Positions 1-64,000 of a stretch of DNA of 64,000 nucleotides are shown here, piece after piece. Every line of letters starts with the position of its first letter. The first letter of the stretch is position 1. A program made the translations under genes and the position numbers. The DNA lies in the NCBI GenBank assembly GCA_016932045.1, contig JAFGDO010000003.1:12115-76114 (forward strand), read 5' to 3'. The notes under the pieces were generated by a model. That model saw nothing but the letters and a program-made list of their open reading frames with translations, searched no databases and was not told the DNA's origin. This DNA comes from Candidatus Dojkabacteria bacterium. Its GTDB lineage: Bacteria > Patescibacteriota > Dojkabacteria > JAHIVN01.

Positions 1-83
1 TCCCAGTCAAAAAGAAGCGACCAGTCAATATTCGATAGCTCATTCTGTCTCAGGTTCTCTAGGAAGTTGTTAATCTTATCCAT
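1..83 (-). CDS. N-terminal fragment of a protein running off the window edge (MDKINNFLENLRQNELSNIDWSLLLTG...)
   Basis: ATG at 83-81 on minus strand, frame open to position 1; only 27 codons visible. Confidence 0.45.
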   Translation of the reverse strand, partial: MDKINNFLENLRQNELSNIDWSLLFDW

Positions 84-157
84 TTGAAGAATTCCCTGTA
101 AAATGTTTTGTACAAGAACTTGATGATAAACAGATTCCTGAATAATTACATTATAAC

Positions 158-197
158 AAAAATGTAGGAATTTGAATAAAATCAAATTCCTACATTT
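158..197 (-). terminator. Probable intrinsic terminator
   Basis: 16-bp inverted repeat AAATGTAGGAATTTGA/TCAAATTCCTACATTT with T run on minus strand, just downstream of ORF 220..576. Confidence 0.6.
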
Positions 198-219
198 ATT
201 CATCAGCTAAGAAATTCTC

Positions 220-576
220 TTACTCCTTAACCATACCGCTTATTACAGGAACCTCAAATAGCTCTCCATTGTTTGCCTTAACAGCACCCATCACCCTTAC
301 AGCAATATCGGCAATCCAAACCACGGCATCGACACAGAAACAAACAGTACCTACTATAAATACCGCACCGACTGTTCCAAGAATCCATAGAGCTACATGA
401 ACTACAACCATAACTACTCCAAAGTATAGAGAGTGTTTTGCACACTTCTTTGTAAATTCATCCTCATCGTTCATGAATATAAAACTAGTAATCGGAGCGA
501 AAATCCAAGCTAAAAGTGCATTTGTTTTATTAGCCTTTGGACTTGCTGCAGTCTCTTTTTTTGCTGGCATGTACAC
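220..576 (-). CDS. DUF4870-like small membrane protein
   Basis: Three hydrophobic helices; pattern ALLAWIF...DEDEFTKKCAKHSL...AVKANNGELFEVPVI. Confidence 0.7.
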   Translation of the reverse strand: MYMPAKKETAASPKANKTNALLAWIFAPITSFIFMNDEDEFTKKCAKHSLYFGVVMVVVHVALWILGTVGAVFIVGTVCFCVDAVVWIADIAVRVMGAVKANNGELFEVPVISGMVKE

Positions 577-629
577 TTTCTTAAAAAATTAACTAACATG
601 ATTAAGTATAAGGCTCTCTTAGATTTAAG

Positions 630-2450
630 TCAATACATTACTAGGGTTCCTTCTAAAACTTTTTTTTTGTATTGAAGCTTGAACATATCACCTATCTCTT
701 TGACAGTAGTAACGTCTTCACTCGCTTTATCTTTTCGGTCAAACTCCTTAAGTCGAGGAAATCTCAATGAGTATCCCTTTCCCTTTGAAAATCCTGCTTT
801 GTGGTTTGGACTTTTTGTCACTTCGTCAGCGTCAACCACAACTACTACTTCCGGACGAACCCAGACATCAGGCTGTAACATCTTAGCAACATCTACTATT
901 GAAGGTTTCTTCTTCTGCGAAATATCATCCAGCCTCTTTCTAATCCTCCCCCATTCCTCGTCTTTGATCCCTGTTCCTACCTTGGCAATTGACTCAAAGT
1001 TCCCATTTCCTTTATTCAGAACACCAATAAGAATAGCACCAATTCCAAACTTAGCACGCGCTCCTCGTCCTTTATAATACCCCAGAACAACAGCATCGAC
1101 ATTGTCAATCAGGTGTCCCTTGGCACTTTTTTTGAATTTTATCCAATCAAATCCTCTTTTTCCAGGTTCATACAGACTAGCCGGAAGTTTAGCAACAATT
1201 CCTTCCACTCCCAAGGCAACATACTCTTCAAATATTTCTTCAAAACTCTCCACACTCCTTACTTTCCTGCTAGGAGTAAATTCTATAATATCTTCTGTCT
1301 TTCCATGTTTAAGTATTTTCTCCAGAATTTTTAGTCGCTCGTTTAACTCTAGTTCTGAAAGGTCTTTATTATCTAAATAGAGAATATCGAAAGCAAAAAC
1401 TTTTATAGGCACTTCCTTGGCAAGCTCTGCAATTTTATATTTTCTTTTTCTTTGTATGGTTTCCTGAAAAGGAATAAACTCTTTAGTCTTATGATCGTAA
1501 CCAACCGCTTCACTATCCAGAATCACCGAGTCAATTCCTAGCTTCTCAATCGCCTTTACAATATCCGGAAACATATTCGTTAAGTTCTCGAGATTTCTCG
1601 AGAAAATTCTTGCATTCTCCAAACCGCACTCCAGTAATTCACCCTGTGAAATCTGATAACTTACCCCCTTAAAACCACTTCTGTCATAATGTATCTGACA
1701 TCTTAACCCATCATACTTTGGCTGAACGATCCACTCATCGCCCCTCTCCATAATCTTCTTAATTGTACTCTCCCTCTCACATAACATCGAAGCAATAGGA
1801 ACTCCAGCTACAAATTTTATATCTTCAAGTACCTCTATACCTTTCATAAAAATTTCCTCTGCTATAAAGCCTATGTCAGAGCGTGCACCATATGCCTTGT
1901 CTAAAACTTCGCGATAAGATTTGTCGCCAACTGAAGCTATTGAAAGAGCATCAAGAGCGCTTTTGTCACTCAGACCAAGGCGCAAATTCCCGAGTATCAT
2001 TCTTATAACATATTTTGAGGATACACTATCACAAGATTTGATCAAATCGGCAATTTTACCCACCTTGGCCTCTTGCGACCCAGTTCCTCCCAAGATAGCA
2101 ATGTCATACAGCAGTTGATAAACTTCTTTTATTGTAAGACTTGATTTTGTACTTTTTTGCAACTTTTCCACTACTAATCCTAAGTCACCAAGCTCTTTAA
2201 AAGAGTCTTCAATAGTTTCTGCCTCGAGCAGAAAAGCCTCAGCCAATGAACGCATTATAAGTCTTCGCGCGACATTAAATTCTAAGGGTATAAATCTGGG
2301 GACAACTCTCCCTTGCATAAGGTACAATGTTTCAGCAATTTCATCTTTTTCAAGAGACTTAAGAAGACGTGCAAGAATTTCTATCATCTCGTTCCGTGAT
2401 GAAGTCTTCTCTAACTTCTGTAAAATTTGGGCAAACTTTTTGAACTGCAT
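630..2450 (-). CDS. lig: ATP-dependent DNA ligase (N-terminal DNA-binding domain, archaeal/eukaryotic-like architecture)
   Basis: Motif I PKYDGLR (KxDG), EGIVAK, WIKFKK, C-terminal SLRFPR. Confidence 0.95.
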   Translation of the reverse strand: MQFKKFAQILQKLEKTSSRNEMIEILARLLKSLEKDEIAETLYLMQGRVVPRFIPLEFNVARRLIMRSLAEAFLLEAETIEDSFKELGDLGLVVEKLQKSTKSSLTIKEVYQLLYDIAILGGTGSQEAKVGKIADLIKSCDSVSSKYVIRMILGNLRLGLSDKSALDALSIASVGDKSYREVLDKAYGARSDIGFIAEEIFMKGIEVLEDIKFVAGVPIASMLCERESTIKKIMERGDEWIVQPKYDGLRCQIHYDRSGFKGVSYQISQGELLECGLENARIFSRNLENLTNMFPDIVKAIEKLGIDSVILDSEAVGYDHKTKEFIPFQETIQRKRKYKIAELAKEVPIKVFAFDILYLDNKDLSELELNERLKILEKILKHGKTEDIIEFTPSRKVRSVESFEEIFEEYVALGVEGIVAKLPASLYEPGKRGFDWIKFKKSAKGHLIDNVDAVVLGYYKGRGARAKFGIGAILIGVLNKGNGNFESIAKVGTGIKDEEWGRIRKRLDDISQKKKPSIVDVAKMLQPDVWVRPEVVVVVDADEVTKSPNHKAGFSKGKGYSLRFPRLKEFDRKDKASEDVTTVKEIGDMFKLQYKKKVLEGTLVMY

Positions 2451-2568
2451 AATTATAAATAGTTATATAGTTATATAGTTGAATAGTTAGAATTCCTTCC
2501 ACCCAATTCTCATATCTGTCTTAATCATTTTGATCGATTAGATCATCTTGATCATTTTCCCCTTCTAC

Positions 2569-3618
2569 CTACTTCAGTACATATCTTGCCGCCTTAGTCC
2601 TTCCCTCCTTTTTAACTACCCCTTTATCGATCAAATCACGAAGATCTCTCAAGATACTATCGTCACTAACTAAAGGGAACAGCTCCTGCCAATCTTTATT
2701 CCGAACATGACCTTTTTTATTCATAAAATTTATAATTCTTACCTGTCGATCATTTAGCGCAACCTGCCCAATAGTCTTCCTAAGCTTTACATCCCTGCTT
2801 ATATCCAGTACTTTTTTCTTAATCCTGTCGAGTTCAACTGCAAGTCCCTTTGCAAAAAATTCAAGCCAAATTGTAAGATCATCATCATTCTCCTCAACAC
2901 TTGCAAGAGCTTTATAATACCCCTCCAAATTCTGATCATAATACTCTTCAAGAGAAAAAAACTTCTTTATATCGTATCCATCTGAGTATAGGCTGTAAGT
3001 CGCAAGTATTCTTGATGTGCGTCCGTTTCCATCTGTAAATGGATGAATCCTTGCTATTTCATATAGTATAATTCCTGATTTAATAACAGGATGCACCTTG
3101 CTTCCTTCCTTTTCCAGCCATTCTAAAAGTGCATCAATTTCTCCAACAATATACTCCGGTTCAACCGGTTCAAAAACAACCTCATGAGTTGAAGAATCTA
3201 TAAGAGCCTCTTTACATGTCCTAAATCTGCCAAGCTCATCTTCCGGAAGAATTCCGGACATCACTTTTTTGTGTATCTTAAGAATATTTTCTCTGTTAAT
3301 TGAGGTATCCCTCATCCTCCCCATATATTCAATCACCTCCCTATAATTAATGATTTCCTTAATGTCTCTTCTCCTAAAAGTTTGCACCTTTTTGCCTCCT
3401 AAAACCCTTTTAGCTTCATCGAAATCAAGTTTATTGCCTTCTATCTTTGTCGAAAAATATATAGTTCTTTGTTCGGCTTCCTCCCTGAACCTTCTTTCCC
3501 AGGCAGGAATAAGAGGGGCATTCTCGATAATCTGTTTAGCTGCTTCAACTTGAGAAATATATTTCAGAAGGTCATTTGTTATGTTATAGATGGGCTTATA
3601 CATAAAACAATTATACAT
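2569..3618 (-). CDS. Fic-family protein (AMPylase) with C-terminal winged HTH
   Basis: Canonical HPFTDGNGRTSR; inhibitory motif STKIEGN; C-terminal LNDRQ...LRDLRDLIDKG; true start may be the second Met (MYKPIY). Confidence 0.92.
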   Translation of the reverse strand: MYNCFMYKPIYNITNDLLKYISQVEAAKQIIENAPLIPAWERRFREEAEQRTIYFSTKIEGNKLDFDEAKRVLGGKKVQTFRRRDIKEIINYREVIEYMGRMRDTSINRENILKIHKKVMSGILPEDELGRFRTCKEALIDSSTHEVVFEPVEPEYIVGEIDALLEWLEKEGSKVHPVIKSGIILYEIARIHPFTDGNGRTSRILATYSLYSDGYDIKKFFSLEEYYDQNLEGYYKALASVEENDDDLTIWLEFFAKGLAVELDRIKKKVLDISRDVKLRKTIGQVALNDRQVRIINFMNKKGHVRNKDWQELFPLVSDDSILRDLRDLIDKGVVKKEGRTKAARYVLK

Positions 3619-3865
3619 AATTGTCTGTAATTTTCCACTGTAAGGGAGAGATCATAAATATGCAACTGTTCATGAAAGATTTAGACTCGCGTTTAGTGAG
3701 AATGAACTAGTATGTGATTTGGGGAAAGATCTGATGCTATATCCTGATATTCACATCGTAGTATGCCGACCCTAGACAAAAATCACGAAGTTGTCCAGAT
3801 CGCAGGTTTGGGAGGAGGAAGCCCAAAAGGCCAAAACTCTTCTAGTATAGGACTAACATTAAAAT

Positions 3866-4234
3866 TTACATTAACTCATAATGACTTCCCTTTGTTTTTC
3901 CTACTTGTTTGATATAACCTTTCTCGGAAAGTGTCGTTAAATCACGTCTAATTGTTCTTTCAGAAACATCATTAATTTCGTTTCCTATCATCTCGTTTGT
4001 AATCTTGTCTTCCCTGTCAAAAAGACTGAGAATTCTTTTTTGTCTTGCATTTAACTTACCTGTAGTAGTATCAATAGCATATCTGGTTTTTCTTAGTAAT
4101 TTTTTACCTTCTTTCCCAACTAACTTCCCCTTCCTCTTAACAGCAGAAACCGCAATAAGTACACCAACAGCAGCTGCGGCTCCATAAAAAAGAAACTTAA
4201 GCGACTTTTTTGCGAGAGATGATCTTTTTTTCAC
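3866..4234 (-). CDS. Membrane-anchored DeoR-like winged-HTH protein
   Basis: N-terminal hydrophobic helix FLFYGAAAAVGVLIAVSAV; C-terminal VSERTIRRDLTTL. Confidence 0.75.
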   Translation of the reverse strand: MKKRSSLAKKSLKFLFYGAAAAVGVLIAVSAVKRKGKLVGKEGKKLLRKTRYAIDTTTGKLNARQKRILSLFDREDKITNEMIGNEINDVSERTIRRDLTTLSEKGYIKQVGKTKGSHYELM

Positions 4235-4377
4235 TTATTCATAATAACATCTTATTCGGACGTATTTTACAGGAACAAAGAATTCTTTACAATAAATTTG
4301 TATCAGAATAAATCAAAATACCAAGAACCACTCAACTACCCGGTCATCAAATAACAATATAGCATTATAGCACAGCA

Positions 4378-7092
4378 TTAATGTACCTCCTCGAGATTCT
4401 TTCCCTCATAAATATCGACCTTTAACGGCACTTCCAGTGGATAAACGTTTTCCATTATATCCTTCACCTTCTTTTTTAATCCTACCTTTCCCAATTCCCC
4501 TTTATATTCAAAAACTAATTCATCATGTATTTGGAGAAGCATTCTAGCTTTCTTAGGGAATTCTTTTTGTATCATTTCAAAAACTTTTACCATCGCAAGT
4601 TTCATCATATCAGCAGCACTTCCTTGAATGGGAAAATTTATAAGCTCTCTTGTAGCCGCCCCTTGCACTGTCCTATTTAAGGACACAAGACCTCTAGCCA
4701 TTCTTCTCCTTCCGAATATAGTTTCTGCATATCCCTTATCTTTGCATTTACTTAAATATCCATCGAAATACTCACGCACCGAAGAATATTCATCAAAATA
4801 TTTCTCGATAAATTCGCATGCTTCAGAGAAAGAAATTTTAAGAGAATTTGAAAGTCCGTGAGGTCCCATACCATACATGACCGCGAAATTTATGGTTTTA
4901 CCAATGCCCCTCTCTCTCTTTGTAATCTTGTCCATCGACTTCTTAAATATTTTGGAAGCAGTAAGTAAGTGTACATCAACACCTTTTTCGAAAGCATCTA
5001 TCAAGTTTCTCTCGTGGGCCAAGTGAGCTAATATCCTAAGTTCCTGCTGGGAATAATCAAATGATATAAAGGAGCTTTCTAAACCTGAAACAAATGCCCT
5101 TCGAACCCTTCTTCCTAGATCAGAGGATATCGGGATATTCTGAAGATTTGGTTCAGTTGAAGATAATCTTCCTGTTGCTGTAACAGCTTGATTATATGTG
5201 GTATGAATTCTTTTAGTCTTAGAGTTAACAGCATCCAAAAGAGATGTTGTATATGTTGACCGAATTTTTGACAGTTCTCTATATTGAAGAATTTTGTTGA
5301 TAACCGGATGAACTTCTGTTAATTCGTTTAATATCCCAACTCCTGTTGAGTAACCTCCACTTTTCGTCTTTTTCGGCTTGGGAAGATTTAGTTCTTCAAA
5401 AAGAATCTCTGAGACCTGCTTTGGAGAATTCAGGTTAAATTCGTGTCCTACAAGCTTATATGCATCCTTCTGCACATCTTTTAAATCCTTATCTATCATA
5501 AGACCAAAGTTCTCAAGATACTTCCTATCAATTAGAATACCATTAAACTCCATTTTAGATAGTACGGGAATAAGTGGCATTTCTATAAGGGAAAAAAGTT
5601 TCTTCAGATTCCATTCACCACCCTTCGATGATTCTTCTAACTTCTTTTCTAATATTTTAAACAACTTCAATATTACCTGAGCTTCCTTTGACACACAGCT
5701 AGTATCCGAATCTGTGATTTCAATCTGACCGTTTTTGTCCTGATCAAAAACTGCACCTAGGTAATTAAATGCAAGATCTTTAAACGCTACGCTCCCATAC
5801 CCAGCTTGGGCTAGAAATGCTGCCAATTGAATATCAAAGAATTTCCCCTTTAATTCTATCCCTATATTCCTTAAAGCGTGGATTGAGGATTTAATATCAT
5901 ATCCTACTTTTAAGTAACTCCCATTCTCTAAAATACTTCTGATCTTTTTACCGTGCACTGTAAGATTTGCACCATCATAAACCGAATCTACACCAATGCA
6001 GTAAACCTTGCTCTCATCCCATGAAAACGACAAAAGAGAGGGCAACGCTTCAACTATACATCTTCTTGAAACTGTAAGTGCAAGCGAGAAAGTCTTTTCT
6101 TTCTTTAACTTATTTATAAAACTTAGAATCTGCTTATCGTTCTTAAGCAAACTCACATCTAAAGCCTTCTTATCAGATGTAGCTTGTTTTATATCTGTCA
6201 TGACAACACCCGATCCTTCCTGCATCTTATCAAGTCTTCTTAAAAGTGATAAAAACTCAAACCGCTGAAAAACCTTTTTAACTTTATCTGCATTAAACTT
6301 GCCCCATTTACATTTCTTTATCTCATAAGACAGGGAAATATCTTTCACTATTTCCGCAAGATCCCTGCTTAGATAAGCTATGTCCTTTCCTTCTTCCAGC
6401 CTGTTTCTATAACGCCCCTCCACTTTTTGAATATTGCGATAGATATTGTCCAAGCTGCCAAACCTTTCAAGTAAATTAACAGCTCCTTTTTTTCCTATTC
6501 CCGAAACACCGGGAATATTATCTGAAGGATCCCCACATAAAGCTTTGTAATCAACAATTTGATTAGGTTTAAGACCTACTTTTTTATAGACTTCAAGTGG
6601 CCCAAAGAGTTGTGAATCTTTGAAATTCCGTCCAGCAAGATAAACTTGTGTGTCAAGATCAACAAGTTGAAATATATCCTGATCTCCCGTTACTATAATC
6701 TTCTCTAAATTCCTGGCTTTTAAATCATTCTCTAAAGTTCCGATCACATCATCGGCTTCATAGCCACGCTTTTCAAGTATCGGTATATCAAACGCCTCCA
6801 CGACTTCTTTTGTTTTGGGTATTTGAGTTTTTAAATCTTCCTCGAGAGGCTTCCTGGTTGCCTTGTACTCTTTATATTTTTTATGTCTAATTGTTACTCC
6901 GGGTACATCATAAACACAAACTAAATAGTCTGGTTTCAATTCGTCGATAACTTTAAGAAGAATAACTGAGAATCCATAGGTAGCATTTGTTAACTCGCCT
7001 CTTGATGTTGAGAGTTCCTTCGGGTAAGCGTGATATGCTCGATGAATTAATGCATTTGAGTCTATCAGAACAAATTTCTTTTTACTTTTCAT
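4378..7092 (-). CDS. polA: DNA polymerase I
   Basis: 5'-3' exonuclease motifs (LIDSNALIHRAYHA, GYEADD, GDPSDNIPGV); polymerase motifs DYSQQELR, KTINFAVMYG, QIHDEL. Confidence 0.97.
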   Translation of the reverse strand: MKSKKKFVLIDSNALIHRAYHAYPKELSTSRGELTNATYGFSVILLKVIDELKPDYLVCVYDVPGVTIRHKKYKEYKATRKPLEEDLKTQIPKTKEVVEAFDIPILEKRGYEADDVIGTLENDLKARNLEKIIVTGDQDIFQLVDLDTQVYLAGRNFKDSQLFGPLEVYKKVGLKPNQIVDYKALCGDPSDNIPGVSGIGKKGAVNLLERFGSLDNIYRNIQKVEGRYRNRLEEGKDIAYLSRDLAEIVKDISLSYEIKKCKWGKFNADKVKKVFQRFEFLSLLRRLDKMQEGSGVVMTDIKQATSDKKALDVSLLKNDKQILSFINKLKKEKTFSLALTVSRRCIVEALPSLLSFSWDESKVYCIGVDSVYDGANLTVHGKKIRSILENGSYLKVGYDIKSSIHALRNIGIELKGKFFDIQLAAFLAQAGYGSVAFKDLAFNYLGAVFDQDKNGQIEITDSDTSCVSKEAQVILKLFKILEKKLEESSKGGEWNLKKLFSLIEMPLIPVLSKMEFNGILIDRKYLENFGLMIDKDLKDVQKDAYKLVGHEFNLNSPKQVSEILFEELNLPKPKKTKSGGYSTGVGILNELTEVHPVINKILQYRELSKIRSTYTTSLLDAVNSKTKRIHTTYNQAVTATGRLSSTEPNLQNIPISSDLGRRVRRAFVSGLESSFISFDYSQQELRILAHLAHERNLIDAFEKGVDVHLLTASKIFKKSMDKITKRERGIGKTINFAVMYGMGPHGLSNSLKISFSEACEFIEKYFDEYSSVREYFDGYLSKCKDKGYAETIFGRRRMARGLVSLNRTVQGAATRELINFPIQGSAADMMKLAMVKVFEMIQKEFPKKARMLLQIHDELVFEYKGELGKVGLKKKVKDIMENVYPLEVPLKVDIYEGKNLEEVH

Positions 7093-7165
7093 AGGAGGAA
7101 TTCTGTAAATCCACTAGATACGCACTTCTCTTCAATATCAACTAATTGAAAGCTTTTATCCTAAT

Positions 7166-9094
7166 TTACTCCTCATCATCTTCGACCTTTTTATCTCGAT
7201 TTTTTTTGAACAAGGCGTTAAACTCTTCAGCCTCGACAACTTCCTTTTCCTTGAGCATATTGGCCAGTTTATCTAGGTTCTTACGGTTTTTCTCTAAAAT
7301 ACTCTTCACTTCCTCATATGAAGTGTTTATCACCCGTCGTATCTCCTCATCTATCTCACGTGCTGTTTCTTCGGAATAATCTCTTTCATTCTGATAAGCA
7401 TAGCCTAGGTACTGCAATGTGTCGCTTTTACCGTATTCAATAAGTCCCAGTTTTTCACTCATTCCGTATTTCATAATCATCCTTCGAGCTAGATCAGATG
7501 CTTTTTCAATATCATTTGCCGCTCCGGTGGAAACATCTCCGAATACAATTTCTTCTGCAGCACGTCCTCCCAGTAAACCTTTTATCTCAGTAAGTATTTT
7601 AGTCCTTGTAACAAGAAGTTCATCATCCTGTGGTAAATGCAATGTACTCCCAAGTGACAAGCCACGCGATACTATAGTAATTCTATGAACAGGATCAGCT
7701 TCAGGAAGGAACTTTGTAACTAGCGCATGACCGGCTTCATGGTAGGCCGTTATGTCAACATCACGCTCTGTTCGCCTCCTTTTCCTTTCAGGCCCAACTA
7801 CCACCTTTGTAGCTGCTTCTTCAATATCATCTGTTGAAATCTTATTCCTATTGTCCTTTGCTGCTATTATTGCGGCTTCGTTCAGCATGTTTTCAAGGTC
7901 TGCACCTGAAAAACCAACTGTTCTTCGCGCAACCTTTTCCAGATCTACATTATCCGCGAGAGGCTTATTCCTTGCATGTATTTTTAGGATCTTCAATCTC
8001 CCATCAATATCAGGCAGATCCAAAACAATCCTACGATCAAACCTTCCTGGTCGCAGTATTGCAGGATCTAGTACATCTGGACGGTTAGTTGCTGCAATAA
8101 CAATTACATTGTCATGTTGCTCAAACCCATCCATCTCAACAAGTATCTGATTCAATGTTTGCTCAGTACTGCTGCTCTGTATAGTCGTACCGCGCTTCCT
8201 AGCAACAGCATCTATCTCATCAACGAAAATAAGTGCTGGAGCGGCCCTCTTTGCCTTGTCAAAAAGATCTCGTACTCTTGAAGCACCAGCACCAACTAAC
8301 ATTTCCTCAAATTCTGCTCCTGAAGTATGAAAAAACGGGACGCCAGCTTCACCAGCAACTGCTCGGGCAAAATACGTCTTACCAGTCCCAGGAGGTCCGA
8401 CAAGCAAAAGTCCTTTTGGAATCCGGGCACCAAGCTTCAGAAATCTCTTTGGATCCTTGAGGAATAGAACAACCTCCCGCAATTCTTCCTTTGCCTCAGC
8501 ATAATTCGCGACATCTTTAAATGTTAGATCAGGTTTCCTTCCAAATATTAGTTTCGCACGGCTTTTACCAAATGAAAAAAGCTTATTCCCACTTGATTGG
8601 ACTCCTCGTATAAGGAAAAGACCAAGTGCAATTATTCCTACAAACATGAGTATATTGAAAATACCATTTACAACCATTACCCAATCAATAGGAGGATTGC
8701 AATACCTTACCGGAACCTCCTGTTCACTTAAGCCCAAACCATCCTTACTGTATATAAAACTAGCAAAATCACTTTCTCCTCTTACTGCCACCTTCTTCTT
8801 GTCGCTATCCTTCACATTTTCCTCAACTTTATCACCACATACAATAAATTCTTCAACTCTGCCCTGCCTTGCATCTTCGTAAAGCTGTGAAATACCGACC
8901 TCCTCTATCTCTTCACTAGGAAAAATTCTGAAGACAAGGCTACCTATAAGACTCACTACCAGAAGAATTGGTAATAAGTAGCTGAAAATACTCCTCCTTT
9001 TCTTAACTGGTCTAAACTTTATAGTACGCCCAGTTGGACGCATAGTTTTCTGACCTTTACCCTCTTCTGTTTTATTTTCAGTATTTTTACTCAT
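7166..9094 (-). CDS. ftsH: ATP-dependent zinc metalloprotease FtsH
   Basis: Two TM helices, Walker [21 protein letters not shown]; start reassigned to ATG 9094 (MSKNTENK) because the longer ORF start runs into a tRNA-derived repeat. Confidence 0.96.
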
Positions 9095-9147
9095 TATTTT
9101 TAATATAAAATTAACTCTTTTTCTTGTTAATAAACACTGCTTGACTG

Positions 9148-9253
9148 TGACTGGGATGAGAATCCACAAGGCAGAACTTAGCGATGCTAAGCAGAACGAA
9201 GCAGAGCTATAGTCTGACCTAGTCCCGTGGATTTATTCTACGGGAGAACTCAC
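9148..9253 (-). repeat. Duplicated 3' end (T arm + acceptor strand) of tRNA-Met, interrupted in the T loop by an 81-nt hairpin element (9165..9245)
   Basis: TGACTGGGATGAGAATC[insert]GAACTCAC versus tRNA 9325..9349 TGACGGGGGTGAGAATCGAACTCAC. Confidence 0.8.
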
Positions 9254-9324
9254 CTTTCTCATTATACTTCTTTTTATTAAACACAGGCTTATCTGCAAGT
9301 TACATTAAACGACGACTACCTGAA

Positions 9325-9398
9325 TGACGGGGGTGAGAATCGAACTCACGACCTGGGGCTTATGAGTCCCCCGCTCTAACCTACTGAGCTACCCCGCC
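9325..9398 (-). tRNA. tRNA-Met(CAT), probably elongator
   Basis: Cloverleaf GGCGGGG/CCCCGTC, D stem GCTC/GAGC, loop CTCATAA, T loop TTCGATT; CCA not encoded. Confidence 0.9.
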
Positions 9399-9551
9399 CC
9401 AGTCAGGCAGATGAACTCTTAATTCAAAGATCCATAGACAAATTTGCATACAAATTCATAAACTACGAATAATTTTACTACATAGGCAAATGAAATAGAA
9501 ATAATAATTAATGATTCATTGTCGGCGTTTGGAAATTTATATTTGTAAAAA

Positions 9552-9649
9552 TTGCGGGGGCTGGAATCCTCAAGGCAGAACTTAGCGATGCTGAGTAAAA
9601 CGAAGCAGGGCTAAAGTCTGACCTAGTCCCGCTCTGCGGGAGAACCAAC
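9552..9649 (-). repeat. Duplicated 3' end of initiator tRNA, interrupted in the T loop by a 73-nt hairpin element (9569..9641)
   Basis: TTGCGGGGGCTGGAATC[insert]GAACCAAC versus tRNA 9765..9789 TTGCGGGGGTTGGAATCGAACCAAC; insert differs from 9165..9245 at 6 of the first 63 nt. Confidence 0.8.
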
Positions 9650-9761
9650 CTGCGTACCCAGTGTCACAGTATCTATTCGACCTAGTATACGCCAGACAAG
9701 CACTTTCTGCTTGTTATCCTACTACCCCAAATAATATCATAACGAGCGTCAAATCATTCTT

Positions 9762-9836
9762 TGGTTGCGGGGGTTGGAATCGAACCAACGACCTCCAGGT
9801 TATGAGCCTAGCGAGCTACCACTGCTCCACCCCGCG
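9762..9836 (-). tRNA. tRNA-fMet(CAT), initiator
   Basis: CGCGGGG...CCCCGCAACCA with C1:A72 mismatch, loop CTCATAA, CCA encoded. Confidence 0.93.
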
Positions 9837-10014
9837 TTCTTGTCTTTACGCTATCTATCTAGAATATGAGGATTTATTGAAATTCCCTCCTTAGCCAATT
9901 TCTCAATAATTCGGATAAAAACAATTGTCTGCAGCATAAGGACTATCAATTTATATCTTACATGCCCTCGTATAGTCAAGCAAACTCTAGATACACTATA
10001 CCGTAGATACTTGA

Positions 10015-10476
10015 TTATAACCCCAGATACTCAGTTAAAGTCTCACTTGGGAAATAAACAAGGAATTGAGAATTTGGATCATGAATTCCAATAAATTCAA
10101 ATCCTTCCCCGGTGAAAAGTTCAAAATTTTTCCTTCCCAGGTATTTCTTCTTAAAAGAATCGTATTCTTTGACTTTAAAATCACCACAACCAATTTGCGG
10201 CCTTTGTTTATCTGGTTTCCTTATCCTGAATACTTTCAGGATATCTTTTCCTAATTTCATTGGTTTAGTAAGTTTTATCACAGGACCATTGTGCTCATCA
10301 ATTCTTTTCCCAAGCTTTTTCGAAAACTTAATAAGGGTTCTAAACTCACTATTTGAATGAGAAAAAATCGTTATATAGTCTATCTTTAAGCCTTTTTCGG
10401 AAATGTATTGATCTTTTACTTCGGATATTCCTCGAGCGATCTGTTCTATTTTGCCTATAACTTCATCCTTGCCCAT
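10015..10476 (-). CDS. Hypothetical protein (possibly VOC/YecM-like fold)
   Basis: 153-aa ORF co-oriented with neighbour; weak resemblance only. Confidence 0.65.
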   Translation of the reverse strand: MGKDEVIGKIEQIARGISEVKDQYISEKGLKIDYITIFSHSNSEFRTLIKFSKKLGKRIDEHNGPVIKLTKPMKLGKDILKVFRIRKPDKQRPQIGCGDFKVKEYDSFKKKYLGRKNFELFTGEGFEFIGIHDPNSQFLVYFPSETLTEYLGL

Positions 10477-10488
10477 AGATATAGCATA

Positions 10489-10923
10489 TTATGAAAATAT
10501 TAGATCATACCAAAGGCGCCATCCGGGTTTCAATTCCTCTTCCCTTACCTTCTCTTCACCTTCTGAATTCAACTCCTTTTGTTTTTCTATATATACGAGT
10601 TTCTGATTCGGAAAAGCTAAATTGAGCTCTTCTCGAGCTTTTAGATCTATATATTCTTTGCTAGAATAATATTTTAATTCCTCCCTCAATTCGGCATTTT
10701 TTTCGAAAAGCTTTTCGAGTCGTTCCTTTTCCTCAAGAATAATCTCATATCTTTCATAACCTTTCCTGATAATCCTAAATATATTTATGGAAAGAAGGAT
10801 AATGCTCAATATACAAATAGATGTAAAGATAACATACCCCCAATTTATACTTACCGATGAATATCTTCTGACAACCCCCTGCCAGAACTTAGATAAAATG
10901 TAGTTTATTTTTTTTCCTATCAT
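10489..10923 (-). CDS. Septum formation initiator (FtsB/DivIC family)
   Basis: Single TM, coiled coil, then EYIDLKAREELNLAFPNQKL. Confidence 0.8.
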   Translation of the reverse strand: MIGKKINYILSKFWQGVVRRYSSVSINWGYVIFTSICILSIILLSINIFRIIRKGYERYEIILEEKERLEKLFEKNAELREELKYYSSKEYIDLKAREELNLAFPNQKLVYIEKQKELNSEGEEKVREEELKPGWRLWYDLIFS

Positions 10924-11068
10924 AGCTTATTATAGCACCTAAGTTTTATAATATATAACTCATGGGCCAAGATATTAATTCGTTTTATGGAATTTTTTAC
11001 GAGTATTGACCTTACTATCTACATAATAGAACTACTTTAGCCGTTTAAGTACATTTATTACAAAATAA

Positions 11069-11097
11069 TTGACATATATCACCTTCAATGTTAGAAT
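11069..11097 (+). promoter_or_regulatory. Sigma70-type promoter of the tyrosine recombinase gene
   Basis: TTGACA-17 nt-TAGAAT with extended -10 TG. Confidence 0.7.
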
Positions 11098-11135
11098 TTG
11101 GGCAGTAAACCTCTAGTTTTCATAAAAATTAAAAA

Positions 11136-12020
11136 ATGACTTTACCAGAAGCACTAAAACAATTTACCGAATATTTAGAAAAACAGGGCCGATCATTATC
11201 GACGATAACCGCATATTCTAAAGACATAGAACAGATGAAAGATTATCTTTCTCAGGAAGAAAGTGTGAAAAAAATAGAAGAGGTTAACACAAAACAGCTT
11301 AATAACTATATAAATAAAATAAGGTCCGATAAGAAGAGTAATTACACTTTAAAGACGATTTCCAGGAAAATTAATAGTATGAAGACTTTATTTAAATTTC
11401 TGATCTCTGAACAATATGTTGACAATAACCCTGCCTTATCAGTAAAACATCCCAAATATGAGATTTCCCCCCCAAGAATTCTTACCAAATTAGAATATTG
11501 CGCCTTAAGGGACGTTACAAGGACTAATCTCCGCTTATTTACAATCGTCGAACTGTTACTTCAAACAGGTGTACGCATCGGCGAGCTTGCAAGACTCACA
11601 ATTGAAGATGTCGCCCTCGATTCAAATACGCCTAAGATTAATGTAAAAGCATTTGGTAGTAACCCCGCAAGAGAGGTAGAATTAAATTCTCAAGCAGAGC
11701 TGGCACTAAGAAAATACCTTGAAATTAGGCCCCAAGCCGAAGATAAGGTTAATGCATTATTCGTAACAAAGAATGGAAACCCATTACTTGTCAGAAATAT
11801 ACGAACAAGCATCACACGATCGCTAAAAAAGATTGGAGTTAAAGGAGCAACAGTTAACGATATACGGAATACTTTCATCCTTCATCAACTTAAGAATGGG
11901 ATGCCAATTGATGTGCTAGCTATTACCGTGGGACACAAGAGGATTACAAGCACAAAAAGGTACTTAGAACTAATTGACGATAAACCAAAGAGGAAATCTA
12001 CAAAGATATTACCCTTATAG
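11136..12020 (+). CDS. Tyrosine recombinase (XerC/XerD-like)
   Basis: N-terminal SAM-like domain (STITAYSKDI), TGVRIGEL, NDIRNTF, GHKRITSTKRY. Confidence 0.88.
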   Translation: MTLPEALKQFTEYLEKQGRSLSTITAYSKDIEQMKDYLSQEESVKKIEEVNTKQLNNYINKIRSDKKSNYTLKTISRKINSMKTLFKFLISEQYVDNNPALSVKHPKYEISPPRILTKLEYCALRDVTRTNLRLFTIVELLLQTGVRIGELARLTIEDVALDSNTPKINVKAFGSNPAREVELNSQAELALRKYLEIRPQAEDKVNALFVTKNGNPLLVRNIRTSITRSLKKIGVKGATVNDIRNTFILHQLKNGMPIDVLAITVGHKRITSTKRYLELIDDKPKRKSTKILPL

Positions 12021-12049
12021 AATTCTTAAAAGAAGTAAAGAGAAAACCG

Positions 12050-13453
12050 CTATTTGTTTAACGACTTAATAATTCCCCGTGCACCCATTACACCAGTAAC
12101 TGCAGCTCCTATAATGTTACCTGAAACACCAGCTCCATCTCCTGCTACAAAAAGACCCCTTATCTCTGTTTGAAGTCCTTTATCGGTCATTACCTTAGAG
12201 CCTCTATATTTAACTTCAGGAGCATAAAGTAACGTAGAACCAGCATTTATACCAGGCATCACTCGATCAAGTTTTTCGAGACCTTCAAGAATATCCGTTG
12301 TGATCCTGTATGGCATAGCCATTGATATATCTCCTGGAGTTACTTCTTTTAGAGTAGGAGAAATATAACTCTTTTCAATTCTTTTCCATGTACTTCTCCT
12401 ACCAGCTTTAAGATCGGCTAACCTTTGTAAAATTGGCTTGCCTCCTCCAAGGGTAGTAGCAAGTTCAGCTATGGATCTTGCATATGCTGTTGTATTTTCT
12501 ACCGGTTCAGTTAATTCTATCTCTGTGACAAAAGCAAAGTTAGAATTGGTCGAGTCATGACTCGAGTTCGTATGGCCATTTACACACACATACCCTTTAT
12601 AATCCTCTATAGTAACCGTGCCATAGGGACATGGACAGAATGTCCTTATAACATCATCAAAATGCTTTGTTCTCATCTCAAATATTGACTCGTACATGAG
12701 CTCACTATATTCACGCATCACTGACTCTGGAAATTCTACTCTAACACCCACCTCTATCTTATCGTACAAATATTCGATGCTATATTTCTTGCAAATATCC
12801 TGCAGCCACTTAGCACCAACTCTACCTGGAGCAACCAACGTTTTTCCCGCATAAATCTCTCGTCCCTTATCAGTGACTACCCCTTTACACACTCCTCTTT
12901 TTATAATTAAGTCTTTCACTAGGGTTTTAGACATCAACACAACTCCGCTATCTTCGAAATAATCCTGGATTTTCTTGATTAACTTTTCTAATTTATCGGT
13001 CCCTACATGTCTAGCTTTTCTCACATAAAGCTTGATATCATTTTTTTGTGCTTGTTCAACCAACTCCTGAACCCTATCGCTGTCCTTTGGATAGTACTCT
13101 CCATTGACACCGTATTCTGAGAATATTTTATCAACATAGTTAACTAGCTTAACATACCTATCAATAGAGATCAGGCTCAAAGCTTTTCTGTGACTGAGTA
13201 CCGGAGTGTAATGCAGTTTTCCATCAGAATAGGTGCCTCCACCACCAAATCCGACCATTGCTTCTGTCTTTTTTCTCTTCTCTGCCCTTTCTCCCCTTTC
13301 AATAAGCAAAATTGCTAGATTTGGATTATGTTTTAATAGTTCATAAGTGGCAAATATACCAGCAGGTCCTGCGCCCACGACTATGACATCAAAATTTTTT
13401 GACCTTTGTCTTGACATGAGAGGATTGAGGAAAAAAGCAGTATTATGATACAC
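12050..13453 (-). CDS. FAD-dependent oxidoreductase (COG2509-like)
   Basis: VVGAGPAG, GGGGTYSDGKL, RTFCPCP, GLFVAGDGAG; true start probably MSRQRS. Confidence 0.85.
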   Translation of the reverse strand: MYHNTAFFLNPLMSRQRSKNFDVIVVGAGPAGIFATYELLKHNPNLAILLIERGERAEKRKKTEAMVGFGGGGTYSDGKLHYTPVLSHRKALSLISIDRYVKLVNYVDKIFSEYGVNGEYYPKDSDRVQELVEQAQKNDIKLYVRKARHVGTDKLEKLIKKIQDYFEDSGVVLMSKTLVKDLIIKRGVCKGVVTDKGREIYAGKTLVAPGRVGAKWLQDICKKYSIEYLYDKIEVGVRVEFPESVMREYSELMYESIFEMRTKHFDDVIRTFCPCPYGTVTIEDYKGYVCVNGHTNSSHDSTNSNFAFVTEIELTEPVENTTAYARSIAELATTLGGGKPILQRLADLKAGRRSTWKRIEKSYISPTLKEVTPGDISMAMPYRITTDILEGLEKLDRVMPGINAGSTLLYAPEVKYRGSKVMTDKGLQTEIRGLFVAGDGAGVSGNIIGAAVTGVMGARGIIKSLNK

Positions 13454-13624
13454 AACTTGAGTAAACTGTGCAAATACGACATATATATTTTATATATATG
13501 ACCATCTATTCACCCATATCAGCATAAAAGCAAATACCCCGGAGAAATTGAATAAACTGCTTTTCTATTGTAAAATACCGAAGCAGTTTAAAAATATTTA
13601 TAGTAAAGTATAAATCTCAAACTG

Positions 13625-13735
13625 GGACCACTAGCTCAGCTGCTCAATGAGTTCAGGTTGAGTAGCTAGTTCAACAAGCTTACGAAACCTAGCGAGAATT
13701 AGTCCCGCTGAGACTACTGAATTGGGAGTGAGAGC
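13625..13735 (+). repeat. Duplicated 5' end (acceptor strand + D arm) of tRNA-Ile, interrupted in the D loop by an 85-nt hairpin element (13643..13727)
   Basis: GGACCACTAGCTCAGCTG[insert]GTGAGAGC versus tRNA GGGCCAGTAGCTCAGTTGGTGAGAGC; insert starts CTCAA and ends TAGTCCC...GGGA like the other two. Confidence 0.72.
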
Positions 13736-13773
13736 TTATTGAAAAAGTTGTTCTTTAAATAATCAATTCTATT

Positions 13774-13847
13774 GGGCCAGTAGCTCAGTTGGTGAGAGCA
13801 CGGTTCTTATAAAGCCGGGGTCGGTGGTTCGAGTCCACCCTGGCCCA
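13774..13847 (+). tRNA. tRNA-Ile(TAT)
   Basis: Cloverleaf GGGCCAG/CTGGCCC, anticodon arm CGGTT-CTTATAA-AGCCG (TAT at 13808..13810), T loop TTCGAGT; CCA not encoded. Confidence 0.9.
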
Positions 13848-13922
13848 CACTAGAAATATTTAGTAATTCGTAGCCTGTAATCCGAAGGAATTCCATCCAA
13901 GAGGGAGATTACAATATATAAA

Positions 13923-15119
13923 TTACGCACCCTGACTTCTCTTTAAGATCAACTTTTCGTTATAAGAAAACAATAAAAACGCAGAGGCAAAACACACGAG
14001 CTGGCCATAATTCCACAAAAACGAAGTTAAGAAGTTCAAACTACTCAAATATCCAAAAGAAAAAAACACCATTGGACAGAGACAAGTAATTAAAACAAAA
14101 AGAATCTTTTTCTTAAAATCGTAACCTTTCGCAAGAAAATAAACTGGCAGTATAGCAAATGTTAGAGAATATGGCTTAAACCTTGGCAAGATGAGCATTA
14201 TACACAACACACCAAAAGAAAATAATTTTAGATAACTTCTTTTCTCTCGAGTATATCTATAGAAAGTAAATAGAACAAACAGCACAAAAAGAGCGTATAG
14301 TACCACTACTAATTCATTATTGCCATCCATAATTCTTTCTGCTGCCTCATTAATAAGAAAAAACATCGAAGGATTATTCACGCCGCCTTTTTCAAAAATC
14401 GGACTGTGTTGGTTATCTATACCCCCTGTAAGTGACAAATAGTAGGAAGAAGAAATCCCTGGGAACAAAATATACGATAAAAGATGAAGTAACAAAAACG
14501 TAAGTACAACAAGAGAAAAGAGCCTCATCTTTTCTCTCTTTGAAGTCCTTGAAAACAAAAGAAGAATACTATAAAAGACTGAAGTAATCTTCAAAAAGGA
14601 AAGAACTCCAATTATAAAAGCCGGCAATCGATGCTTTCTATTAATAATACCAAGAAAAATAAAAGCAAATAAACTCAGCTCAATTAAACCCACATTCCCC
14701 ACAAGAAAATTCCAGAAAGTGGCTGCAAAACAGCTTGTGAGTAATGTAACAAAGAATAATGGCTTAAAAGTCGTATCCCCTCTTTTAACAATAAAATAAA
14801 CGAATAAAAGAAGCAGAACCCAAATAAGATGGTACGTAAAAACTGAATCAAGAAAGCGAAGAAGTTTTAAAAAAAACAGACTTAAGGGAGGGTAAATGAA
14901 CGAGAACGGACTATCTGAATAAATCTTTACATTACTTACTACATACGGATCACAACCGTCATCATAAGTTCTTACTGCCCCACAGTAAATATTAAAATCA
15001 CCACCTGCAAGATATCTCAGAAGGCCAACCTCAATGAAGAATATACTAAGAATGATGATTGTTATACAGCAAGTATTAAATGCAGCCTCCCAGATAGACT
15101 TTGATTCTTCTTCCGCCAT
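13923..15119 (-). CDS. GT87/DUF2029-like membrane glycosyltransferase (GT-C)
   Basis: DFNIY, FIYPPLS, GNVGL and NNPS motifs in a multi-pass membrane protein. Confidence 0.75.
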   Translation of the reverse strand: MAEEESKSIWEAAFNTCCITIIILSIFFIEVGLLRYLAGGDFNIYCGAVRTYDDGCDPYVVSNVKIYSDSPFSFIYPPLSLFFLKLLRFLDSVFTYHLIWVLLLLFVYFIVKRGDTTFKPLFFVTLLTSCFAATFWNFLVGNVGLIELSLFAFIFLGIINRKHRLPAFIIGVLSFLKITSVFYSILLLFSRTSKREKMRLFSLVVLTFLLLHLLSYILFPGISSSYYLSLTGGIDNQHSPIFEKGGVNNPSMFFLINEAAERIMDGNNELVVVLYALFVLFVLFTFYRYTREKRSYLKLFSFGVLCIMLILPRFKPYSLTFAILPVYFLAKGYDFKKKILFVLITCLCPMVFFSFGYLSSLNFLTSFLWNYGQLVCFASAFLLFSYNEKLILKRSQGA

Positions 15120-15148
15120 AAGGAGTGAGTTAACTAAGTATCAAATCA

Positions 15149-17611
15149 CTACATAAGTTTAGGGCCTGGAAATGAAGGTGGCGAAAAGCCCCCAGGAGCA
15201 CCAAGACTTGGTGCTGCCGGCTTGTACTCCTCTTCAAGTTCAGCTCTCTGCATGATCTCTGTCTCAACCATGGATCTGTCTCTACCATACTTTAATCTCG
15301 AAAGCTCTTTTACTGTTTGAGCAATTTGCATATCAGACTTCAAGTGACCGAATGGTGCATTTTCAAGGTGAGTATAAATTGAAAAAGGAGGAGGATATTC
15401 ACCATCAACTAATAACTTTATATATGCGTTAATAGCCTCAAGGTTTACAAGGTCATTCTGATCAAATATTGGAACGAACTCGTTTTGTAAATACTGAGCA
15501 TCACTTACTCCCACCTTAAAACTTACAATTGATCCTACATTGCCAAATACTGCATCCCTAATTCGCTCATCAATCTGAGCAATATATTGATTTGCCACAA
15601 TAAGATTTAGCTTATATTTTCTTGCCTCTGAAAGAATCTGGGCAAAGTCATCCGTAGCAAAGTTCTGGAATTCATCAACATACAGGTAAAAGTCCTGTCT
15701 TTGTTCTTCGGGTATATCAGCACGGCTCATTGCAGCAGACAGAATTTTTGGCACTAATAATAAACCTAGAAATTGTGAGTTTTCTTCTCCAACCAGACCT
15801 TTTGATAGGTTCACAATTAGAATTTTCTTCTCATCCATAATCTTCCTGATATTAAAACTCGACTTACCCTGTCCAATGATATTTCTCATAAGCTTGTTTG
15901 TTACAAACCTGTCAAATTTAGACACAATATAACCCAAAACTTCACTCTTATGGAAATCACTGGTTTGTGCTATCTCATCAGTCCAGTAACGTCTAACAAT
16001 ATCATCCTTTACAAGCGGCAGCTTCTTTTTCACAAACTGGGGATCAGTTAGTATCCTCATTACTTCAACCAAGGTATTACCCTCTTCTGACATAGCAGTT
16101 AGCATAGCATTTCTAACAGCTCGTTCAAATCTCGGTCCCACAATTCCTTGCCTGTTTGGATCAAACATCTTATACATAAGCCCAATGAAGGCATTTACAA
16201 TCCTATGCTTATCCTGCTCATCTAAGAAATCAATTACGTTAAAACCTATTGGTCTTTCTGTATCAGCTGGATTAAAATAAATTACATCCTCTGCTCTCTC
16301 TGGAGGAATTCTTTCAATAAGCCACTCCGAGGGATCACCGTGAGGATCAAGAAAAGCCAGCCCTTTTCCAGCCTTTATATCCTGCCAAATCATACTCTGC
16401 AAAAAGTAGGATTTACCAACACCGGTTTTTCCAACAATATACATATGTCTCCTTCGATCATCCTCCTTTATGCATACGTCTCTAGAAACTCCTCTATATA
16501 TTGACTTGCCAAGCCATAATCCTTTTGTAGGTACCTCCTGAGAAGCAGGAGCTCTTTTTGCTAGCAACCAGTGAATATGAGGGGTTTGAATATTCTTGTT
16601 CGGGAAATGATATATTGTAGCCAATTCTTCGGTATTCAATACATTTTCGGCAACCGGAATTCTATAGATAAATCTCCTAATAAAGCTCCTTGCCTTACCT
16701 CCACTTAGACTTTTCTTTTTTAAACTATTTCCCTGTTGATTCTTTAGAGACTCAAATGCCGCAAGTATATTCATAACGTGTCTGTTGGCATCTTCTTGCG
16801 TACGTCCTACAGCAACAACCCTCAGGTCGGTCGCAAAGCCGACCTTTGTGCATTTCTTCTCAACCGCAGCAATAACATCTTCTTGAATTGGAACTTTTTT
16901 TTCTTCGTTTTCTGAAGCCTTTGACTTGAGGTTGTTCACAAAGGACTTCCCGTTTGTTCTCCATTTATTGCCGGAAGACGAGATTATAACTTGTAATGCT
17001 ATCCCCTCTCCTTCATTTAATTTGCTTATAGCATTCGTGAGTGAAGAGAGCAAATCCACAGACAAATCTTCATAAGTTTTAATCGGTTTATATTTTTCAC
17101 TCTCCTGAACAAGAACCGCAAATGCCACTTTTCCATTCTCTTCAAATATATTGTACTCCTCTACATCTCTTACATCCGCCGTAGGATATGAGGCATGAAT
17201 CTGTTTCTCTATCATCACGCGTAAATTTTTAGGTACAGCTACAAAAAACCTTATAGTTTCAGGAAAGGCTATAATTTCAAAACTAATAAAATCCGCTGCT
17301 TTAAATTTACTCTTTATGCCTTTTTGTGACGAGAGGCCGTACAACGAGGAAAAAAGCTGATCCATAGCATTTATCTCTACTTCGTTATTTTGCGGGACCC
17401 TGACCTCGAGAAGATCCATACTAAGTGATCTTTTCTCAAACGCAGCCTCCTTTATCCTTCTTGCCAATAACATAAACACGAAAATACTTACAACCAAAAC
17501 GAGTATGAATAAGAGGATAGCCCCTACCATAAGGATACCATTGTCAGACTGCTGGGTTCTTACCGAATTCCCTGTTTCACCTATTGTTTGTGCAATAACT
17601 TGTGAAATCAT
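15149..17611 (-). CDS. VirD4/TraD-like type IV coupling ATPase (DUF87/HerA-related)
   Basis: N-terminal TM; DRRRHMYIVGKTGVGKS, LDPHGD, LYVDEFQNF, SEARKY. Confidence 0.88.
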   Translation of the reverse strand: MISQVIAQTIGETGNSVRTQQSDNGILMVGAILLFILVLVVSIFVFMLLARRIKEAAFEKRSLSMDLLEVRVPQNNEVEINAMDQLFSSLYGLSSQKGIKSKFKAADFISFEIIAFPETIRFFVAVPKNLRVMIEKQIHASYPTADVRDVEEYNIFEENGKVAFAVLVQESEKYKPIKTYEDLSVDLLSSLTNAISKLNEGEGIALQVIISSSGNKWRTNGKSFVNNLKSKASENEEKKVPIQEDVIAAVEKKCTKVGFATDLRVVAVGRTQEDANRHVMNILAAFESLKNQQGNSLKKKSLSGGKARSFIRRFIYRIPVAENVLNTEELATIYHFPNKNIQTPHIHWLLAKRAPASQEVPTKGLWLGKSIYRGVSRDVCIKEDDRRRHMYIVGKTGVGKSYFLQSMIWQDIKAGKGLAFLDPHGDPSEWLIERIPPERAEDVIYFNPADTERPIGFNVIDFLDEQDKHRIVNAFIGLMYKMFDPNRQGIVGPRFERAVRNAMLTAMSEEGNTLVEVMRILTDPQFVKKKLPLVKDDIVRRYWTDEIAQTSDFHKSEVLGYIVSKFDRFVTNKLMRNIIGQGKSSFNIRKIMDEKKILIVNLSKGLVGEENSQFLGLLLVPKILSAAMSRADIPEEQRQDFYLYVDEFQNFATDDFAQILSEARKYKLNLIVANQYIAQIDERIRDAVFGNVGSIVSFKVGVSDAQYLQNEFVPIFDQNDLVNLEAINAYIKLLVDGEYPPPFSIYTHLENAPFGHLKSDMQIAQTVKELSRLKYGRDRSMVETEIMQRAELEEEYKPAAPSLGAPGGFSPPSFPGPKLM

Positions 17612-17935
17612 GATTAAAATGGTAGCAGAATTTGAATAGCATTTTCTACAATTAAAATGGAAATTACAAATTCTATACTCAAATTCCTAAACTACAAAGT
17701 ATATTTTTTATTCTACATTTAAATAATCTAAAAGAAAAGTGTCATTGATAGCTCGCCTTAAGTGATTGCGGAAAAGTAAGGGCATGATTTTGTTAAATTT
17801 CGGTAGAATTGATCTAGATGATCAAAAATTATTGAAATAATCAAATTTGCTCACTTAAAACATACGAACCATTTTGATCATTTACATCAAGAATATTTGT
17901 TCAGTGAGGAAACCGTAGCTTCTCCGTTGAGAAAA

Positions 17936-18469
17936 TTATGACTCGGTCTTATACATTCTAACCAACCTGTTTATAAGTACAAACAACCATGTTTTGGCAG
18001 AAAAAACATCACCTTTAACTTTGTTGCCTTGAGTTTTTTGGCCCGCTAACGATGCGTTTCTTGAGAGCTGATACCCATAAACTTTAAATGGACTTTCAAA
18101 CTTCTGTTGGTCCGGAACAACATTTGGTGCTTCAACAGCCTTCTCTTTTTTCTCCTCCTCAACTCTCTCTTCTTTTAAAGCTTCAGATCCTTTCTCTGGT
18201 TCGACTTTTACTTCAGGTACTACTAATCGTTCCCCACCCTCAACTCTAGATGGTACCTCCGGAGAAGCACCAGGGATCACGGGCTGTATTTGCTGAACTG
18301 GCACTTGAGGAATATTTGAGACTTGCTGTCCCCGTTGGGTAGGGACTTGGGGAGAATAAGACATCGGATTTGCCGATGCAAATGGATAGGGAGTAGTAAC
18401 CGCTCCTACTCCAGTATTCTGGGAATTTGGATTGTCTGATACCTGATTCTGTATAATCTGATTGTCCAT
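17936..18469 (-). CDS. Hypothetical Pro/Gln-rich protein
   Basis: Low-complexity N-terminus with an ordered-looking C-terminal helix (SAKTWLFVLINRL). Confidence 0.7.
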   Translation of the reverse strand: MDNQIIQNQVSDNPNSQNTGVGAVTTPYPFASANPMSYSPQVPTQRGQQVSNIPQVPVQQIQPVIPGASPEVPSRVEGGERLVVPEVKVEPEKGSEALKEERVEEEKKEKAVEAPNVVPDQQKFESPFKVYGYQLSRNASLAGQKTQGNKVKGDVFSAKTWLFVLINRLVRMYKTES

Positions 18470-18651
18470 AATTTGTAAGTCGAATAGTTCTAATCTATTT
18501 TATGTTGTTCACTTTATCTTAAAATCATTTGACTCTAATAAAATCTCTCGGACAGCAACTGGAAATCTTCCAAAAATTATCTTAGAAGTCAATTTAATCA
18601 GCAACAGCTCGCATATTTTATCATATCTCATCTACATTCCCAAACAAATTG

Positions 18652-19128
18652 TCAAAACTTTTCAATTCCAGCAATATCTTCTCTTACCTGTCTCTTCATC
18701 TCCCTCTCTTTAATTTTTTTCCTCTTATCATACTTCTTCCTTCCTTTCCCAGCACCTATTTTCACTTTTAATTTCCCATTTTGACTAAATATCTCTAGTG
18801 GGATTATAGCCATTTTCTTGGCATCTTGGAGAATTCGTAATTCTTCAACCTCTCTTTTAGTTAATAGTAATTTCCTCCTTATCCTTGGATCGTAATCAGT
18901 AATATCCGCAAACTTCCACTTTGAAATGTGAGCATTTATAAGCCATACTTCACCCCTTTCAACTCTTACAAAGCTCTCTTTTAGACTGATATTCCCATTT
19001 CTTACAGACTTGACTTCGTACCCTCTCAAAACCATACCTGCTACAAAACTCTTAGAGATTTCATAATCAAACCTAGCACGTTTATTCTGAGCTAGTATCT
19101 TTTTACTCGAGGGATTCTTTGTATTCAT
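18652..19128 (-). CDS. smpB: SsrA-binding protein SmpB
   Basis: NKRARFDY, AGMVLRGYEVKS, RKLLLTKRE, GRKKYDKR; start reassigned to ATG 19128. Confidence 0.96.
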   Translation of the reverse strand: MNTKNPSSKKILAQNKRARFDYEISKSFVAGMVLRGYEVKSVRNGNISLKESFVRVERGEVWLINAHISKWKFADITDYDPRIRRKLLLTKREVEELRILQDAKKMAIIPLEIFSQNGKLKVKIGAGKGRKKYDKRKKIKEREMKRQVREDIAGIEKF

Positions 19129-21301
19129 CAACCTTTGTAAGTTCGACTCTAAATATCTTAGTTTCGTCAAGAATATACATAACTCTACCTTCGTTATCAA
19201 CTATTATGTCCTTTATGTTACTCAGATAGTTATTCTCTCCTCTATATATGATCTGTCCGACATATCTTCCCTGATCAGGAGTCAGACTGCCCCCCTTTGT
19301 CACAACAACAACACGCCTATTTGCACTATCTCCAACATAAACGAGAAAATCATCCAGCTCTAAACAGGAAGCATCATTAATAGACTTATCAAGTCCGACC
19401 AAAGCATATGGATCAAGTTTTTCGCCAAAATATCTTACAATACCATCTGCCTGAGTCAGTATATATATCTTGCCATCAATCTCCATGTCTTTCGCCCCTC
19501 CAAACTGTGTACTCGAAAGCCTGAGTTCCGGTAAAGAATAGCCCGAGGAATACTTCGTAATTTTCCTCACATCATTCTTACTAGGTCTAAGTAAGTACAA
19601 TATATTTGTTCCATCTGGAGTAACATAATTATCTATTTCTTTCACTTCGCCAACACTTGTTGAGGATAAACCCGCAAGTCTCTCAACTTTCTTCTCGTCT
19701 AGATGCAATTTTAAAATCCCCTCCCCTCCATCAAAAATTATCATGTCTCCCTCCCCATCGAAAACGATTGAAGACGGAGACCTTAAGTCTGTATCTTCAC
19801 CCACAACACTGTAAACCTCCCCCCCCTCTACACTTAACTCGTAAATAGTAGATAAATTAGGATCAGAAACATACAATCTCGAACCAAGCATAGTCATATC
19901 AGCTGCCTGCGCTCCTTCAATGTAGCCTGCAATATCTGTAATAATATTCCCATCATCAAGCAAAATTACTTTTCGAACGTCATCCATAATAGCATACCCC
20001 TCTTCTTCCTTTGCTCTGATCTCATCAGTCATGATGCCGTACTCTTTTATGCTACTCAGTGATCCTAGCGCCTCTTCCAAAACTGCAACTGCTTCGGCAA
20101 TATTTCCTGCAGCACCAAGATTTCTTCCATTATTAAATTTCTCATCAATATCCGAAAGTACTGCCATTATTTCAGTCTTTTTATCATTCGTATCACTATG
20201 CCTTTGTATACCTCTTATGCTGATGTAAAGCAAACAGACCACAACAATGATAAGAACTATAATCCCTCTAATTGAGGTTTTTGGACCAGCACCTTTAAGA
20301 TACATACCTCTCTTACTCATACCCAGAAGACCTTCCCAGATATGAGTCTTTCCGAATACGAGTAACTTCTGTCCAAATTCTTTAAGTTTTATAAGCACAA
20401 CCTTATATGTCTCTTTATCAGTAACTTTATCCTTTAGATTCTTAATTGAATTTCCTTTCCTTAGGTCATTGTGCCGTTTAGCCTTCTCTAGCTCTTCGTC
20501 CCTCCCGGTTTCTTGAGGGATTTTTAATTTAGACTCCTCATACTCTTTCACAGATACGTCATCTTCTTCCTCAACTTTTGTTTCCTTCTTGCCTATCTGA
20601 TTAATCTTCTCAGACTCAAATTTACTGTCTGTATGCAACAAGGCTTCTCCTGCTTTATTTGAGATTCGGAGTAGTAAGATTCCAAGTAGAGAATCCTGCT
20701 TTACCCCCTTAATACGATCAAAATTAAAATCCCGAACTACATTCTGCATATCCTTTTCCGAGATTGTAAGCCCGCCTTGTGGAGAAAGAAGGACAAAATT
20801 ATCGTTCTCCTTGAACTTCCCGCTTCCCGTTTTAATAAGTCCTCTACCAGAGAGATCCTTTAATCCATCTGATAAACTGATAAGTCTGTCATCCCGTTCT
20901 AGCAATATACTTCCCTCCCCCAAAATAGCCATGTATACATACTCCTTATAGGTCACTAAGGCTTCTATATTCAAGTCAATTCCCGACTCCGCTGCTACTT
21001 CTTCTCTATCAAGTAAATGCTCTAGCCTCTTTGCAGTAGACATAATTGCTTTTTCAAGTCTAGCTATAATGTTTCTCTCATTTCCCTCGTTGTAGTAAAC
21101 ATCTTGGAGATTTTCTGATAGCAGATCTCCTGCCATTCTGCTATCAAATTCCTCTGGAGCGCTCAAACTTATAACAACATAAAGCTTGCCAAATAAGGAA
21201 GCCCTTCCTCCCTCAGTAGGAGTTACAAAAATGCCTGACCATTTCCCTCCTTTTGGATCACCAGTGAAAAATGTTGTATCAAAAGAATATTTTTCTTCCA
21301 T
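19103..21301 (-). CDS. Membrane protein: degenerate PP2C-like N-terminal domain, TM helix, extracellular beta-propeller
   Basis: N-terminal alpha/beta segment with PP2C-like spacing, TM near aa 345-365, NHL-like repeats (LYVSDP, IYILT, VYVGDSANRRV). Confidence 0.6.
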   Translation of the reverse strand: MEEKYSFDTTFFTGDPKGGKWSGIFVTPTEGGRASLFGKLYVVISLSAPEEFDSRMAGDLLSENLQDVYYNEGNERNIIARLEKAIMSTAKRLEHLLDREEVAAESGIDLNIEALVTYKEYVYMAILGEGSILLERDDRLISLSDGLKDLSGRGLIKTGSGKFKENDNFVLLSPQGGLTISEKDMQNVVRDFNFDRIKGVKQDSLLGILLLRISNKAGEALLHTDSKFESEKINQIGKKETKVEEEDDVSVKEYEESKLKIPQETGRDEELEKAKRHNDLRKGNSIKNLKDKVTDKETYKVVLIKLKEFGQKLLVFGKTHIWEGLLGMSKRGMYLKGAGPKTSIRGIIVLIIVVVCLLYISIRGIQRHSDTNDKKTEIMAVLSDIDEKFNNGRNLGAAGNIAEAVAVLEEALGSLSSIKEYGIMTDEIRAKEEEGYAIMDDVRKVILLDDGNIITDIAGYIEGAQAADMTMLGSRLYVSDPNLSTIYELSVEGGEVYSVVGEDTDLRSPSSIVFDGEGDMIIFDGGEGILKLHLDEKKVERLAGLSSTSVGEVKEIDNYVTPDGTNILYLLRPSKNDVRKITKYSSGYSLPELRLSSTQFGGAKDMEIDGKIYILTQADGIVRYFGEKLDPYALVGLDKSINDASCLELDDFLVYVGDSANRRVVVVTKGGSLTPDQGRYVGQIIYRGENNYLSNIKDIIVDNEGRVMYILDETKIFRVELTKVDEYKESLE

Positions 21302-21366
21302 CTAGAAAAATTTATACTTAAAAATATCTCGCATAAGCTTATTCTCTAAACTAAGAAAAGTCAGAA

Positions 21367-21579
21367 TTAAACAAGAATTACTATCAAAACCATAACTGCA
21401 AGAACAAGAAAGATATGCAATATACTAAGCAGATTCAAGCATCCTGCAAGTTTTGTCCTTATAGCCCGATTCATCAAGAAAACTTGTCTTGCTATAAGAA
21501 CTGATACAAGAAAATATATAAACAGTAAAACAATTATAAATGTTTTTATAACTAGATGCAGTAAATTTCCTGTTTCCAT
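21367..21579 (-). CDS. Small two-TM protein (DUF5657-like)
   Basis: IYFLVSVLIARQVFLMNRAI pattern. Confidence 0.6.
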   Translation of the reverse strand: METGNLLHLVIKTFIIVLLFIYFLVSVLIARQVFLMNRAIRTKLAGCLNLLSILHIFLVLAVMVLIVILV

Positions 21580-21661
21580 AATAAAATTTTTACATAAATT
21601 TATTTTCTAACTCCTCCCATATTCAACTGTTGGCAGGTTGGCTTTAGACCAATCGTACTTA

Positions 21662-22282
21662 CTACTTAGGCTTCTTGACCATAAGATCCCTTAGATCCAT
21701 GATCTTGTCTCTTACCCAAGCGGGTTTAGATACCGAAAGAAAATCAAACTCTCTTCTTTCTCCCGCTGTCTGTACATAAACATCACCAAAATTAAAAAGC
21801 ATCGGGAAAAACCCTATATTCTCCTGCGTCGCATCAACTATACTTTCAAGTCCGGCCTCACTTATCTTATGATAAGCAAATGGACTAAAGTCAAAGTCAA
21901 TGACTCGTTCACTTGTAATTACATAAATATTAAAATACCAATCCAAAAACTTCATAAAGGCGTTTGTAATGATCAGTACATACCACATTACAATCGCCGA
22001 CAGAACTTGCCCTCGTGTAAGACTAAAACTCTCATAGATATCCGCATCTATGGCTTTCAAGAATATCAATACTCCTATAGGTATAAGTATAGAGATGGCT
22101 GTCATGACTACCCAACCAAAATTAGTAATAATATGTTTTCTAAGCATAATATAAACCCTTTCGTTTGGATTCTGAGTTTCAAATTCCAGCTTCTCAGGGA
22201 GAATTATAACAGAGCTTATAGCACCGTCCTTTTTCTCAGGTAAGATAGTATGAAGCGATTCTGCTTTGTGAGTCATTTTCAA
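21662..22282 (-). CDS. Membrane protein with bacterial PH (bPH_2) domain
   Basis: Two TMs then WYFNIYVITSERVID...FNFGDVYVQTAG. Confidence 0.8.
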   Translation of the reverse strand: MKMTHKAESLHTILPEKKDGAISSVIILPEKLEFETQNPNERVYIMLRKHIITNFGWVVMTAISILIPIGVLIFLKAIDADIYESFSLTRGQVLSAIVMWYVLIITNAFMKFLDWYFNIYVITSERVIDFDFSPFAYHKISEAGLESIVDATQENIGFFPMLFNFGDVYVQTAGERREFDFLSVSKPAWVRDKIMDLRDLMVKKPK

Positions 22283-22369
22283 GTTATAAGATATAAGCTA
22301 TGAGATATAAGTTAATATTTCTTAGTTGATTTATACCCTCTTCGAATATCTCACGTTGAACGCCTTCAT

Positions 22370-24169
22370 TTAAACCTTCCGGAAATAATAGGTAAGACTA
22401 AAAACCGGATCAACCTCACCAGAAGGTTGTACATTTCCGACCCATAAGTTCCAGATTTCCTTGAATATTTCACCATTTACATCAACCGAACCAGTACTAC
22501 CAATAACTTTTATACGTGCTGCTCTTCCAGAAGCATCACGACTAATTTGAAAATCTGCTAGTGTACCAACAGTATTCAAAAGCTGCCTAACATTTCCCGA
22601 ATTATAATAACCTTTATTTGCATACCACTCAAACATCGATTGGATCTCAGAAAGAGAATAACTATTTGTCCTCCACATCCAATCTGTATACGGCCCTTTT
22701 GCTGCAAAAGAAGAATCGTTAACAGACTGCAACCAAGAGAACCCACCACCGCAATTCCCATGGAAGTCCCAACACCAAGCCGGATTCCTATGAGTACCCG
22801 TACCCCAGCCATTATTATTATCAGATGAGTAATAAGCCTTTATAGTTGTTCCCCCTACTTGCAGGACCTTACCACTAGTCTCGTCAGCAGCCCATCTCTT
22901 GCCTTGCCCTCCTTTATAAACCTGGCATGCCGCACTAGTGCAAATAGGCCCACCATAAGCTACACCATACGAACGAGCCACTATCACCTGCGCCTTTACA
23001 GACTCCTCTGGCCAACAGTCCCATATAGAATTAGGATTGTCCAAGACATATTTATCTGGTCGTGAATTTACTTGAGCTTGCGAGCCGCACGCTTTATCAG
23101 GGATCTCCCCAAGTCCTGCAACATAATCCTCAATATTCATGGTACCATAGCCTATTACTTCAATTGTTCCTGAAACGTGACCAATGTATGAGCCTTGATA
23201 ATAAAAAGTCGCAATACTATCTGCCGGCATTCCGTGCTGCGCTCCTCCAAAAGCTCCATACTGAGAAAACCCCAGCCCGTGCCCTTGATATAAAGACCTG
23301 CCTCTCCCATAAAAGTAAAAGTCACCCGGTTCCAAAGGTTTTGTCCCACCATTCGCATCCCCAATAAGAGTATTCTCCTCTTCGATAATTCTTCGGTGCT
23401 CTTCTGTAAGTCCCTCAATCTGCTGTTCAACAGCTCCCATCTCCGCTCTTATACCTTCTTGTTTCCCGACACTGTAAGCAGCCATGGAAGCAAAATAAGA
23501 CTGCTGACTTTCAAGTTCAGCAATCCTTCCTGCTAACTTCTGATTCTCCTCATCTAAAAGTGCAATACTTCTCTCAATCTCTGCCCTCTCTTCTTTTAGA
23601 CTTTCTACTTCTAATGCTACCGATTCCACGCCAGCCAAATCATTATCAAGAATTGTTTCCCGATACTTATAATCTTTCCAGAATCCTTCCACCTCTCCAT
23701 TCTCTAACATTACATCTACAATACTCTGTCTGTTATAGATATAAAGATCCACCATTTTAACGTTCATTATTTTTTCGTTCTGTTCAAGTTCAAGTTCGCG
23801 AATCTTTAGTTCCTGATTATATTTTTCCAGTTCTGCTTGGTTTACATTCATTTCAGCCTCAAGCTGTTTCAGCTCAAATCCCACTCTCTCAATCTCTGAA
23901 CCAGCACTATTCTTCTGTGCTTCATAATAACTCGCCATCTCCTCAGCCTCCTGTAAACCTGCCTCAAGATTTTCTAGCTCACTTTGCTTGTCTTCTAGCT
24001 CTTTTTCAATTTCTTCAGCAGTTTTTCCATACACAGGGAAAATACTTACTAAACAAAAAGCCATAATGACCAATATAAATATTGGAAACTTAACACTTTT
24101 AAGGGTTTTGATAGACAGAATTTGGGTCATTTTAAATATAAACCAAATCTGCTTCACAATGGAAAGCAA
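22370..24169 (-). CDS. Secreted coiled-coil plus SpoIID/LytB-domain peptidoglycan hydrolase
   Basis: Signal peptide, long coiled coil, GHGLGFSQYGA, ESVKAQVIVARSY, CQVYKG. Confidence 0.82.
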   Translation of the reverse strand: MLSIVKQIWFIFKMTQILSIKTLKSVKFPIFILVIMAFCLVSIFPVYGKTAEEIEKELEDKQSELENLEAGLQEAEEMASYYEAQKNSAGSEIERVGFELKQLEAEMNVNQAELEKYNQELKIRELELEQNEKIMNVKMVDLYIYNRQSIVDVMLENGEVEGFWKDYKYRETILDNDLAGVESVALEVESLKEERAEIERSIALLDEENQKLAGRIAELESQQSYFASMAAYSVGKQEGIRAEMGAVEQQIEGLTEEHRRIIEEENTLIGDANGGTKPLEPGDFYFYGRGRSLYQGHGLGFSQYGAFGGAQHGMPADSIATFYYQGSYIGHVSGTIEVIGYGTMNIEDYVAGLGEIPDKACGSQAQVNSRPDKYVLDNPNSIWDCWPEESVKAQVIVARSYGVAYGGPICTSAACQVYKGGQGKRWAADETSGKVLQVGGTTIKAYYSSDNNNGWGTGTHRNPAWCWDFHGNCGGGFSWLQSVNDSSFAAKGPYTDWMWRTNSYSLSEIQSMFEWYANKGYYNSGNVRQLLNTVGTLADFQISRDASGRAARIKVIGSTGSVDVNGEIFKEIWNLWVGNVQPSGEVDPVFSLTYYFRKV

Positions 24170-24302
24170 GTTTGGAGCTTTTAGAATTTATAGCCTCTGC
24201 ATCTATTATCTTATATTTAGGAAAAAATCTCAACAAAATGATGGAAAAAATTGCATATTACGAGGATAGTATATTCAATCATTCATATTTGCAGCATGAA
24301 CG

Positions 24303-24803
24303 TTAAAAGTGACTAACCTCTGAAACATCACATGCTCCAGGAAAGAAAAACTGGAAAACCGGAGAATCTCCCATTCCAGCGGCCGCGTCAAAACATTTAT
24401 TTGGATCTCTCAAACCTAAAAGACTCATCACAAGCCTTACAGCAAGATAACCACCAAAAACAAGTGCAAAACTAAAAACAACATTCTTTCCTCTTGTTTT
24501 TAATTCAGTTAGTTTCTGCTCATCCCCTCCGCTTAACATCCACTGAACACCTATAGATCCAACAACAAACATAAAATAAGGAATCGATAGAACCCAAATA
24601 GCGATAATCACATTTACAAAGATAGACTCGGCTTCGCGCAACCTCATCGGTTCGGCATAAATATCAGCTGCAAAAACCTTTGTATTAATCTGAGTTAGAA
24701 AAACAGTAAACCCCGTTGCAAAAGTCATTATTATTTTTTTTGCCTTTTTCATCAATGGATTAAGCAATGAATTATAATAAACGAATTGAGTCGTCTTATT
24801 CAT
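24303..24803 (-). CDS. TrbC/VirB2-like pilin
   Basis: Signal peptide (VFA), two TMs linked by QWMLSGGDEQKLTELK. Confidence 0.75.
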   Translation of the reverse strand: MNKTTQFVYYNSLLNPLMKKAKKIIMTFATGFTVFLTQINTKVFAADIYAEPMRLREAESIFVNVIIAIWVLSIPYFMFVVGSIGVQWMLSGGDEQKLTELKTRGKNVVFSFALVFGGYLAVRLVMSLLGLRDPNKCFDAAAGMGDSPVFQFFFPGACDVSEVSHF

Positions 24804-24858
24804 AATTTAACTACAAATACGTATAAAATACAAGCTAGAAGCTCCTGCCAGGCTAAAG

Positions 24859-26433
24859 TTGAGCTTTCACACATACTTGTCTACTTTTTTAAAAATAGTA
24901 AAATTAGGAAGACACATAGATATGATAGAAAAAATACATAGCATAACTGAATATTTAAATAGACAACCTCTTTTATATGTTGGGCTAATACTTCTTGTTG
25001 CTTCTTTTTTGCTTTTTATCCCTAATGACCCTGATTTCCCCTGGCATCTTAAGTATGGAGAATTAACACTTGAACAAGGGCCAATATCACACGATCCATA
25101 TTCGCACACATTCGCAGACTATACTTTTTACGACTATCAATGGTTCACACATGTCCTCATGTACACCTTTTATAAACTAGGTGGTTTCACACTTGTTGCG
25201 ATATTGTATGGCGTAATTGTTCTTGCTGCCCTACTCTTTAGCGTGAATACTCCTATAAAGAAAGTTGTCACAAATAAAAGCAAGATAATACTACTGTTAG
25301 TGGGATTACTTGCTGTGAAACCGATTATCGGCATAAGACCTCAAATGGCATCCGTTCTCGGGATAGCTATCGTTTACTTCCTTACGATAAAATATCTTAG
25401 AACCAAAAGTAAGACAGTATTTCTCATACCTTTAGTAATACTCATCTGGGCAAATCTTCATCCCGGTTTTCTTTCAGGAATTATGGTTCTTCTTATTATT
25501 ATATTTTCTGAGATTTTAAAAGTAATACTAAGAAAGTTAGGAGTGTCACAAAAGCAAGACCCCTTTTATGAGAAAAAACCTCCAAGTTTTAAAATACTAA
25601 TCCTAGTACTTATTCTTTCATCTTGCGCTACCCTTTGCACTCCATTCTTCTATAATATAGTTAAACAGTCGGTACTTTTCTCACTAGACGCCTATGCCCA
25701 AGAGCACATAGTTGAATGGCTTGGCGTTAACTTTCAGGAATTGACTGGAAAATTTATTGTCATCTACATGCTGATCACAGTGGCATCAATATTTAGAAGG
25801 AAGTTTATGAACTTAACCGAGGTTCTGATTGTGGCAGTCTTCGGTTTCATGGCGCTACAAAGTGTACGCCATATACCGCTTTTTGTCATCGTTTCGATTC
25901 CAAGTATACTCGCAAGCCCTGATTGGAAGTTTTTAAACCGACTTGATAAGTTCAAGTCAACGTTCTGGCTATTTACAAAAAGTTCCTTTTTGACCGCAGG
26001 ACTTTTAGTTTTCCTATTTACTACTTTTCAATTTTTTATAATCAACTCGGACAGGAAGGCAATATACGGAGAAGTAAAATACCCTTATGAGGCTGTGCAA
26101 TTCCTAAAGGAAAAAAATTATGAGGGGAATATCTTTAATAATTACGGCTGGGGTGGTTTTTTAATATGGGAGTATCCTGAAAAAAAGACATTTGTCGATG
26201 GACGTATGACAAGTTGGCGAATAGATCATGTTTCTATCCTTGAGGAATATGTAGATCTTTCCGATCTTCTAACTCCAGACTGGCAGGAAAAGTTACAGCA
26301 ATATGAAGTAAGAATTATTCTTTCAGATACCTCTACTCCCTTATGCAACGTGCTTAGAAACTCTAGTGACTGGGAGCTTGTGTATGAAGACGACCTTTCA
26401 GTAGTACTCTATAAAAAAGAGCCTTACGAGTAA
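24859..26433 (+). CDS. Multi-pass membrane protein, GT-C glycosyltransferase-like
   Basis: DPDFPWHLKYG, RPQ, WANLHPGF, YPYEAV, NNYGWGGFLIW, FVDGR; true start probably ATG of MIEKIH. Confidence 0.65.
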   Translation: MSFHTYLSTFLKIVKLGRHIDMIEKIHSITEYLNRQPLLYVGLILLVASFLLFIPNDPDFPWHLKYGELTLEQGPISHDPYSHTFADYTFYDYQWFTHVLMYTFYKLGGFTLVAILYGVIVLAALLFSVNTPIKKVVTNKSKIILLLVGLLAVKPIIGIRPQMASVLGIAIVYFLTIKYLRTKSKTVFLIPLVILIWANLHPGFLSGIMVLLIIIFSEILKVILRKLGVSQKQDPFYEKKPPSFKILILVLILSSCATLCTPFFYNIVKQSVLFSLDAYAQEHIVEWLGVNFQELTGKFIVIYMLITVASIFRRKFMNLTEVLIVAVFGFMALQSVRHIPLFVIVSIPSILASPDWKFLNRLDKFKSTFWLFTKSSFLTAGLLVFLFTTFQFFIINSDRKAIYGEVKYPYEAVQFLKEKNYEGNIFNNYGWGGFLIWEYPEKKTFVDGRMTSWRIDHVSILEEYVDLSDLLTPDWQEKLQQYEVRIILSDTSTPLCNVLRNSSDWELVYEDDLSVVLYKKEPYE

Positions 26434-26440
26434 GGCTCTT
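26413..26440 (-). terminator. Intrinsic terminator between convergent genes
   Basis: AAGAGCCTTAC/GTAAGGCTCTT hairpin with T run on minus strand. Confidence 0.7.
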
Positions 26441-26465
26441 CCAAATGACTTATTTAATAAAGAAT

Positions 26466-26927
26466 TTATGTTCCACTAGGCTTATTATTTACGTTTAGAG
26501 CATTATTAAATTCACCTCCGGCTCCGAATAGCCACAATACAACAAAAATTCCAACAATAGCTATAATCATTGCTGCAAACCCCATAAGTATTGCTTTCAC
26601 GGCGGCCTTTGATTCTTCTAGTTTAGATGCATCACCCTGGCTCGACATGAATTTAATTCCGGCCATAGCCGAATATATGATTGCAACGATAAAAACAACA
26701 ACAAAAAGGATCGTTAGTCCCCATTGAACTCTAACCTTTGCCCATGCAACAGGTCCTTCTTGTCCAGTTCCAAGTCCAAGGCCTGAAATAATTTTTTCTA
26801 TCCAATCAGGAACATAGTCTTGTGCATATACCGGATTTGCTGCATTAAAAAGTACAGCTCCAGCCACACCTGCAAAAATTGAAGCTTTCGAGAGTGTTTT
26901 AACTACTACATCTTTTACTCTTTCCAT
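26466..26927 (-). CDS. TrbC/VirB2-like pilin
   Basis: PVYA signal cleavage, GIKFMSSQGDASKLEESKAAV between two TMs. Confidence 0.8.
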   Translation of the reverse strand: MERVKDVVVKTLSKASIFAGVAGAVLFNAANPVYAQDYVPDWIEKIISGLGLGTGQEGPVAWAKVRVQWGLTILFVVVFIVAIIYSAMAGIKFMSSQGDASKLEESKAAVKAILMGFAAMIIAIVGIFVVLWLFGAGGEFNNALNVNNKPSGT

Positions 26928-26999
26928 TATGTGTATATAACTAAAATAAACATTTAGATTTTATCAAATCTAACACAGATAAGTAAAGTTTGCAACATA

Positions 27000-27677
27000 T
27001 TAGTTACAAGACCAGTCAGAAGCTCCTTCAGAACACTCGCACTCACAGTCAGAATAAACATCTCCGCACTGGTCAGTTTTAGATTCATATTGCACATGAT
27101 CACCACAGACTGCAAGATTTTGGGCAAGATCAAACACACTCCCAACTCCAATTAGCCACGTTACAACACTTACGCCTATAAAGACAACTACAACAACCAT
27201 AAGACCCTTAAAGGCATTTGAAACCCATTTTCTTGCACTTTGAACCTTAGTTTCTTCTCCCATACTACTCATCCATCTAATTGCCCCTATCCCAATTGCA
27301 ACTATAAACGCAACAAAAAGAATAGCTGTGAAAAAAGTATATAAAAAAGCAATGATGGACCAAATACTAGCTGTGCCCTCCATACTCCAAAAGTTGACCG
27401 GCTTCAAAATATTTAAAACCAAACCTCCAGAACCAAATACTTTCTCTAGCCAATCATCACCATCAACTGGAATTATAACTTCGCCTTCAGATTTCTGCGT
27501 TGAGATTTCGCAACATACTTGCCCACTTGCACAAGGCTCGCATAAACTAGAATCTGCAGGCACATCGCATTGGCTCTCGTACCGACACCCATAGTAGCCT
27601 GCTTCAGCAACCCGTGGCTGAAAAGCCCCAACGACCAAAAATAAAGTAATGATTATGATAAATGTTATTCTCTTCAT
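27000..27677 (-). CDS. TrbC/VirB2-like pilin with Cys-rich N- and C-terminal extensions
   Basis: AIRWMSSMGEETKVQSARKWV; CRYESQC...CASGQVCC; CECECS. Confidence 0.78.
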   Translation of the reverse strand: MKRITFIIIITLFLVVGAFQPRVAEAGYYGCRYESQCDVPADSSLCEPCASGQVCCEISTQKSEGEVIIPVDGDDWLEKVFGSGGLVLNILKPVNFWSMEGTASIWSIIAFLYTFFTAILFVAFIVAIGIGAIRWMSSMGEETKVQSARKWVSNAFKGLMVVVVVFIGVSVVTWLIGVGSVFDLAQNLAVCGDHVQYESKTDQCGDVYSDCECECSEGASDWSCN

Positions 27678-27711
27678 ATTGTTTACTTAATTTATAATGG
27701 CAATGTGAATT

Positions 27712-28266
27712 CTAGCTCCCAAGGATTTCATCAAGAAAAGAAAAATCTGTGATGTTGACACCAAGGATTCCTGCCATAACACCTAGAATTACAAGAAAGC
27801 CAAATGTTATCACAATAGCCATTAGTCCATTCTTTATTACCTTTTTTGCCTTCTGAAGCTTTTCTTCGCTGTCTCCCGCTGTTATCCATAAAAAGCCGCC
27901 GTATCCAATAACTCCGACAAGACCTGCAACTAACGCTGATATAGCTACAATTATTAATGTTTTGATAAATGTTTTTATATACGAAACATCAACATCTATA
28001 CCTATGAGACGAAAACTTTCCGGAGGCCCATCGTCTCCCCAAATCTTCGTTCCCCAACCTTCAAATGCTTCACAACACACCATACCACTTGGGCAATCCC
28101 CTCCACAATTTGATACCGCCACTTGCTTATCGGCACTGCACTGGCTTTCCCACTGACAAGTATATCCCGCCGCATGTACAGGATTAAATCGGCCAAATGA
28201 AACAATACAGAAAACAGTCGTCAGTAAGACTAAAATAGCTTTTTTCTTCATTTTATTTTTTCTCAA
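27712..28266 (-). CDS. TrbC/VirB2-like pilin with Cys-rich N-terminal domain
   Basis: GGFLWITAGDSEEKLQKAKKVI; CQWESQC...CPSGMVCC. Confidence 0.8.
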   Translation of the reverse strand: MRKNKMKKKAILVLLTTVFCIVSFGRFNPVHAAGYTCQWESQCSADKQVAVSNCGGDCPSGMVCCEAFEGWGTKIWGDDGPPESFRLIGIDVDVSYIKTFIKTLIIVAISALVAGLVGVIGYGGFLWITAGDSEEKLQKAKKVIKNGLMAIVITFGFLVILGVMAGILGVNITDFSFLDEILGS

Positions 28267-28610
28267 CTTACAAGAGTTCCCTGAACTCCAAGTAAACTAG
28301 CAAGAACTTTTACTATTAATGGGGCCAATGCAATAATTGCAAATCCTACTGCTGCTGCAGTAGCAATTTTCATACTCTTTGCCTCTTTCTCAGGATTTCC
28401 ACCCGCTGTCATACGAACGAATCCAGCATAGATAACGCTAAAAATAAACCCAAGTACAGCAAGCGGCGTTACAACACCACTCACTTTAGTTATAAGTTCG
28501 CCTATACTTTCAAGTGTAATGGGACTAGGAATAGATATAGCAAAAACAGGAGTATAACCAAGGATAAAAAACAATATAGTGAGTATTAAAATTTTTACTG
28601 TTTTTCTCAT
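28263..28610 (-). CDS. TrbC/VirB2-like pilin (minimal)
   Basis: PVFA signal, YAGFVRMTAGGNPEKEAKS. Confidence 0.82.
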   Translation of the reverse strand: MRKTVKILILTILFFILGYTPVFAISIPSPITLESIGELITKVSGVVTPLAVLGFIFSVIYAGFVRMTAGGNPEKEAKSMKIATAAAVGFAIIALAPLIVKVLASLLGVQGTLVS

Positions 28611-28680
28611 TTTATGAAAAAGTTAATCTTAGATGAAGATAGTTATTTAAAACATAAATATCGATCTTCTTGTTCCCCGA

Positions 28681-29796
28681 TTAGAGAAATATCTCACCAA
28701 TTCCAAGTATATCTAACCCTATGAAATTTAGCAAAATCGGTATCATAGCACCAAAAATGACTGCAGCGATAGCACTCACCGCAATACTCTTACCTTCCTT
28801 TATCTTTTCGGGATCATCGGTATTTAACATAATTCCCGCTTGAATGAATCGCACAACAGCTAGTGCTGTTACAACACCGACAAAGATTCTCATAACTGCT
28901 ATGATGATTCCTTTTTCCGATGAATTTATACAGCCCAGCTCTGTCCAAATATTTCCATCTGCCATTTCTACATTACATACTGATGCTTCTCCTCCATCAG
29001 CACTACAAGCACAAGTTGGATTTTCCCCTTTCCAACTACATACGCACAAACAACATGCCTCATTCATTTCTCCATCTTCACCTCTGCAAACTTCTTCACA
29101 TGTTAGAGTCGAAGGAAGCTCACTGCCCCCTGGGCCTGGACTTGGTCCTGGTGGAGTTGGATCGGAATCCTGCCAGCCACTGCTTCCACACCACCATTCT
29201 GCTCCAGCTGGAGCAGGACAGGTAGGAACATCAGTAATTCTCATGCTCTCTCCCTGACTAAAGCAAGAATTAACCCAAGGCCATATAAATCCTGTTCCAG
29301 GACAACAATCATTTGCCCCCCACTGACATCCTGCCATACATTTATTAGTACCAGCACATGTTAAAAAATCATCCTTAAGTATATCGGCAATATCAGAATT
29401 GTCTAGGGTTTCCTTTACTGCTCCACCTGCCGCCGTACAATAAAGTCCATAAGTGCATGCTCTATCATTTTTATAAAAATATGTCCTTGCCTCACTTACG
29501 TCATCATCGCTGCATTCACCAGGATTCATCTCCTTTATTTTCTCTGCTATTGCTGATCTTTTTGTCCCCCTAGATTCTGCACAACAATCGTCATTCCCCG
29601 AGACATCCGTATGTTCGTAACCATCATCACATCCCCATATGGCATCCGTTTTTGCATAAACAATATTCATTGCACCAATAGAGATTGATGCTATAAGAAT
29701 AATTATATACACAAGCGATCCTCTTACTATTGATCTTTTTAGATTATGAAGTATACGCATAAAATAAACAATTAGAACCCTTAGAAAAATTAACAA
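28681..29796 (-). CDS. Large Cys-rich pilin-like protein
   Basis: Numerous Cys, Pro-Gly linker, IWTELGCI, AGIMLNTDDPEKIKEGKSI between two C-terminal TMs. Confidence 0.78.
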   Translation of the reverse strand: MLIFLRVLIVYFMRILHNLKRSIVRGSLVYIIILIASISIGAMNIVYAKTDAIWGCDDGYEHTDVSGNDDCCAESRGTKRSAIAEKIKEMNPGECSDDDVSEARTYFYKNDRACTYGLYCTAAGGAVKETLDNSDIADILKDDFLTCAGTNKCMAGCQWGANDCCPGTGFIWPWVNSCFSQGESMRITDVPTCPAPAGAEWWCGSSGWQDSDPTPPGPSPGPGGSELPSTLTCEEVCRGEDGEMNEACCLCVCSWKGENPTCACSADGGEASVCNVEMADGNIWTELGCINSSEKGIIIAVMRIFVGVVTALAVVRFIQAGIMLNTDDPEKIKEGKSIAVSAIAAVIFGAMIPILLNFIGLDILGIGEIFL

Positions 29797-29809
29797 TTCC
29801 GTATCTTTT

Positions 29810-32383
29810 TTACAGATTTACATTATCCCCAGACCTCACCTCACCCCTAACTATCATCTCCGCAACCTTATTCTCAACCTGCTCCTGTACTACTCTTCTC
29901 ATTTCTCTTGCACCGAATACTGGATTATAGCCTAAATGAGCAAGTCTTTCTAGTAGTGCATCACTGTAGTTCAGTTTAATACCTTTATCCAAAAGTTTCA
30001 AGCGAACCTGCTCTACAAACTTCTTTGCAATCAGCTTAACATCCTCACGGGAAAGCGGCTTAAACATAATTATTTTATCGAAACGGTTTAAGAATTCTAT
30101 CCTAAATACTCTTTTTAATTCCTCCAAAGCCTGAGTTCTGACTTCTTCATATACTTTGTCTTGCTCAATAAGATCTGCAATCAATTTTGATCCGGCATTT
30201 GACGTTGCAATAATTATAGTATTTGAAAAATCTATCCTGCGTCCTAATCCGTCATCAAGATACCCTTCGTCCAAAACCTGCAGGAACAGATCCAGCACCT
30301 TTGGGTTTGCTTTGTCTATCTCATCAAGAAGAACTAGTGAAAAAGGATTGTCATAAACCGGTTCAGTTAAGAATCCTCCCTCAAACGATCCCTGCTCCGA
30401 AGTATAGCCAATTAATCTTTTCAAATTTTCCTCCTCATGATACTCGCTCATATCAAGCCTCACCATCCTCTTTTCGCTCCCGTAATAAACTTCTGCAACC
30501 GTTTTAGCTACCTCTGTCTTTCCAACACCTGTTGGTCCAAAAAACAAAAATGAAGCAATTGGTTTGCCAGCTTGTCCAAGCCCGCTTCTTGCTCGACGTA
30601 ATGCCCCACATACAGCATCAATTGCTTCGTTCTGGTCAATCACTCTCTTGTGCATTTCACCCTCAAGCTTAGCTAGTTTTTCCGTCTCACTCTCTTTGAT
30701 CGACCCCAGCTCTACCCCAACTTTTGAAGAAACTATCTTCGCAACCTCATCATACTCAATCGGCTTTTTACCTTTCAAATTTTTGAAATTAACAACAGTT
30801 TCCTTAAGCAGATTTATAGCTTTATCCGGAAGTACCCTGTCATATGCGAATTTATGTGAAAGCTCAATTGAAGCTTTAACACCTGAATATGCAATTTTTA
30901 TGTTGTACTCATTTTCAATCGTTGGAACCTCATCAATGACAATTTGAGTAGCCACTTCATCAGTAGGTATATTCATCTCTACTTCTGAGAATATACTTGC
31001 TAGCGCTTTATGAGGTCGGATGAATCTTGTAAACTGCCCTTTATCGCTTGTTACTATCATCCTAAAGTTGTGAGCATCATAAGCATTGACAATGATATTT
31101 ACGATCTCCCCGGTTATTTCTCTTCGCAAATTTAAAAGTTGATCAAAATTATCAAGTACAAGAATAACATTCTTTGATTGTGCTACCTCCTCAAATACTT
31201 TCTGCAATTTCTTCTTAAACGAATCTACGTTTTTTGAAGTTGAAAAGGCTTTGTTAAAATCGAAGCCGATAAGCCTCATATCTTGAAGCTTCGGAGGTAT
31301 ATCTTCTACTACCATCCTAACAGCAAGGCTTTTAATCAAAGTTGTTTTACCAACCCCAGGTTCTCCAAGAACTAGAACTCCACTCTTTTCTCCTTTTTCA
31401 AGCAGAGCAATAAGTTGATTTAATTCGTTCTCGCGGGCAAGTGACACTACAAATTCACCTTGAATAACAGCGTTAGTAAAATCGCGACAATAGGAGTTCA
31501 ACATAGGAGTAAAACGAGAAGTATATGCCCTGTTAACAGTCGTCTTCGGCTTGATGCTCACCTTATCTTTCCATACCTCCACATACCTTTGTTTCAATGC
31601 CTCGTTTTGCAACCAGAGTTTTATACCATCAAAGTCCTTGGAGATGATATTGAACCTCTGAAGATATTCTAAAAAAAACTTTTGAAGGATAACAAAAGTG
31701 AAGCTCTCCTCCCCTGCGTATTTAAAATTATTCTCAAAGGCAAATGAAAACGAGTCGGCAATAAGATCTCTTAGAACTTCAACTTTACCTTTACCGACCG
31801 TTGCTTGAGAAAGTAATCCCAGATCAAAATTCTCAAATGATAAACCAAGACGCTCAATTAGAATACGGGCCCTATTCAGCTTCAAAAGCTTCACAAATAA
31901 CTCTTGCAAATAGTCATTCTTGGGAATATTAAATATATAGTCAAGGAGCCAGACAGTATGATGATTTAAGTAGTCGGTTACTTCGATAGTAAGGTTAGTC
32001 CTGCCTCGCTCAAGATCCTTTCTCAATTTATGTAAATTCTTCACCCGAGCCTTATCAAGAAAAACTCCCCGGTCCCTTAAAAAATAAAGCGAATATAGAA
32101 AAATACAAACAAATATCCAAAAGGCAAGACCTGTAGCTCCTTCAACATTAACTATCCTTTGAAAGTAGTAGCCCTTTGTAACCTCGTAGACTATTATCCC
32201 GACTTCTGTAACAAAAACCAGCCAAAAAAGAATTCTCCCCAATACCACCTGGAAAACATTTTCAATCTTCCTTACCCCTTTACCATCTCGCAAATACCGC
32301 CAATCAACGGTAAATTTTACATCATTTAACTCGGGAATATTTATTCTCAATATCTCAGAATCATTCATAAATCGATATAGCAC
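29810..32383 (-). CDS. ClpA/ClpB-type double AAA+ ATPase with N-terminal TM helices
   Basis: GEPGVGKTT, LPDKAINLL, GPTGVGKTE, RLDMSEY, LLDEIDK, FGAREMRR; two hydrophobic helices in the first 100 aa. Confidence 0.88.
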   Translation of the reverse strand: MLYRFMNDSEILRINIPELNDVKFTVDWRYLRDGKGVRKIENVFQVVLGRILFWLVFVTEVGIIVYEVTKGYYFQRIVNVEGATGLAFWIFVCIFLYSLYFLRDRGVFLDKARVKNLHKLRKDLERGRTNLTIEVTDYLNHHTVWLLDYIFNIPKNDYLQELFVKLLKLNRARILIERLGLSFENFDLGLLSQATVGKGKVEVLRDLIADSFSFAFENNFKYAGEESFTFVILQKFFLEYLQRFNIISKDFDGIKLWLQNEALKQRYVEVWKDKVSIKPKTTVNRAYTSRFTPMLNSYCRDFTNAVIQGEFVVSLARENELNQLIALLEKGEKSGVLVLGEPGVGKTTLIKSLAVRMVVEDIPPKLQDMRLIGFDFNKAFSTSKNVDSFKKKLQKVFEEVAQSKNVILVLDNFDQLLNLRREITGEIVNIIVNAYDAHNFRMIVTSDKGQFTRFIRPHKALASIFSEVEMNIPTDEVATQIVIDEVPTIENEYNIKIAYSGVKASIELSHKFAYDRVLPDKAINLLKETVVNFKNLKGKKPIEYDEVAKIVSSKVGVELGSIKESETEKLAKLEGEMHKRVIDQNEAIDAVCGALRRARSGLGQAGKPIASFLFFGPTGVGKTEVAKTVAEVYYGSEKRMVRLDMSEYHEEENLKRLIGYTSEQGSFEGGFLTEPVYDNPFSLVLLDEIDKANPKVLDLFLQVLDEGYLDDGLGRRIDFSNTIIIATSNAGSKLIADLIEQDKVYEEVRTQALEELKRVFRIEFLNRFDKIIMFKPLSREDVKLIAKKFVEQVRLKLLDKGIKLNYSDALLERLAHLGYNPVFGAREMRRVVQEQVENKVAEMIVRGEVRSGDNVNL

Positions 32384-32440
32384 TAAAAAGTATCACAAAG
32401 AATAAATTCTATTTAATAACTGAGCACCTAAACCTTCACT

Positions 32441-32818
32441 CTAAATAAAAAATCTCACTATCTGAACAAGACACAAAGGCGGAAGAATAACCCAAATAAA
32501 AACAACCGAGATTAGCGGAATAGTAATAAGGATCTGTATAAGTGACCCGCCAAACACCCAAACCACTCGAAAAAATAGACTGATAATTCTCCCACTTATA
32601 CTGGCGTCCTGATACATAGGAACAAATAGATTTGCGAGCATAGGCAGAATATTTAAAGTAGCAAGAGAAAGACTCCAGAATGAGTAGGTCATCTGTAAGC
32701 AAGCACGTAACTGAGCACCGTACCACCAGATCCAGAAGTTAAGGAAGTATTTCTTTAGCATGTCTTGAAAGATAATAGTCTCTTGAATTCTATCAGAAGG
32801 ATTATAAGAGGTAAACAA
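32441..32818 (-). CDS. Small membrane protein upstream of the Clp ATPase
   Basis: FWIWWY...NLFVPMYQD...GRIISLFFR plus TM helices; start probably MLKKYF. Confidence 0.7.
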   Translation of the reverse strand: MFTSYNPSDRIQETIIFQDMLKKYFLNFWIWWYGAQLRACLQMTYSFWSLSLATLNILPMLANLFVPMYQDASISGRIISLFFRVVWVFGGSLIQILITIPLISVVFIWVILPPLCLVQIVRFFI

Positions 32819-32949
32819 GTTAAGCTTTCGATAATACCTAATCTTTTTCGTTCAAGGTCTTGCGCTAAGCTAAGCACAGTCGTAAATCCGAAGTGTTTCA
32901 AGGAATTTTAATCCTTAGTAAAATCAAAAAACTAAAATTTCTAAACGAT

Positions 32950-32978
32950 AAAAAAGGGTGGGATAAATCCCACCCTTT
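32950..32978 (-). terminator. groESL intrinsic terminator
   Basis: AAAGGGTGGGAT/ATCCCACCCTTT hairpin followed by T run on minus strand. Confidence 0.8.
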
Positions 32979-33055
32979 CCATCTGCCTAAATCTGTTTTA
33001 ATTTTCTCCTATCTGTTTACCCTGAGCGAAGTCAAAGGATTTAGATCTATTTTCT

Positions 33056-34702
<1,647 letters not shown>

Positions 34703-34794
34703 TTAAATATTTTAAAAAATAAAATTGCGATCTAGATGATCTACCTGATCTAGACGATCTTCAATCTTTTTAATCGTCTTAATCGTTTCGATCG

Positions 34795-35097
34795 TTACTT
34801 AATCACTGCCAAGATATCTTCCTCGCTCATTATTAAATACTCCTTATCATCAATCTCCAACTCGTCTGGCGAATACTTCTTAAAGATAATAATGTCACCG
34901 ACCTTAACATTAAAAGGAACTTTTTTGCCATCATCTGTAACCTTACCCGTTCCCGTGGCAATAATTTTGCCTTTTTGTGGTTTTTCTTTATCAACTGTAT
35001 CTGGAAGCACAATACCAGATGCTGTTTTTGTCTCTTCTGAAACAGGCTCAACAAGGATATTACCTCCGAGTGGTTGAACTTTAGTCTTTGCAGCCAT
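34795..35097 (-). CDS. groES: Co-chaperonin GroES
   Basis: QPLGGNILV, TASGIVLPD, EEDILAVI; start reassigned to ATG 35097. Confidence 0.97.
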   Translation of the reverse strand: MAAKTKVQPLGGNILVEPVSEETKTASGIVLPDTVDKEKPQKGKIIATGTGKVTDDGKKVPFNVKVGDIIIFKKYSPDELEIDDKEYLIMSEEDILAVIK

Positions 35098-35143
35098 AGA
35101 ATGATAAACTAACAATTTAAATTAAAGCAATACCTGGAATATT

Positions 35144-35170
35144 TTAGCAGTTTAGATTATTAATTGCTAA
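35144..35170. promoter_or_regulatory. Degenerate CIRCE element (HrcA operator)
   Basis: TTAGCAGTT-N9-AATTGCTAA, exact 27-bp CIRCE spacing, between promoter and groES. Confidence 0.8.
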
Positions 35171-35178
35171 CGGGATGA

Positions 35179-35207
35179 ATTTTAGCGAAGAGCTCATTTG
35201 ATGTCAA
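35179..35207 (-). promoter_or_regulatory. Sigma70 promoter of groESL
   Basis: TTGACA-17 nt-TAAAAT on minus strand. Confidence 0.8.
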
Positions 35208-35344
35208 GAGCTATTAAATCCCAATTCTCAATCTACAATCTTTCTCATCCTGCCTGCGGCGAGCTAAGGCGAGTCGAGCCTGCTTGCAATGAGTTTGCCG
35301 AATTGCCGAAGGACAATTTTTCAATTAATAATTAAAAATGAAGA

Positions 35345-35470
35345 CCTAACAATGAAACAATGTAGCAATGTAACAGCCGATTTATTCACTGATTTACCGA
35401 TTCGCTGTTTGACTGCTAACTATGCAACTATGTAATTATGTAGCTATGCAGCAATATAGCATTTAATCAT
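35345..35470. repeat. Degenerate 8-nt tandem repeats
   Basis: AACAATGA-AACAATGT-AGCAATGT and AACTATGC-AACTATGT-AATTATGT-AGCTATGC-AGCAATAT. Confidence 0.6.
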
Positions 35471-35499
35471 TGGAAATTTCTGACTTGGAAGAAGCCTAC

Positions 35500-37389
35500 T
35501 TATGCCTTCTCCACAACTACTTCTATCCTATTCACCGAGCTAGGAAAATGCTTCAGGAATGATGGTAGCCAAGTAGGTGAAAGTTCTATCTCGTAACTTT
35601 TAATTTCATTTACACCATTCAAGTACTCTTCTGCACTTCCTCTATTCTTTCCCTTGATATTTACCTTTACATCATCTTCGTTAACACTTGGAGTGACAAC
35701 TCCAGTTATAGAAAGGGTAATATAGATCTGATTCCCTTCAGTTCTTAAGACTTGTGACTTGTACTCAAATTCTTCAACTTCAACCTCTTGCTCATTATTC
35801 TGTTCAACAAGTACTTGCGCAAGATTATCAACATCCTCTTTTAAGAATGAAAGTGCGGTAGCTTTTACTGTGATACTCAAATTAAAAGTATCTGCTTCTG
35901 CATCAACACCTGGCGAAGCATCTTCATTTACTACTTCGTATGCTATAGTATCTTCAAGTAATTCTCTACTTGTACCAGCCTCCTGCTTTAAACTCTCAAG
36001 CAAATCCTCTTCAAGTTGCTTTACTAAAGAATCCTTAAGAGTGTCATAATCCTGCTGAGATACAACCTTTTTCTTCACAGTGGTTCCGCCAGTAATATTG
36101 TTGAAATTCTTACCGTATAAATTCTCAACATCATAACCTTGCACTCTAAACTCTTTTTTCCCTGAAACATTGTATTCCTCTCCGAAACTATCTGCTACAA
36201 CACCAACATCAATATTACCAATCAGCCCTGGACTCTCGGGATCATCGTCGGGCTTTTTGGCGGGAACAACAACCTCGCCAGCAGTTTTATATTTAAGACC
36301 GCTTTCAACTGATTCAAGGGTAGTCCCAGCAACTACTCTCACATCGCTTTCGGTCATATTGAAGAGGGTTACCTGTCCACTAGCCTTTTCTCCTGTCTCC
36401 TTCTCTCCTGTTGCATCAGCGCTTTCCGATCTATCCTTTGATGATTCTATCATCTTTGCAGGAATCGTTAATGCCTCGATATCAAGTGTAGTAACAGCAG
36501 TATCAGCAACTACTTGTTCCTCAAGCTCTATATCCTTGCTTTCCACTTTTATAATAACCCTACCTCTAGGAAAAACAAAATATGATAGTATAAAAAACAA
36601 AAGAAGAACTACACCCACCCCAATAAATATCTTGGGCTTATTCCCTCCTGAAGTGAAAAACTTCTTCACATTATCAATAGCGCCTGTAAAACTTTCACTA
36701 AGACTAAACCCCCTCTTGTCTTCCCTTACCTCTTTCTTCTTCTTTGGCGCCCGTGACATATAGCTATAAGTACTTAAATCCTTACCAACAAGACCAGCCC
36801 TTTCCTTTTTCTCGCTCCAGCTTAAAGTTCTCTTTTCTTCATCAACATCACCTGCTGTTTCTGATTGCCCTAATGCTTCGGTTTCTTCGTCTGTCTCAAA
36901 TTGTGCAATATCCCCCCCCGCTACCATCTCAAAACCTCCAAGATCAACCTTTTTCGGAGCTATCTTGGATTCAGTTGCTACTTCCTTCGTACTTGATGTA
37001 TCTTCACTCTCTAGGGGTTCTTTTTTCTCTTCTCTCTCGCTTATTAACTCTCTTTTTACGTTTTCTCTACCTTCAACAAATTCCTCTTTAAATCGAGATG
37101 CCTGTTCCCATTTCTCTTTGTTGATCTCACTTACTTGCTCAACAGCAACCAGTTTAGCATTCTTGGCAAGTTTCAATCCGACCTCGTCTTTCGTTACAAG
37201 AATAGCTAGTTTTCCACTCTTCGCTATCTCGGAAGAAAGAAGCTTCAGACTCACAACACTTCCAAGAAGTGCTGCCCTGTCTGGTACGATCAAGATAACC
37301 TTGCCTCCTTCAACATTTTTTATCTTTTCTGCGATGAATATAATTTCCTCATCGAGATCAACAAAAATTTTCTCTGACACTACAAACAA
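35500..37389 (-). CDS. Membrane-anchored baseplate J/gp47-like protein
   Basis: N-terminal DEEIIFIAEKI domain, acidic linker, TM, KASGQVTLFN, GEEYNV, ITGGT. Confidence 0.75.
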   Translation of the reverse strand: MFVVSEKIFVDLDEEIIFIAEKIKNVEGGKVILIVPDRAALLGSVVSLKLLSSEIAKSGKLAILVTKDEVGLKLAKNAKLVAVEQVSEINKEKWEQASRFKEEFVEGRENVKRELISEREEKKEPLESEDTSSTKEVATESKIAPKKVDLGGFEMVAGGDIAQFETDEETEALGQSETAGDVDEEKRTLSWSEKKERAGLVGKDLSTYSYMSRAPKKKKEVREDKRGFSLSESFTGAIDNVKKFFTSGGNKPKIFIGVGVVLLLFFILSYFVFPRGRVIIKVESKDIELEEQVVADTAVTTLDIEALTIPAKMIESSKDRSESADATGEKETGEKASGQVTLFNMTESDVRVVAGTTLESVESGLKYKTAGEVVVPAKKPDDDPESPGLIGNIDVGVVADSFGEEYNVSGKKEFRVQGYDVENLYGKNFNNITGGTTVKKKVVSQQDYDTLKDSLVKQLEEDLLESLKQEAGTSRELLEDTIAYEVVNEDASPGVDAEADTFNLSITVKATALSFLKEDVDNLAQVLVEQNNEQEVEVEEFEYKSQVLRTEGNQIYITLSITGVVTPSVNEDDVKVNIKGKNRGSAEEYLNGVNEIKSYEIELSPTWLPSFLKHFPSSVNRIEVVVEKA

Positions 37390-37409
37390 AAATGAAAATT
37401 AAAATAAGT

Positions 37410-38645
37410 CTAGACTTTGAGCATCTCATTTTGGTTCTTAAGCTCCAAAGCCATATACGCCAACGCTGCTGGAGCGACATCCTGCACATCTCGCAAAAGA
37501 TTATTTTCATCGATAATTCCTTTTAAGTCAGACGGATTTATAAAGTCAATATCAGGGAACTTATCAAACCTCAGGGTCTGCAGCCACGGATGCTCCGAAA
37601 GACTTGTTTTGATCTCTCCTAGTAATGCACCACCTCCGCACAAAAGAAATTTAGAGGGGTATATATTTACATCTTCAAATTCTGCCAAAGCTAGCTCAAC
37701 CCCATCGACCCATACTTTTGAATCTTGAGCAAACACCTGCTTTATCTCTTTACTCTGTTTTTCTGATAATTCTCTTTCACTGTATTGTATTTTTAACTGT
37801 TCTGCCTCCTTGAAACTGGTTTCTAAGTGCCTTTCAAGCCGTTTGGTAAATACCTTCCCCCCAAAAGCCATCATCTTTGTACCCATGATGCCTCCTTTTT
37901 GAACAACTGCTATATCCGTTGTACCTCCCCCAATATCTATAAAAACAGCATTAAAATCATCCTTTGCAGCACCTTCAAATGCACGAGTAACTGCATATGG
38001 TTCAACAATAATGTCGAGGATCTCAAACCCCAATGCCTGAGCAATAGTTTTTAGGGAATTAACATGGATCGACGGAGCAAATGTTGAGAAAACCCTGAAT
38101 ACTACATTCTTCCCTTGGAATTCCAGAGGATTGGTAACTCGAAATCCATCTATAAAAGTGTCGTTTACAACCGAACTTATCTCTTCTACCTGTTCTTCAA
38201 GAAGCCCTGTTTCTCCGGCAATCTCAGCCTTTACATTTGAAAAAGCTCTTCCCCTGACCTTCCCGACTACCTCTTCTATTTCCTTTCTGGAAATTTTCGA
38301 ATCTGGATCTTCACGCTCATACTTTGCCATGATAGTCACGCCCTTTACAAGCTCTCCGGCGATACCCATGATTACTCTACTTGGAAGTTCATCTTCCAAA
38401 TCTCTTACTGCCTCACCAATTGCCAGGTCGCAGTTTTCTATGACATTCTGAAGATTTATGATCATCGCCCCTTTCATGGCATCACTCTGTTGGCTAGCTT
38501 TACCGTACCCCAAGATACGAACCTTGTTTTTTATAACTTTGAAGACACACGTCTTCACAAATGAAGTCCCCACATCAAGTGCCAGAAGAGTTTCATCTTC
38601 AATAGCTGGTGACTTTTGTTTTTTCGAAAAACCTGGAAATTTCAT
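37410..38645 (-). CDS. FtsA-like actin-fold ATPase
   Basis: LALDVGTSFVK, IVEPYAV, FIDIGGGTTDIAV, LCGGGALL. Confidence 0.85.
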   Translation of the reverse strand: MKFPGFSKKQKSPAIEDETLLALDVGTSFVKTCVFKVIKNKVRILGYGKASQQSDAMKGAMIINLQNVIENCDLAIGEAVRDLEDELPSRVIMGIAGELVKGVTIMAKYEREDPDSKISRKEIEEVVGKVRGRAFSNVKAEIAGETGLLEEQVEEISSVVNDTFIDGFRVTNPLEFQGKNVVFRVFSTFAPSIHVNSLKTIAQALGFEILDIIVEPYAVTRAFEGAAKDDFNAVFIDIGGGTTDIAVVQKGGIMGTKMMAFGGKVFTKRLERHLETSFKEAEQLKIQYSERELSEKQSKEIKQVFAQDSKVWVDGVELALAEFEDVNIYPSKFLLCGGGALLGEIKTSLSEHPWLQTLRFDKFPDIDFINPSDLKGIIDENNLLRDVQDVAPAALAYMALELKNQNEMLKV

Positions 38646-38792
38646 GAGTAAGTATCTTTTTTAATGTCTTTTTTATATATTAACAGGTTGAATAAGAAAA
38701 ATAAACCTTCTTCGGAGTTTCAGACTTCCGGCTTACTGGGATAAAAAGAGTCTAACGATGATAAACCCTCCACTAAACTTGAGTAATTACAA

Positions 38793-39803
38793 TTAGAGAT
38801 TTCTATCTATCATCAGTTGATTACTAAGCTCTTGTAGCGCCAGATGCAAAAGGATCTCTTTATTGCCAATCCCGTTTCCTCTATATAATCCTTGATAACG
38901 CTCTGAATTCCTAATAGCGAGCTGTAATCCTACTTCAATTTCATTAATACAGCCGTGGGGAAAAGCCTTTAGATAAGCTACTCTACTAGATGCATACGCT
39001 AGAAATCTTTGTCTTCCGCGCATACTTATAAAAACAACAGGTTTCCGGGGATAATCTTCTATGCTACTATTCCCACGCCTCACTAATCTGTCCGCAAGCA
39101 ATTCCCTGAGTTGCATCACTTCATCCGAACTCGCCCAGCTGACACACTCTATAGGAGGAACAGGTTTAACACCTTTAAAAACAGTAGGAAATGGAGCAAA
39201 ACTTAAAAGTGTCGTCGCTAGCGGAAATTCTTCATGACTAACAGGGACTAAACCATTCCGTGCAAGCATTATCATTGCTACGGGATTACATGTACTCCCT
39301 ACTATCACGCCATTCCTATATTGAACATTGGCGTATAATCTACTTCTTAAGTAACCATTGTGTCCTTGCCCCCTACATTCAGGGACAGTATACCCCAAGG
39401 TTGATTCAAAAATTCTTGCACTTGTCAGACGTACATAAGGATTTGTAGCGTCTATGTGTTTTTTGAGTTTGACCTGGTCCCCGACTGCGATAGTCTCAGT
39501 TAAGAGTAGTATACTTACAGGAACTAACCTCCCTGCTTCCTCCAAAAACAATATATCACCAAAACCCGCATTTAAAATATTTAACACCTCCTGTTCCATT
39601 CGAGGCGTCAGGGTTTCAAGCCGCATTGATTCATTTACAACTGTGCTAACCCATATAGCGTGTTCCCGAATAAGTTCTTCTCTCCGACCTGGTTCGAAAT
39701 CTGCTAAAGTAACTCTTACTAAACCAGCAACTTCACCCGCCTCTATTCGTTCGGAAGGTAAAGTATCACCAGCTTGTGTTACCTCCGCAGTATCCGCAGT
39801 CAT
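38793..39803 (-). CDS. Hypothetical protein with possible GNAT motif A
   Basis: YTVPECRGQGH resembles the acetyl-CoA binding motif; otherwise unrecognised. Confidence 0.6.
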   Translation of the reverse strand: MTADTAEVTQAGDTLPSERIEAGEVAGLVRVTLADFEPGRREELIREHAIWVSTVVNESMRLETLTPRMEQEVLNILNAGFGDILFLEEAGRLVPVSILLLTETIAVGDQVKLKKHIDATNPYVRLTSARIFESTLGYTVPECRGQGHNGYLRSRLYANVQYRNGVIVGSTCNPVAMIMLARNGLVPVSHEEFPLATTLLSFAPFPTVFKGVKPVPPIECVSWASSDEVMQLRELLADRLVRRGNSSIEDYPRKPVVFISMRGRQRFLAYASSRVAYLKAFPHGCINEIEVGLQLAIRNSERYQGLYRGNGIGNKEILLHLALQELSNQLMIDRNL

Positions 39804-39972
39804 TTAATTATTTTAATAAACTAAGTCCCATAGTATCAATTCGGGCACTTTGTACTGATGTAAAAAAATAATTAATTAATTATGTTGTCGAAGGGATTTT
39901 TAAGTTCTCTGCTTGTGTTAGCCTAGTGTATATAGTAGAATTATACAGAATTTAACTGTTAATTGCTACTTC

Positions 39973-40560
39973 ATGAATATATATTTCACAACTTCCGGAA
40001 AATTTTTTAAAGAGAACAAAAAAATATACGATAAGATTATCAAAACCTTAAGTAAACTCACTGGCAATAAACCATATGTAGCCCTTGAAGATATCGACTA
40101 TGAAAATGCCTCAGAGCAAGAAATACTTAGGGCAGTGAAGAAAATGGTAAAACAGTTAAACAATGCCGATATAGTAATCACTGAAAATACTTACTCTGTT
40201 GCAGCAGTAGGATATGACATAGCTACTGCGATAAATTCAAGAAAACCAGTCCTAGTACTTAAATTACAAGATAAAAGTAAACCCGGACCTCATCCTATAA
40301 ATGTACTGAGGAATAGATTATTAACGTATACAGAATACACTGGTCAGAACCTAGAAGATATACTGAAGGACTTTATTGAAAATGCTCATGAAATGCTTGA
40401 CACAAAGTTCATACTCATCATATCGCCGGAAATTGACCGTTATCTCGAATGGGCTGCTGATAATAAAAGAATGCACAAGGCCCAGATTGTGAGAAAAGCG
40501 GTAGAAAAAGAGATGGACAACGATGGCTTGTACAAACAGCACCTGGAAAGGAAAGCATAA
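39973..40560 (+). CDS. Nucleoside 2-deoxyribosyltransferase-like domain fused to C-terminal ribbon-helix-helix
   Basis: MNIYFTTS, ADIVITE, AVGYDIATA, KPVLVL; C-terminal TKFILIISPEIDRYLEWAA...KAQIVRKAV. Confidence 0.78.
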   Translation: MNIYFTTSGKFFKENKKIYDKIIKTLSKLTGNKPYVALEDIDYENASEQEILRAVKKMVKQLNNADIVITENTYSVAAVGYDIATAINSRKPVLVLKLQDKSKPGPHPINVLRNRLLTYTEYTGQNLEDILKDFIENAHEMLDTKFILIISPEIDRYLEWAADNKRMHKAQIVRKAVEKEMDNDGLYKQHLERKA

Positions 40561-40647
40561 CCACAAACCCTCATCTTTGTGATATAATAAATACAATATA
40601 TACCCAGTTGGCGTATATACCTACAATATAACTTGGGGTAGGATAAT

Positions 40648-41445
40648 ATGAATTCAAGTGATATCATTAAACTAAAACCCATTATTAGGGATTACTTATC
40701 GGGAGATATAACACAAACACAAGTAATCCGAAAGCTAAAAAAACAGGAGAGTGATACCTGGCACTTTGTCATGGATGATGATCGCATCCTCTTTAGGAAT
40801 CAAAACTCAAAAATTGTTATTAATACAAAAGTTGACTCTCCTTTTAGTACAGCAAAACAAGTGCCGGTAAACTACCGCGAAATAAATAATGAAAGCTTGA
40901 ACATAATTGCTGAAACAAAACTTTTAATACAAGATAGATTAGGCAACAAGAAGATTATTACTTTTTCTGGGACAGCAAGAAGACGTTTTGATGAAAAGAA
41001 AGCAAAAGAGGTAATCAAGAAGTTCTTAAATCAAATATCTCCTGATAAGTACATTGTTCTTACAGGAGGTTATCACAAAGGAATTCCACTTATTGCAGCG
41101 CAAGTCGCAAAAGATAATGGATTTAAAACCTTGGCTATATCACCACAAGTCATAAAAACCCTAAGAGGAAGAAAAAAATTGCAAGATCTTTATGATCTCG
41201 AAATCATAGAGGGAGAAGATTGGGGAGAAGAATCATTTTTATTATCCGGAGTATCCGATATCCTGGTGATTATTTGTGGAGGTTTTTGGACCAAATTAGA
41301 ATATACATACGCAAGAAAATTTAAGAAAAAAATCTTCCTTATTAAAAATTTAGGTGGTTTTTCTGAAGAAGAAGAAGAGCAAGGAAAGGATATTTTTCAC
41401 ATTTCCCCTTTACAAATCGGTGGTATAAGAGGTAAAATTGACTAA
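40648..41445 (+). CDS. SLOG/LOG-superfamily nucleotide-binding protein with N-terminal extension
   Basis: IITFSGT, VLTGGYHKGIP, DWGEESFLL, DILVIICGGFWTKLE, NLGGFS. Confidence 0.75.
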   Translation: MNSSDIIKLKPIIRDYLSGDITQTQVIRKLKKQESDTWHFVMDDDRILFRNQNSKIVINTKVDSPFSTAKQVPVNYREINNESLNIIAETKLLIQDRLGNKKIITFSGTARRRFDEKKAKEVIKKFLNQISPDKYIVLTGGYHKGIPLIAAQVAKDNGFKTLAISPQVIKTLRGRKKLQDLYDLEIIEGEDWGEESFLLSGVSDILVIICGGFWTKLEYTYARKFKKKIFLIKNLGGFSEEEEEQGKDIFHISPLQIGGIRGKID

Positions 41446-41477
41446 ACGTTATATATCACCTTTTATTATATATCACA

Positions 41478-42077
41478 ATGAAGGTATATTTCACAGGATC
41501 CATAACACATAAAAAGGAAAATAAAGACTGGTATACTAGGATAATACATATTCTAGAAAGCAATGGACATACACTCAATAAAGCTAATCTTAAAGTCGAC
41601 CCAAGCCAACTAAAGGAATATTCTGAGAATCAGATCGTGAAAACATACAAAAATATAATGAAATGGATAGATGAAGCTGATGTTGTCATAGCAGAACTCT
41701 CGAAGCATAGCAGTGGTGTCGGTTATGAAATCGCCTATGCACTGGATCAAAGGAAACCAGTTCTTGCTATATATAATAAAAAGCTGACTCCAAGTCCAGT
41801 ATCTATTCCTATTAGAGGAAACCCCTCTAGATATCTAGTATTCAAGGAGTGTGATGATAAAACTCTAGAAACAACCTTGAAAGAATTTCTAAGATCTTCG
41901 AAACAAAAACTAGATACTAAGTTCATTCTGATCATTTCTCCGGAGATAGATAGGTATCTTGAATGGGCTAGTGATTTTAAAAGAATGCATAAGGCACAAA
42001 TAGTGAGAAACGCTGTCGAGAACGATATGAATAGTGATAAAGATTACCGAGCTTTCTTAAAGGAAAAGACGAAATAA
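41478..42077 (+). CDS. Nucleoside 2-deoxyribosyltransferase-like domain fused to C-terminal ribbon-helix-helix (paralog of 39973..40560)
   Basis: MKVYFTGSI, ADVVIAELSKHSSGVGYEIAYA, KPVLAIY; near-identical C-terminal RHH segment. Confidence 0.82.
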   Translation: MKVYFTGSITHKKENKDWYTRIIHILESNGHTLNKANLKVDPSQLKEYSENQIVKTYKNIMKWIDEADVVIAELSKHSSGVGYEIAYALDQRKPVLAIYNKKLTPSPVSIPIRGNPSRYLVFKECDDKTLETTLKEFLRSSKQKLDTKFILIISPEIDRYLEWASDFKRMHKAQIVRNAVENDMNSDKDYRAFLKEKTK

Positions 42078-42130
42078 CCCTTCATCATAGAACCTAAATT
42101 CGGGTCGATACAATACTAACCTGACACTCA

Positions 42131-43060
42131 TCATTTTATTTTGTACCCCTGTCCACCGTATTCCTCTACACTTTTAGCTGCAAGTCTAGCACCGATTTTA
42201 CAAGATTCTTTAATGTCTTTCCCTTCAATAAGTCCCGCTATAAGTCCAGCTCTATAGGCATCTCCTGCACCTGTGGTTTCAATGACCTCACGTGGTTTTA
42301 CCCCCTCAATATCTACTCTTTTGTTTACCGAGTAAATACTACTCCCCTTTTCACCTTTTGTCTCAATCACATACTCAATTCCAAGTGAAAGTAAATCTTT
42401 AGTAGAGAGCTTATGCAGCCTATTTAATTCCCAAAGCTCTATCTCGTTTGATATAAATATATTACTTAATGAAATACACTCTTCGAGTTCGACCTTTGAG
42501 AATCGTGGAATATTTACACCTATATCAAGTATAACAGTGGCCTTCTTATTTAATCTTCTGAACTCTCTTATAGTATTCAATGTAGCTGTATTTGTAAGGG
42601 CAGAAAATATTGCAATCTTAATCCCACCCAGCTCAGCCTTTGAAAGCGTCTCAAAAAGAGATACATCATCTGACCTCTCTCCATAATAGTTAGCTTGAAA
42701 AACTTGAATTTGTTGATGGAGATCGTCAGAGATAATATAGGCTTTAGCGCTTTCAGATAACTTGGGTCCGATGATCGGTTTGCAAATTATCCCTTTATCT
42801 TCAAGATACTGCTGATAATTATCCTTAAAGTCTATTCCAGCCACTGAAAAAATGATGGGATTCTTACCAAGCAGAGAAAGTCCATAGGCCATATTCCCCG
42901 CAGTTCCTCCATAATAATACTGAGATTTACGAGCGAGAAATGTCATGTTCACACTTCTTATTTTTCCTCTTTTAAGTGGAATTTCTTTGCGCATATCCCC
43001 CTGGATCGGGAATAAAATATCGAAGGCAATTGTACCAACAATTAATATATTTCTTTTCAT
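42131..43060 (-). CDS. PfkB-family kinase, nucleoside/adenosine kinase-like
   Basis: VGTIAFD, GGTAGNMAY, ETKGEKGS, ETTGAGDAYRAG. Confidence 0.88.
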   Translation of the reverse strand: MKRNILIVGTIAFDILFPIQGDMRKEIPLKRGKIRSVNMTFLARKSQYYYGGTAGNMAYGLSLLGKNPIIFSVAGIDFKDNYQQYLEDKGIICKPIIGPKLSESAKAYIISDDLHQQIQVFQANYYGERSDDVSLFETLSKAELGGIKIAIFSALTNTATLNTIREFRRLNKKATVILDIGVNIPRFSKVELEECISLSNIFISNEIELWELNRLHKLSTKDLLSLGIEYVIETKGEKGSSIYSVNKRVDIEGVKPREVIETTGAGDAYRAGLIAGLIEGKDIKESCKIGARLAAKSVEEYGGQGYKIK

Positions 43061-43180
43061 TTCATAATGGTAACTGGATTAATTATATCTAAACAAAGAT
43101 ATTATTTAAACATTTAAAATTAGACAGAAATAATCAGGTAGGACACATTTTATATTGGTAATAGATTTACGAAACACCTC

Positions 43181-43209
43181 TTGACAAATTTCAAAAAACT
43201 ATTTATATT
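43181..43209 (+). promoter_or_regulatory. Sigma70 promoter with no downstream + strand ORF
   Basis: TTGACA-17 nt-TATATT. Confidence 0.65.
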
Positions 43210-43215
43210 ATTTTC

Positions 43216-43359
43216 AGGAATTCCTATCGCCAAGGAAGTTTCTCGAGAGCGACCAGACGCGATGTGCACACCAGACTTGTTTAGCTTCGGCTAAATGAGT
43301 CTTACGAGGATAACATTTGTTTGTGAGTGTATTCTCTCAATCGATGTTATCCTCTTTTT
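43216..43359 (+). ncRNA. Candidate ~145-nt structured small RNA of unknown family
   Basis: Promoter upstream; hairpins at 43216..43243, 43273..43302 (cTTCGg tetraloop) and 43306..43354 followed by TTTTT. Confidence 0.55.
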
Positions 43360-43527
43360 AATTATATAGCTCTATATTCCCCAATCCTGAGCTCCTGAGA
43401 TGAGTTTATCGCATCTTGTCTATAGAATAGAGAAATCGTAGAGATACATCTCGTAAAATCTCGTTGAGACAAGCATAGCAAATTTTCTACGGGATAAAAA
43501 TACTCGAAGCTTTATACACTAACAGCC

Positions 43528-45588
43528 TTAAGTGGTTATTGGCCTAGTCTGAAGTAGATAGATCTTTTTCCCCTTTATCGCCCACTCTATATCACACGAC
43601 AATTCAAACGCCTCCTCTACTCTTTTCCCTAAATTGGTCAAGTTCAAAATCTGAGAAGTAGTAAGAAGCTCCTTTGAGGATCCTTCCTTATTCATGATTC
43701 TCCCTGTTTCTTTTGATACAGTATATGTCACTGGAGTCACCTCTCCTGACACTACATTTTCACCAATTCCTTTTGCCGCCTCAATAATCATAATATCCTT
43801 CTTACCTTCCAAATCTTTCGTAAATATTACTCCAGCCTTATCAGCATCAACCATCCCTTGTATTATGACAGCCATCTTGACCTTTTTAATGTCTATCCCG
43901 TGTTTTACTGCATAAACAACGGCACCAGCTCTAAAGAGCGACGCCCAGCATCTTCTAACAGATTCAAATAATGTTTCCTTATCATCTACAAATAAAAATG
44001 ATTGAAACTGACCGGCAAAAGAGGCTTTTACGCTGTCTTCACAGGTAGCAGAAGACCTGACTGATACTTTTCCATATTCTGCTTTTAACTTTTTAAAAGC
44101 TTCCAGAATTTCAGATTTAAGTTTATTGTTAATCTTTCCTGAAAGTATTTTCTTCTTTAACAATTCTTCACTATCCCCTAAATTTTCAACATCTATCTTG
44201 ACAAGCTCTTGTTCTATATATTTATCTATTCTATTTTCCTTTAAGAACTCGCTGAATGCCTCAGTTGTAGCAACATATGCAGCGGGAACATTTTCCCCAA
44301 GCTGCATTAACCCTATTAGATTAAAAGCTTTCGCTCCTACCAAATCCAACTTTGCCTTCAGACCTTCCAGCCAGAGTACCCTACTTGATGAGCCCAATGA
44401 AGTTATAGCCTGTCCTGACGGATAAATTTTACCTACATCTGCATCGACAACCACCCTCATTCCGTTCTTTAACTTTTTTGATGCATCTTGAGTCCCAACT
44501 ATACATGGTATCTTGCATTCTTTGGCTATAGTCGAAATATGAGCAGTAATGCCACCTGTATCCGTTATTAATGCTTTTATTTTACCTATTACCGGGATAT
44601 CCTCCCCCATAAGTTCCGAAGGCAAAACTAATACTGCTCCCGGTTGAACTTCCTTTAATTCCTTCAACTCTTTAACAATCTTAACTATACCTTCAACCCT
44701 GCCTTTATTCACAACGATTCCATTCACAAGAGCTGACTTGTCAAATTTTTTCTTACTTGGTACATCAAGATTTAAACCCGATCTTTCCTGTAACTCATAC
44801 ATATCAATAAACCCATCCCTCCTTATCATATACTCAATCTCAACCGAGGTATTATGATAAGTCGCAGCCTTAAATGCATTCTCTGCTAACCTTTTGACTT
44901 CATTATCTGTTAAGGAAGGATTTTTTCTTACAGATTTGCTTATTGCTCTCTTTACTTTATCACCATTCTTGAAGTAGTAGCCCTTTTTCTTTTCGCGTAT
45001 TACTTTATGTACTATCTTTCCTTTTCTATTTACCCAGTACGAGTCAAAATCGTCCTCACCAACTGCTATCAAGTGAACATCACCCCAGCATACCTCAACT
45101 ACACATAAATTAGACTTCTCAGGATCAACGATTATTATTCCGGATTTTTCAGCCTCTACTCTTCCCATAATTATAAGCCCAAGCTCAAACCAATCAATAT
45201 TATTCTCTTTTGCAAAATCCTCTCCAGCCTTATAAGCTTGCTTAATACCTGTCAACACCTGTTTTTGATTCTTTAGATCTCGAAAGGCGGGGAGAGACCT
45301 AGGATTTTCATACCCTGAAAAACGAAAGCACGTTCTTACAGTTATCTTTGAAAACTTCTTTATAAGCTTTTTTACAACAGGAGCTAATTCGCTTTTTAGT
45401 GACTCTGGAAACTTCTTTTCCTTCAGTAGCGAAATGTAAAGCTTAGGAGAGATAATATAAGCATCAGCCCCAGGAAGATCTGCATTTCTGAGCTCAACCG
45501 TTCCTTCTAACTTCTTAGTTCGAAAGTTATCAATATTAAAGTAGTCAAAATTCTTTTTTAAGGGGAATATAAATTTTCTCTTCATCAC
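43528..45588 (-). CDS. PEP synthase/PPDK-related dikinase: degenerate ATP-grasp, phospho-His domain, complete ATP-grasp; no PEP/pyruvate barrel
   Basis: TDTGGITAHISTIAKE; VGAKAFNL, VSVRSSATCED, SFAGQF, DIEWAI, LLQTRPITT at the very C-terminus; N-terminal paralogous ITVRTC...EIEYM...ELQER. Confidence 0.82.
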   Translation of the reverse strand: MMKRKFIFPLKKNFDYFNIDNFRTKKLEGTVELRNADLPGADAYIISPKLYISLLKEKKFPESLKSELAPVVKKLIKKFSKITVRTCFRFSGYENPRSLPAFRDLKNQKQVLTGIKQAYKAGEDFAKENNIDWFELGLIIMGRVEAEKSGIIIVDPEKSNLCVVEVCWGDVHLIAVGEDDFDSYWVNRKGKIVHKVIREKKKGYYFKNGDKVKRAISKSVRKNPSLTDNEVKRLAENAFKAATYHNTSVEIEYMIRRDGFIDMYELQERSGLNLDVPSKKKFDKSALVNGIVVNKGRVEGIVKIVKELKELKEVQPGAVLVLPSELMGEDIPVIGKIKALITDTGGITAHISTIAKECKIPCIVGTQDASKKLKNGMRVVVDADVGKIYPSGQAITSLGSSSRVLWLEGLKAKLDLVGAKAFNLIGLMQLGENVPAAYVATTEAFSEFLKENRIDKYIEQELVKIDVENLGDSEELLKKKILSGKINNKLKSEILEAFKKLKAEYGKVSVRSSATCEDSVKASFAGQFQSFLFVDDKETLFESVRRCWASLFRAGAVVYAVKHGIDIKKVKMAVIIQGMVDADKAGVIFTKDLEGKKDIMIIEAAKGIGENVVSGEVTPVTYTVSKETGRIMNKEGSSKELLTTSQILNLTNLGKRVEEAFELSCDIEWAIKGKKIYLLQTRPITT

Positions 45589-45656
45589 AACTGGTATTTT
45601 ATCTGATGCATACCTAAATCACAAGAGGTAAACAAAGCATATACTACTGCATAGAA

Positions 45657-46310
45657 TTAACTTAAAATCCCAATTTGTGAATTCTCCTTCCTCTTCTCTT
45701 CACGCCGCTTTTCTAACCTCGTCTTTATATCGGATTTGGGAATATCGAGCACATTGATACTATCTTGTTTACCATCTAGTATTTCTCTCAGTATCTTCAT
45801 ATCTGCAAGCATAACCTCACGGAAACTTCCATTGTAAAGTGCAACCGCAGGATGATACATCACAACAAAAACACGATCCCACTTTTTATACGCTTTACCA
45901 TGTACTTGTGAAATCTTAAAGCTAGGGAAGAACTTTGCCATTGCAAAACGTCCAAGAAGTATAAATACTTTTGGTCGAATAATTTTAATCAGCTCATTTG
46001 TCCAAGGTTTACATGCCTTTATCTCGTCGTCCTGCGGATCCCTATTTCCAGGAGGACGGCATTTCACGATATTAGTAATAAATACATTCTCGCGTTTAAG
46101 GTCAATCGAAGCAAGCATCTCTTCAAGAAACTTGCCTGCCGCTCCACAAAATGGAATTCCCTCTTTGTCCTCACTAGCGCCCGGAGCCTCTCCAATAAAC
46201 ATAATCTCCGCCTTCGGATTACCATCTCCCGGAACTACTTGGGTAGCCGACTTACGAAGCCGACAACTCTTGCATTTCTTACATTTTGTTATGTATTCTT
46301 TATATGTCAT
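45657..46310 (-). CDS. Uracil-DNA glycosylase family 4 (Fe-S)
   Basis: [33 protein letters not shown]. Confidence 0.93.
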
Positions 46311-46386
46311 TGCATATCAACTATCCAAAATAGAACTTAGTTCCGCATTTTCAGTCATCAGTTATGAGGAAATAGAATGTGCTTTA

Positions 46387-47874
46387 TTAGTTTAGCTCAA
46401 ACGTCTTTCTAAAATGGTAGCCGTAAATTGCGAAGGTCAACGCAGATGGAAAGACCTTGGGCCTTGTTAACAAGGCCCAAAAAAATAACTTCCAATAATA
46501 CCTCCTTGCTCTCTCTCTTATTCCCAGGATCCAAATGGATTTGAATAATGCTTTTAGGTGAGACATGCTGATTTGTGCTTTCCTTTTGGAATTATAGAAT
46601 TTATCACGAACCTTCAGATAATTCTTTACTCTTTCGTAATATTCTTTCGGGGAGTAGATAGTGTTTACAATTTTTTTGTATCCTTCTACCAACTTCTCCA
46701 TCTTCATCTTTGGTTTAAAGTTAATAGAAAAATCCGTGTTGCATCCCGTAGGCTTACTTAGTATTCTTCCCTCTTTTTTGAGTCTTTGATAAAGACGTGT
46801 CCCTTGAATTGCATTCAGAAGTCCAACCATCGCGACAACAACACCACTTTTCTGAATGAAGTTAATCTGTCTTTGGAAGATAGACGGACTGTCATTGTCA
46901 AAGCCGACTATAAAACCACCCTGTACTTGCAAACCACTTTCTTGAATTTTTTTCACCGAAGAAATAAGGCTGCGATTAGTATTCTGGAATTTCCCGCACT
47001 CTGCTAGACTCTCCTCACTTGGAGTTTCTATCCCAATAAAAACTGTACTAAAACCTGCTTCAACCATGAGTTTCATCAATTCGGAATCATCAGCAAGATT
47101 TATAGAAGCTTCGGTATTAAACGAAAATGGGTGTTCCTTTTTTTCCATCCACGAAATGATTGCTGGAAGAATTTCTTTTTTTAATTTATATTGATTGCCA
47201 ATAAAATTATCGTCAACAAAAAACACCTGCCCACGCCATCCAATGTTATACAACATATTTAATTCTTTAATAATTTGTCCCTTATCCTTACATCTCTGCA
47301 CCCTACCATAGATGCGAGTTATATCACAAAAATCACAGTTAAATGGACAGCCGCGCGTGTATTGGATACTTAAAGAGGCATACCTGTCTACATCAATAAG
47401 GCTCCAATCAGGTACAGGAACCTTACTCATCATAGGTCTTATCTTGCTTTTATAAATTCTCTTAGGTGTCCCCTTCTCAAGATCCTTTACGAGCCTTGGC
47501 ATGATATCTTCTGATTCTCCAATAACAAATGTTTGAACGAATTTTTCATATTCACTGTATCCACTAGAAAAATGTGGACCTCCTACGACCACTTTCTTAC
47601 CAAGTTTTTTACATTTCTTTACTACATGCATCAGAGAATCTTTCTGAACAACCATTGCACTCACCAAAACATAATCAGCCCAGCTTATGTCTCTAGTCTT
47701 TAATCTGTCCATATTCATGTCAACTAATCTTTTCTCCCACTTCTTGGGTAGAAAAGCTGCTATTGTAAGTAGCCCTAATGGAGGAAATGCAGCACTTTTT
47801 GAGATAAACGACAGTGCGTGTCTAAAACTCCAAAAAGTATCGGGATAGCGGGGATATACAAGAAGAATTTTCAT
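46387..47874 (-). CDS. B12-binding radical SAM protein (DUF4070-type C-terminus)
   Basis: [36 protein letters not shown]. Confidence 0.92.
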
Positions 47875-48093
47875 CTTTGCAGTAGTTAATTTTAGTTCAA
47901 CTCTTACAGTTTATATCAGTTTAGGATAAGAATCAACCCGGCACTTTATCGATGTAAAGAATTTATGCTTGAGCACTCTACTGTAGTAAAGTATTGGGCT
48001 TGATTTTTATCCATAGCTATTTAGTCAAATAGCTATAAGCCGATAACTGGGTGTTGAAAGCTGTAGGCAGACGGTTAAAAGATAGGAAGCTAC

Positions 48094-49293
48094 TTAAGAA
48101 TAAACTCCAATATCTGCAGGTAAGTATTCTCTAAAGTTCTCCGAAGTAAGAGTAAACTTCTCCCCCTTACCCTGAACGATTTTCATTGCAACTTTACGGC
48201 AGATAGTTGTAATATTCCTCTCGAGCTGCCTGACGCCTGCATCAAATCCTAATGGTCGGATGACAAGAGGCCAGGTACTTTCTTTTATATCAAGCTGATC
48301 CTGCTTAAGTCCGCACGCTTTCATAACCTTTGGCAAAAGATAGTGCCTTCCGATCTGCTCCTTCTCTTCATCCGAGTAACTAGGGAATCGTATAATCTCT
48401 AGCCTGTCAAGAAGAGCTGCGGATAAAGTAGATAATGTATTTGCGGTACATATGAATAAAACCCTTGAGAGATCAACAGGATAATCAATGTATGAATCTA
48501 TAAAAGATGGGTTCTGTTCTGGATCAAGAATTTCAAGAAGAGATGCGTTTATATCTGCTCTCCGGCCTTCTGCAGCACTCACCTTATCTATCTCATCAAG
48601 AAGAATTAGGGGATTCATGACTCCTGTCCTGCACAAAGCCTTTATCACCTGTCCTGGCTCAGCATCCAGAAATGCACGCGACTGACCCTTAAGATCAGTT
48701 ACACTTCCCATTGCTCCAAGTGATATTCGGACAAATTTTCGGCCAAGAGCATGGGCTATAGATTTAGCCATACTGGTTTTTCCAATTCCCTGGATACCTA
48801 CAAAACACAGAATCGGAGCATGCTGTTCGACTTTTTTCATCTCCTTCATCTTTTCAAAACCACCTTCTCCTCCTTCTGATGTTATCTCATCAAAAGGATT
48901 CAACGTTGCAACAGCGAGAAACTCAAGAATTCTTTCCTTGACTGATAGTAAACCATAGTGGTTTCTATCAAGAACATCCCTTGCATTTCCAAGGTCCAAA
49001 TTATCTTTACTTAAACTACCCCATGGAATAGTTATAATCCAGTCAACGTACTTTTCGATCAGTTCATACTCACCGCTATAACTCCCAAACTTTGCCATTC
49101 TTCGTAACCTGCCAACCATTTTTAAAGCTTTTTCCCTAAGAGTTTCCGGCAGGTCAGCTTTCATAAGCTTGCTTGCAAGCTCCTCAATCTCGACTAACTC
49201 CTCCGTTTCAATATCAATTGAAGTGTTTGCTTGAGACTGCTGTATCTTCTTTATATCGGCTACTTTTTGTGGTGTTTTCTTTATCTGCTCCAA
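48094..49293 (-). CDS. Lon-like AAA+ protein lacking the C-terminal protease domain and most of the N domain
   Basis: LDRNHYGLLSVKERILEFL, GIQGIGKTS, LLDEIDK, LLEILDPEQN, GVRQLERNI; stops immediately after the AAA lid. Confidence 0.88.
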   Translation of the reverse strand: MEQIKKTPQKVADIKKIQQSQANTSIDIETEELVEIEELASKLMKADLPETLREKALKMVGRLRRMAKFGSYSGEYELIEKYVDWIITIPWGSLSKDNLDLGNARDVLDRNHYGLLSVKERILEFLAVATLNPFDEITSEGGEGGFEKMKEMKKVEQHAPILCFVGIQGIGKTSMAKSIAHALGRKFVRISLGAMGSVTDLKGQSRAFLDAEPGQVIKALCRTGVMNPLILLDEIDKVSAAEGRRADINASLLEILDPEQNPSFIDSYIDYPVDLSRVLFICTANTLSTLSAALLDRLEIIRFPSYSDEEKEQIGRHYLLPKVMKACGLKQDQLDIKESTWPLVIRPLGFDAGVRQLERNITTICRKVAMKIVQGKGEKFTLTSENFREYLPADIGVYS

Positions 49294-49460
49294 TTTAGAA
49301 CTTTAAATAATTAAGTCAAAGCAAATAAATTCTACTTGATCGCATATAATTAACGAATAAGTGGAATTTTTAGCTAAGAATAATATACAGAAGGAGTGAA
49401 AATTGTGCAAATGTGTAGTAAAATTGAGACACAAGAAGCTTAAACTTGGATACAGTATTA

Positions 49461-50155
49461 ATGAATAAGAAAACAAATCTTGGAAAATTATTTATTGTTG
49501 GAACTCCAATAGGAAACCTTCAGGATACAACTCTACGTGCTATAAAAATTTTAAAGGAAGCAGACTTTATCCTGGCAGAAGACACAAGGAAAACTAGCGT
49601 TTTACTGCGGAATTTCAATATTGGCACTCCTATGATTTCGTATAGAGATCAAAATCACAAGAGAGTATTTTCAAAAATCCTAAGTCTTCTATCTGAGGGA
49701 AAAAACCTTGCCCTTGTATCTGATAGCGGCACTCCAGTAATTTCAGATCCTGGATTTAAACTAATCAAAGAACTTAGAGAATCGGATTTGATATCGTGTC
49801 TATACCAGGACCATCTGCTATAACCTCAGCGCTCTGTATCTCAGGTTTACCTACCGACAACTTCACTTTTTTAGGATTCCTCCCTAAGGGATCAGGAAAA
49901 AGAGAAAAGCTACTTAAGACTTTCGGCAGTCTAGAAACAACTCTCGTACTATACGAGTCACCCTTCCGAGTAAAAAAACTTCTTTCACAAATAGAGAAAA
50001 GCCTTGGGGGAGATAGGATGATATTCGTAGCAAATGAGCTTACAAAAAAGTTTGAAAAGGTATGGAGAGGTCGCGTCTGCAACATCAAAACACAAATAGA
50101 AGAAATCACTCCTAAAGGAGAATTTACAATACTAGTTTCAAAAGAAGGATTTTAA
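49461..50155 (+). pseudogene. rsmI: 16S rRNA C1402 2'-O-methyltransferase RsmI split by a 1-nt frameshift
   Basis: TPIGNLQD, AEDTR, SDSGTPVISDPG in one frame; GFDIVSIPGPSA, YESPFR, ELTKKFE, KGEF in the -1 frame that opens after 49777. Confidence 0.88.
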
Positions 50156-50275
50156 AGGTACACATTTCTTGACCAAGATGTTTGTTAATTGTACACGAAT
50201 TTCGACTAATGCCCGGACATCGGCACTATTAGCAGGAGATATTTCCGGAAAATCCCTAAAGAATCTTCAATGTTA

Positions 50276-51016
50276 CTAACTTTTCCCCCCCGCGTCCTCT
50301 GCTTTTCCTTCTGGTACAGCCTCTTCCTTCCCCTTCTTCTCTTCTCCTTCTTTTTCTTCACCTTCAGCCTCTTCGCCCTCAGCTACCTCACCTTCTTCAC
50401 CTTCCTCCGCCTCTTCGCCTTCTTCCTCAACTTCCTCCACCTCTTCAACAATCTCCTTCTGAGGAGGAGCAATATATGCAAGAGTTGCATGCTCATCAAC
50501 TTCTGACGTAAGCTCCACTCCTTCAGGAAGTTTTAAATCAGAGATTGGTACATTATCTCCTATTTCATTCAGGTTTGAGATATCTATAACTAACTTTTCA
50601 GGAAGCTTATCGGGAAGACACCTAACCTCAAGAGTATCAAATGGAACAACTAAAAATCCTACACTTTCAACAACTGCCATTGACTGCCCCGTTGTCTCAA
50701 CAGGAACATCTGTAGTCATTGGTTTGGTAAGATCAAGTTCATAAAAAGAAACATGTATAACATTATCTTTAACAGGATCGTGTTGCACTTCGCGTATGAT
50801 CACTTTTTTTGTATCTTTCTCTCCCTCAATTTCTAAATCCATCAGCTTACTGTAGCCAACGTCTTTAAATATTTTTTCAAATGTAACAGCATCAAACTGA
50901 ATATTTAGTGATTGTTTTCTCTTGGGCCCGTAAATAACACCGGGAATTTCACCGCTGTTAAGAAGATCCTTGACTTTTTTCCTAAGCACATTCCTTTTCT
51001 GAACTGCAAATTTCAT
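50276..51016 (-). CDS. rplY: 50S ribosomal protein L25/Ctc with acidic tail
   Basis: GEIPGVIYGP, EVQHDPVKDNVIHVSFY, LPEKLVIDISNL. Confidence 0.93.
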   Translation of the reverse strand: MKFAVQKRNVLRKKVKDLLNSGEIPGVIYGPKRKQSLNIQFDAVTFEKIFKDVGYSKLMDLEIEGEKDTKKVIIREVQHDPVKDNVIHVSFYELDLTKPMTTDVPVETTGQSMAVVESVGFLVVPFDTLEVRCLPDKLPEKLVIDISNLNEIGDNVPISDLKLPEGVELTSEVDEHATLAYIAPPQKEIVEEVEEVEEEGEEAEEGEEGEVAEGEEAEGEEKEGEEKKGKEEAVPEGKAEDAGGKS

Positions 51017-51049
51017 TTTTAAAAATATTAAAACTAAAATTCAATAATT

Positions 51050-51526
51050 CTACTTTTTATTCACCTTAACAACTATGTGCCTATCCTCTCCCTCTCCTTC
51101 ACTCTCTGTACTTATCCCTTTCTCCTCCTTTAATTCTATATGAATTATCCTTCTCTCATATGGCGAAAGTGGAGGAAGTTCTACATTTTGTCCGCTTTCT
51201 TTTGCCTCCTGCACCGCTTGAAGAGCAAGCGACTTCAGATATCTTGCCCGCTTTTCTCGATAATCATTCACATCAACTAGAATAGTTATCATCTCCCCTA
51301 TCTGATTCGTCATCATCTGAGCAAGTATAAGCTGGATAGAACTAAGAGTCTTACCTCTATATCCAATCAACAACCCGAGCTCATCACCCTCAATACCTAC
51401 CTTTAAGAGCCTATTGTCGGAATCATCAGTCCCCATAGCTACCTTGACTCCAGCATCAACTTTTAAAAGGCCTAAGAACTCCTTTACAAGTTCCTCACAC
51501 TTTTTAATAATTTCTGAGTCCTTCAT
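51050..51526 (-). CDS. jag: Jag/KhpB (KH + R3H) RNA-binding protein
   Basis: GLLIGYRGKTL, DVNDYR, YERRIIH, SEGEGEDRH. Confidence 0.9.
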   Translation of the reverse strand: MKDSEIIKKCEELVKEFLGLLKVDAGVKVAMGTDDSDNRLLKVGIEGDELGLLIGYRGKTLSSIQLILAQMMTNQIGEMITILVDVNDYREKRARYLKSLALQAVQEAKESGQNVELPPLSPYERRIIHIELKEEKGISTESEGEGEDRHIVVKVNKK

Positions 51527-51539
51527 TTTGATATAAATA

Positions 51540-52874
51540 TTATTTTACTTCCTTTCCTATTTTTAATTTTAAAGCATCTAGAATCTTTTTTCTATTCATA
51601 AGAAGTTGCTGAATTATAACAAAGAGACTTTGCACAGTCCAGAAAATGCTAAGTCCTGAGGGGAAAATATTTGACCCACCCCAATACCCCAAAGATGTGA
51701 TAATGGTTAAGACAGGAAACATAAACATCATCTGCTTGCTTGTCATACTCATCAGTTCACTCATATCCGGCATCTCCTCTTCACCTTTCTTTTTCTTCTT
51801 TGACTTCTTGGCTGATTCCTTCTTTTTTTCAGGACCAATATTTTTAATGCCACTTAAAATCTGAGTTGTTGCATACTGAGATCCTCCAACTAGTATAGCC
51901 AAGACAACATATGGGATGATCTCTGGGTTTGACCATGAAAAATCAGCTGCAACCTTAGAAAGGTCAATCCCCAAAAAGTTTAAGTTTATAGACTCGCCCT
52001 CGCCAATATCACATTTCTCAGTTACATCCTCATCATCAAAATATACTTCTGTCTCTTCGATTAATAGGACCTGATTTGAAGGCGGCCTTAGATAAAAATC
52101 AAGCTCTGGCTTTCTTGCTGTCACAAGGTATGCTGCTTTCTTCTCTGAAACAAAGAATAGAAATCTCTTTACGGCAATAACATCAGCATTCTCAGCAAGG
52201 TACTCACTATAAAGAGAAATATCCGACTCTCTCATCTTTTTTGCCTCTTCCTCTAGTTTCTTCCTTTCCTCATTCTTCTCTTCATCCGACTTATTTTTTT
52301 CACTTTCTGCTATTTCTTTTTCCCTTGCCTCCTCATCATCAACAACTTCAAAACTATATTCTTGTTCCAGTTCGTTTCCTTCGTTTGTTTTCACCTTCAC
52401 TTTTATCTTATGTTCTCCTGTCTCAAGATCTTCTTCGGGCTGGTATTTTATATAATCCTCGTCACGCTTTAAAGACTCCACGTATGCCACTTGATTAAAT
52501 GCATGCCACCCCTGATCTACAAGGTTGCGTATACCGCCTCTTACCTGTATCAAAAGTATGATGAGAATAATTATTGGAAGACATCCTCCCAGCTGAGAGG
52601 GTAAATATTTCGACTGAAGCTTCATAAGCTCATCGTTTAGCTTTTCTTTATTTTTCCCGTATTTTTTCTTCAGTTTTTCGTACTTCTTCTGGAATTCTTT
52701 CCCTTTTTCAGCTGATTTTATCTGAGACTTAGTAATAGGATACGTGATAAGCCTAGAAAGTACGGCAACACCAACTATAGCCCACCCAAGGTTACCTGCA
52801 AAAAACCTGTAGAAAATTATCAGAAGATTGAATGTAGGTTGATAGAAAAGAATTCTAAATAATGTTCCCACCAA
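51540..52874 (-). CDS. yidC: Membrane protein insertase YidC with large inserted domain
   Basis: NLGWAIV..RLITYP, GGCLPII, FLGIDLS, SGLSIFWTVQSLFVIIQQ; upstream of jag. Confidence 0.9.
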   Translation of the reverse strand: MVGTLFRILFYQPTFNLLIIFYRFFAGNLGWAIVGVAVLSRLITYPITKSQIKSAEKGKEFQKKYEKLKKKYGKNKEKLNDELMKLQSKYLPSQLGGCLPIIILIILLIQVRGGIRNLVDQGWHAFNQVAYVESLKRDEDYIKYQPEEDLETGEHKIKVKVKTNEGNELEQEYSFEVVDDEEAREKEIAESEKNKSDEEKNEERKKLEEEAKKMRESDISLYSEYLAENADVIAVKRFLFFVSEKKAAYLVTARKPELDFYLRPPSNQVLLIEETEVYFDDEDVTEKCDIGEGESINLNFLGIDLSKVAADFSWSNPEIIPYVVLAILVGGSQYATTQILSGIKNIGPEKKKESAKKSKKKKKGEEEMPDMSELMSMTSKQMMFMFPVLTIITSLGYWGGSNIFPSGLSIFWTVQSLFVIIQQLLMNRKKILDALKLKIGKEVK

Positions 52875-53094
52875 AAATTAAAAATACATTAAATACTTGC
52901 TGCTAAGCAAAAGATTCTATCAGTAAGGGTATCAATAGTCAATTGAAAAGCTTATCAAGACAAGTACTAATCATCTCAGTGATCGGAATTAGTACGCTCT
53001 ACTATATGAACTATCGTATATACTACACCTCAAATATTATACAACTAAAATAGGAATTGTTATAATCCTCGAAATAAAATATTAAATAACCTTA

Positions 53095-53673
53095 ATGGAA
53101 ATTACTAGAGAAAAAGCTCAGGAACTTCTTGATAAATATGTAAAAACAGATTGGATCAAGTTGCATTCAAGGGAAACTGAAGTGATTATGAGAGAACTTG
53201 CGAAAAAGTTGGGGGAAGATGAAGATCTTTGGGGAATAACCGGACTTTTGCACGATCTTGATATGGACCAGATTGATGTAAATGACCCCAAAGATCACGG
53301 CAAGAAAACAACCGCAATTCTAAAAAATGAACTTAGAAAAGACATCCCTAACGAAATGATAAATGCTATACAAGCCCACTGTGAGAATTTAGGATATCTC
53401 GAAGTAAAGCGGGAATCAAAACTTGACTATTGTCTTAGTGCTGCAGAGAATCTTTCGGGATTTCTTGTTGCCTGTACACTGGTCATGCCTGATAAAAAAA
53501 TATCAAGTGTCAAAACTGATTCTGTAATAAAGAAGTTAAAAAAGAAAGATTTTGCGAGAAAAGTGCATAGAGAATTCATTTATGATATTGAGAAAGCAGG
53601 GGTAAGTTTAGAAGAATTGATAAATCTATCGCTTAATGCACTTGCGGAAATCGCTGATGAGATCGGTTTGTAA
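53095..53673 (+). CDS. HD-domain (HDIG) phosphohydrolase
   Basis: LHSRETE, GLLHDLD, AIQAH, KKLKKKDFARKV. Confidence 0.88.
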   Translation: MEITREKAQELLDKYVKTDWIKLHSRETEVIMRELAKKLGEDEDLWGITGLLHDLDMDQIDVNDPKDHGKKTTAILKNELRKDIPNEMINAIQAHCENLGYLEVKRESKLDYCLSAAENLSGFLVACTLVMPDKKISSVKTDSVIKKLKKKDFARKVHREFIYDIEKAGVSLEELINLSLNALAEIADEIGL

Positions 53674-53676
53674 AAC

Positions 53677-54012
53677 TTAGAACTTTTTTCCTTTTGTCCT
53701 GGCCATCAGATCCTGGTAAGCAATATTGAACCTTTCGGCATCTTTTAGAATTCTGACTAATTCCCCCATGGATTCAGGACCTTTAGCTTGCACCGTTAGT
53801 CTAGTTCTTCCATCTATCCCAGTTGACTGATCAATCCCCAATGGGTGAGTTACCGATGATCCTTCTAGTTTAAGCCAAGCATTCAGTGCATCCCTTCCGA
53901 GAGGATACGATTCACTAAGGCCCACTAGTGTAGCCCGAATACACACAAACTGACCTACCTTAACCTCGGACAGATCACCTAATCGTACTAATCCATTTCC
54001 TTCAGTTTCCAT
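53677..54012 (-). CDS. Hypothetical protein
   Basis: 111-aa ORF filling the gap between two genes; no motif. Confidence 0.6.
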   Translation of the reverse strand: METEGNGLVRLGDLSEVKVGQFVCIRATLVGLSESYPLGRDALNAWLKLEGSSVTHPLGIDQSTGIDGRTRLTVQAKGPESMGELVRILKDAERFNIAYQDLMARTKGKKF

Positions 54013-54044
54013 TGTCCTTCAAACAAATAAATAATCTAAAACGA

Positions 54045-55010
54045 CTACTCTGCTTTAGATTCGCCCATAAGCATTCTCATAAACTTAGTCCAATAAGTAT
54101 TCTGGAATACTACAAACGGCGCCTGGATAACATTCATGACAAGTGATATAAGGCAGATACCGCAACCACCAACACCTATACCAAGAAGAAGCGCGTCTGG
54201 ATTTAAAAAAATAGGAACTAGCATGAACAAAAGAGGCAAGATTGTAATTAGTGAAATCGCACCTATCACAATTCCCCAACCACAACCAGGGAGAAGCATG
54301 GCAAGCCATGCAAGAAAATACTTCCCAAAATTCCGTGTAAAGATATCCCATGACTTTTTGATGGCTTCAAACGGCTGCATATCTTCTTTATAAGCTAAGA
54401 ATCTCTCTCCTGTCTCTCTTATCCCTGAAACAAAAATTGCAAATATGAAAAGCAGAGGGAATGTGATACAGCAAAGGGCTATAACAAAACCACCTGGTCC
54501 ACCAATAAGACCTAAAAAAGCCATACCAACCGAAATTATGACAACAGGAAAAAAGATCGCAAACCATATCAGGTCATATAAAAGAAAGGTGATCAACCTA
54601 GAATGTGTTTCTGTCCATAAAGACTTTAACTTGATCTTCTCCTCTTCACCATTCTCGTCATACTTTACGGAATTCATAAGAGCAAGTTTTGCCACCCTTC
54701 TTAAGTACCAGGAAATAACTGTAAATATTAGAACCACCCCTATAATTACTAGGATAATCAATGATATTGTAATCCAAAAGGATGGAGACTGTGTAAATTC
54801 ATCAAATTTTTCGCCGATCGTATCAAAGGTTTCGTCGTATCTTCCTCCAAAAGAAACATCTGATCTATCTTCAAAATTATAAGAGCTGCTGTTTGAATTC
54901 CCACCACTTCCAGAGAGAAAGGCAAGGATAAAACCAAATACCCAAAGTACCTTGTACTTCCAGGCAAACTCTGCCGATTCTTTGATAAGTTTAAAGTAAT
55001 CTACCTTCAT
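54045..55010 (-). CDS. Multi-pass membrane protein
   Basis: AWKYKVLWVFGFILAFLSGSGG start, about six TMs, WTKFM end. Confidence 0.78.
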   Translation of the reverse strand: MKVDYFKLIKESAEFAWKYKVLWVFGFILAFLSGSGGNSNSSSYNFEDRSDVSFGGRYDETFDTIGEKFDEFTQSPSFWITISLIILVIIGVVLIFTVISWYLRRVAKLALMNSVKYDENGEEEKIKLKSLWTETHSRLITFLLYDLIWFAIFFPVVIISVGMAFLGLIGGPGGFVIALCCITFPLLFIFAIFVSGIRETGERFLAYKEDMQPFEAIKKSWDIFTRNFGKYFLAWLAMLLPGCGWGIVIGAISLITILPLLFMLVPIFLNPDALLLGIGVGGCGICLISLVMNVIQAPFVVFQNTYWTKFMRMLMGESKAE

Positions 55011-55079
55011 CTATCAAGAATAAAAAGTAATAATAAAGTCATTGTAACACGCTAAAGCTAGATGTACAATTTTCTACTT

Positions 55080-55256
55080 TCAAAATATCAAAAGGGAACC
55101 TCCGCATATCTGGCATAAAAAAAACAAAAGAGCTATAACAGCCAAAATTATTATAATAATAAGACACGGGAAACCTCTCCCAGCTCGAAGCCCATGAAAC
55201 CTTCGGGGTCTAAGGGGTCTTAGTGGACGTATTCTTCTTCGAAATCTTGGGGGCAT
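55080..55256 (-). CDS. 58-aa Arg-rich single-TM small protein (below the ORF-track cutoff)
   Basis: MPPRFRRRIRPLRPLRPRRFHGLRAGRGFPCLIIIIILAVIALLFFLCQICGGSLLIF; TGcTATACT extended -10 about 30-40 nt upstream. Confidence 0.6.
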   Translation of the reverse strand: MPPRFRRRIRPLRPLRPRRFHGLRAGRGFPCLIIIIILAVIALLFFLCQICGGSLLIF

Positions 55257-55306
55257 ATTTAATGAAGAATAAACTTAAATATTGAACAGTATAGCATAAA
55301 AAACTT

Positions 55307-56650
55307 CTACAGAGAATGCGAGCGATAGCTTCGCAAATAAGCAATAGGGGCCCGTAAGTATGCCTCCTTAATGTCTTTTTCTCCAGTAATTCTGAGAAGT
55401 AGATTCTTAAAACCCATATTAAGAGCACTTTTGTAATCCAAAAGTAAGAAAGAAAACTTGCTTTTCTGAATAGCAGCTAAAATGAGTCCACTTTTAGTAA
55501 GAAGCAGCTCACGAAATCTTCCAGGAATTAATCCTAGCAAAAATCTTTCAGCATTTTGCATAAATCTCGTGCAGGAAAGCCTTGCCACTTGTTCTTGTAC
55601 TATCCTATTCCTCTCCTGTAGCTCTCCTAAAGTTCGCGCATTCAGGCCGGCCACCCTAAGAAATTCAATCGAGAGTAGGGATCTTTCCGACTCCTGCAGA
55701 ATCTCATCTTTTTGCAAACATTTGTGGTATCCAACTAGTATATTCAACCATTCTCTGTAGCCAAGATATTGTACATAAGGACATCCTGATTGAATCTGTG
55801 CAATGACGCCAACAAGCTGCGCCTGAAGTTCCTTTGGTAATCCCCTCAAATGGGCAAACTCATGAGCCATAGTCTCTGGATACAAATCCGTAGCAAAAAC
55901 GACTTCATGAATAAAAGGGTTCATAAAGGCCACAATCCCTCTCCTGTGAAATAAAGAGTTGCCCACAAATGATCTCTTCACTTTCCTTGCTGAACTAAAA
56001 GTATAACCATCCACTTGAGCAGTAAATTTTTCAACGGCTTCAAATACTTTTAGAACAAGATCTTCTAACTCAACGCGCTCAACATCTACAAGAACATTTA
56101 ACCTCTCGATCACGAATTCTATCTCCTCAGCAACCTCAAATTGATCAGCAGAAAGATTTAGCTTTTCTTCAAGCGGAGTTCTAAGAAAATTTAATCCATA
56201 AGTTGCAGAAGCTAAAATTACAGCCATCGCTGCGCCCGTTGCTAAAGCCAGACTATTTTTACTTATCAAAATAACCTTATCAGCGATTGGAGCTTCCTGA
56301 CCAATAATTCTTCCGATAGTATAGCTCAAGTATACAAGTCCAGCAGCTAGTAACTCCTCCTGAAATAATGCTGGAATAAGACCTAAATCACTTACTGCAA
56401 AATCAAAACTTTCAGTAATTCTTGACGTAAATGAAGCAAGTCTTGTATAAGCTACTCTGTGATAGAAGTCTCCAACCTCATGAAGTCCATGCATTCTTGC
56501 TTCCCTTTGTAATGCATTTATCGAATGCACAATTCCATAAGCAGCTGCTTGGGAATCTAAAAACTCTGAGTCTATGTATGACTCAACCTCGCGAGATAAT
56601 GATGTGCAACCCTGATATCCCTCACTTAAGTTAGGATAATAATTTTCCAT
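55307..56650 (-). CDS. DUF3810-like putative zinc metallopeptidase
   Basis: GIVAFMNPFIHE, TMAHEFAHLRGLPKE (HExxH...E). Confidence 0.7.
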   Translation of the reverse strand: MENYYPNLSEGYQGCTSLSREVESYIDSEFLDSQAAAYGIVHSINALQREARMHGLHEVGDFYHRVAYTRLASFTSRITESFDFAVSDLGLIPALFQEELLAAGLVYLSYTIGRIIGQEAPIADKVILISKNSLALATGAAMAVILASATYGLNFLRTPLEEKLNLSADQFEVAEEIEFVIERLNVLVDVERVELEDLVLKVFEAVEKFTAQVDGYTFSSARKVKRSFVGNSLFHRRGIVAFMNPFIHEVVFATDLYPETMAHEFAHLRGLPKELQAQLVGVIAQIQSGCPYVQYLGYREWLNILVGYHKCLQKDEILQESERSLLSIEFLRVAGLNARTLGELQERNRIVQEQVARLSCTRFMQNAERFLLGLIPGRFRELLLTKSGLILAAIQKSKFSFLLLDYKSALNMGFKNLLLRITGEKDIKEAYLRAPIAYLRSYRSHSL

Positions 56651-56968
56651 GTTGCCACTATGTTCAAATAGAAGATTAAATTAATTGTATCACAAGTTAT
56701 TATAGGGTAGGAAAAAAACTTCTGAAGATTAGGAGAGAAAATGAGAATCGTAACTCGCATTCATAACCAAGTACTTTATTACTCAATGACTATATCTAGA
56801 TTTTTCAAAAGTGAAGCTGCTTCGGGCATTGAAAATCTAGCTTTTGCAATTTTATTTATACTCGCGTGAATAAAATAATTTTTCGCATCAACAAAATTTA
56901 CCATTTGTGGGAATTTTACTAAAAAAGGTGAGATTTCACTAGCTAACCGATTTGCATTCAAATGCTTC

Positions 56969-57514
56969 CTAAACCATGAGAATACCCACTGTAGTAACAA
57001 CTGATACCATCGTCATAAATAATCCGTAAACAAGCAAAAGTTTCATAGCAAGGACTCCAAACTTCTTCCTGAGCTTTCCAACACCACTTAGATACATGAG
57101 TAAAACTCCAACAAGAAGGTAAACAACAAGAGTCACAACTATAGTTGCAGTGCTTAGATTATCCGAACCCCAGGAGGGCTTAAATACAACTCTTTCAATG
57201 AAAGTCGTAAGTCCTTTAACAAAAGTAACTGTTAAGCAGATAGCTACATTCACAAGGATAAATGGAAGACATACTTTCAATTTCTCCAGGCTCTTAATGA
57301 ATTTTTTTGCTACCAGACATACAAGTCCCAACAAGACTCCGAAGAATGAAAGACTGCAAATAAGTACACCCACTAACTCAACAACCCTAAGTTGCAATTC
57401 CCTTCTTGAGATAAGCGAAAGGGCATAAACAGGTGAAGTGAATAAAAGAAATAAAGGAATAGTAAGGAAGTAAATTAAAAGGTTGCGAGGGAATTTTGCT
57501 TTAAATGTACTCAA
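56969..57514 (-). CDS. Hypothetical membrane protein
   Basis: Signal peptide (PVYA) and four TMs. Confidence 0.7.
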   Translation of the reverse strand: MSTFKAKFPRNLLIYFLTIPLFLLFTSPVYALSLISRRELQLRVVELVGVLICSLSFFGVLLGLVCLVAKKFIKSLEKLKVCLPFILVNVAICLTVTFVKGLTTFIERVVFKPSWGSDNLSTATIVVTLVVYLLVGVLLMYLSGVGKLRKKFGVLAMKLLLVYGLFMTMVSVVTTVGILMV

Positions 57515-57684
57515 GGCAGGTTGTTAATAAGTAAGGTTGACAACATGGTAATAGATTTTGAAGAATTTATCAATGTCTGAACCTATATTTAGAACTAGTT
57601 CAGAGGTTATGACAAAGATGCTAGTTTGGTAAAGCAGCCAGTGAGTATGAGGCAGACACATTAAAGTGGAATTTGTAAATAATT

Positions 57685-58566
57685 CTATCTTCCTCTGACT
57701 TGCCTCCTTGGCTCCTTAAGTCTCTCCATAACGTCGCCAATGTATCTAAAGGCGCCATAAATACTTTCTAAAACTTCCGGTTCATATTCATCTACACGTA
57801 ACGTGAGTGTTGATACCGGAGCCTCCTGATTTCCTGGGAAAATTATAAGAGAAACTTCAACCCTATCGTAATACCTTGTGGCTCTTATACCTATTTGTTT
57901 GTGAAAGATAATAGTCCTTAGTTGTTGGTTATACTCTACTGGTGTATTTGCAATCACTATACTTTCAAGTGGCAGATTAAAAAGTCTCTCAAGCAAAGGT
58001 AGTCTTACTCGCTGATTATAATCAGATGCTTCTTCAGCCCCCTTTGCAGTGCCTATCTTTTCCATAGTCCCAGTAAGTTGTTCAACTCTACCGCCGACTA
58101 CATCAGTAAATGCAGCCAGCTTAGTACTTCCAGTCACTATCTCTTCACGTCCTTCAAACATTAACTGATTCTCTCTTCGTCCAGGCGGAATAAACATAGT
58201 ATCCGTCTGGCGAGCTGCGAATCTTGTATAAGTATGTGTTGCCTTACCAGCCGGATATCCAGTTACACCAGGAACTTCCAAACTATGTTGCTCCGCCTTA
58301 GAAACAACTCTTTTAAAAGAACCAGAGTCTTCAAGCAGTCTTGTTAAGAGATTTCGCAAAACATCAAGTTGACCACGAATTTCTTCTCTTTGAACAAGAC
58401 AATGTTCTAGGTTAAGTTCAAGTTCTCCAAAACCATTCTCAAGATCCTCTCTCTGTATAAGCCACCGGCCTAAAATATCTAGACTGTGTTCGAGTACGTA
58501 TCTTGCCGCATCTATGCGGTCACCCCCCATACTCTCCTGATCAAAAGCTTGCTCTGCTTCTTCCAT
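57685..58566 (-). CDS. Hypothetical protein
   Basis: 293-aa ORF, acidic N-terminus, Arg-rich C-terminus. Confidence 0.7.
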   Translation of the reverse strand: MEEAEQAFDQESMGGDRIDAARYVLEHSLDILGRWLIQREDLENGFGELELNLEHCLVQREEIRGQLDVLRNLLTRLLEDSGSFKRVVSKAEQHSLEVPGVTGYPAGKATHTYTRFAARQTDTMFIPPGRRENQLMFEGREEIVTGSTKLAAFTDVVGGRVEQLTGTMEKIGTAKGAEEASDYNQRVRLPLLERLFNLPLESIVIANTPVEYNQQLRTIIFHKQIGIRATRYYDRVEVSLIIFPGNQEAPVSTLTLRVDEYEPEVLESIYGAFRYIGDVMERLKEPRRQVRGR

Positions 58567-58842
58567 TAATCTTCCTTAACAATATTAAGTAAAGAGACTT
58601 ATGGATAAACATAAGTCTTAAATAAAAAGGAAATTCTTACTATTGTTAAGATTATATCTTAATTTAGAGGGTTTATTCAAATCTGATATAATCAGGAAAG
58701 ATTAACCTTATAGCAAATTAAGATAGAAAACCAACACGCAGATCATGAAACAGCAATTGCCCAAACTAGACTCCTCGAAGAATTCTCCTCCTCAAGCGGA
58801 GTAAGTTTCCACGTTGCATCTCTTAGAGGTCAGGGCACTTTT

Positions 58843-59457
58843 ATGAATCTTCATGCACCTACAATTATAGAGACTAATGTACAACCATGTCTAATAACAA
58901 GTTTTTGGAGTGCAGCTCTCTGTGAAACAGAATTCCCGGGGATCTTAGAACGTATCGAGAGAGAAAGGGGAAAAATCTTATTCCTGGGAAATGGTCTAAG
59001 TGACATACCACTTATTCCGGCTGCATTACTCTCAAAAGGAATCCTCGATCAACCTGCGACTATAGTTGATGTTTTCGACTACATGCTGCTCAAAGACGAT
59101 ATCTATGCTGTTTACGAGTTACTAAAGGGTAATGGTCCTATCCCTCAAAACCTCTGGTATATTCTAAATAAAACCGTTTTTCTATGCAATGCAATTAGCC
59201 TAGGAAGATTAAAAGTGATTCAGTATTGCTTCGGAACTTCAAATATCCCAGCCGAACTACTCAACTCCAACTTAGTCGTAAATCTCTGGGGGCCTCCCAT
59301 AACAACACTTCACGAACAGCTTGCACTTTTAACAGTCGGAGGAGAATTGTACCTAAAAGGTATAGAAACCCGCCATCTTGTACTCAGCGCAGAGTTTGAA
59401 TTCACTCCTCTTGCAAAAGGCGTTGGGGGTATCATCCAAAGAATAGCTAATTCTTAA
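58843..59457 (+). CDS. Hypothetical protein, possibly degenerate SAM-methyltransferase fold
   Basis: KILFLGNGLS and LLTVGGELYL resemble class I MTase strands; frame stays open about 40 codons upstream without ATG. Confidence 0.55.
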   Translation: MNLHAPTIIETNVQPCLITSFWSAALCETEFPGILERIERERGKILFLGNGLSDIPLIPAALLSKGILDQPATIVDVFDYMLLKDDIYAVYELLKGNGPIPQNLWYILNKTVFLCNAISLGRLKVIQYCFGTSNIPAELLNSNLVVNLWGPPITTLHEQLALLTVGGELYLKGIETRHLVLSAEFEFTPLAKGVGGIIQRIANS

Positions 59458-59846
59458 GAGACTGTATTTGCAAGATTATACATTGGCATATAAACAACTA
59501 GCGACAGAAAAGCAACAAAACCGCAGGTTAAAAGAATTCCTGGAATAACGTATAGGAGAATGAGCATCTTCTTGCCAACATTTCTAAGTAGGTATGCAAT
59601 ACCAAGCGAGATCAATAAAATGAAAATAAGAACTACTGGGAGAAATATAAACCAGAACTGCGTAAAGTATTCTGTAGACCTGACAAAAAATAATGTAAGA
59701 ACAGGCAGATCTGCCCCGAATTCTTCGTACAATTTAGAAACACTTGGCGTGAAGATAAGCGAGTTGATCAGAAACACACCAAACAAAACAGAAAGAACTA
59801 TGAAGTTAATAGCTGATATTTTTAAAAATTTACTCCCCGATTCCAT
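59454..59846 (-). CDS. Small PilC/GspF-related three-TM protein
   Basis: PSVSKLYEEFGADLPVLT and VYMPMYNL match the two PilC membrane segments. Confidence 0.65.
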   Translation of the reverse strand: MESGSKFLKISAINFIVLSVLFGVFLINSLIFTPSVSKLYEEFGADLPVLTLFFVRSTEYFTQFWFIFLPVVLIFILLISLGIAYLLRNVGKKMLILLYVIPGILLTCGFVAFLSLVVYMPMYNLANTVS

Positions 59847-59985
59847 AATAAATAAAAAAAATATTAGTTAGCATATTCTATCTAAATAAAGATAATTTGT
59901 CATGTGAAGGAAGAGCTATGCCAAAGTAAAGTCATAAGTAGTACTTACAGTGATATGCCCTGGTTACTTTCAAAATTCTAACGAA

Positions 59986-60387
59986 TCAAGCAGCAAGGGG
60001 TACATCACTATTACCTAATTGTAACTGTATTATTGGAACGACAACACTGGGAAATACATGATTTGTAAAAATTGCTTCAGCAACTTCCCCAGGGATCATT
60101 CTACTACCTTCTATACCTCTTGGGATGAAATGAGTTGCTACAAATCTTGTTTGTAGATTTACTACTACTTGAACCTGCATAACAGCTCCGGGATATCCTT
60201 GATGTACAATATTTGCAAATATCACACCACGATCATTTATACCTACTGCCACAGCATAAGCATCCTCATCATCGGGATCTACTTCTGGAATCATGATTTC
60301 AGGACGAAAAGCGACATCTAAACCAGATGGTCTGTAATCATTGAAATCTGTTTCTTTTTCAGTTTCTCCCATATTATCCGTATTCAA
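59986..60387 (-). CDS. Hypothetical protein
   Basis: 133-aa ORF, probable start MGETEKE. Confidence 0.6.
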   Translation of the reverse strand: MNTDNMGETEKETDFNDYRPSGLDVAFRPEIMIPEVDPDDEDAYAVAVGINDRGVIFANIVHQGYPGAVMQVQVVVNLQTRFVATHFIPRGIEGSRMIPGEVAEAIFTNHVFPSVVVPIIQLQLGNSDVPLAA

Positions 60388-60498
60388 ACAAGCCCATATT
60401 AATTATATTGCAAGAATAATATATCTCAAAATGAAAGCCCCATATCTACTGCCTTCTAATCTTTGTGCATTATTATAACTCGAAAATTCTGTTAATCT

Positions 60499-61272
60499 TT
60501 GCTACAATTCTTTTATAACTTGGTCGATAAGAAAATGCTAGAGAGTCCTGATAGTACTTGGAAAGAAAAGTCTTATACTTCACAGGAAGCAGTTCAACAT
60601 TTTGTTGATGCCATATCCCGCGCTGATGGAGAATTAATTCCACTGCCTGGAGTAAGATCGAAGCTAGACGAACCTTTATTCATTTCAGCACGTATCGGAC
60701 GAACAGACTTTTGGGGTGATAGGGTCGATGCAATCCTACTTATCGATGTATTTGCTGAGCGTAATGGCGACTTCGAACCAGTTGGGCACTACGACTGGGT
60801 TATAAAGGATCAATCTGCACTTGGTAACAAAAACAGACATGGCCACCTTGAGCAACCGCAAGAGGCTCATCGCAAAGCTGTAAGAAAATGGTCAACAGGA
60901 GAAGCATTTAAAGTTGATGAAACAACTTTTTTCAACTATGCAATGCAGCATGGAGGAATGAGGGGAATGACTGAACTCCGGCAAGCAGGTGTGATTACAG
61001 ATGAAAGTCAATGGCAGGAACGAATATATCAAAGACTTAATGTTGGAGAACATAGGGTTGGAATTGGAAGCCTAATGCTAGTTGCCTCTGCCTGCGTTCT
61101 TCGCAGCTGGGGGATAAACGAACTTGAAGTAGGTTCCCTCTCCCCTTCTGCAAGAGGCGTCTGGGCAAAGTTTGGAAGAACCGACGGGTCGCCTATTAAT
61201 GTTCAGAGGATCTTAGTCCACCCCGTTGCAGTCTCAACAGCAGAGTCATTCCTTAGAAATTCAGAAACTTAA
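60499..61272 (+). CDS. Hypothetical protein with GNAT-like C-terminus
   Basis: EHRVGIGSLML and SARGVWAKFG resemble GNAT motifs A and B; probable start MLESPD. Confidence 0.6.
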   Translation: MLQFFYNLVDKKMLESPDSTWKEKSYTSQEAVQHFVDAISRADGELIPLPGVRSKLDEPLFISARIGRTDFWGDRVDAILLIDVFAERNGDFEPVGHYDWVIKDQSALGNKNRHGHLEQPQEAHRKAVRKWSTGEAFKVDETTFFNYAMQHGGMRGMTELRQAGVITDESQWQERIYQRLNVGEHRVGIGSLMLVASACVLRSWGINELEVGSLSPSARGVWAKFGRTDGSPINVQRILVHPVAVSTAESFLRNSET

Positions 61273-61346
61273 AAAGTTTATATCAGGGCTTTTTTGTGTT
61301 ATATTTTACATAACAATCTACTACTTTATTTTAAATTAAAAATACT

Positions 61347-62120
61347 ATGGAAGGCACACTTCTTGGCTGTTCCACTACCCTTTTTGTAATTGTTGGACTT
61401 ATACTTCTGATGATCCTACTCTCCGGAATCAAGCTTCTTTACCAATACGAACGCGGCGTGGTTTTCACACTTGGTAAATACTCAAGAACTTTAAATCCGG
61501 GTTTGAATATTGTCATCCCGGTTTTACAAACCATGCGAAAGGTTGATATGAGGATTAAGACTAGTGATATACCAAGACAGGAAGTAATGACCAAAGACAA
61601 TATTCCAGTACTTGCAAACGCAGTTGTTTACTACAAAGTTGAAAGACCCGAAGATGCGATCATAAAAATTCAATCATATGACTATGCCGTAACTCAATAT
61701 ACTCAAGCAGCTCTTCGTGATGTAATCGGTAACTCAGAACTTGATGTAGTTCTAACTCAAAGAGAAGAAGTCGCCTCGAGTATCAAACAGATCGTTGATC
61801 AAGAAACATCCGACTGGGGCATAAATATTGAGGCAATCAAAATTCAGGAAATAGAACTTCCTGCTGAGATGAAACGAGTAATGGCAAAACAAGCAGAAGC
61901 TGAAAGAGAAAGAAGAGCTGTAATCATTGCTGCAGATGGCGAACTAAAAGCATCTGAAAATCTTTTGAGAGCTGCTATAAATCTATCCCAGAACCCAACA
62001 GCACTGCAACTTAGAACCCTTCAGACAATCCGCGATATTGCATCTGATCCAAGCGAAAAAATAGTTATGTTTATGCCTTTAGAAGCATCAGATATTCTAA
62101 AGAATGTATTAAAAAGATAA
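61347..62120 (+). CDS. SPFH/stomatin (slipin) family protein
   Basis: YERGVVFTLG, QEVMTKDN, AKQAEAERERRA, LQLRTLQT. Confidence 0.93.
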   Translation: MEGTLLGCSTTLFVIVGLILLMILLSGIKLLYQYERGVVFTLGKYSRTLNPGLNIVIPVLQTMRKVDMRIKTSDIPRQEVMTKDNIPVLANAVVYYKVERPEDAIIKIQSYDYAVTQYTQAALRDVIGNSELDVVLTQREEVASSIKQIVDQETSDWGINIEAIKIQEIELPAEMKRVMAKQAEAERERRAVIIAADGELKASENLLRAAINLSQNPTALQLRTLQTIRDIASDPSEKIVMFMPLEASDILKNVLKR

Positions 62121-62123
62121 TAG

Positions 62124-62789
62124 ATGCTAGACACAAAAATACGTTATCTACAAATTGCATTTAATTATGACGTTGCTGCTGTTTCACGCATACTTCCAAC
62201 AATTCCCTTCGATGAACATATCTTTATAGAGGCCGGAACTCCATTCATAAAAAAAGAGGGTTCAAGAGGAATCAGGTACATATCAAGACTATGGCGCGGA
62301 ATAGTAGTTGCTGACACTAAGGTGTGTGACGGAGCAGTTGGAGAAGTAGACATGGCTCATCAAGCCGGAGCAGATGCCGCAACAGTAATTGGAAATGCAC
62401 CACCCGAGACAATCGATCTTTTTATCCAAAGGTGCAAAGAGCACAAGATGATCTCTATGATAGATATGGTAGGAGTAGCAAACCCTCTAAAGGTTGTCTT
62501 TAAAACAAAATACAAACCAGATGTTGTAGTTCTTCATAAAGGGCGGGACGAGGAGGAAACCAAGGGCAAGACAATTCCATACAAGCATATCAACAAGATT
62601 CGAAGCAAGTACGATTGTCTAATTTCTGCTGCAGGTGGTGTGGATCTGAAGGAATCCAGAAGCGCAATTTTTAACGGAGCAAATATCGTTGTAGTAAACA
62701 TAGTCAGACAAACTGACCCATGGCAAGGGATTGCGAGTAACGCAAATATAGCTCAAATGGCAAGGCAGTTTTTAAAGACTATAGAATAG
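62124..62789 (+). CDS. 3-hexulose-6-phosphate synthase / OMP-decarboxylase-like TIM barrel
   Basis: LQIAFN, IEAGTPFIKKEG, VADTKVCDG, AAGGV. Confidence 0.82.
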   Translation: MLDTKIRYLQIAFNYDVAAVSRILPTIPFDEHIFIEAGTPFIKKEGSRGIRYISRLWRGIVVADTKVCDGAVGEVDMAHQAGADAATVIGNAPPETIDLFIQRCKEHKMISMIDMVGVANPLKVVFKTKYKPDVVVLHKGRDEEETKGKTIPYKHINKIRSKYDCLISAAGGVDLKESRSAIFNGANIVVVNIVRQTDPWQGIASNANIAQMARQFLKTIE

Positions 62790-63055
62790 CGAGTCATCCA
62801 AGGAAAGGAGAAATTGGGAAATTATTACTTGTTAAGAAAATGGAAATAAGAAAACTGTAGCCTCCCAATATATTCATCTAAGAAGCTGTTTAATGAATAT
62901 CTATTTCCCTCTTTTCAATCTCTTTACTAGTTACCAATTTCCACTCCCCATTTTCCATATATTTTATTCCTCTGTTCATAACATTCACACGGTGTGTAAT
63001 TCAGAATTGAATAACCACGTTATATAAGAACGATATAACTTACTTTGGGGATAAA

Positions 63056-63307
63056 ATGAATGAGGAACTGTTTATAAACATACCAGAGCTTCTCAGAGAT
63101 CCTGGAGTCCAACAGCAGGTTGCTGTCTTTGGCGATAAGGCTACACTGACTGCATGGAGACTATCTCATGGCCTAAGCCCACAGGATTTTCCGATACAAC
63201 CATCCTCATTTGGTCCTCATATAGACATATATGGCAATGACGTTGAAAGTTTAATCCCCAAAGACCGAATTCGACCATTTAGATCACTCGCTTCGAAAGA
63301 ACCTTAA
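63056..63307 (+). CDS. Hypothetical protein
   Basis: 83-aa ORF with AT-rich upstream region. Confidence 0.5.
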   Translation: MNEELFINIPELLRDPGVQQQVAVFGDKATLTAWRLSHGLSPQDFPIQPSSFGPHIDIYGNDVESLIPKDRIRPFRSLASKEP

Positions 63308-63496
63308 TCAATCTTTCTAACTCCACCTCATCTGTAATACACATTTTTCCATAGTGCATCAATTATTTTAACCTGATTGCTCCTCTAATTCCTTATACAC
63401 CCTGGGTGATCTATCATTCCAGTTATCCTATTAAGTAGTTACTATTCCCCAAAAATTATGTTATATTATTATTCAATTAATCATTAAAGAATATAT

Positions 63497-64000
63497 ATGC
63501 AAGATCAAAATACACCAGTTACCCAGTCTCAAGAACAAGTTCAACAAGTCCCGACACAACCTGAAAGTGACAGTAAGAAAAAGCCAAATTCAATAATTAT
63601 TTTGTTCTTACTTCTCTTCACCTCCCTCCTCTCATGCGCCATTGGCATTGGAGTTTATTGGTTCCTTACAAAAGATAAGGAAGCAGAACCTGAGCAGAAA
63701 CAAAACTGCACACACAACAATGAAACTTATGACAATGGTGAAACATTTGATGCGGGTGATGATTGCAACGAATGCTTCTGTGATAATGGTAAAGTAACTT
63801 GCACACTACTTTCATGTGATACAGTCGATGAGACTCAATTAACAGAATATGAAAGTGATAACTTTAAGATGAAGTTTAAATATCCTTCAGAGTGGGGAGA
63901 AGTCGATGAAAGAGTAATTGACCAGAATGGTTCATCTGAAGTAATTATTTCCTTTACTGAAAATCCTTATCTATATTTGGAGGGAACTAATTCTAACTTT
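63497..64000 (+). CDS. Partial membrane-anchored surface protein with pacifastin/VWC-like Cys module (truncated by window end)
   Basis: MQDQNTP..., TM, CTHNNETYDNGETFDAGDDCNECFCDNGKVTCTLLSC, then YESDNFKMKFKYPSEW; 168 open codons. Confidence 0.8.
   Translation, partial: MQDQNTPVTQSQEQVQQVPTQPESDSKKKPNSIIILFLLLFTSLLSCAIGIGVYWFLTKDKEAEPEQKQNCTHNNETYDNGETFDAGDDCNECFCDNGKVTCTLLSCDTVDETQLTEYESDNFKMKFKYPSEWGEVDERVIDQNGSSEVIISFTENPYLYLEGTNSNF

Follow-up and report, generated by a model that had tools for sequence, protein, structure and literature searches.

Three tRNA genes in the window, the stretch of 64,000 nucleotides from a Candidatus Dojkabacteria genome (G000) that was analysed here, are each accompanied by a copy of one of their own ends that is split by an insert with two hairpins. 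On balance, these loci are regarded as gene-less members of a small selfish cassette family that lives at tRNA genes. Read from the outside inwards, such a cassette consists of the native tRNA end (L), a hairpin element (H), an inner arm (R', 5-14 nt), a cargo, a fresh copy of the tRNA end (L') and the rest of the gene, with either a 30-110-nt spacer or a small GIY-YIG gene as cargo.

Split tRNA-end copies in the window

The copies at the first tRNA-Met (Met1), the second tRNA-Met (Met2) and tRNA-Ile combine an outer arm of 17, 17 and 18 nt with an insert of 81, 73 and 85 nt and an inner arm of 8 nt. The intact tRNA-Met(CAU) gene of Met1 (9325..9398, minus strand) is accompanied by a displaced copy of its last 17 nt, the long outer arm (9148..9164, minus strand, 2 mismatches), followed by a type B two-hairpin insert (9165..9245, plus strand; CACAAGGC...GACCTAG-TCC...GGA) that interrupts the T loop at C56/G57 and is antisense to the tRNA. 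The inner arm (9246..9253, minus strand, 0 mismatches) comprises the T-stem 5' strand plus TTC and is separated from the gene by a spacer of 71 nt (9254..9324) that carries ATGAGAAA on the tRNA strand at its end, immediately before the arm. At Met2, the intact tRNA-Met(CAU) gene (9762..9836, minus strand) encodes its CCA, and the displaced 3'-end copy (9552..9568, minus strand, 1 mismatch) precedes a type B two-hairpin insert in the T loop (9569..9641, plus strand), which is 91% identical to that of Met1 across 68 nt, an inner arm (9642..9649, minus strand) and a spacer of 112 nt up to the encoded CCA (9650..9761), in which a GACCTAGT motif may represent the decayed remnant of a second insert. 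Both Met copies are split at TTC^GATT. At the Ile locus it is the 5' end that is copied: the first 18 nt of the intact tRNA-Ile(UAU) gene (13774..13848, plus strand) recur at 13625..13642 (plus strand, 3 mismatches) and are split in the D loop, after position 18, by a sense type A insert (13643..13727, plus strand; CTCAATGA...GAATTAG-TCC...GGA), followed by an inner arm that closes the D stem (13728..13735, plus strand) and a spacer of 38 nt with G(T/C)TCTTT at -24 (13736..13773, plus strand). Directly 5' of this copy a -10-like hexamer, TATAAA (13609..13614, plus strand), is probably the native tRNA-Ile promoter.

The common geometry described in the original prediction was recovered in its coordinates, arm lengths and mismatches, and it exceeds chance, with spliced-alignment scores of 34, 41 and 30 for the three copies, whereas none of 60 random windows scored above 23. 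When the 8-nt arms were compared with all 45 tRNAs of the genome, each was present only in the tRNA next to it. Mis-assembly was ruled out with a separate assembly, the Logan contigs of run X1 (which may be the source sample): they cover each copy through into its tRNA with 0 differences at a depth of 18-22. The T-stem substitutions of both Met copies do produce G-U pairs, as had been predicted; they are transitions, which yield G-U by default.

The insert family within and outside the genome

Judged from their sequences, the inserts form a family of two-hairpin elements with compensatory changes. Compared with mononucleotide shuffles, the Met1 insert has a folding z of -5.1 as RNA and -3.9 as DNA, and the partly decayed Ile insert a z of about -1. 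In 126 distinct type A cores anchored on their two fixed motifs, the first, second and third stem positions next to these motifs are paired in 126, 116 and 116 cores with 4-5 pair types each (shuffle maxima 117, 81 and 82), where pair 1 is fixed by the search pattern in the metagenome set and kin are not independent. RNAalifold recovered no structure from a MAFFT alignment of 13 inserts, owing to their unequal hairpin lengths. No Rfam family matched the inserts, viral contigs contained 0 matches to the type A pattern, a phage collection contained no match for the Met2 unit, and the sole plasmid match to the Ile unit was 22 nt long and attributable to chance. Searches of the open-access literature turned up no earlier account of these inserts, of copied 5' ends, or of GIY-YIG genes located at tRNA ends. 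Hammerhead, K-turn, bridge-RNA, IS91 and RT-stop (m1A58) readings were dropped on account of wrong core letters, same-strand arms, the lack of a fixed target word, and split sites ranging from 55/56 to 58/59.

G000 contains 14 copies of the insert family in total, and 14/14 are located in the D or T loop of a tRNA-end copy; no more than 3% of the genome lies within 500 nt of a tRNA. Five copies are upstream 5'-end copies with a sense insert in the D arm, and the downstream copies carry the insert in the T loop, either antisense (6) or sense (3). This census and the tRNA-Leu(GAG) gene, which has a copy on each side with opposite chromosome directions, contradict the earlier proposal that side and insert orientation follow the chromosome strand: the side of a copy is set by which tRNA end is copied. 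Likewise, the earlier statement that copies match the tRNA next to them is correct for the three loci of the window but not genome-wide: a clear best match to the neighbour was obtained for only 9 of the 14 copies, and the Pro(GGG) copy, for example, fits Pro(CGG/UGG) better than its neighbour. The D-loop 18/19 cassettes at the Ile, Phe and two Leu genes share the spacer motif G(T/C)TCTTT, which is found at 1/41 of the other tRNAs of G000 and in 0/18 upstream cassettes of other genomes, so that the idea of a general boxA-type antiterminator failed beyond this genome. In four of the five upstream cases in G000 the far copy is preceded by a -10-like box.

Outside G000, 144 copies at 140 loci were collected with flanks of 300-1500 nt, and these are split in D, anticodon and T loops. 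For the 32 of these 144 that have their duplicate inside a called tRNA, the inner arm has a median of 7 nt (range 1-19) and the element lies at a median of 87 nt from the restored site. Arms of 3-9 nt are found even where L' is 37-99 nt long and near-identical, which argues that the inner arms were short from the start. Only 71/144 copies lie within 500 nt of a called tRNA or tmRNA; the AT-rich leaders of protein genes contain 16, and 6 directly adjoin the 5' end of an intact gene without duplication. Tandem units were encountered at three loci (L047, L051 and L135) and at E. coli tyrT. The element is mobile, and both of its orientations occur in D and T loops alike, so the polarity of the duplication does not depend on it.

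Origin of the displaced ends

The comparison with empty alleles suggested in the original prediction was possible in two relatives, G001 and G003, which are empty at all three orthologous tRNAs. A third relative, G002, has a T-loop cassette of its own at Met2, carrying its own T-stem variant. The 5' copy at its tRNA-Ile gene has 0/25 mismatches to the G003 gene and 4/25 to its own live tRNA, and the flank of this far copy differs from the G003 promoter flank at 7/30 positions, as compared with 20/30 for the flank of the live gene. The far copy is thus the old native end and the live gene a replacement. As the copy fits the sister allele and not its own gene, far copies are displaced native ends rather than maintained guides; by analogy, the loci of the window would consist of a displaced fragment beside a regenerated gene. 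The predicted tRNA-targeting micro-element that duplicates its target is supported by the conserved insert family, the empty orthologues, the many tRNAs involved and the short inner arm of fixed size.

Small GIY-YIG genes occupy the same slot as the spacers. At three loci of G000 such a gene forms the spacer between split copy and live gene, and 6 of the 7 GIY-YIG matches in this genome are small, all six being co-directional with, and within 270 nt of, a tRNA or tmRNA. Their loci lie outside the window, which contains no GIY-YIG gene; the proteins are single-domain, shorter than 150 aa, and closest to UPF0213 and Slx1 proteins among PDB sequence matches. Small GIY-YIG genes lie within 500 nt of a tRNA in 9/13 (G001), 11/12 (G002) and 6/9 (G003) cases, and all 25 gene/tRNA pairings among 30 fetched loci are co-directional; spliced alignment on the 650-nt flanks of these loci chains noise, and only gene orientation was used. 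The median number of GIY-YIG matches is 7 in 9 element-bearing genomes versus 3 in the other 391. However, a GIY-YIG gene occurs near only 15 of the 140 outside loci (within 300-1500 nt), G001, despite its 13 small GIY-YIG matches, lacks any match to the Met1 insert and has all three alleles empty, and types A and B are absent from many GIY-YIG-rich genomes. Four Y1-type ORFs, detected with a profile built from only 4 fragments, lie away from tRNAs in G000 and may be helpers of the cassette; this weak home-made profile found no Y1 gene near the 140 outside loci.

The mechanism we lean towards, with some reservation, is that of a selfish cassette whose entry into a tRNA loop would be followed by restoration of the gene, with small GIY-YIG nucleases as the putative enzymes that nick in trans. 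A single-stranded tRNA gene would fold into its arms, and a standalone Slx1/UPF0213-like nuclease made at another tRNA locus would nick the loop or the foot of the stem. Repair would then switch template to a cassette-bearing donor via tRNA-end homology, copy H, arm, spacer and tRNA end, and return to the target, by which the tRNA gene would be regenerated and the cell would live; because the target would be rebuilt each time, rounds could repeat and result in tandem arrays. Dead copies might afterwards collect further hairpins.

The tyrosine recombinase gene between the loci (11136..12020, plus strand), to which the original prediction had drawn attention, is not part of this system. It is an Xer-type single-copy core gene, present in one copy in 30/31 genomes and in place beside empty tRNA alleles, which rules it out as the driver. 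It does match Pfam Phage_integrase, and passages of PMC9897764 present partial tRNA duplications as the usual outcome of island integration; nevertheless, classical att scars of integrative elements made by this recombinase or its kin are highly improbable and this reading is largely refuted, as Xer types give its best NCBIfam matches, albeit below cut-off, no repeat pair encloses the gene, and the split sites are spread over D, anticodon and T loops. Equally remote is the possibility that the insert can be excised from the tRNA as a minimal intron or self-cleaving RNA, in spite of the location of the inserts in tRNA loops and of two fixed motifs flanking the stem that are reminiscent of small ribozyme cores: no Rfam model matched, the insert takes either orientation relative to the transcript, and it was never found inside an otherwise complete called tRNA among the 144 outside and 14 own copies.

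A more serious, although still doubtful, alternative separates two independent steps, in which the ends were first duplicated or displaced, by gene replacement from incoming DNA, entry of a GIY-YIG cassette or decay of islands, and the hairpins landed later in the loops of the dead copies, live tRNA genes being intolerant of them. Single dead copies at Gln-UUG, Glu-UUC and Ser-UGA contain three or four distinct hairpins, so that duplication preceded the arrival of at least some inserts; the free orientation of H, the whole-gene replacement at G002 tRNA-Ile, the copies without a detected insert among the fetched loci and other small hairpin families that are tRNA-linked only in part (6/11, 11/25 and 5/7) point the same way. 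Against it, the inner boundary lies at a median of 7 nt from H in any loop, young events included, E. coli has the same 8-nt arm, and spacer motif and H type travel together over four tRNA species. Less probable again is a host-maintained RNA module, in which copy and insert would be co-transcribed and, as with RtT or RrB, set free as a small RNA by a cut at the tRNA-like end, or would serve the neighbouring tRNA as decoy, guide or processing aid. The structure of H is strongly conserved, the Met2 copy is predicted to fold on the tRNA strand with its T stem closed around the insert, 5/6 changes in the T-stem 3' strand keep a standard pair (12 T-loop copies, one row being compared with the wrong Met gene), and E. 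coli TLR RNAs are, according to sections of PMC8144298, transcribed and processed. Two RNA runs contained only foreign tRNA pieces. The empty alleles of two relatives, the copies that do not stay matched to the live gene in G002 and at Pro(GGG), the occurrence of H on either strand relative to the transcript, the restriction of both Met changes to transitions and the decay of the Ile insert argue against such a module, and the decoy or guide option of the original prediction is further weakened by copies that decay and gather more inserts.

Comparison with known systems

The split of tRNA-linked repeats (TLRs) may already have been described by Rudd in 1999 or by Egan and Landy in 1978. TLRs have been known since 1978 and were reported to be without known function or origin; they lie downstream of a tRNA or rRNA gene and end in an 18-19 bp copy of its 3' end (parts of PMC8144298). 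The TLR/RtT repeats of E. coli K-12 tyrT consist of 19 nt, a 68-nt multi-hairpin T-loop insert, an 8-nt arm, a spacer and the intact gene, in tandem, and the lysT copies are split in the same way. This shared 19+68+8 geometry makes the two Met loci TLR-like, with a downstream 3'-end copy of 17 nt (1-2 mismatches) and, in its T loop, a multi-hairpin insert flanked by an inner arm of about 8 nt, and the layout can therefore no longer be called undescribed. ATGAGAA immediately precedes the short arm on its 5' side in E. coli, and also at some loci here, but its occurrence is patchy (2/4 sense T-loop copies outside the genome, 1/140 others, 2/12 T-loop copies), and only 1/9 motif matches genome-wide is near a tRNA. 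In contrast to TLRs, the Ile locus copies the 5' end, upstream 5'-end copies are split in D or anticodon loops, sister loci carry GIY-YIG cargo, and the insert family is another one; the RtT model of Rfam (RF00391) matches the E. coli locus only and not these inserts.

Ssn proteins are encoded by standalone GIY-YIG genes of about 90 aa tied to the small hairpin repeats NTS/SRM, and NTS-ssnA-NTS was likened to a mobile element by its authors (Chenal et al. 2025, PMC11893778). Their cutting beside a hairpin on ssDNA is a model for the nick proposed here, and single-domain GIY-YIG proteins of less than 150 aa are encoded at other loci of this genome. However, the term tRNA is absent from the main text of PMC11893778, the small GIY-YIG proteins found here are closest to UPF0213 and Slx1 among solved proteins, and the SRM pattern was found in 0/14 elements and near 0/6 small GIY-YIG genes.

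Att duplications likewise displace one end of a gene and restore the gene itself intact next to it, but these span kilobases rather than 130-210 nt, whereas here no integrase lies between the repeats, the identity block is split by the insert and there are many split sites. IS200/IS605 and REP/RAYT elements share short imperfect hairpins and, presumably, ssDNA-type targeting, but here the target end is duplicated, and no fixed tetranucleotide of the IS200/IS605 type was found 5' of the element (19 kinds at 38 sites and 11 kinds at 14). Double-hairpin elements of mitochondria (fungal and other) are gene-less mobile pairs of adjacent hairpins of similar size, a likeness by description only; they are organellar, and to our knowledge they do not regenerate a split tRNA gene. 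Group I introns and small ribozymes differ in that the insert has no fixed sense orientation and does not match a known core.

Tentatively, and with more doubt than for the loci of the window, tRNA-linked repeats from the RtT/TLRs of E. coli to these CPR loci could be non-autonomous members of one unrecognised mobile class, comprising a GIY-YIG nuclease of about 85 aa and a hairpin cassette with a 5-10-nt loop-reading arm, which would insert into and rebuild essential genes (tRNA, tmRNA, rRNA ends, even the starts of rplK and dnaB) and at times swap in a foreign tRNA allele. If the selfish-cassette reading is right, this would be a very small mobile system in streamlined genomes and a route for tRNA gene replacement between lineages, and it would give rise to erroneous tRNA and att-site annotations. 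The Met-type layout is already known from TLRs, whereas the 5'/D-loop form is a new variant, as is this insert family, and the many young examples, empty alleles and gene-bearing forms in these genomes make the origin of TLRs directly testable.

Split tRNA-end copies beside the tRNA genes of the window

All three tRNA genes of the window (n = 3 by ARAGORN and Rfam) carry on their left a split copy of their own leftmost 25-26 nt, consisting of a long outer arm, an insert and an 8-nt inner arm, separated from the intact gene by a spacer. The arm-insert-arm lengths are 17 + 81 + 8 nt with a 71-nt spacer for Met1, 17 + 73 + 8 nt with 112 nt for Met2, and 18 + 85 + 8 nt with 38 nt for tRNA-Ile, with two, one, and three long-arm mismatches, respectively, and no short-arm mismatches. 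Because the spliced-aligner scores of the copies (34, 41, and 30) exceed the best of 60 random windows (23), each short arm is found in 1 of the 45 tRNAs of the genome (G000), i.e., the adjoining one, and independent contigs of sequencing run X1, perhaps from the source sample, span each copy into its tRNA with no differences, the copies are real, as originally noted. The same contigs dispose of mis-assembly, which had been raised as a possible refutation, at every copy-tRNA junction. The G-U pairs noted in the Met copies do exist, but the changes are plain transitions.

Some further features were recorded in this region. The second tRNA-Met (window 9765-9836) has an unpaired, initiator-like first position but an anticodon stem with just two G-C pairs in a row at its foot. 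tRNA-Ile (window 13774-13848) has a UAU anticodon, as in all three family relatives (L225-L227); this anticodon is unusual for tRNA-Ile in bacteria, where lysidine-modified CAU prevails. An inverted repeat of 17 bp with a loop of 4 nt (window 13553-13590) lies between divergent genes, on the upstream side of the tRNA-Ile unit.

A two-hairpin insert family within and outside the genome

The proposed search for split self-copies around the tRNAs of G000 (1.46 Mb, 32 contigs) revealed 32 of 87 flanks scoring at least 22, versus 3 of 60 random windows, so that a few of the 32 are chance matches. The insert belongs to a family whose members start with CTCAA and have a long hairpin and a second one closed by TCC/GGA, between which stands an invariant GAATTAG (type A) or GACCTAG (type B). 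Of 17 motif matches in G000, 14 show this complete design, each within the D or T arm of a tRNA-end copy; three lack the start motif and lie far from tRNAs. Five of the 14 are upstream, in 5'-end copies, and nine downstream, in 3'-end copies (six antisense, three sense), while tRNA-Leu(GAG) has one copy on each side, in opposite directions. The side is therefore set by which tRNA end is copied, and insert orientation is free; the earlier impression that both follow the chromosome strand arose by chance from a sample of three. Further families of shorter hairpins also split tRNA-end copies in G000, and some copies contain several.

Among 400 genomes of the phylum (including an unpublished one, G180, counted as negative), the joint pattern was found in 12, three of which were set aside for want of a stem, and the reversed control gave four single matches. 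Six of nine strict type B matches fall in named Patescibacteria and Ca. Dojkabacteria assemblies. The type A pattern was detected at no fewer than 121 metagenome loci and had no matches among viral sequences. Across 126 distinct type A cores, pairing at the three positions adjoining the fixed motifs is preserved in 126, 116, and 116 cores, respectively, by several types of pair.

The 144 distinct outside copies comprise 71 that have a called tRNA or tmRNA no more than 500 nt away, 16 in AT-rich protein-gene leaders, 10 that do not pass the stem test, and 47 others, including tRNA fragments on short contigs. The left-flank repeat is downstream in 43 copies and upstream in 10. Where it falls in a called tRNA (n = 32), the split affects the D arm, the anticodon loop, or the T loop; medians are 7 nt for the inner arm and 87 nt for the distance to the restored site. 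Six elements (L068, L076, L150, L158, L168, L190) directly adjoin an intact tRNA or tmRNA gene at its exact mature 5' end, antisense and without duplication. The 47 also include 5' ends of 5S and, read by eye, probably 16S rRNA genes (L167, L118), and duplicated protein-gene starts (L066 and L162, read by eye as rplK and dnaB, and L135, in tandem), which the element splits in a self-repairing layout like that at tRNAs. Some of the elements at tRNA, tmRNA, and rRNA 5' ends form tandem arrays. The 16 leader elements are type A and lie, without a tRNA, in a conserved AT-rich leader shortly 5' of protein-gene starts (L042, L058, L059, L062, L070, L075, L085, L089, L092, L100, L108, L119, L122, L126, L133, L146); they are possibly a domesticated cis-acting form.

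Empty alleles, displaced ends, and candidate enzymes

The Met-Met-recombinase-Ile block is kept in all three family relatives (G001-G003), and the suggested comparison revealed empty alleles: copies are absent from all three orthologous tRNAs in G001 and G003. G002 Met2 has a type B T-loop unit whose arms bear G002's own T-stem variant, so this unit either arose separately or has been renewed. G002 tRNA-Ile has a 5' relic on one side and a 3' relic on the other. The 5' relic is identical to the first 25 nt of tRNA-Ile in the sister genome G003, with four differences from its own live gene, and is preceded by the flank that precedes the G003 gene; on this evidence the far copy is the old end and the live gene is the newcomer. 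The live gene (L226:2760-3060) is a foreign allele between two decayed halves of the ancestral gene. In G000, -10-like boxes lie 5' of the far copy in four of five upstream cases. A spacer motif common to four D-loop 18/19 units of G000 (Ile, Phe, and two Leu genes) and present at 1 of 41 other tRNAs points to a travelling spacer; it occurs in 0 of 18 such units in other genomes.

The recombinase of the window, to which the copies had been linked, is of the Xer type and present once in each of 30 genomes out of 31; it is unlinked to the copies and was rejected as driver. Four Y1-type (RAYT-like) ORFs of G000 (C23:31527, C30:8191, C8:27824, C31:37809) lie away from tRNAs, some flanked by their own short palindromic repeats. 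Of seven GIY-YIG matches in G000, six correspond to standalone reading frames 84-115 codons long, one of them interrupted by an internal stop; each of the six runs in the same direction as a tRNA or tmRNA no more than 270 nt away. At the Glu, Ser, and Gly loci, the gene takes the place between the split copy and the intact tRNA gene. Of 34 small matches in G001-G003, 26 are no more than 500 nt from a tRNA, and another two come after tmRNA. At L207 (G003), a small GIY-YIG gene behind tmRNA leads straight into a type A element, of which the 3' half is present, and a tmRNA 3'-end copy. Median GIY-YIG counts, which include UvrC and whose top values near 13 are lower bounds, are 7 in element-bearing genomes versus 3 in others, kin not being independent. 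Two findings count against this candidate: such a gene is nearby at only 15 of 140 outside loci, and G001 has many small GIY-YIG genes without the window insert. The proteins resemble UPF0213 and Slx1, the latter a structure-specific nicking enzyme of which prokaryotic standalone forms have been noted (PMC1564403). SsnA, a small GIY-YIG protein described as cutting ssDNA next to a hairpin (PMC11893778), shows that a protein of this size can do so.

In the best reading, which we consider somewhat probable, a hairpin joined to a short arm and to either a spacer or a nuclease gene enters the tRNA gene as a cassette at a loop and brings in or copies a fresh end; the native end, hairpin inside, would be pushed outward, and nicking in trans and template switching may be the steps involved. 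The main rival, in which end duplication and hairpin entry are independent events, fits the relics with multiple inserts and the free insert orientation, but the constant short arm speaks against it and we regard it as unlikely. A host RNA function of copy plus insert is quite improbable, weakened as it is by the empty alleles and by relics unmatched to the live gene; the decoy or guide idea is not supported. The predicted tRNA-targeting micro-element that duplicates its target holds in part: cassette layout, mobility, empty alleles, and displacement were shown, but a TLR-like layout was already known.

Relation to tRNA-linked repeats and hairpin nucleases

Ordinary att scars at tRNA genes are described in PMC9897764. 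Each E. coli tyrT repeat, as measured here, copies 19 nt from the 3' end of tRNA-Tyr and also has a 68-nt T-loop hairpin insert, an 8-nt arm, and a spacer, and the lysT copies are likewise split. According to PMC8144298, tRNA-linked repeats (TLRs) are defined as sharing 18-19 bp with the 3' end; it counts 22 of them at ten loci and reports no known function. By this geometry and definition, Met1 and Met2, with a T loop split by a hairpin insert and an 8-nt arm, are TLR-like in layout; the Rfam model of the tyrT repeat RNA (RtT) gave no match at either locus. The Ssn system shares the small standalone GIY-YIG protein, but its hairpin repeat motif (SRM) is absent at the elements and GIY-YIG genes here. 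Unlike TLRs, these genomes have 5'-end copies, the insert family, and a nuclease cargo, which were not found in the open-access literature searched. The tRNA-end layout is of a known but unexplained kind, among which the 5'-end form and this insert family are new variants.
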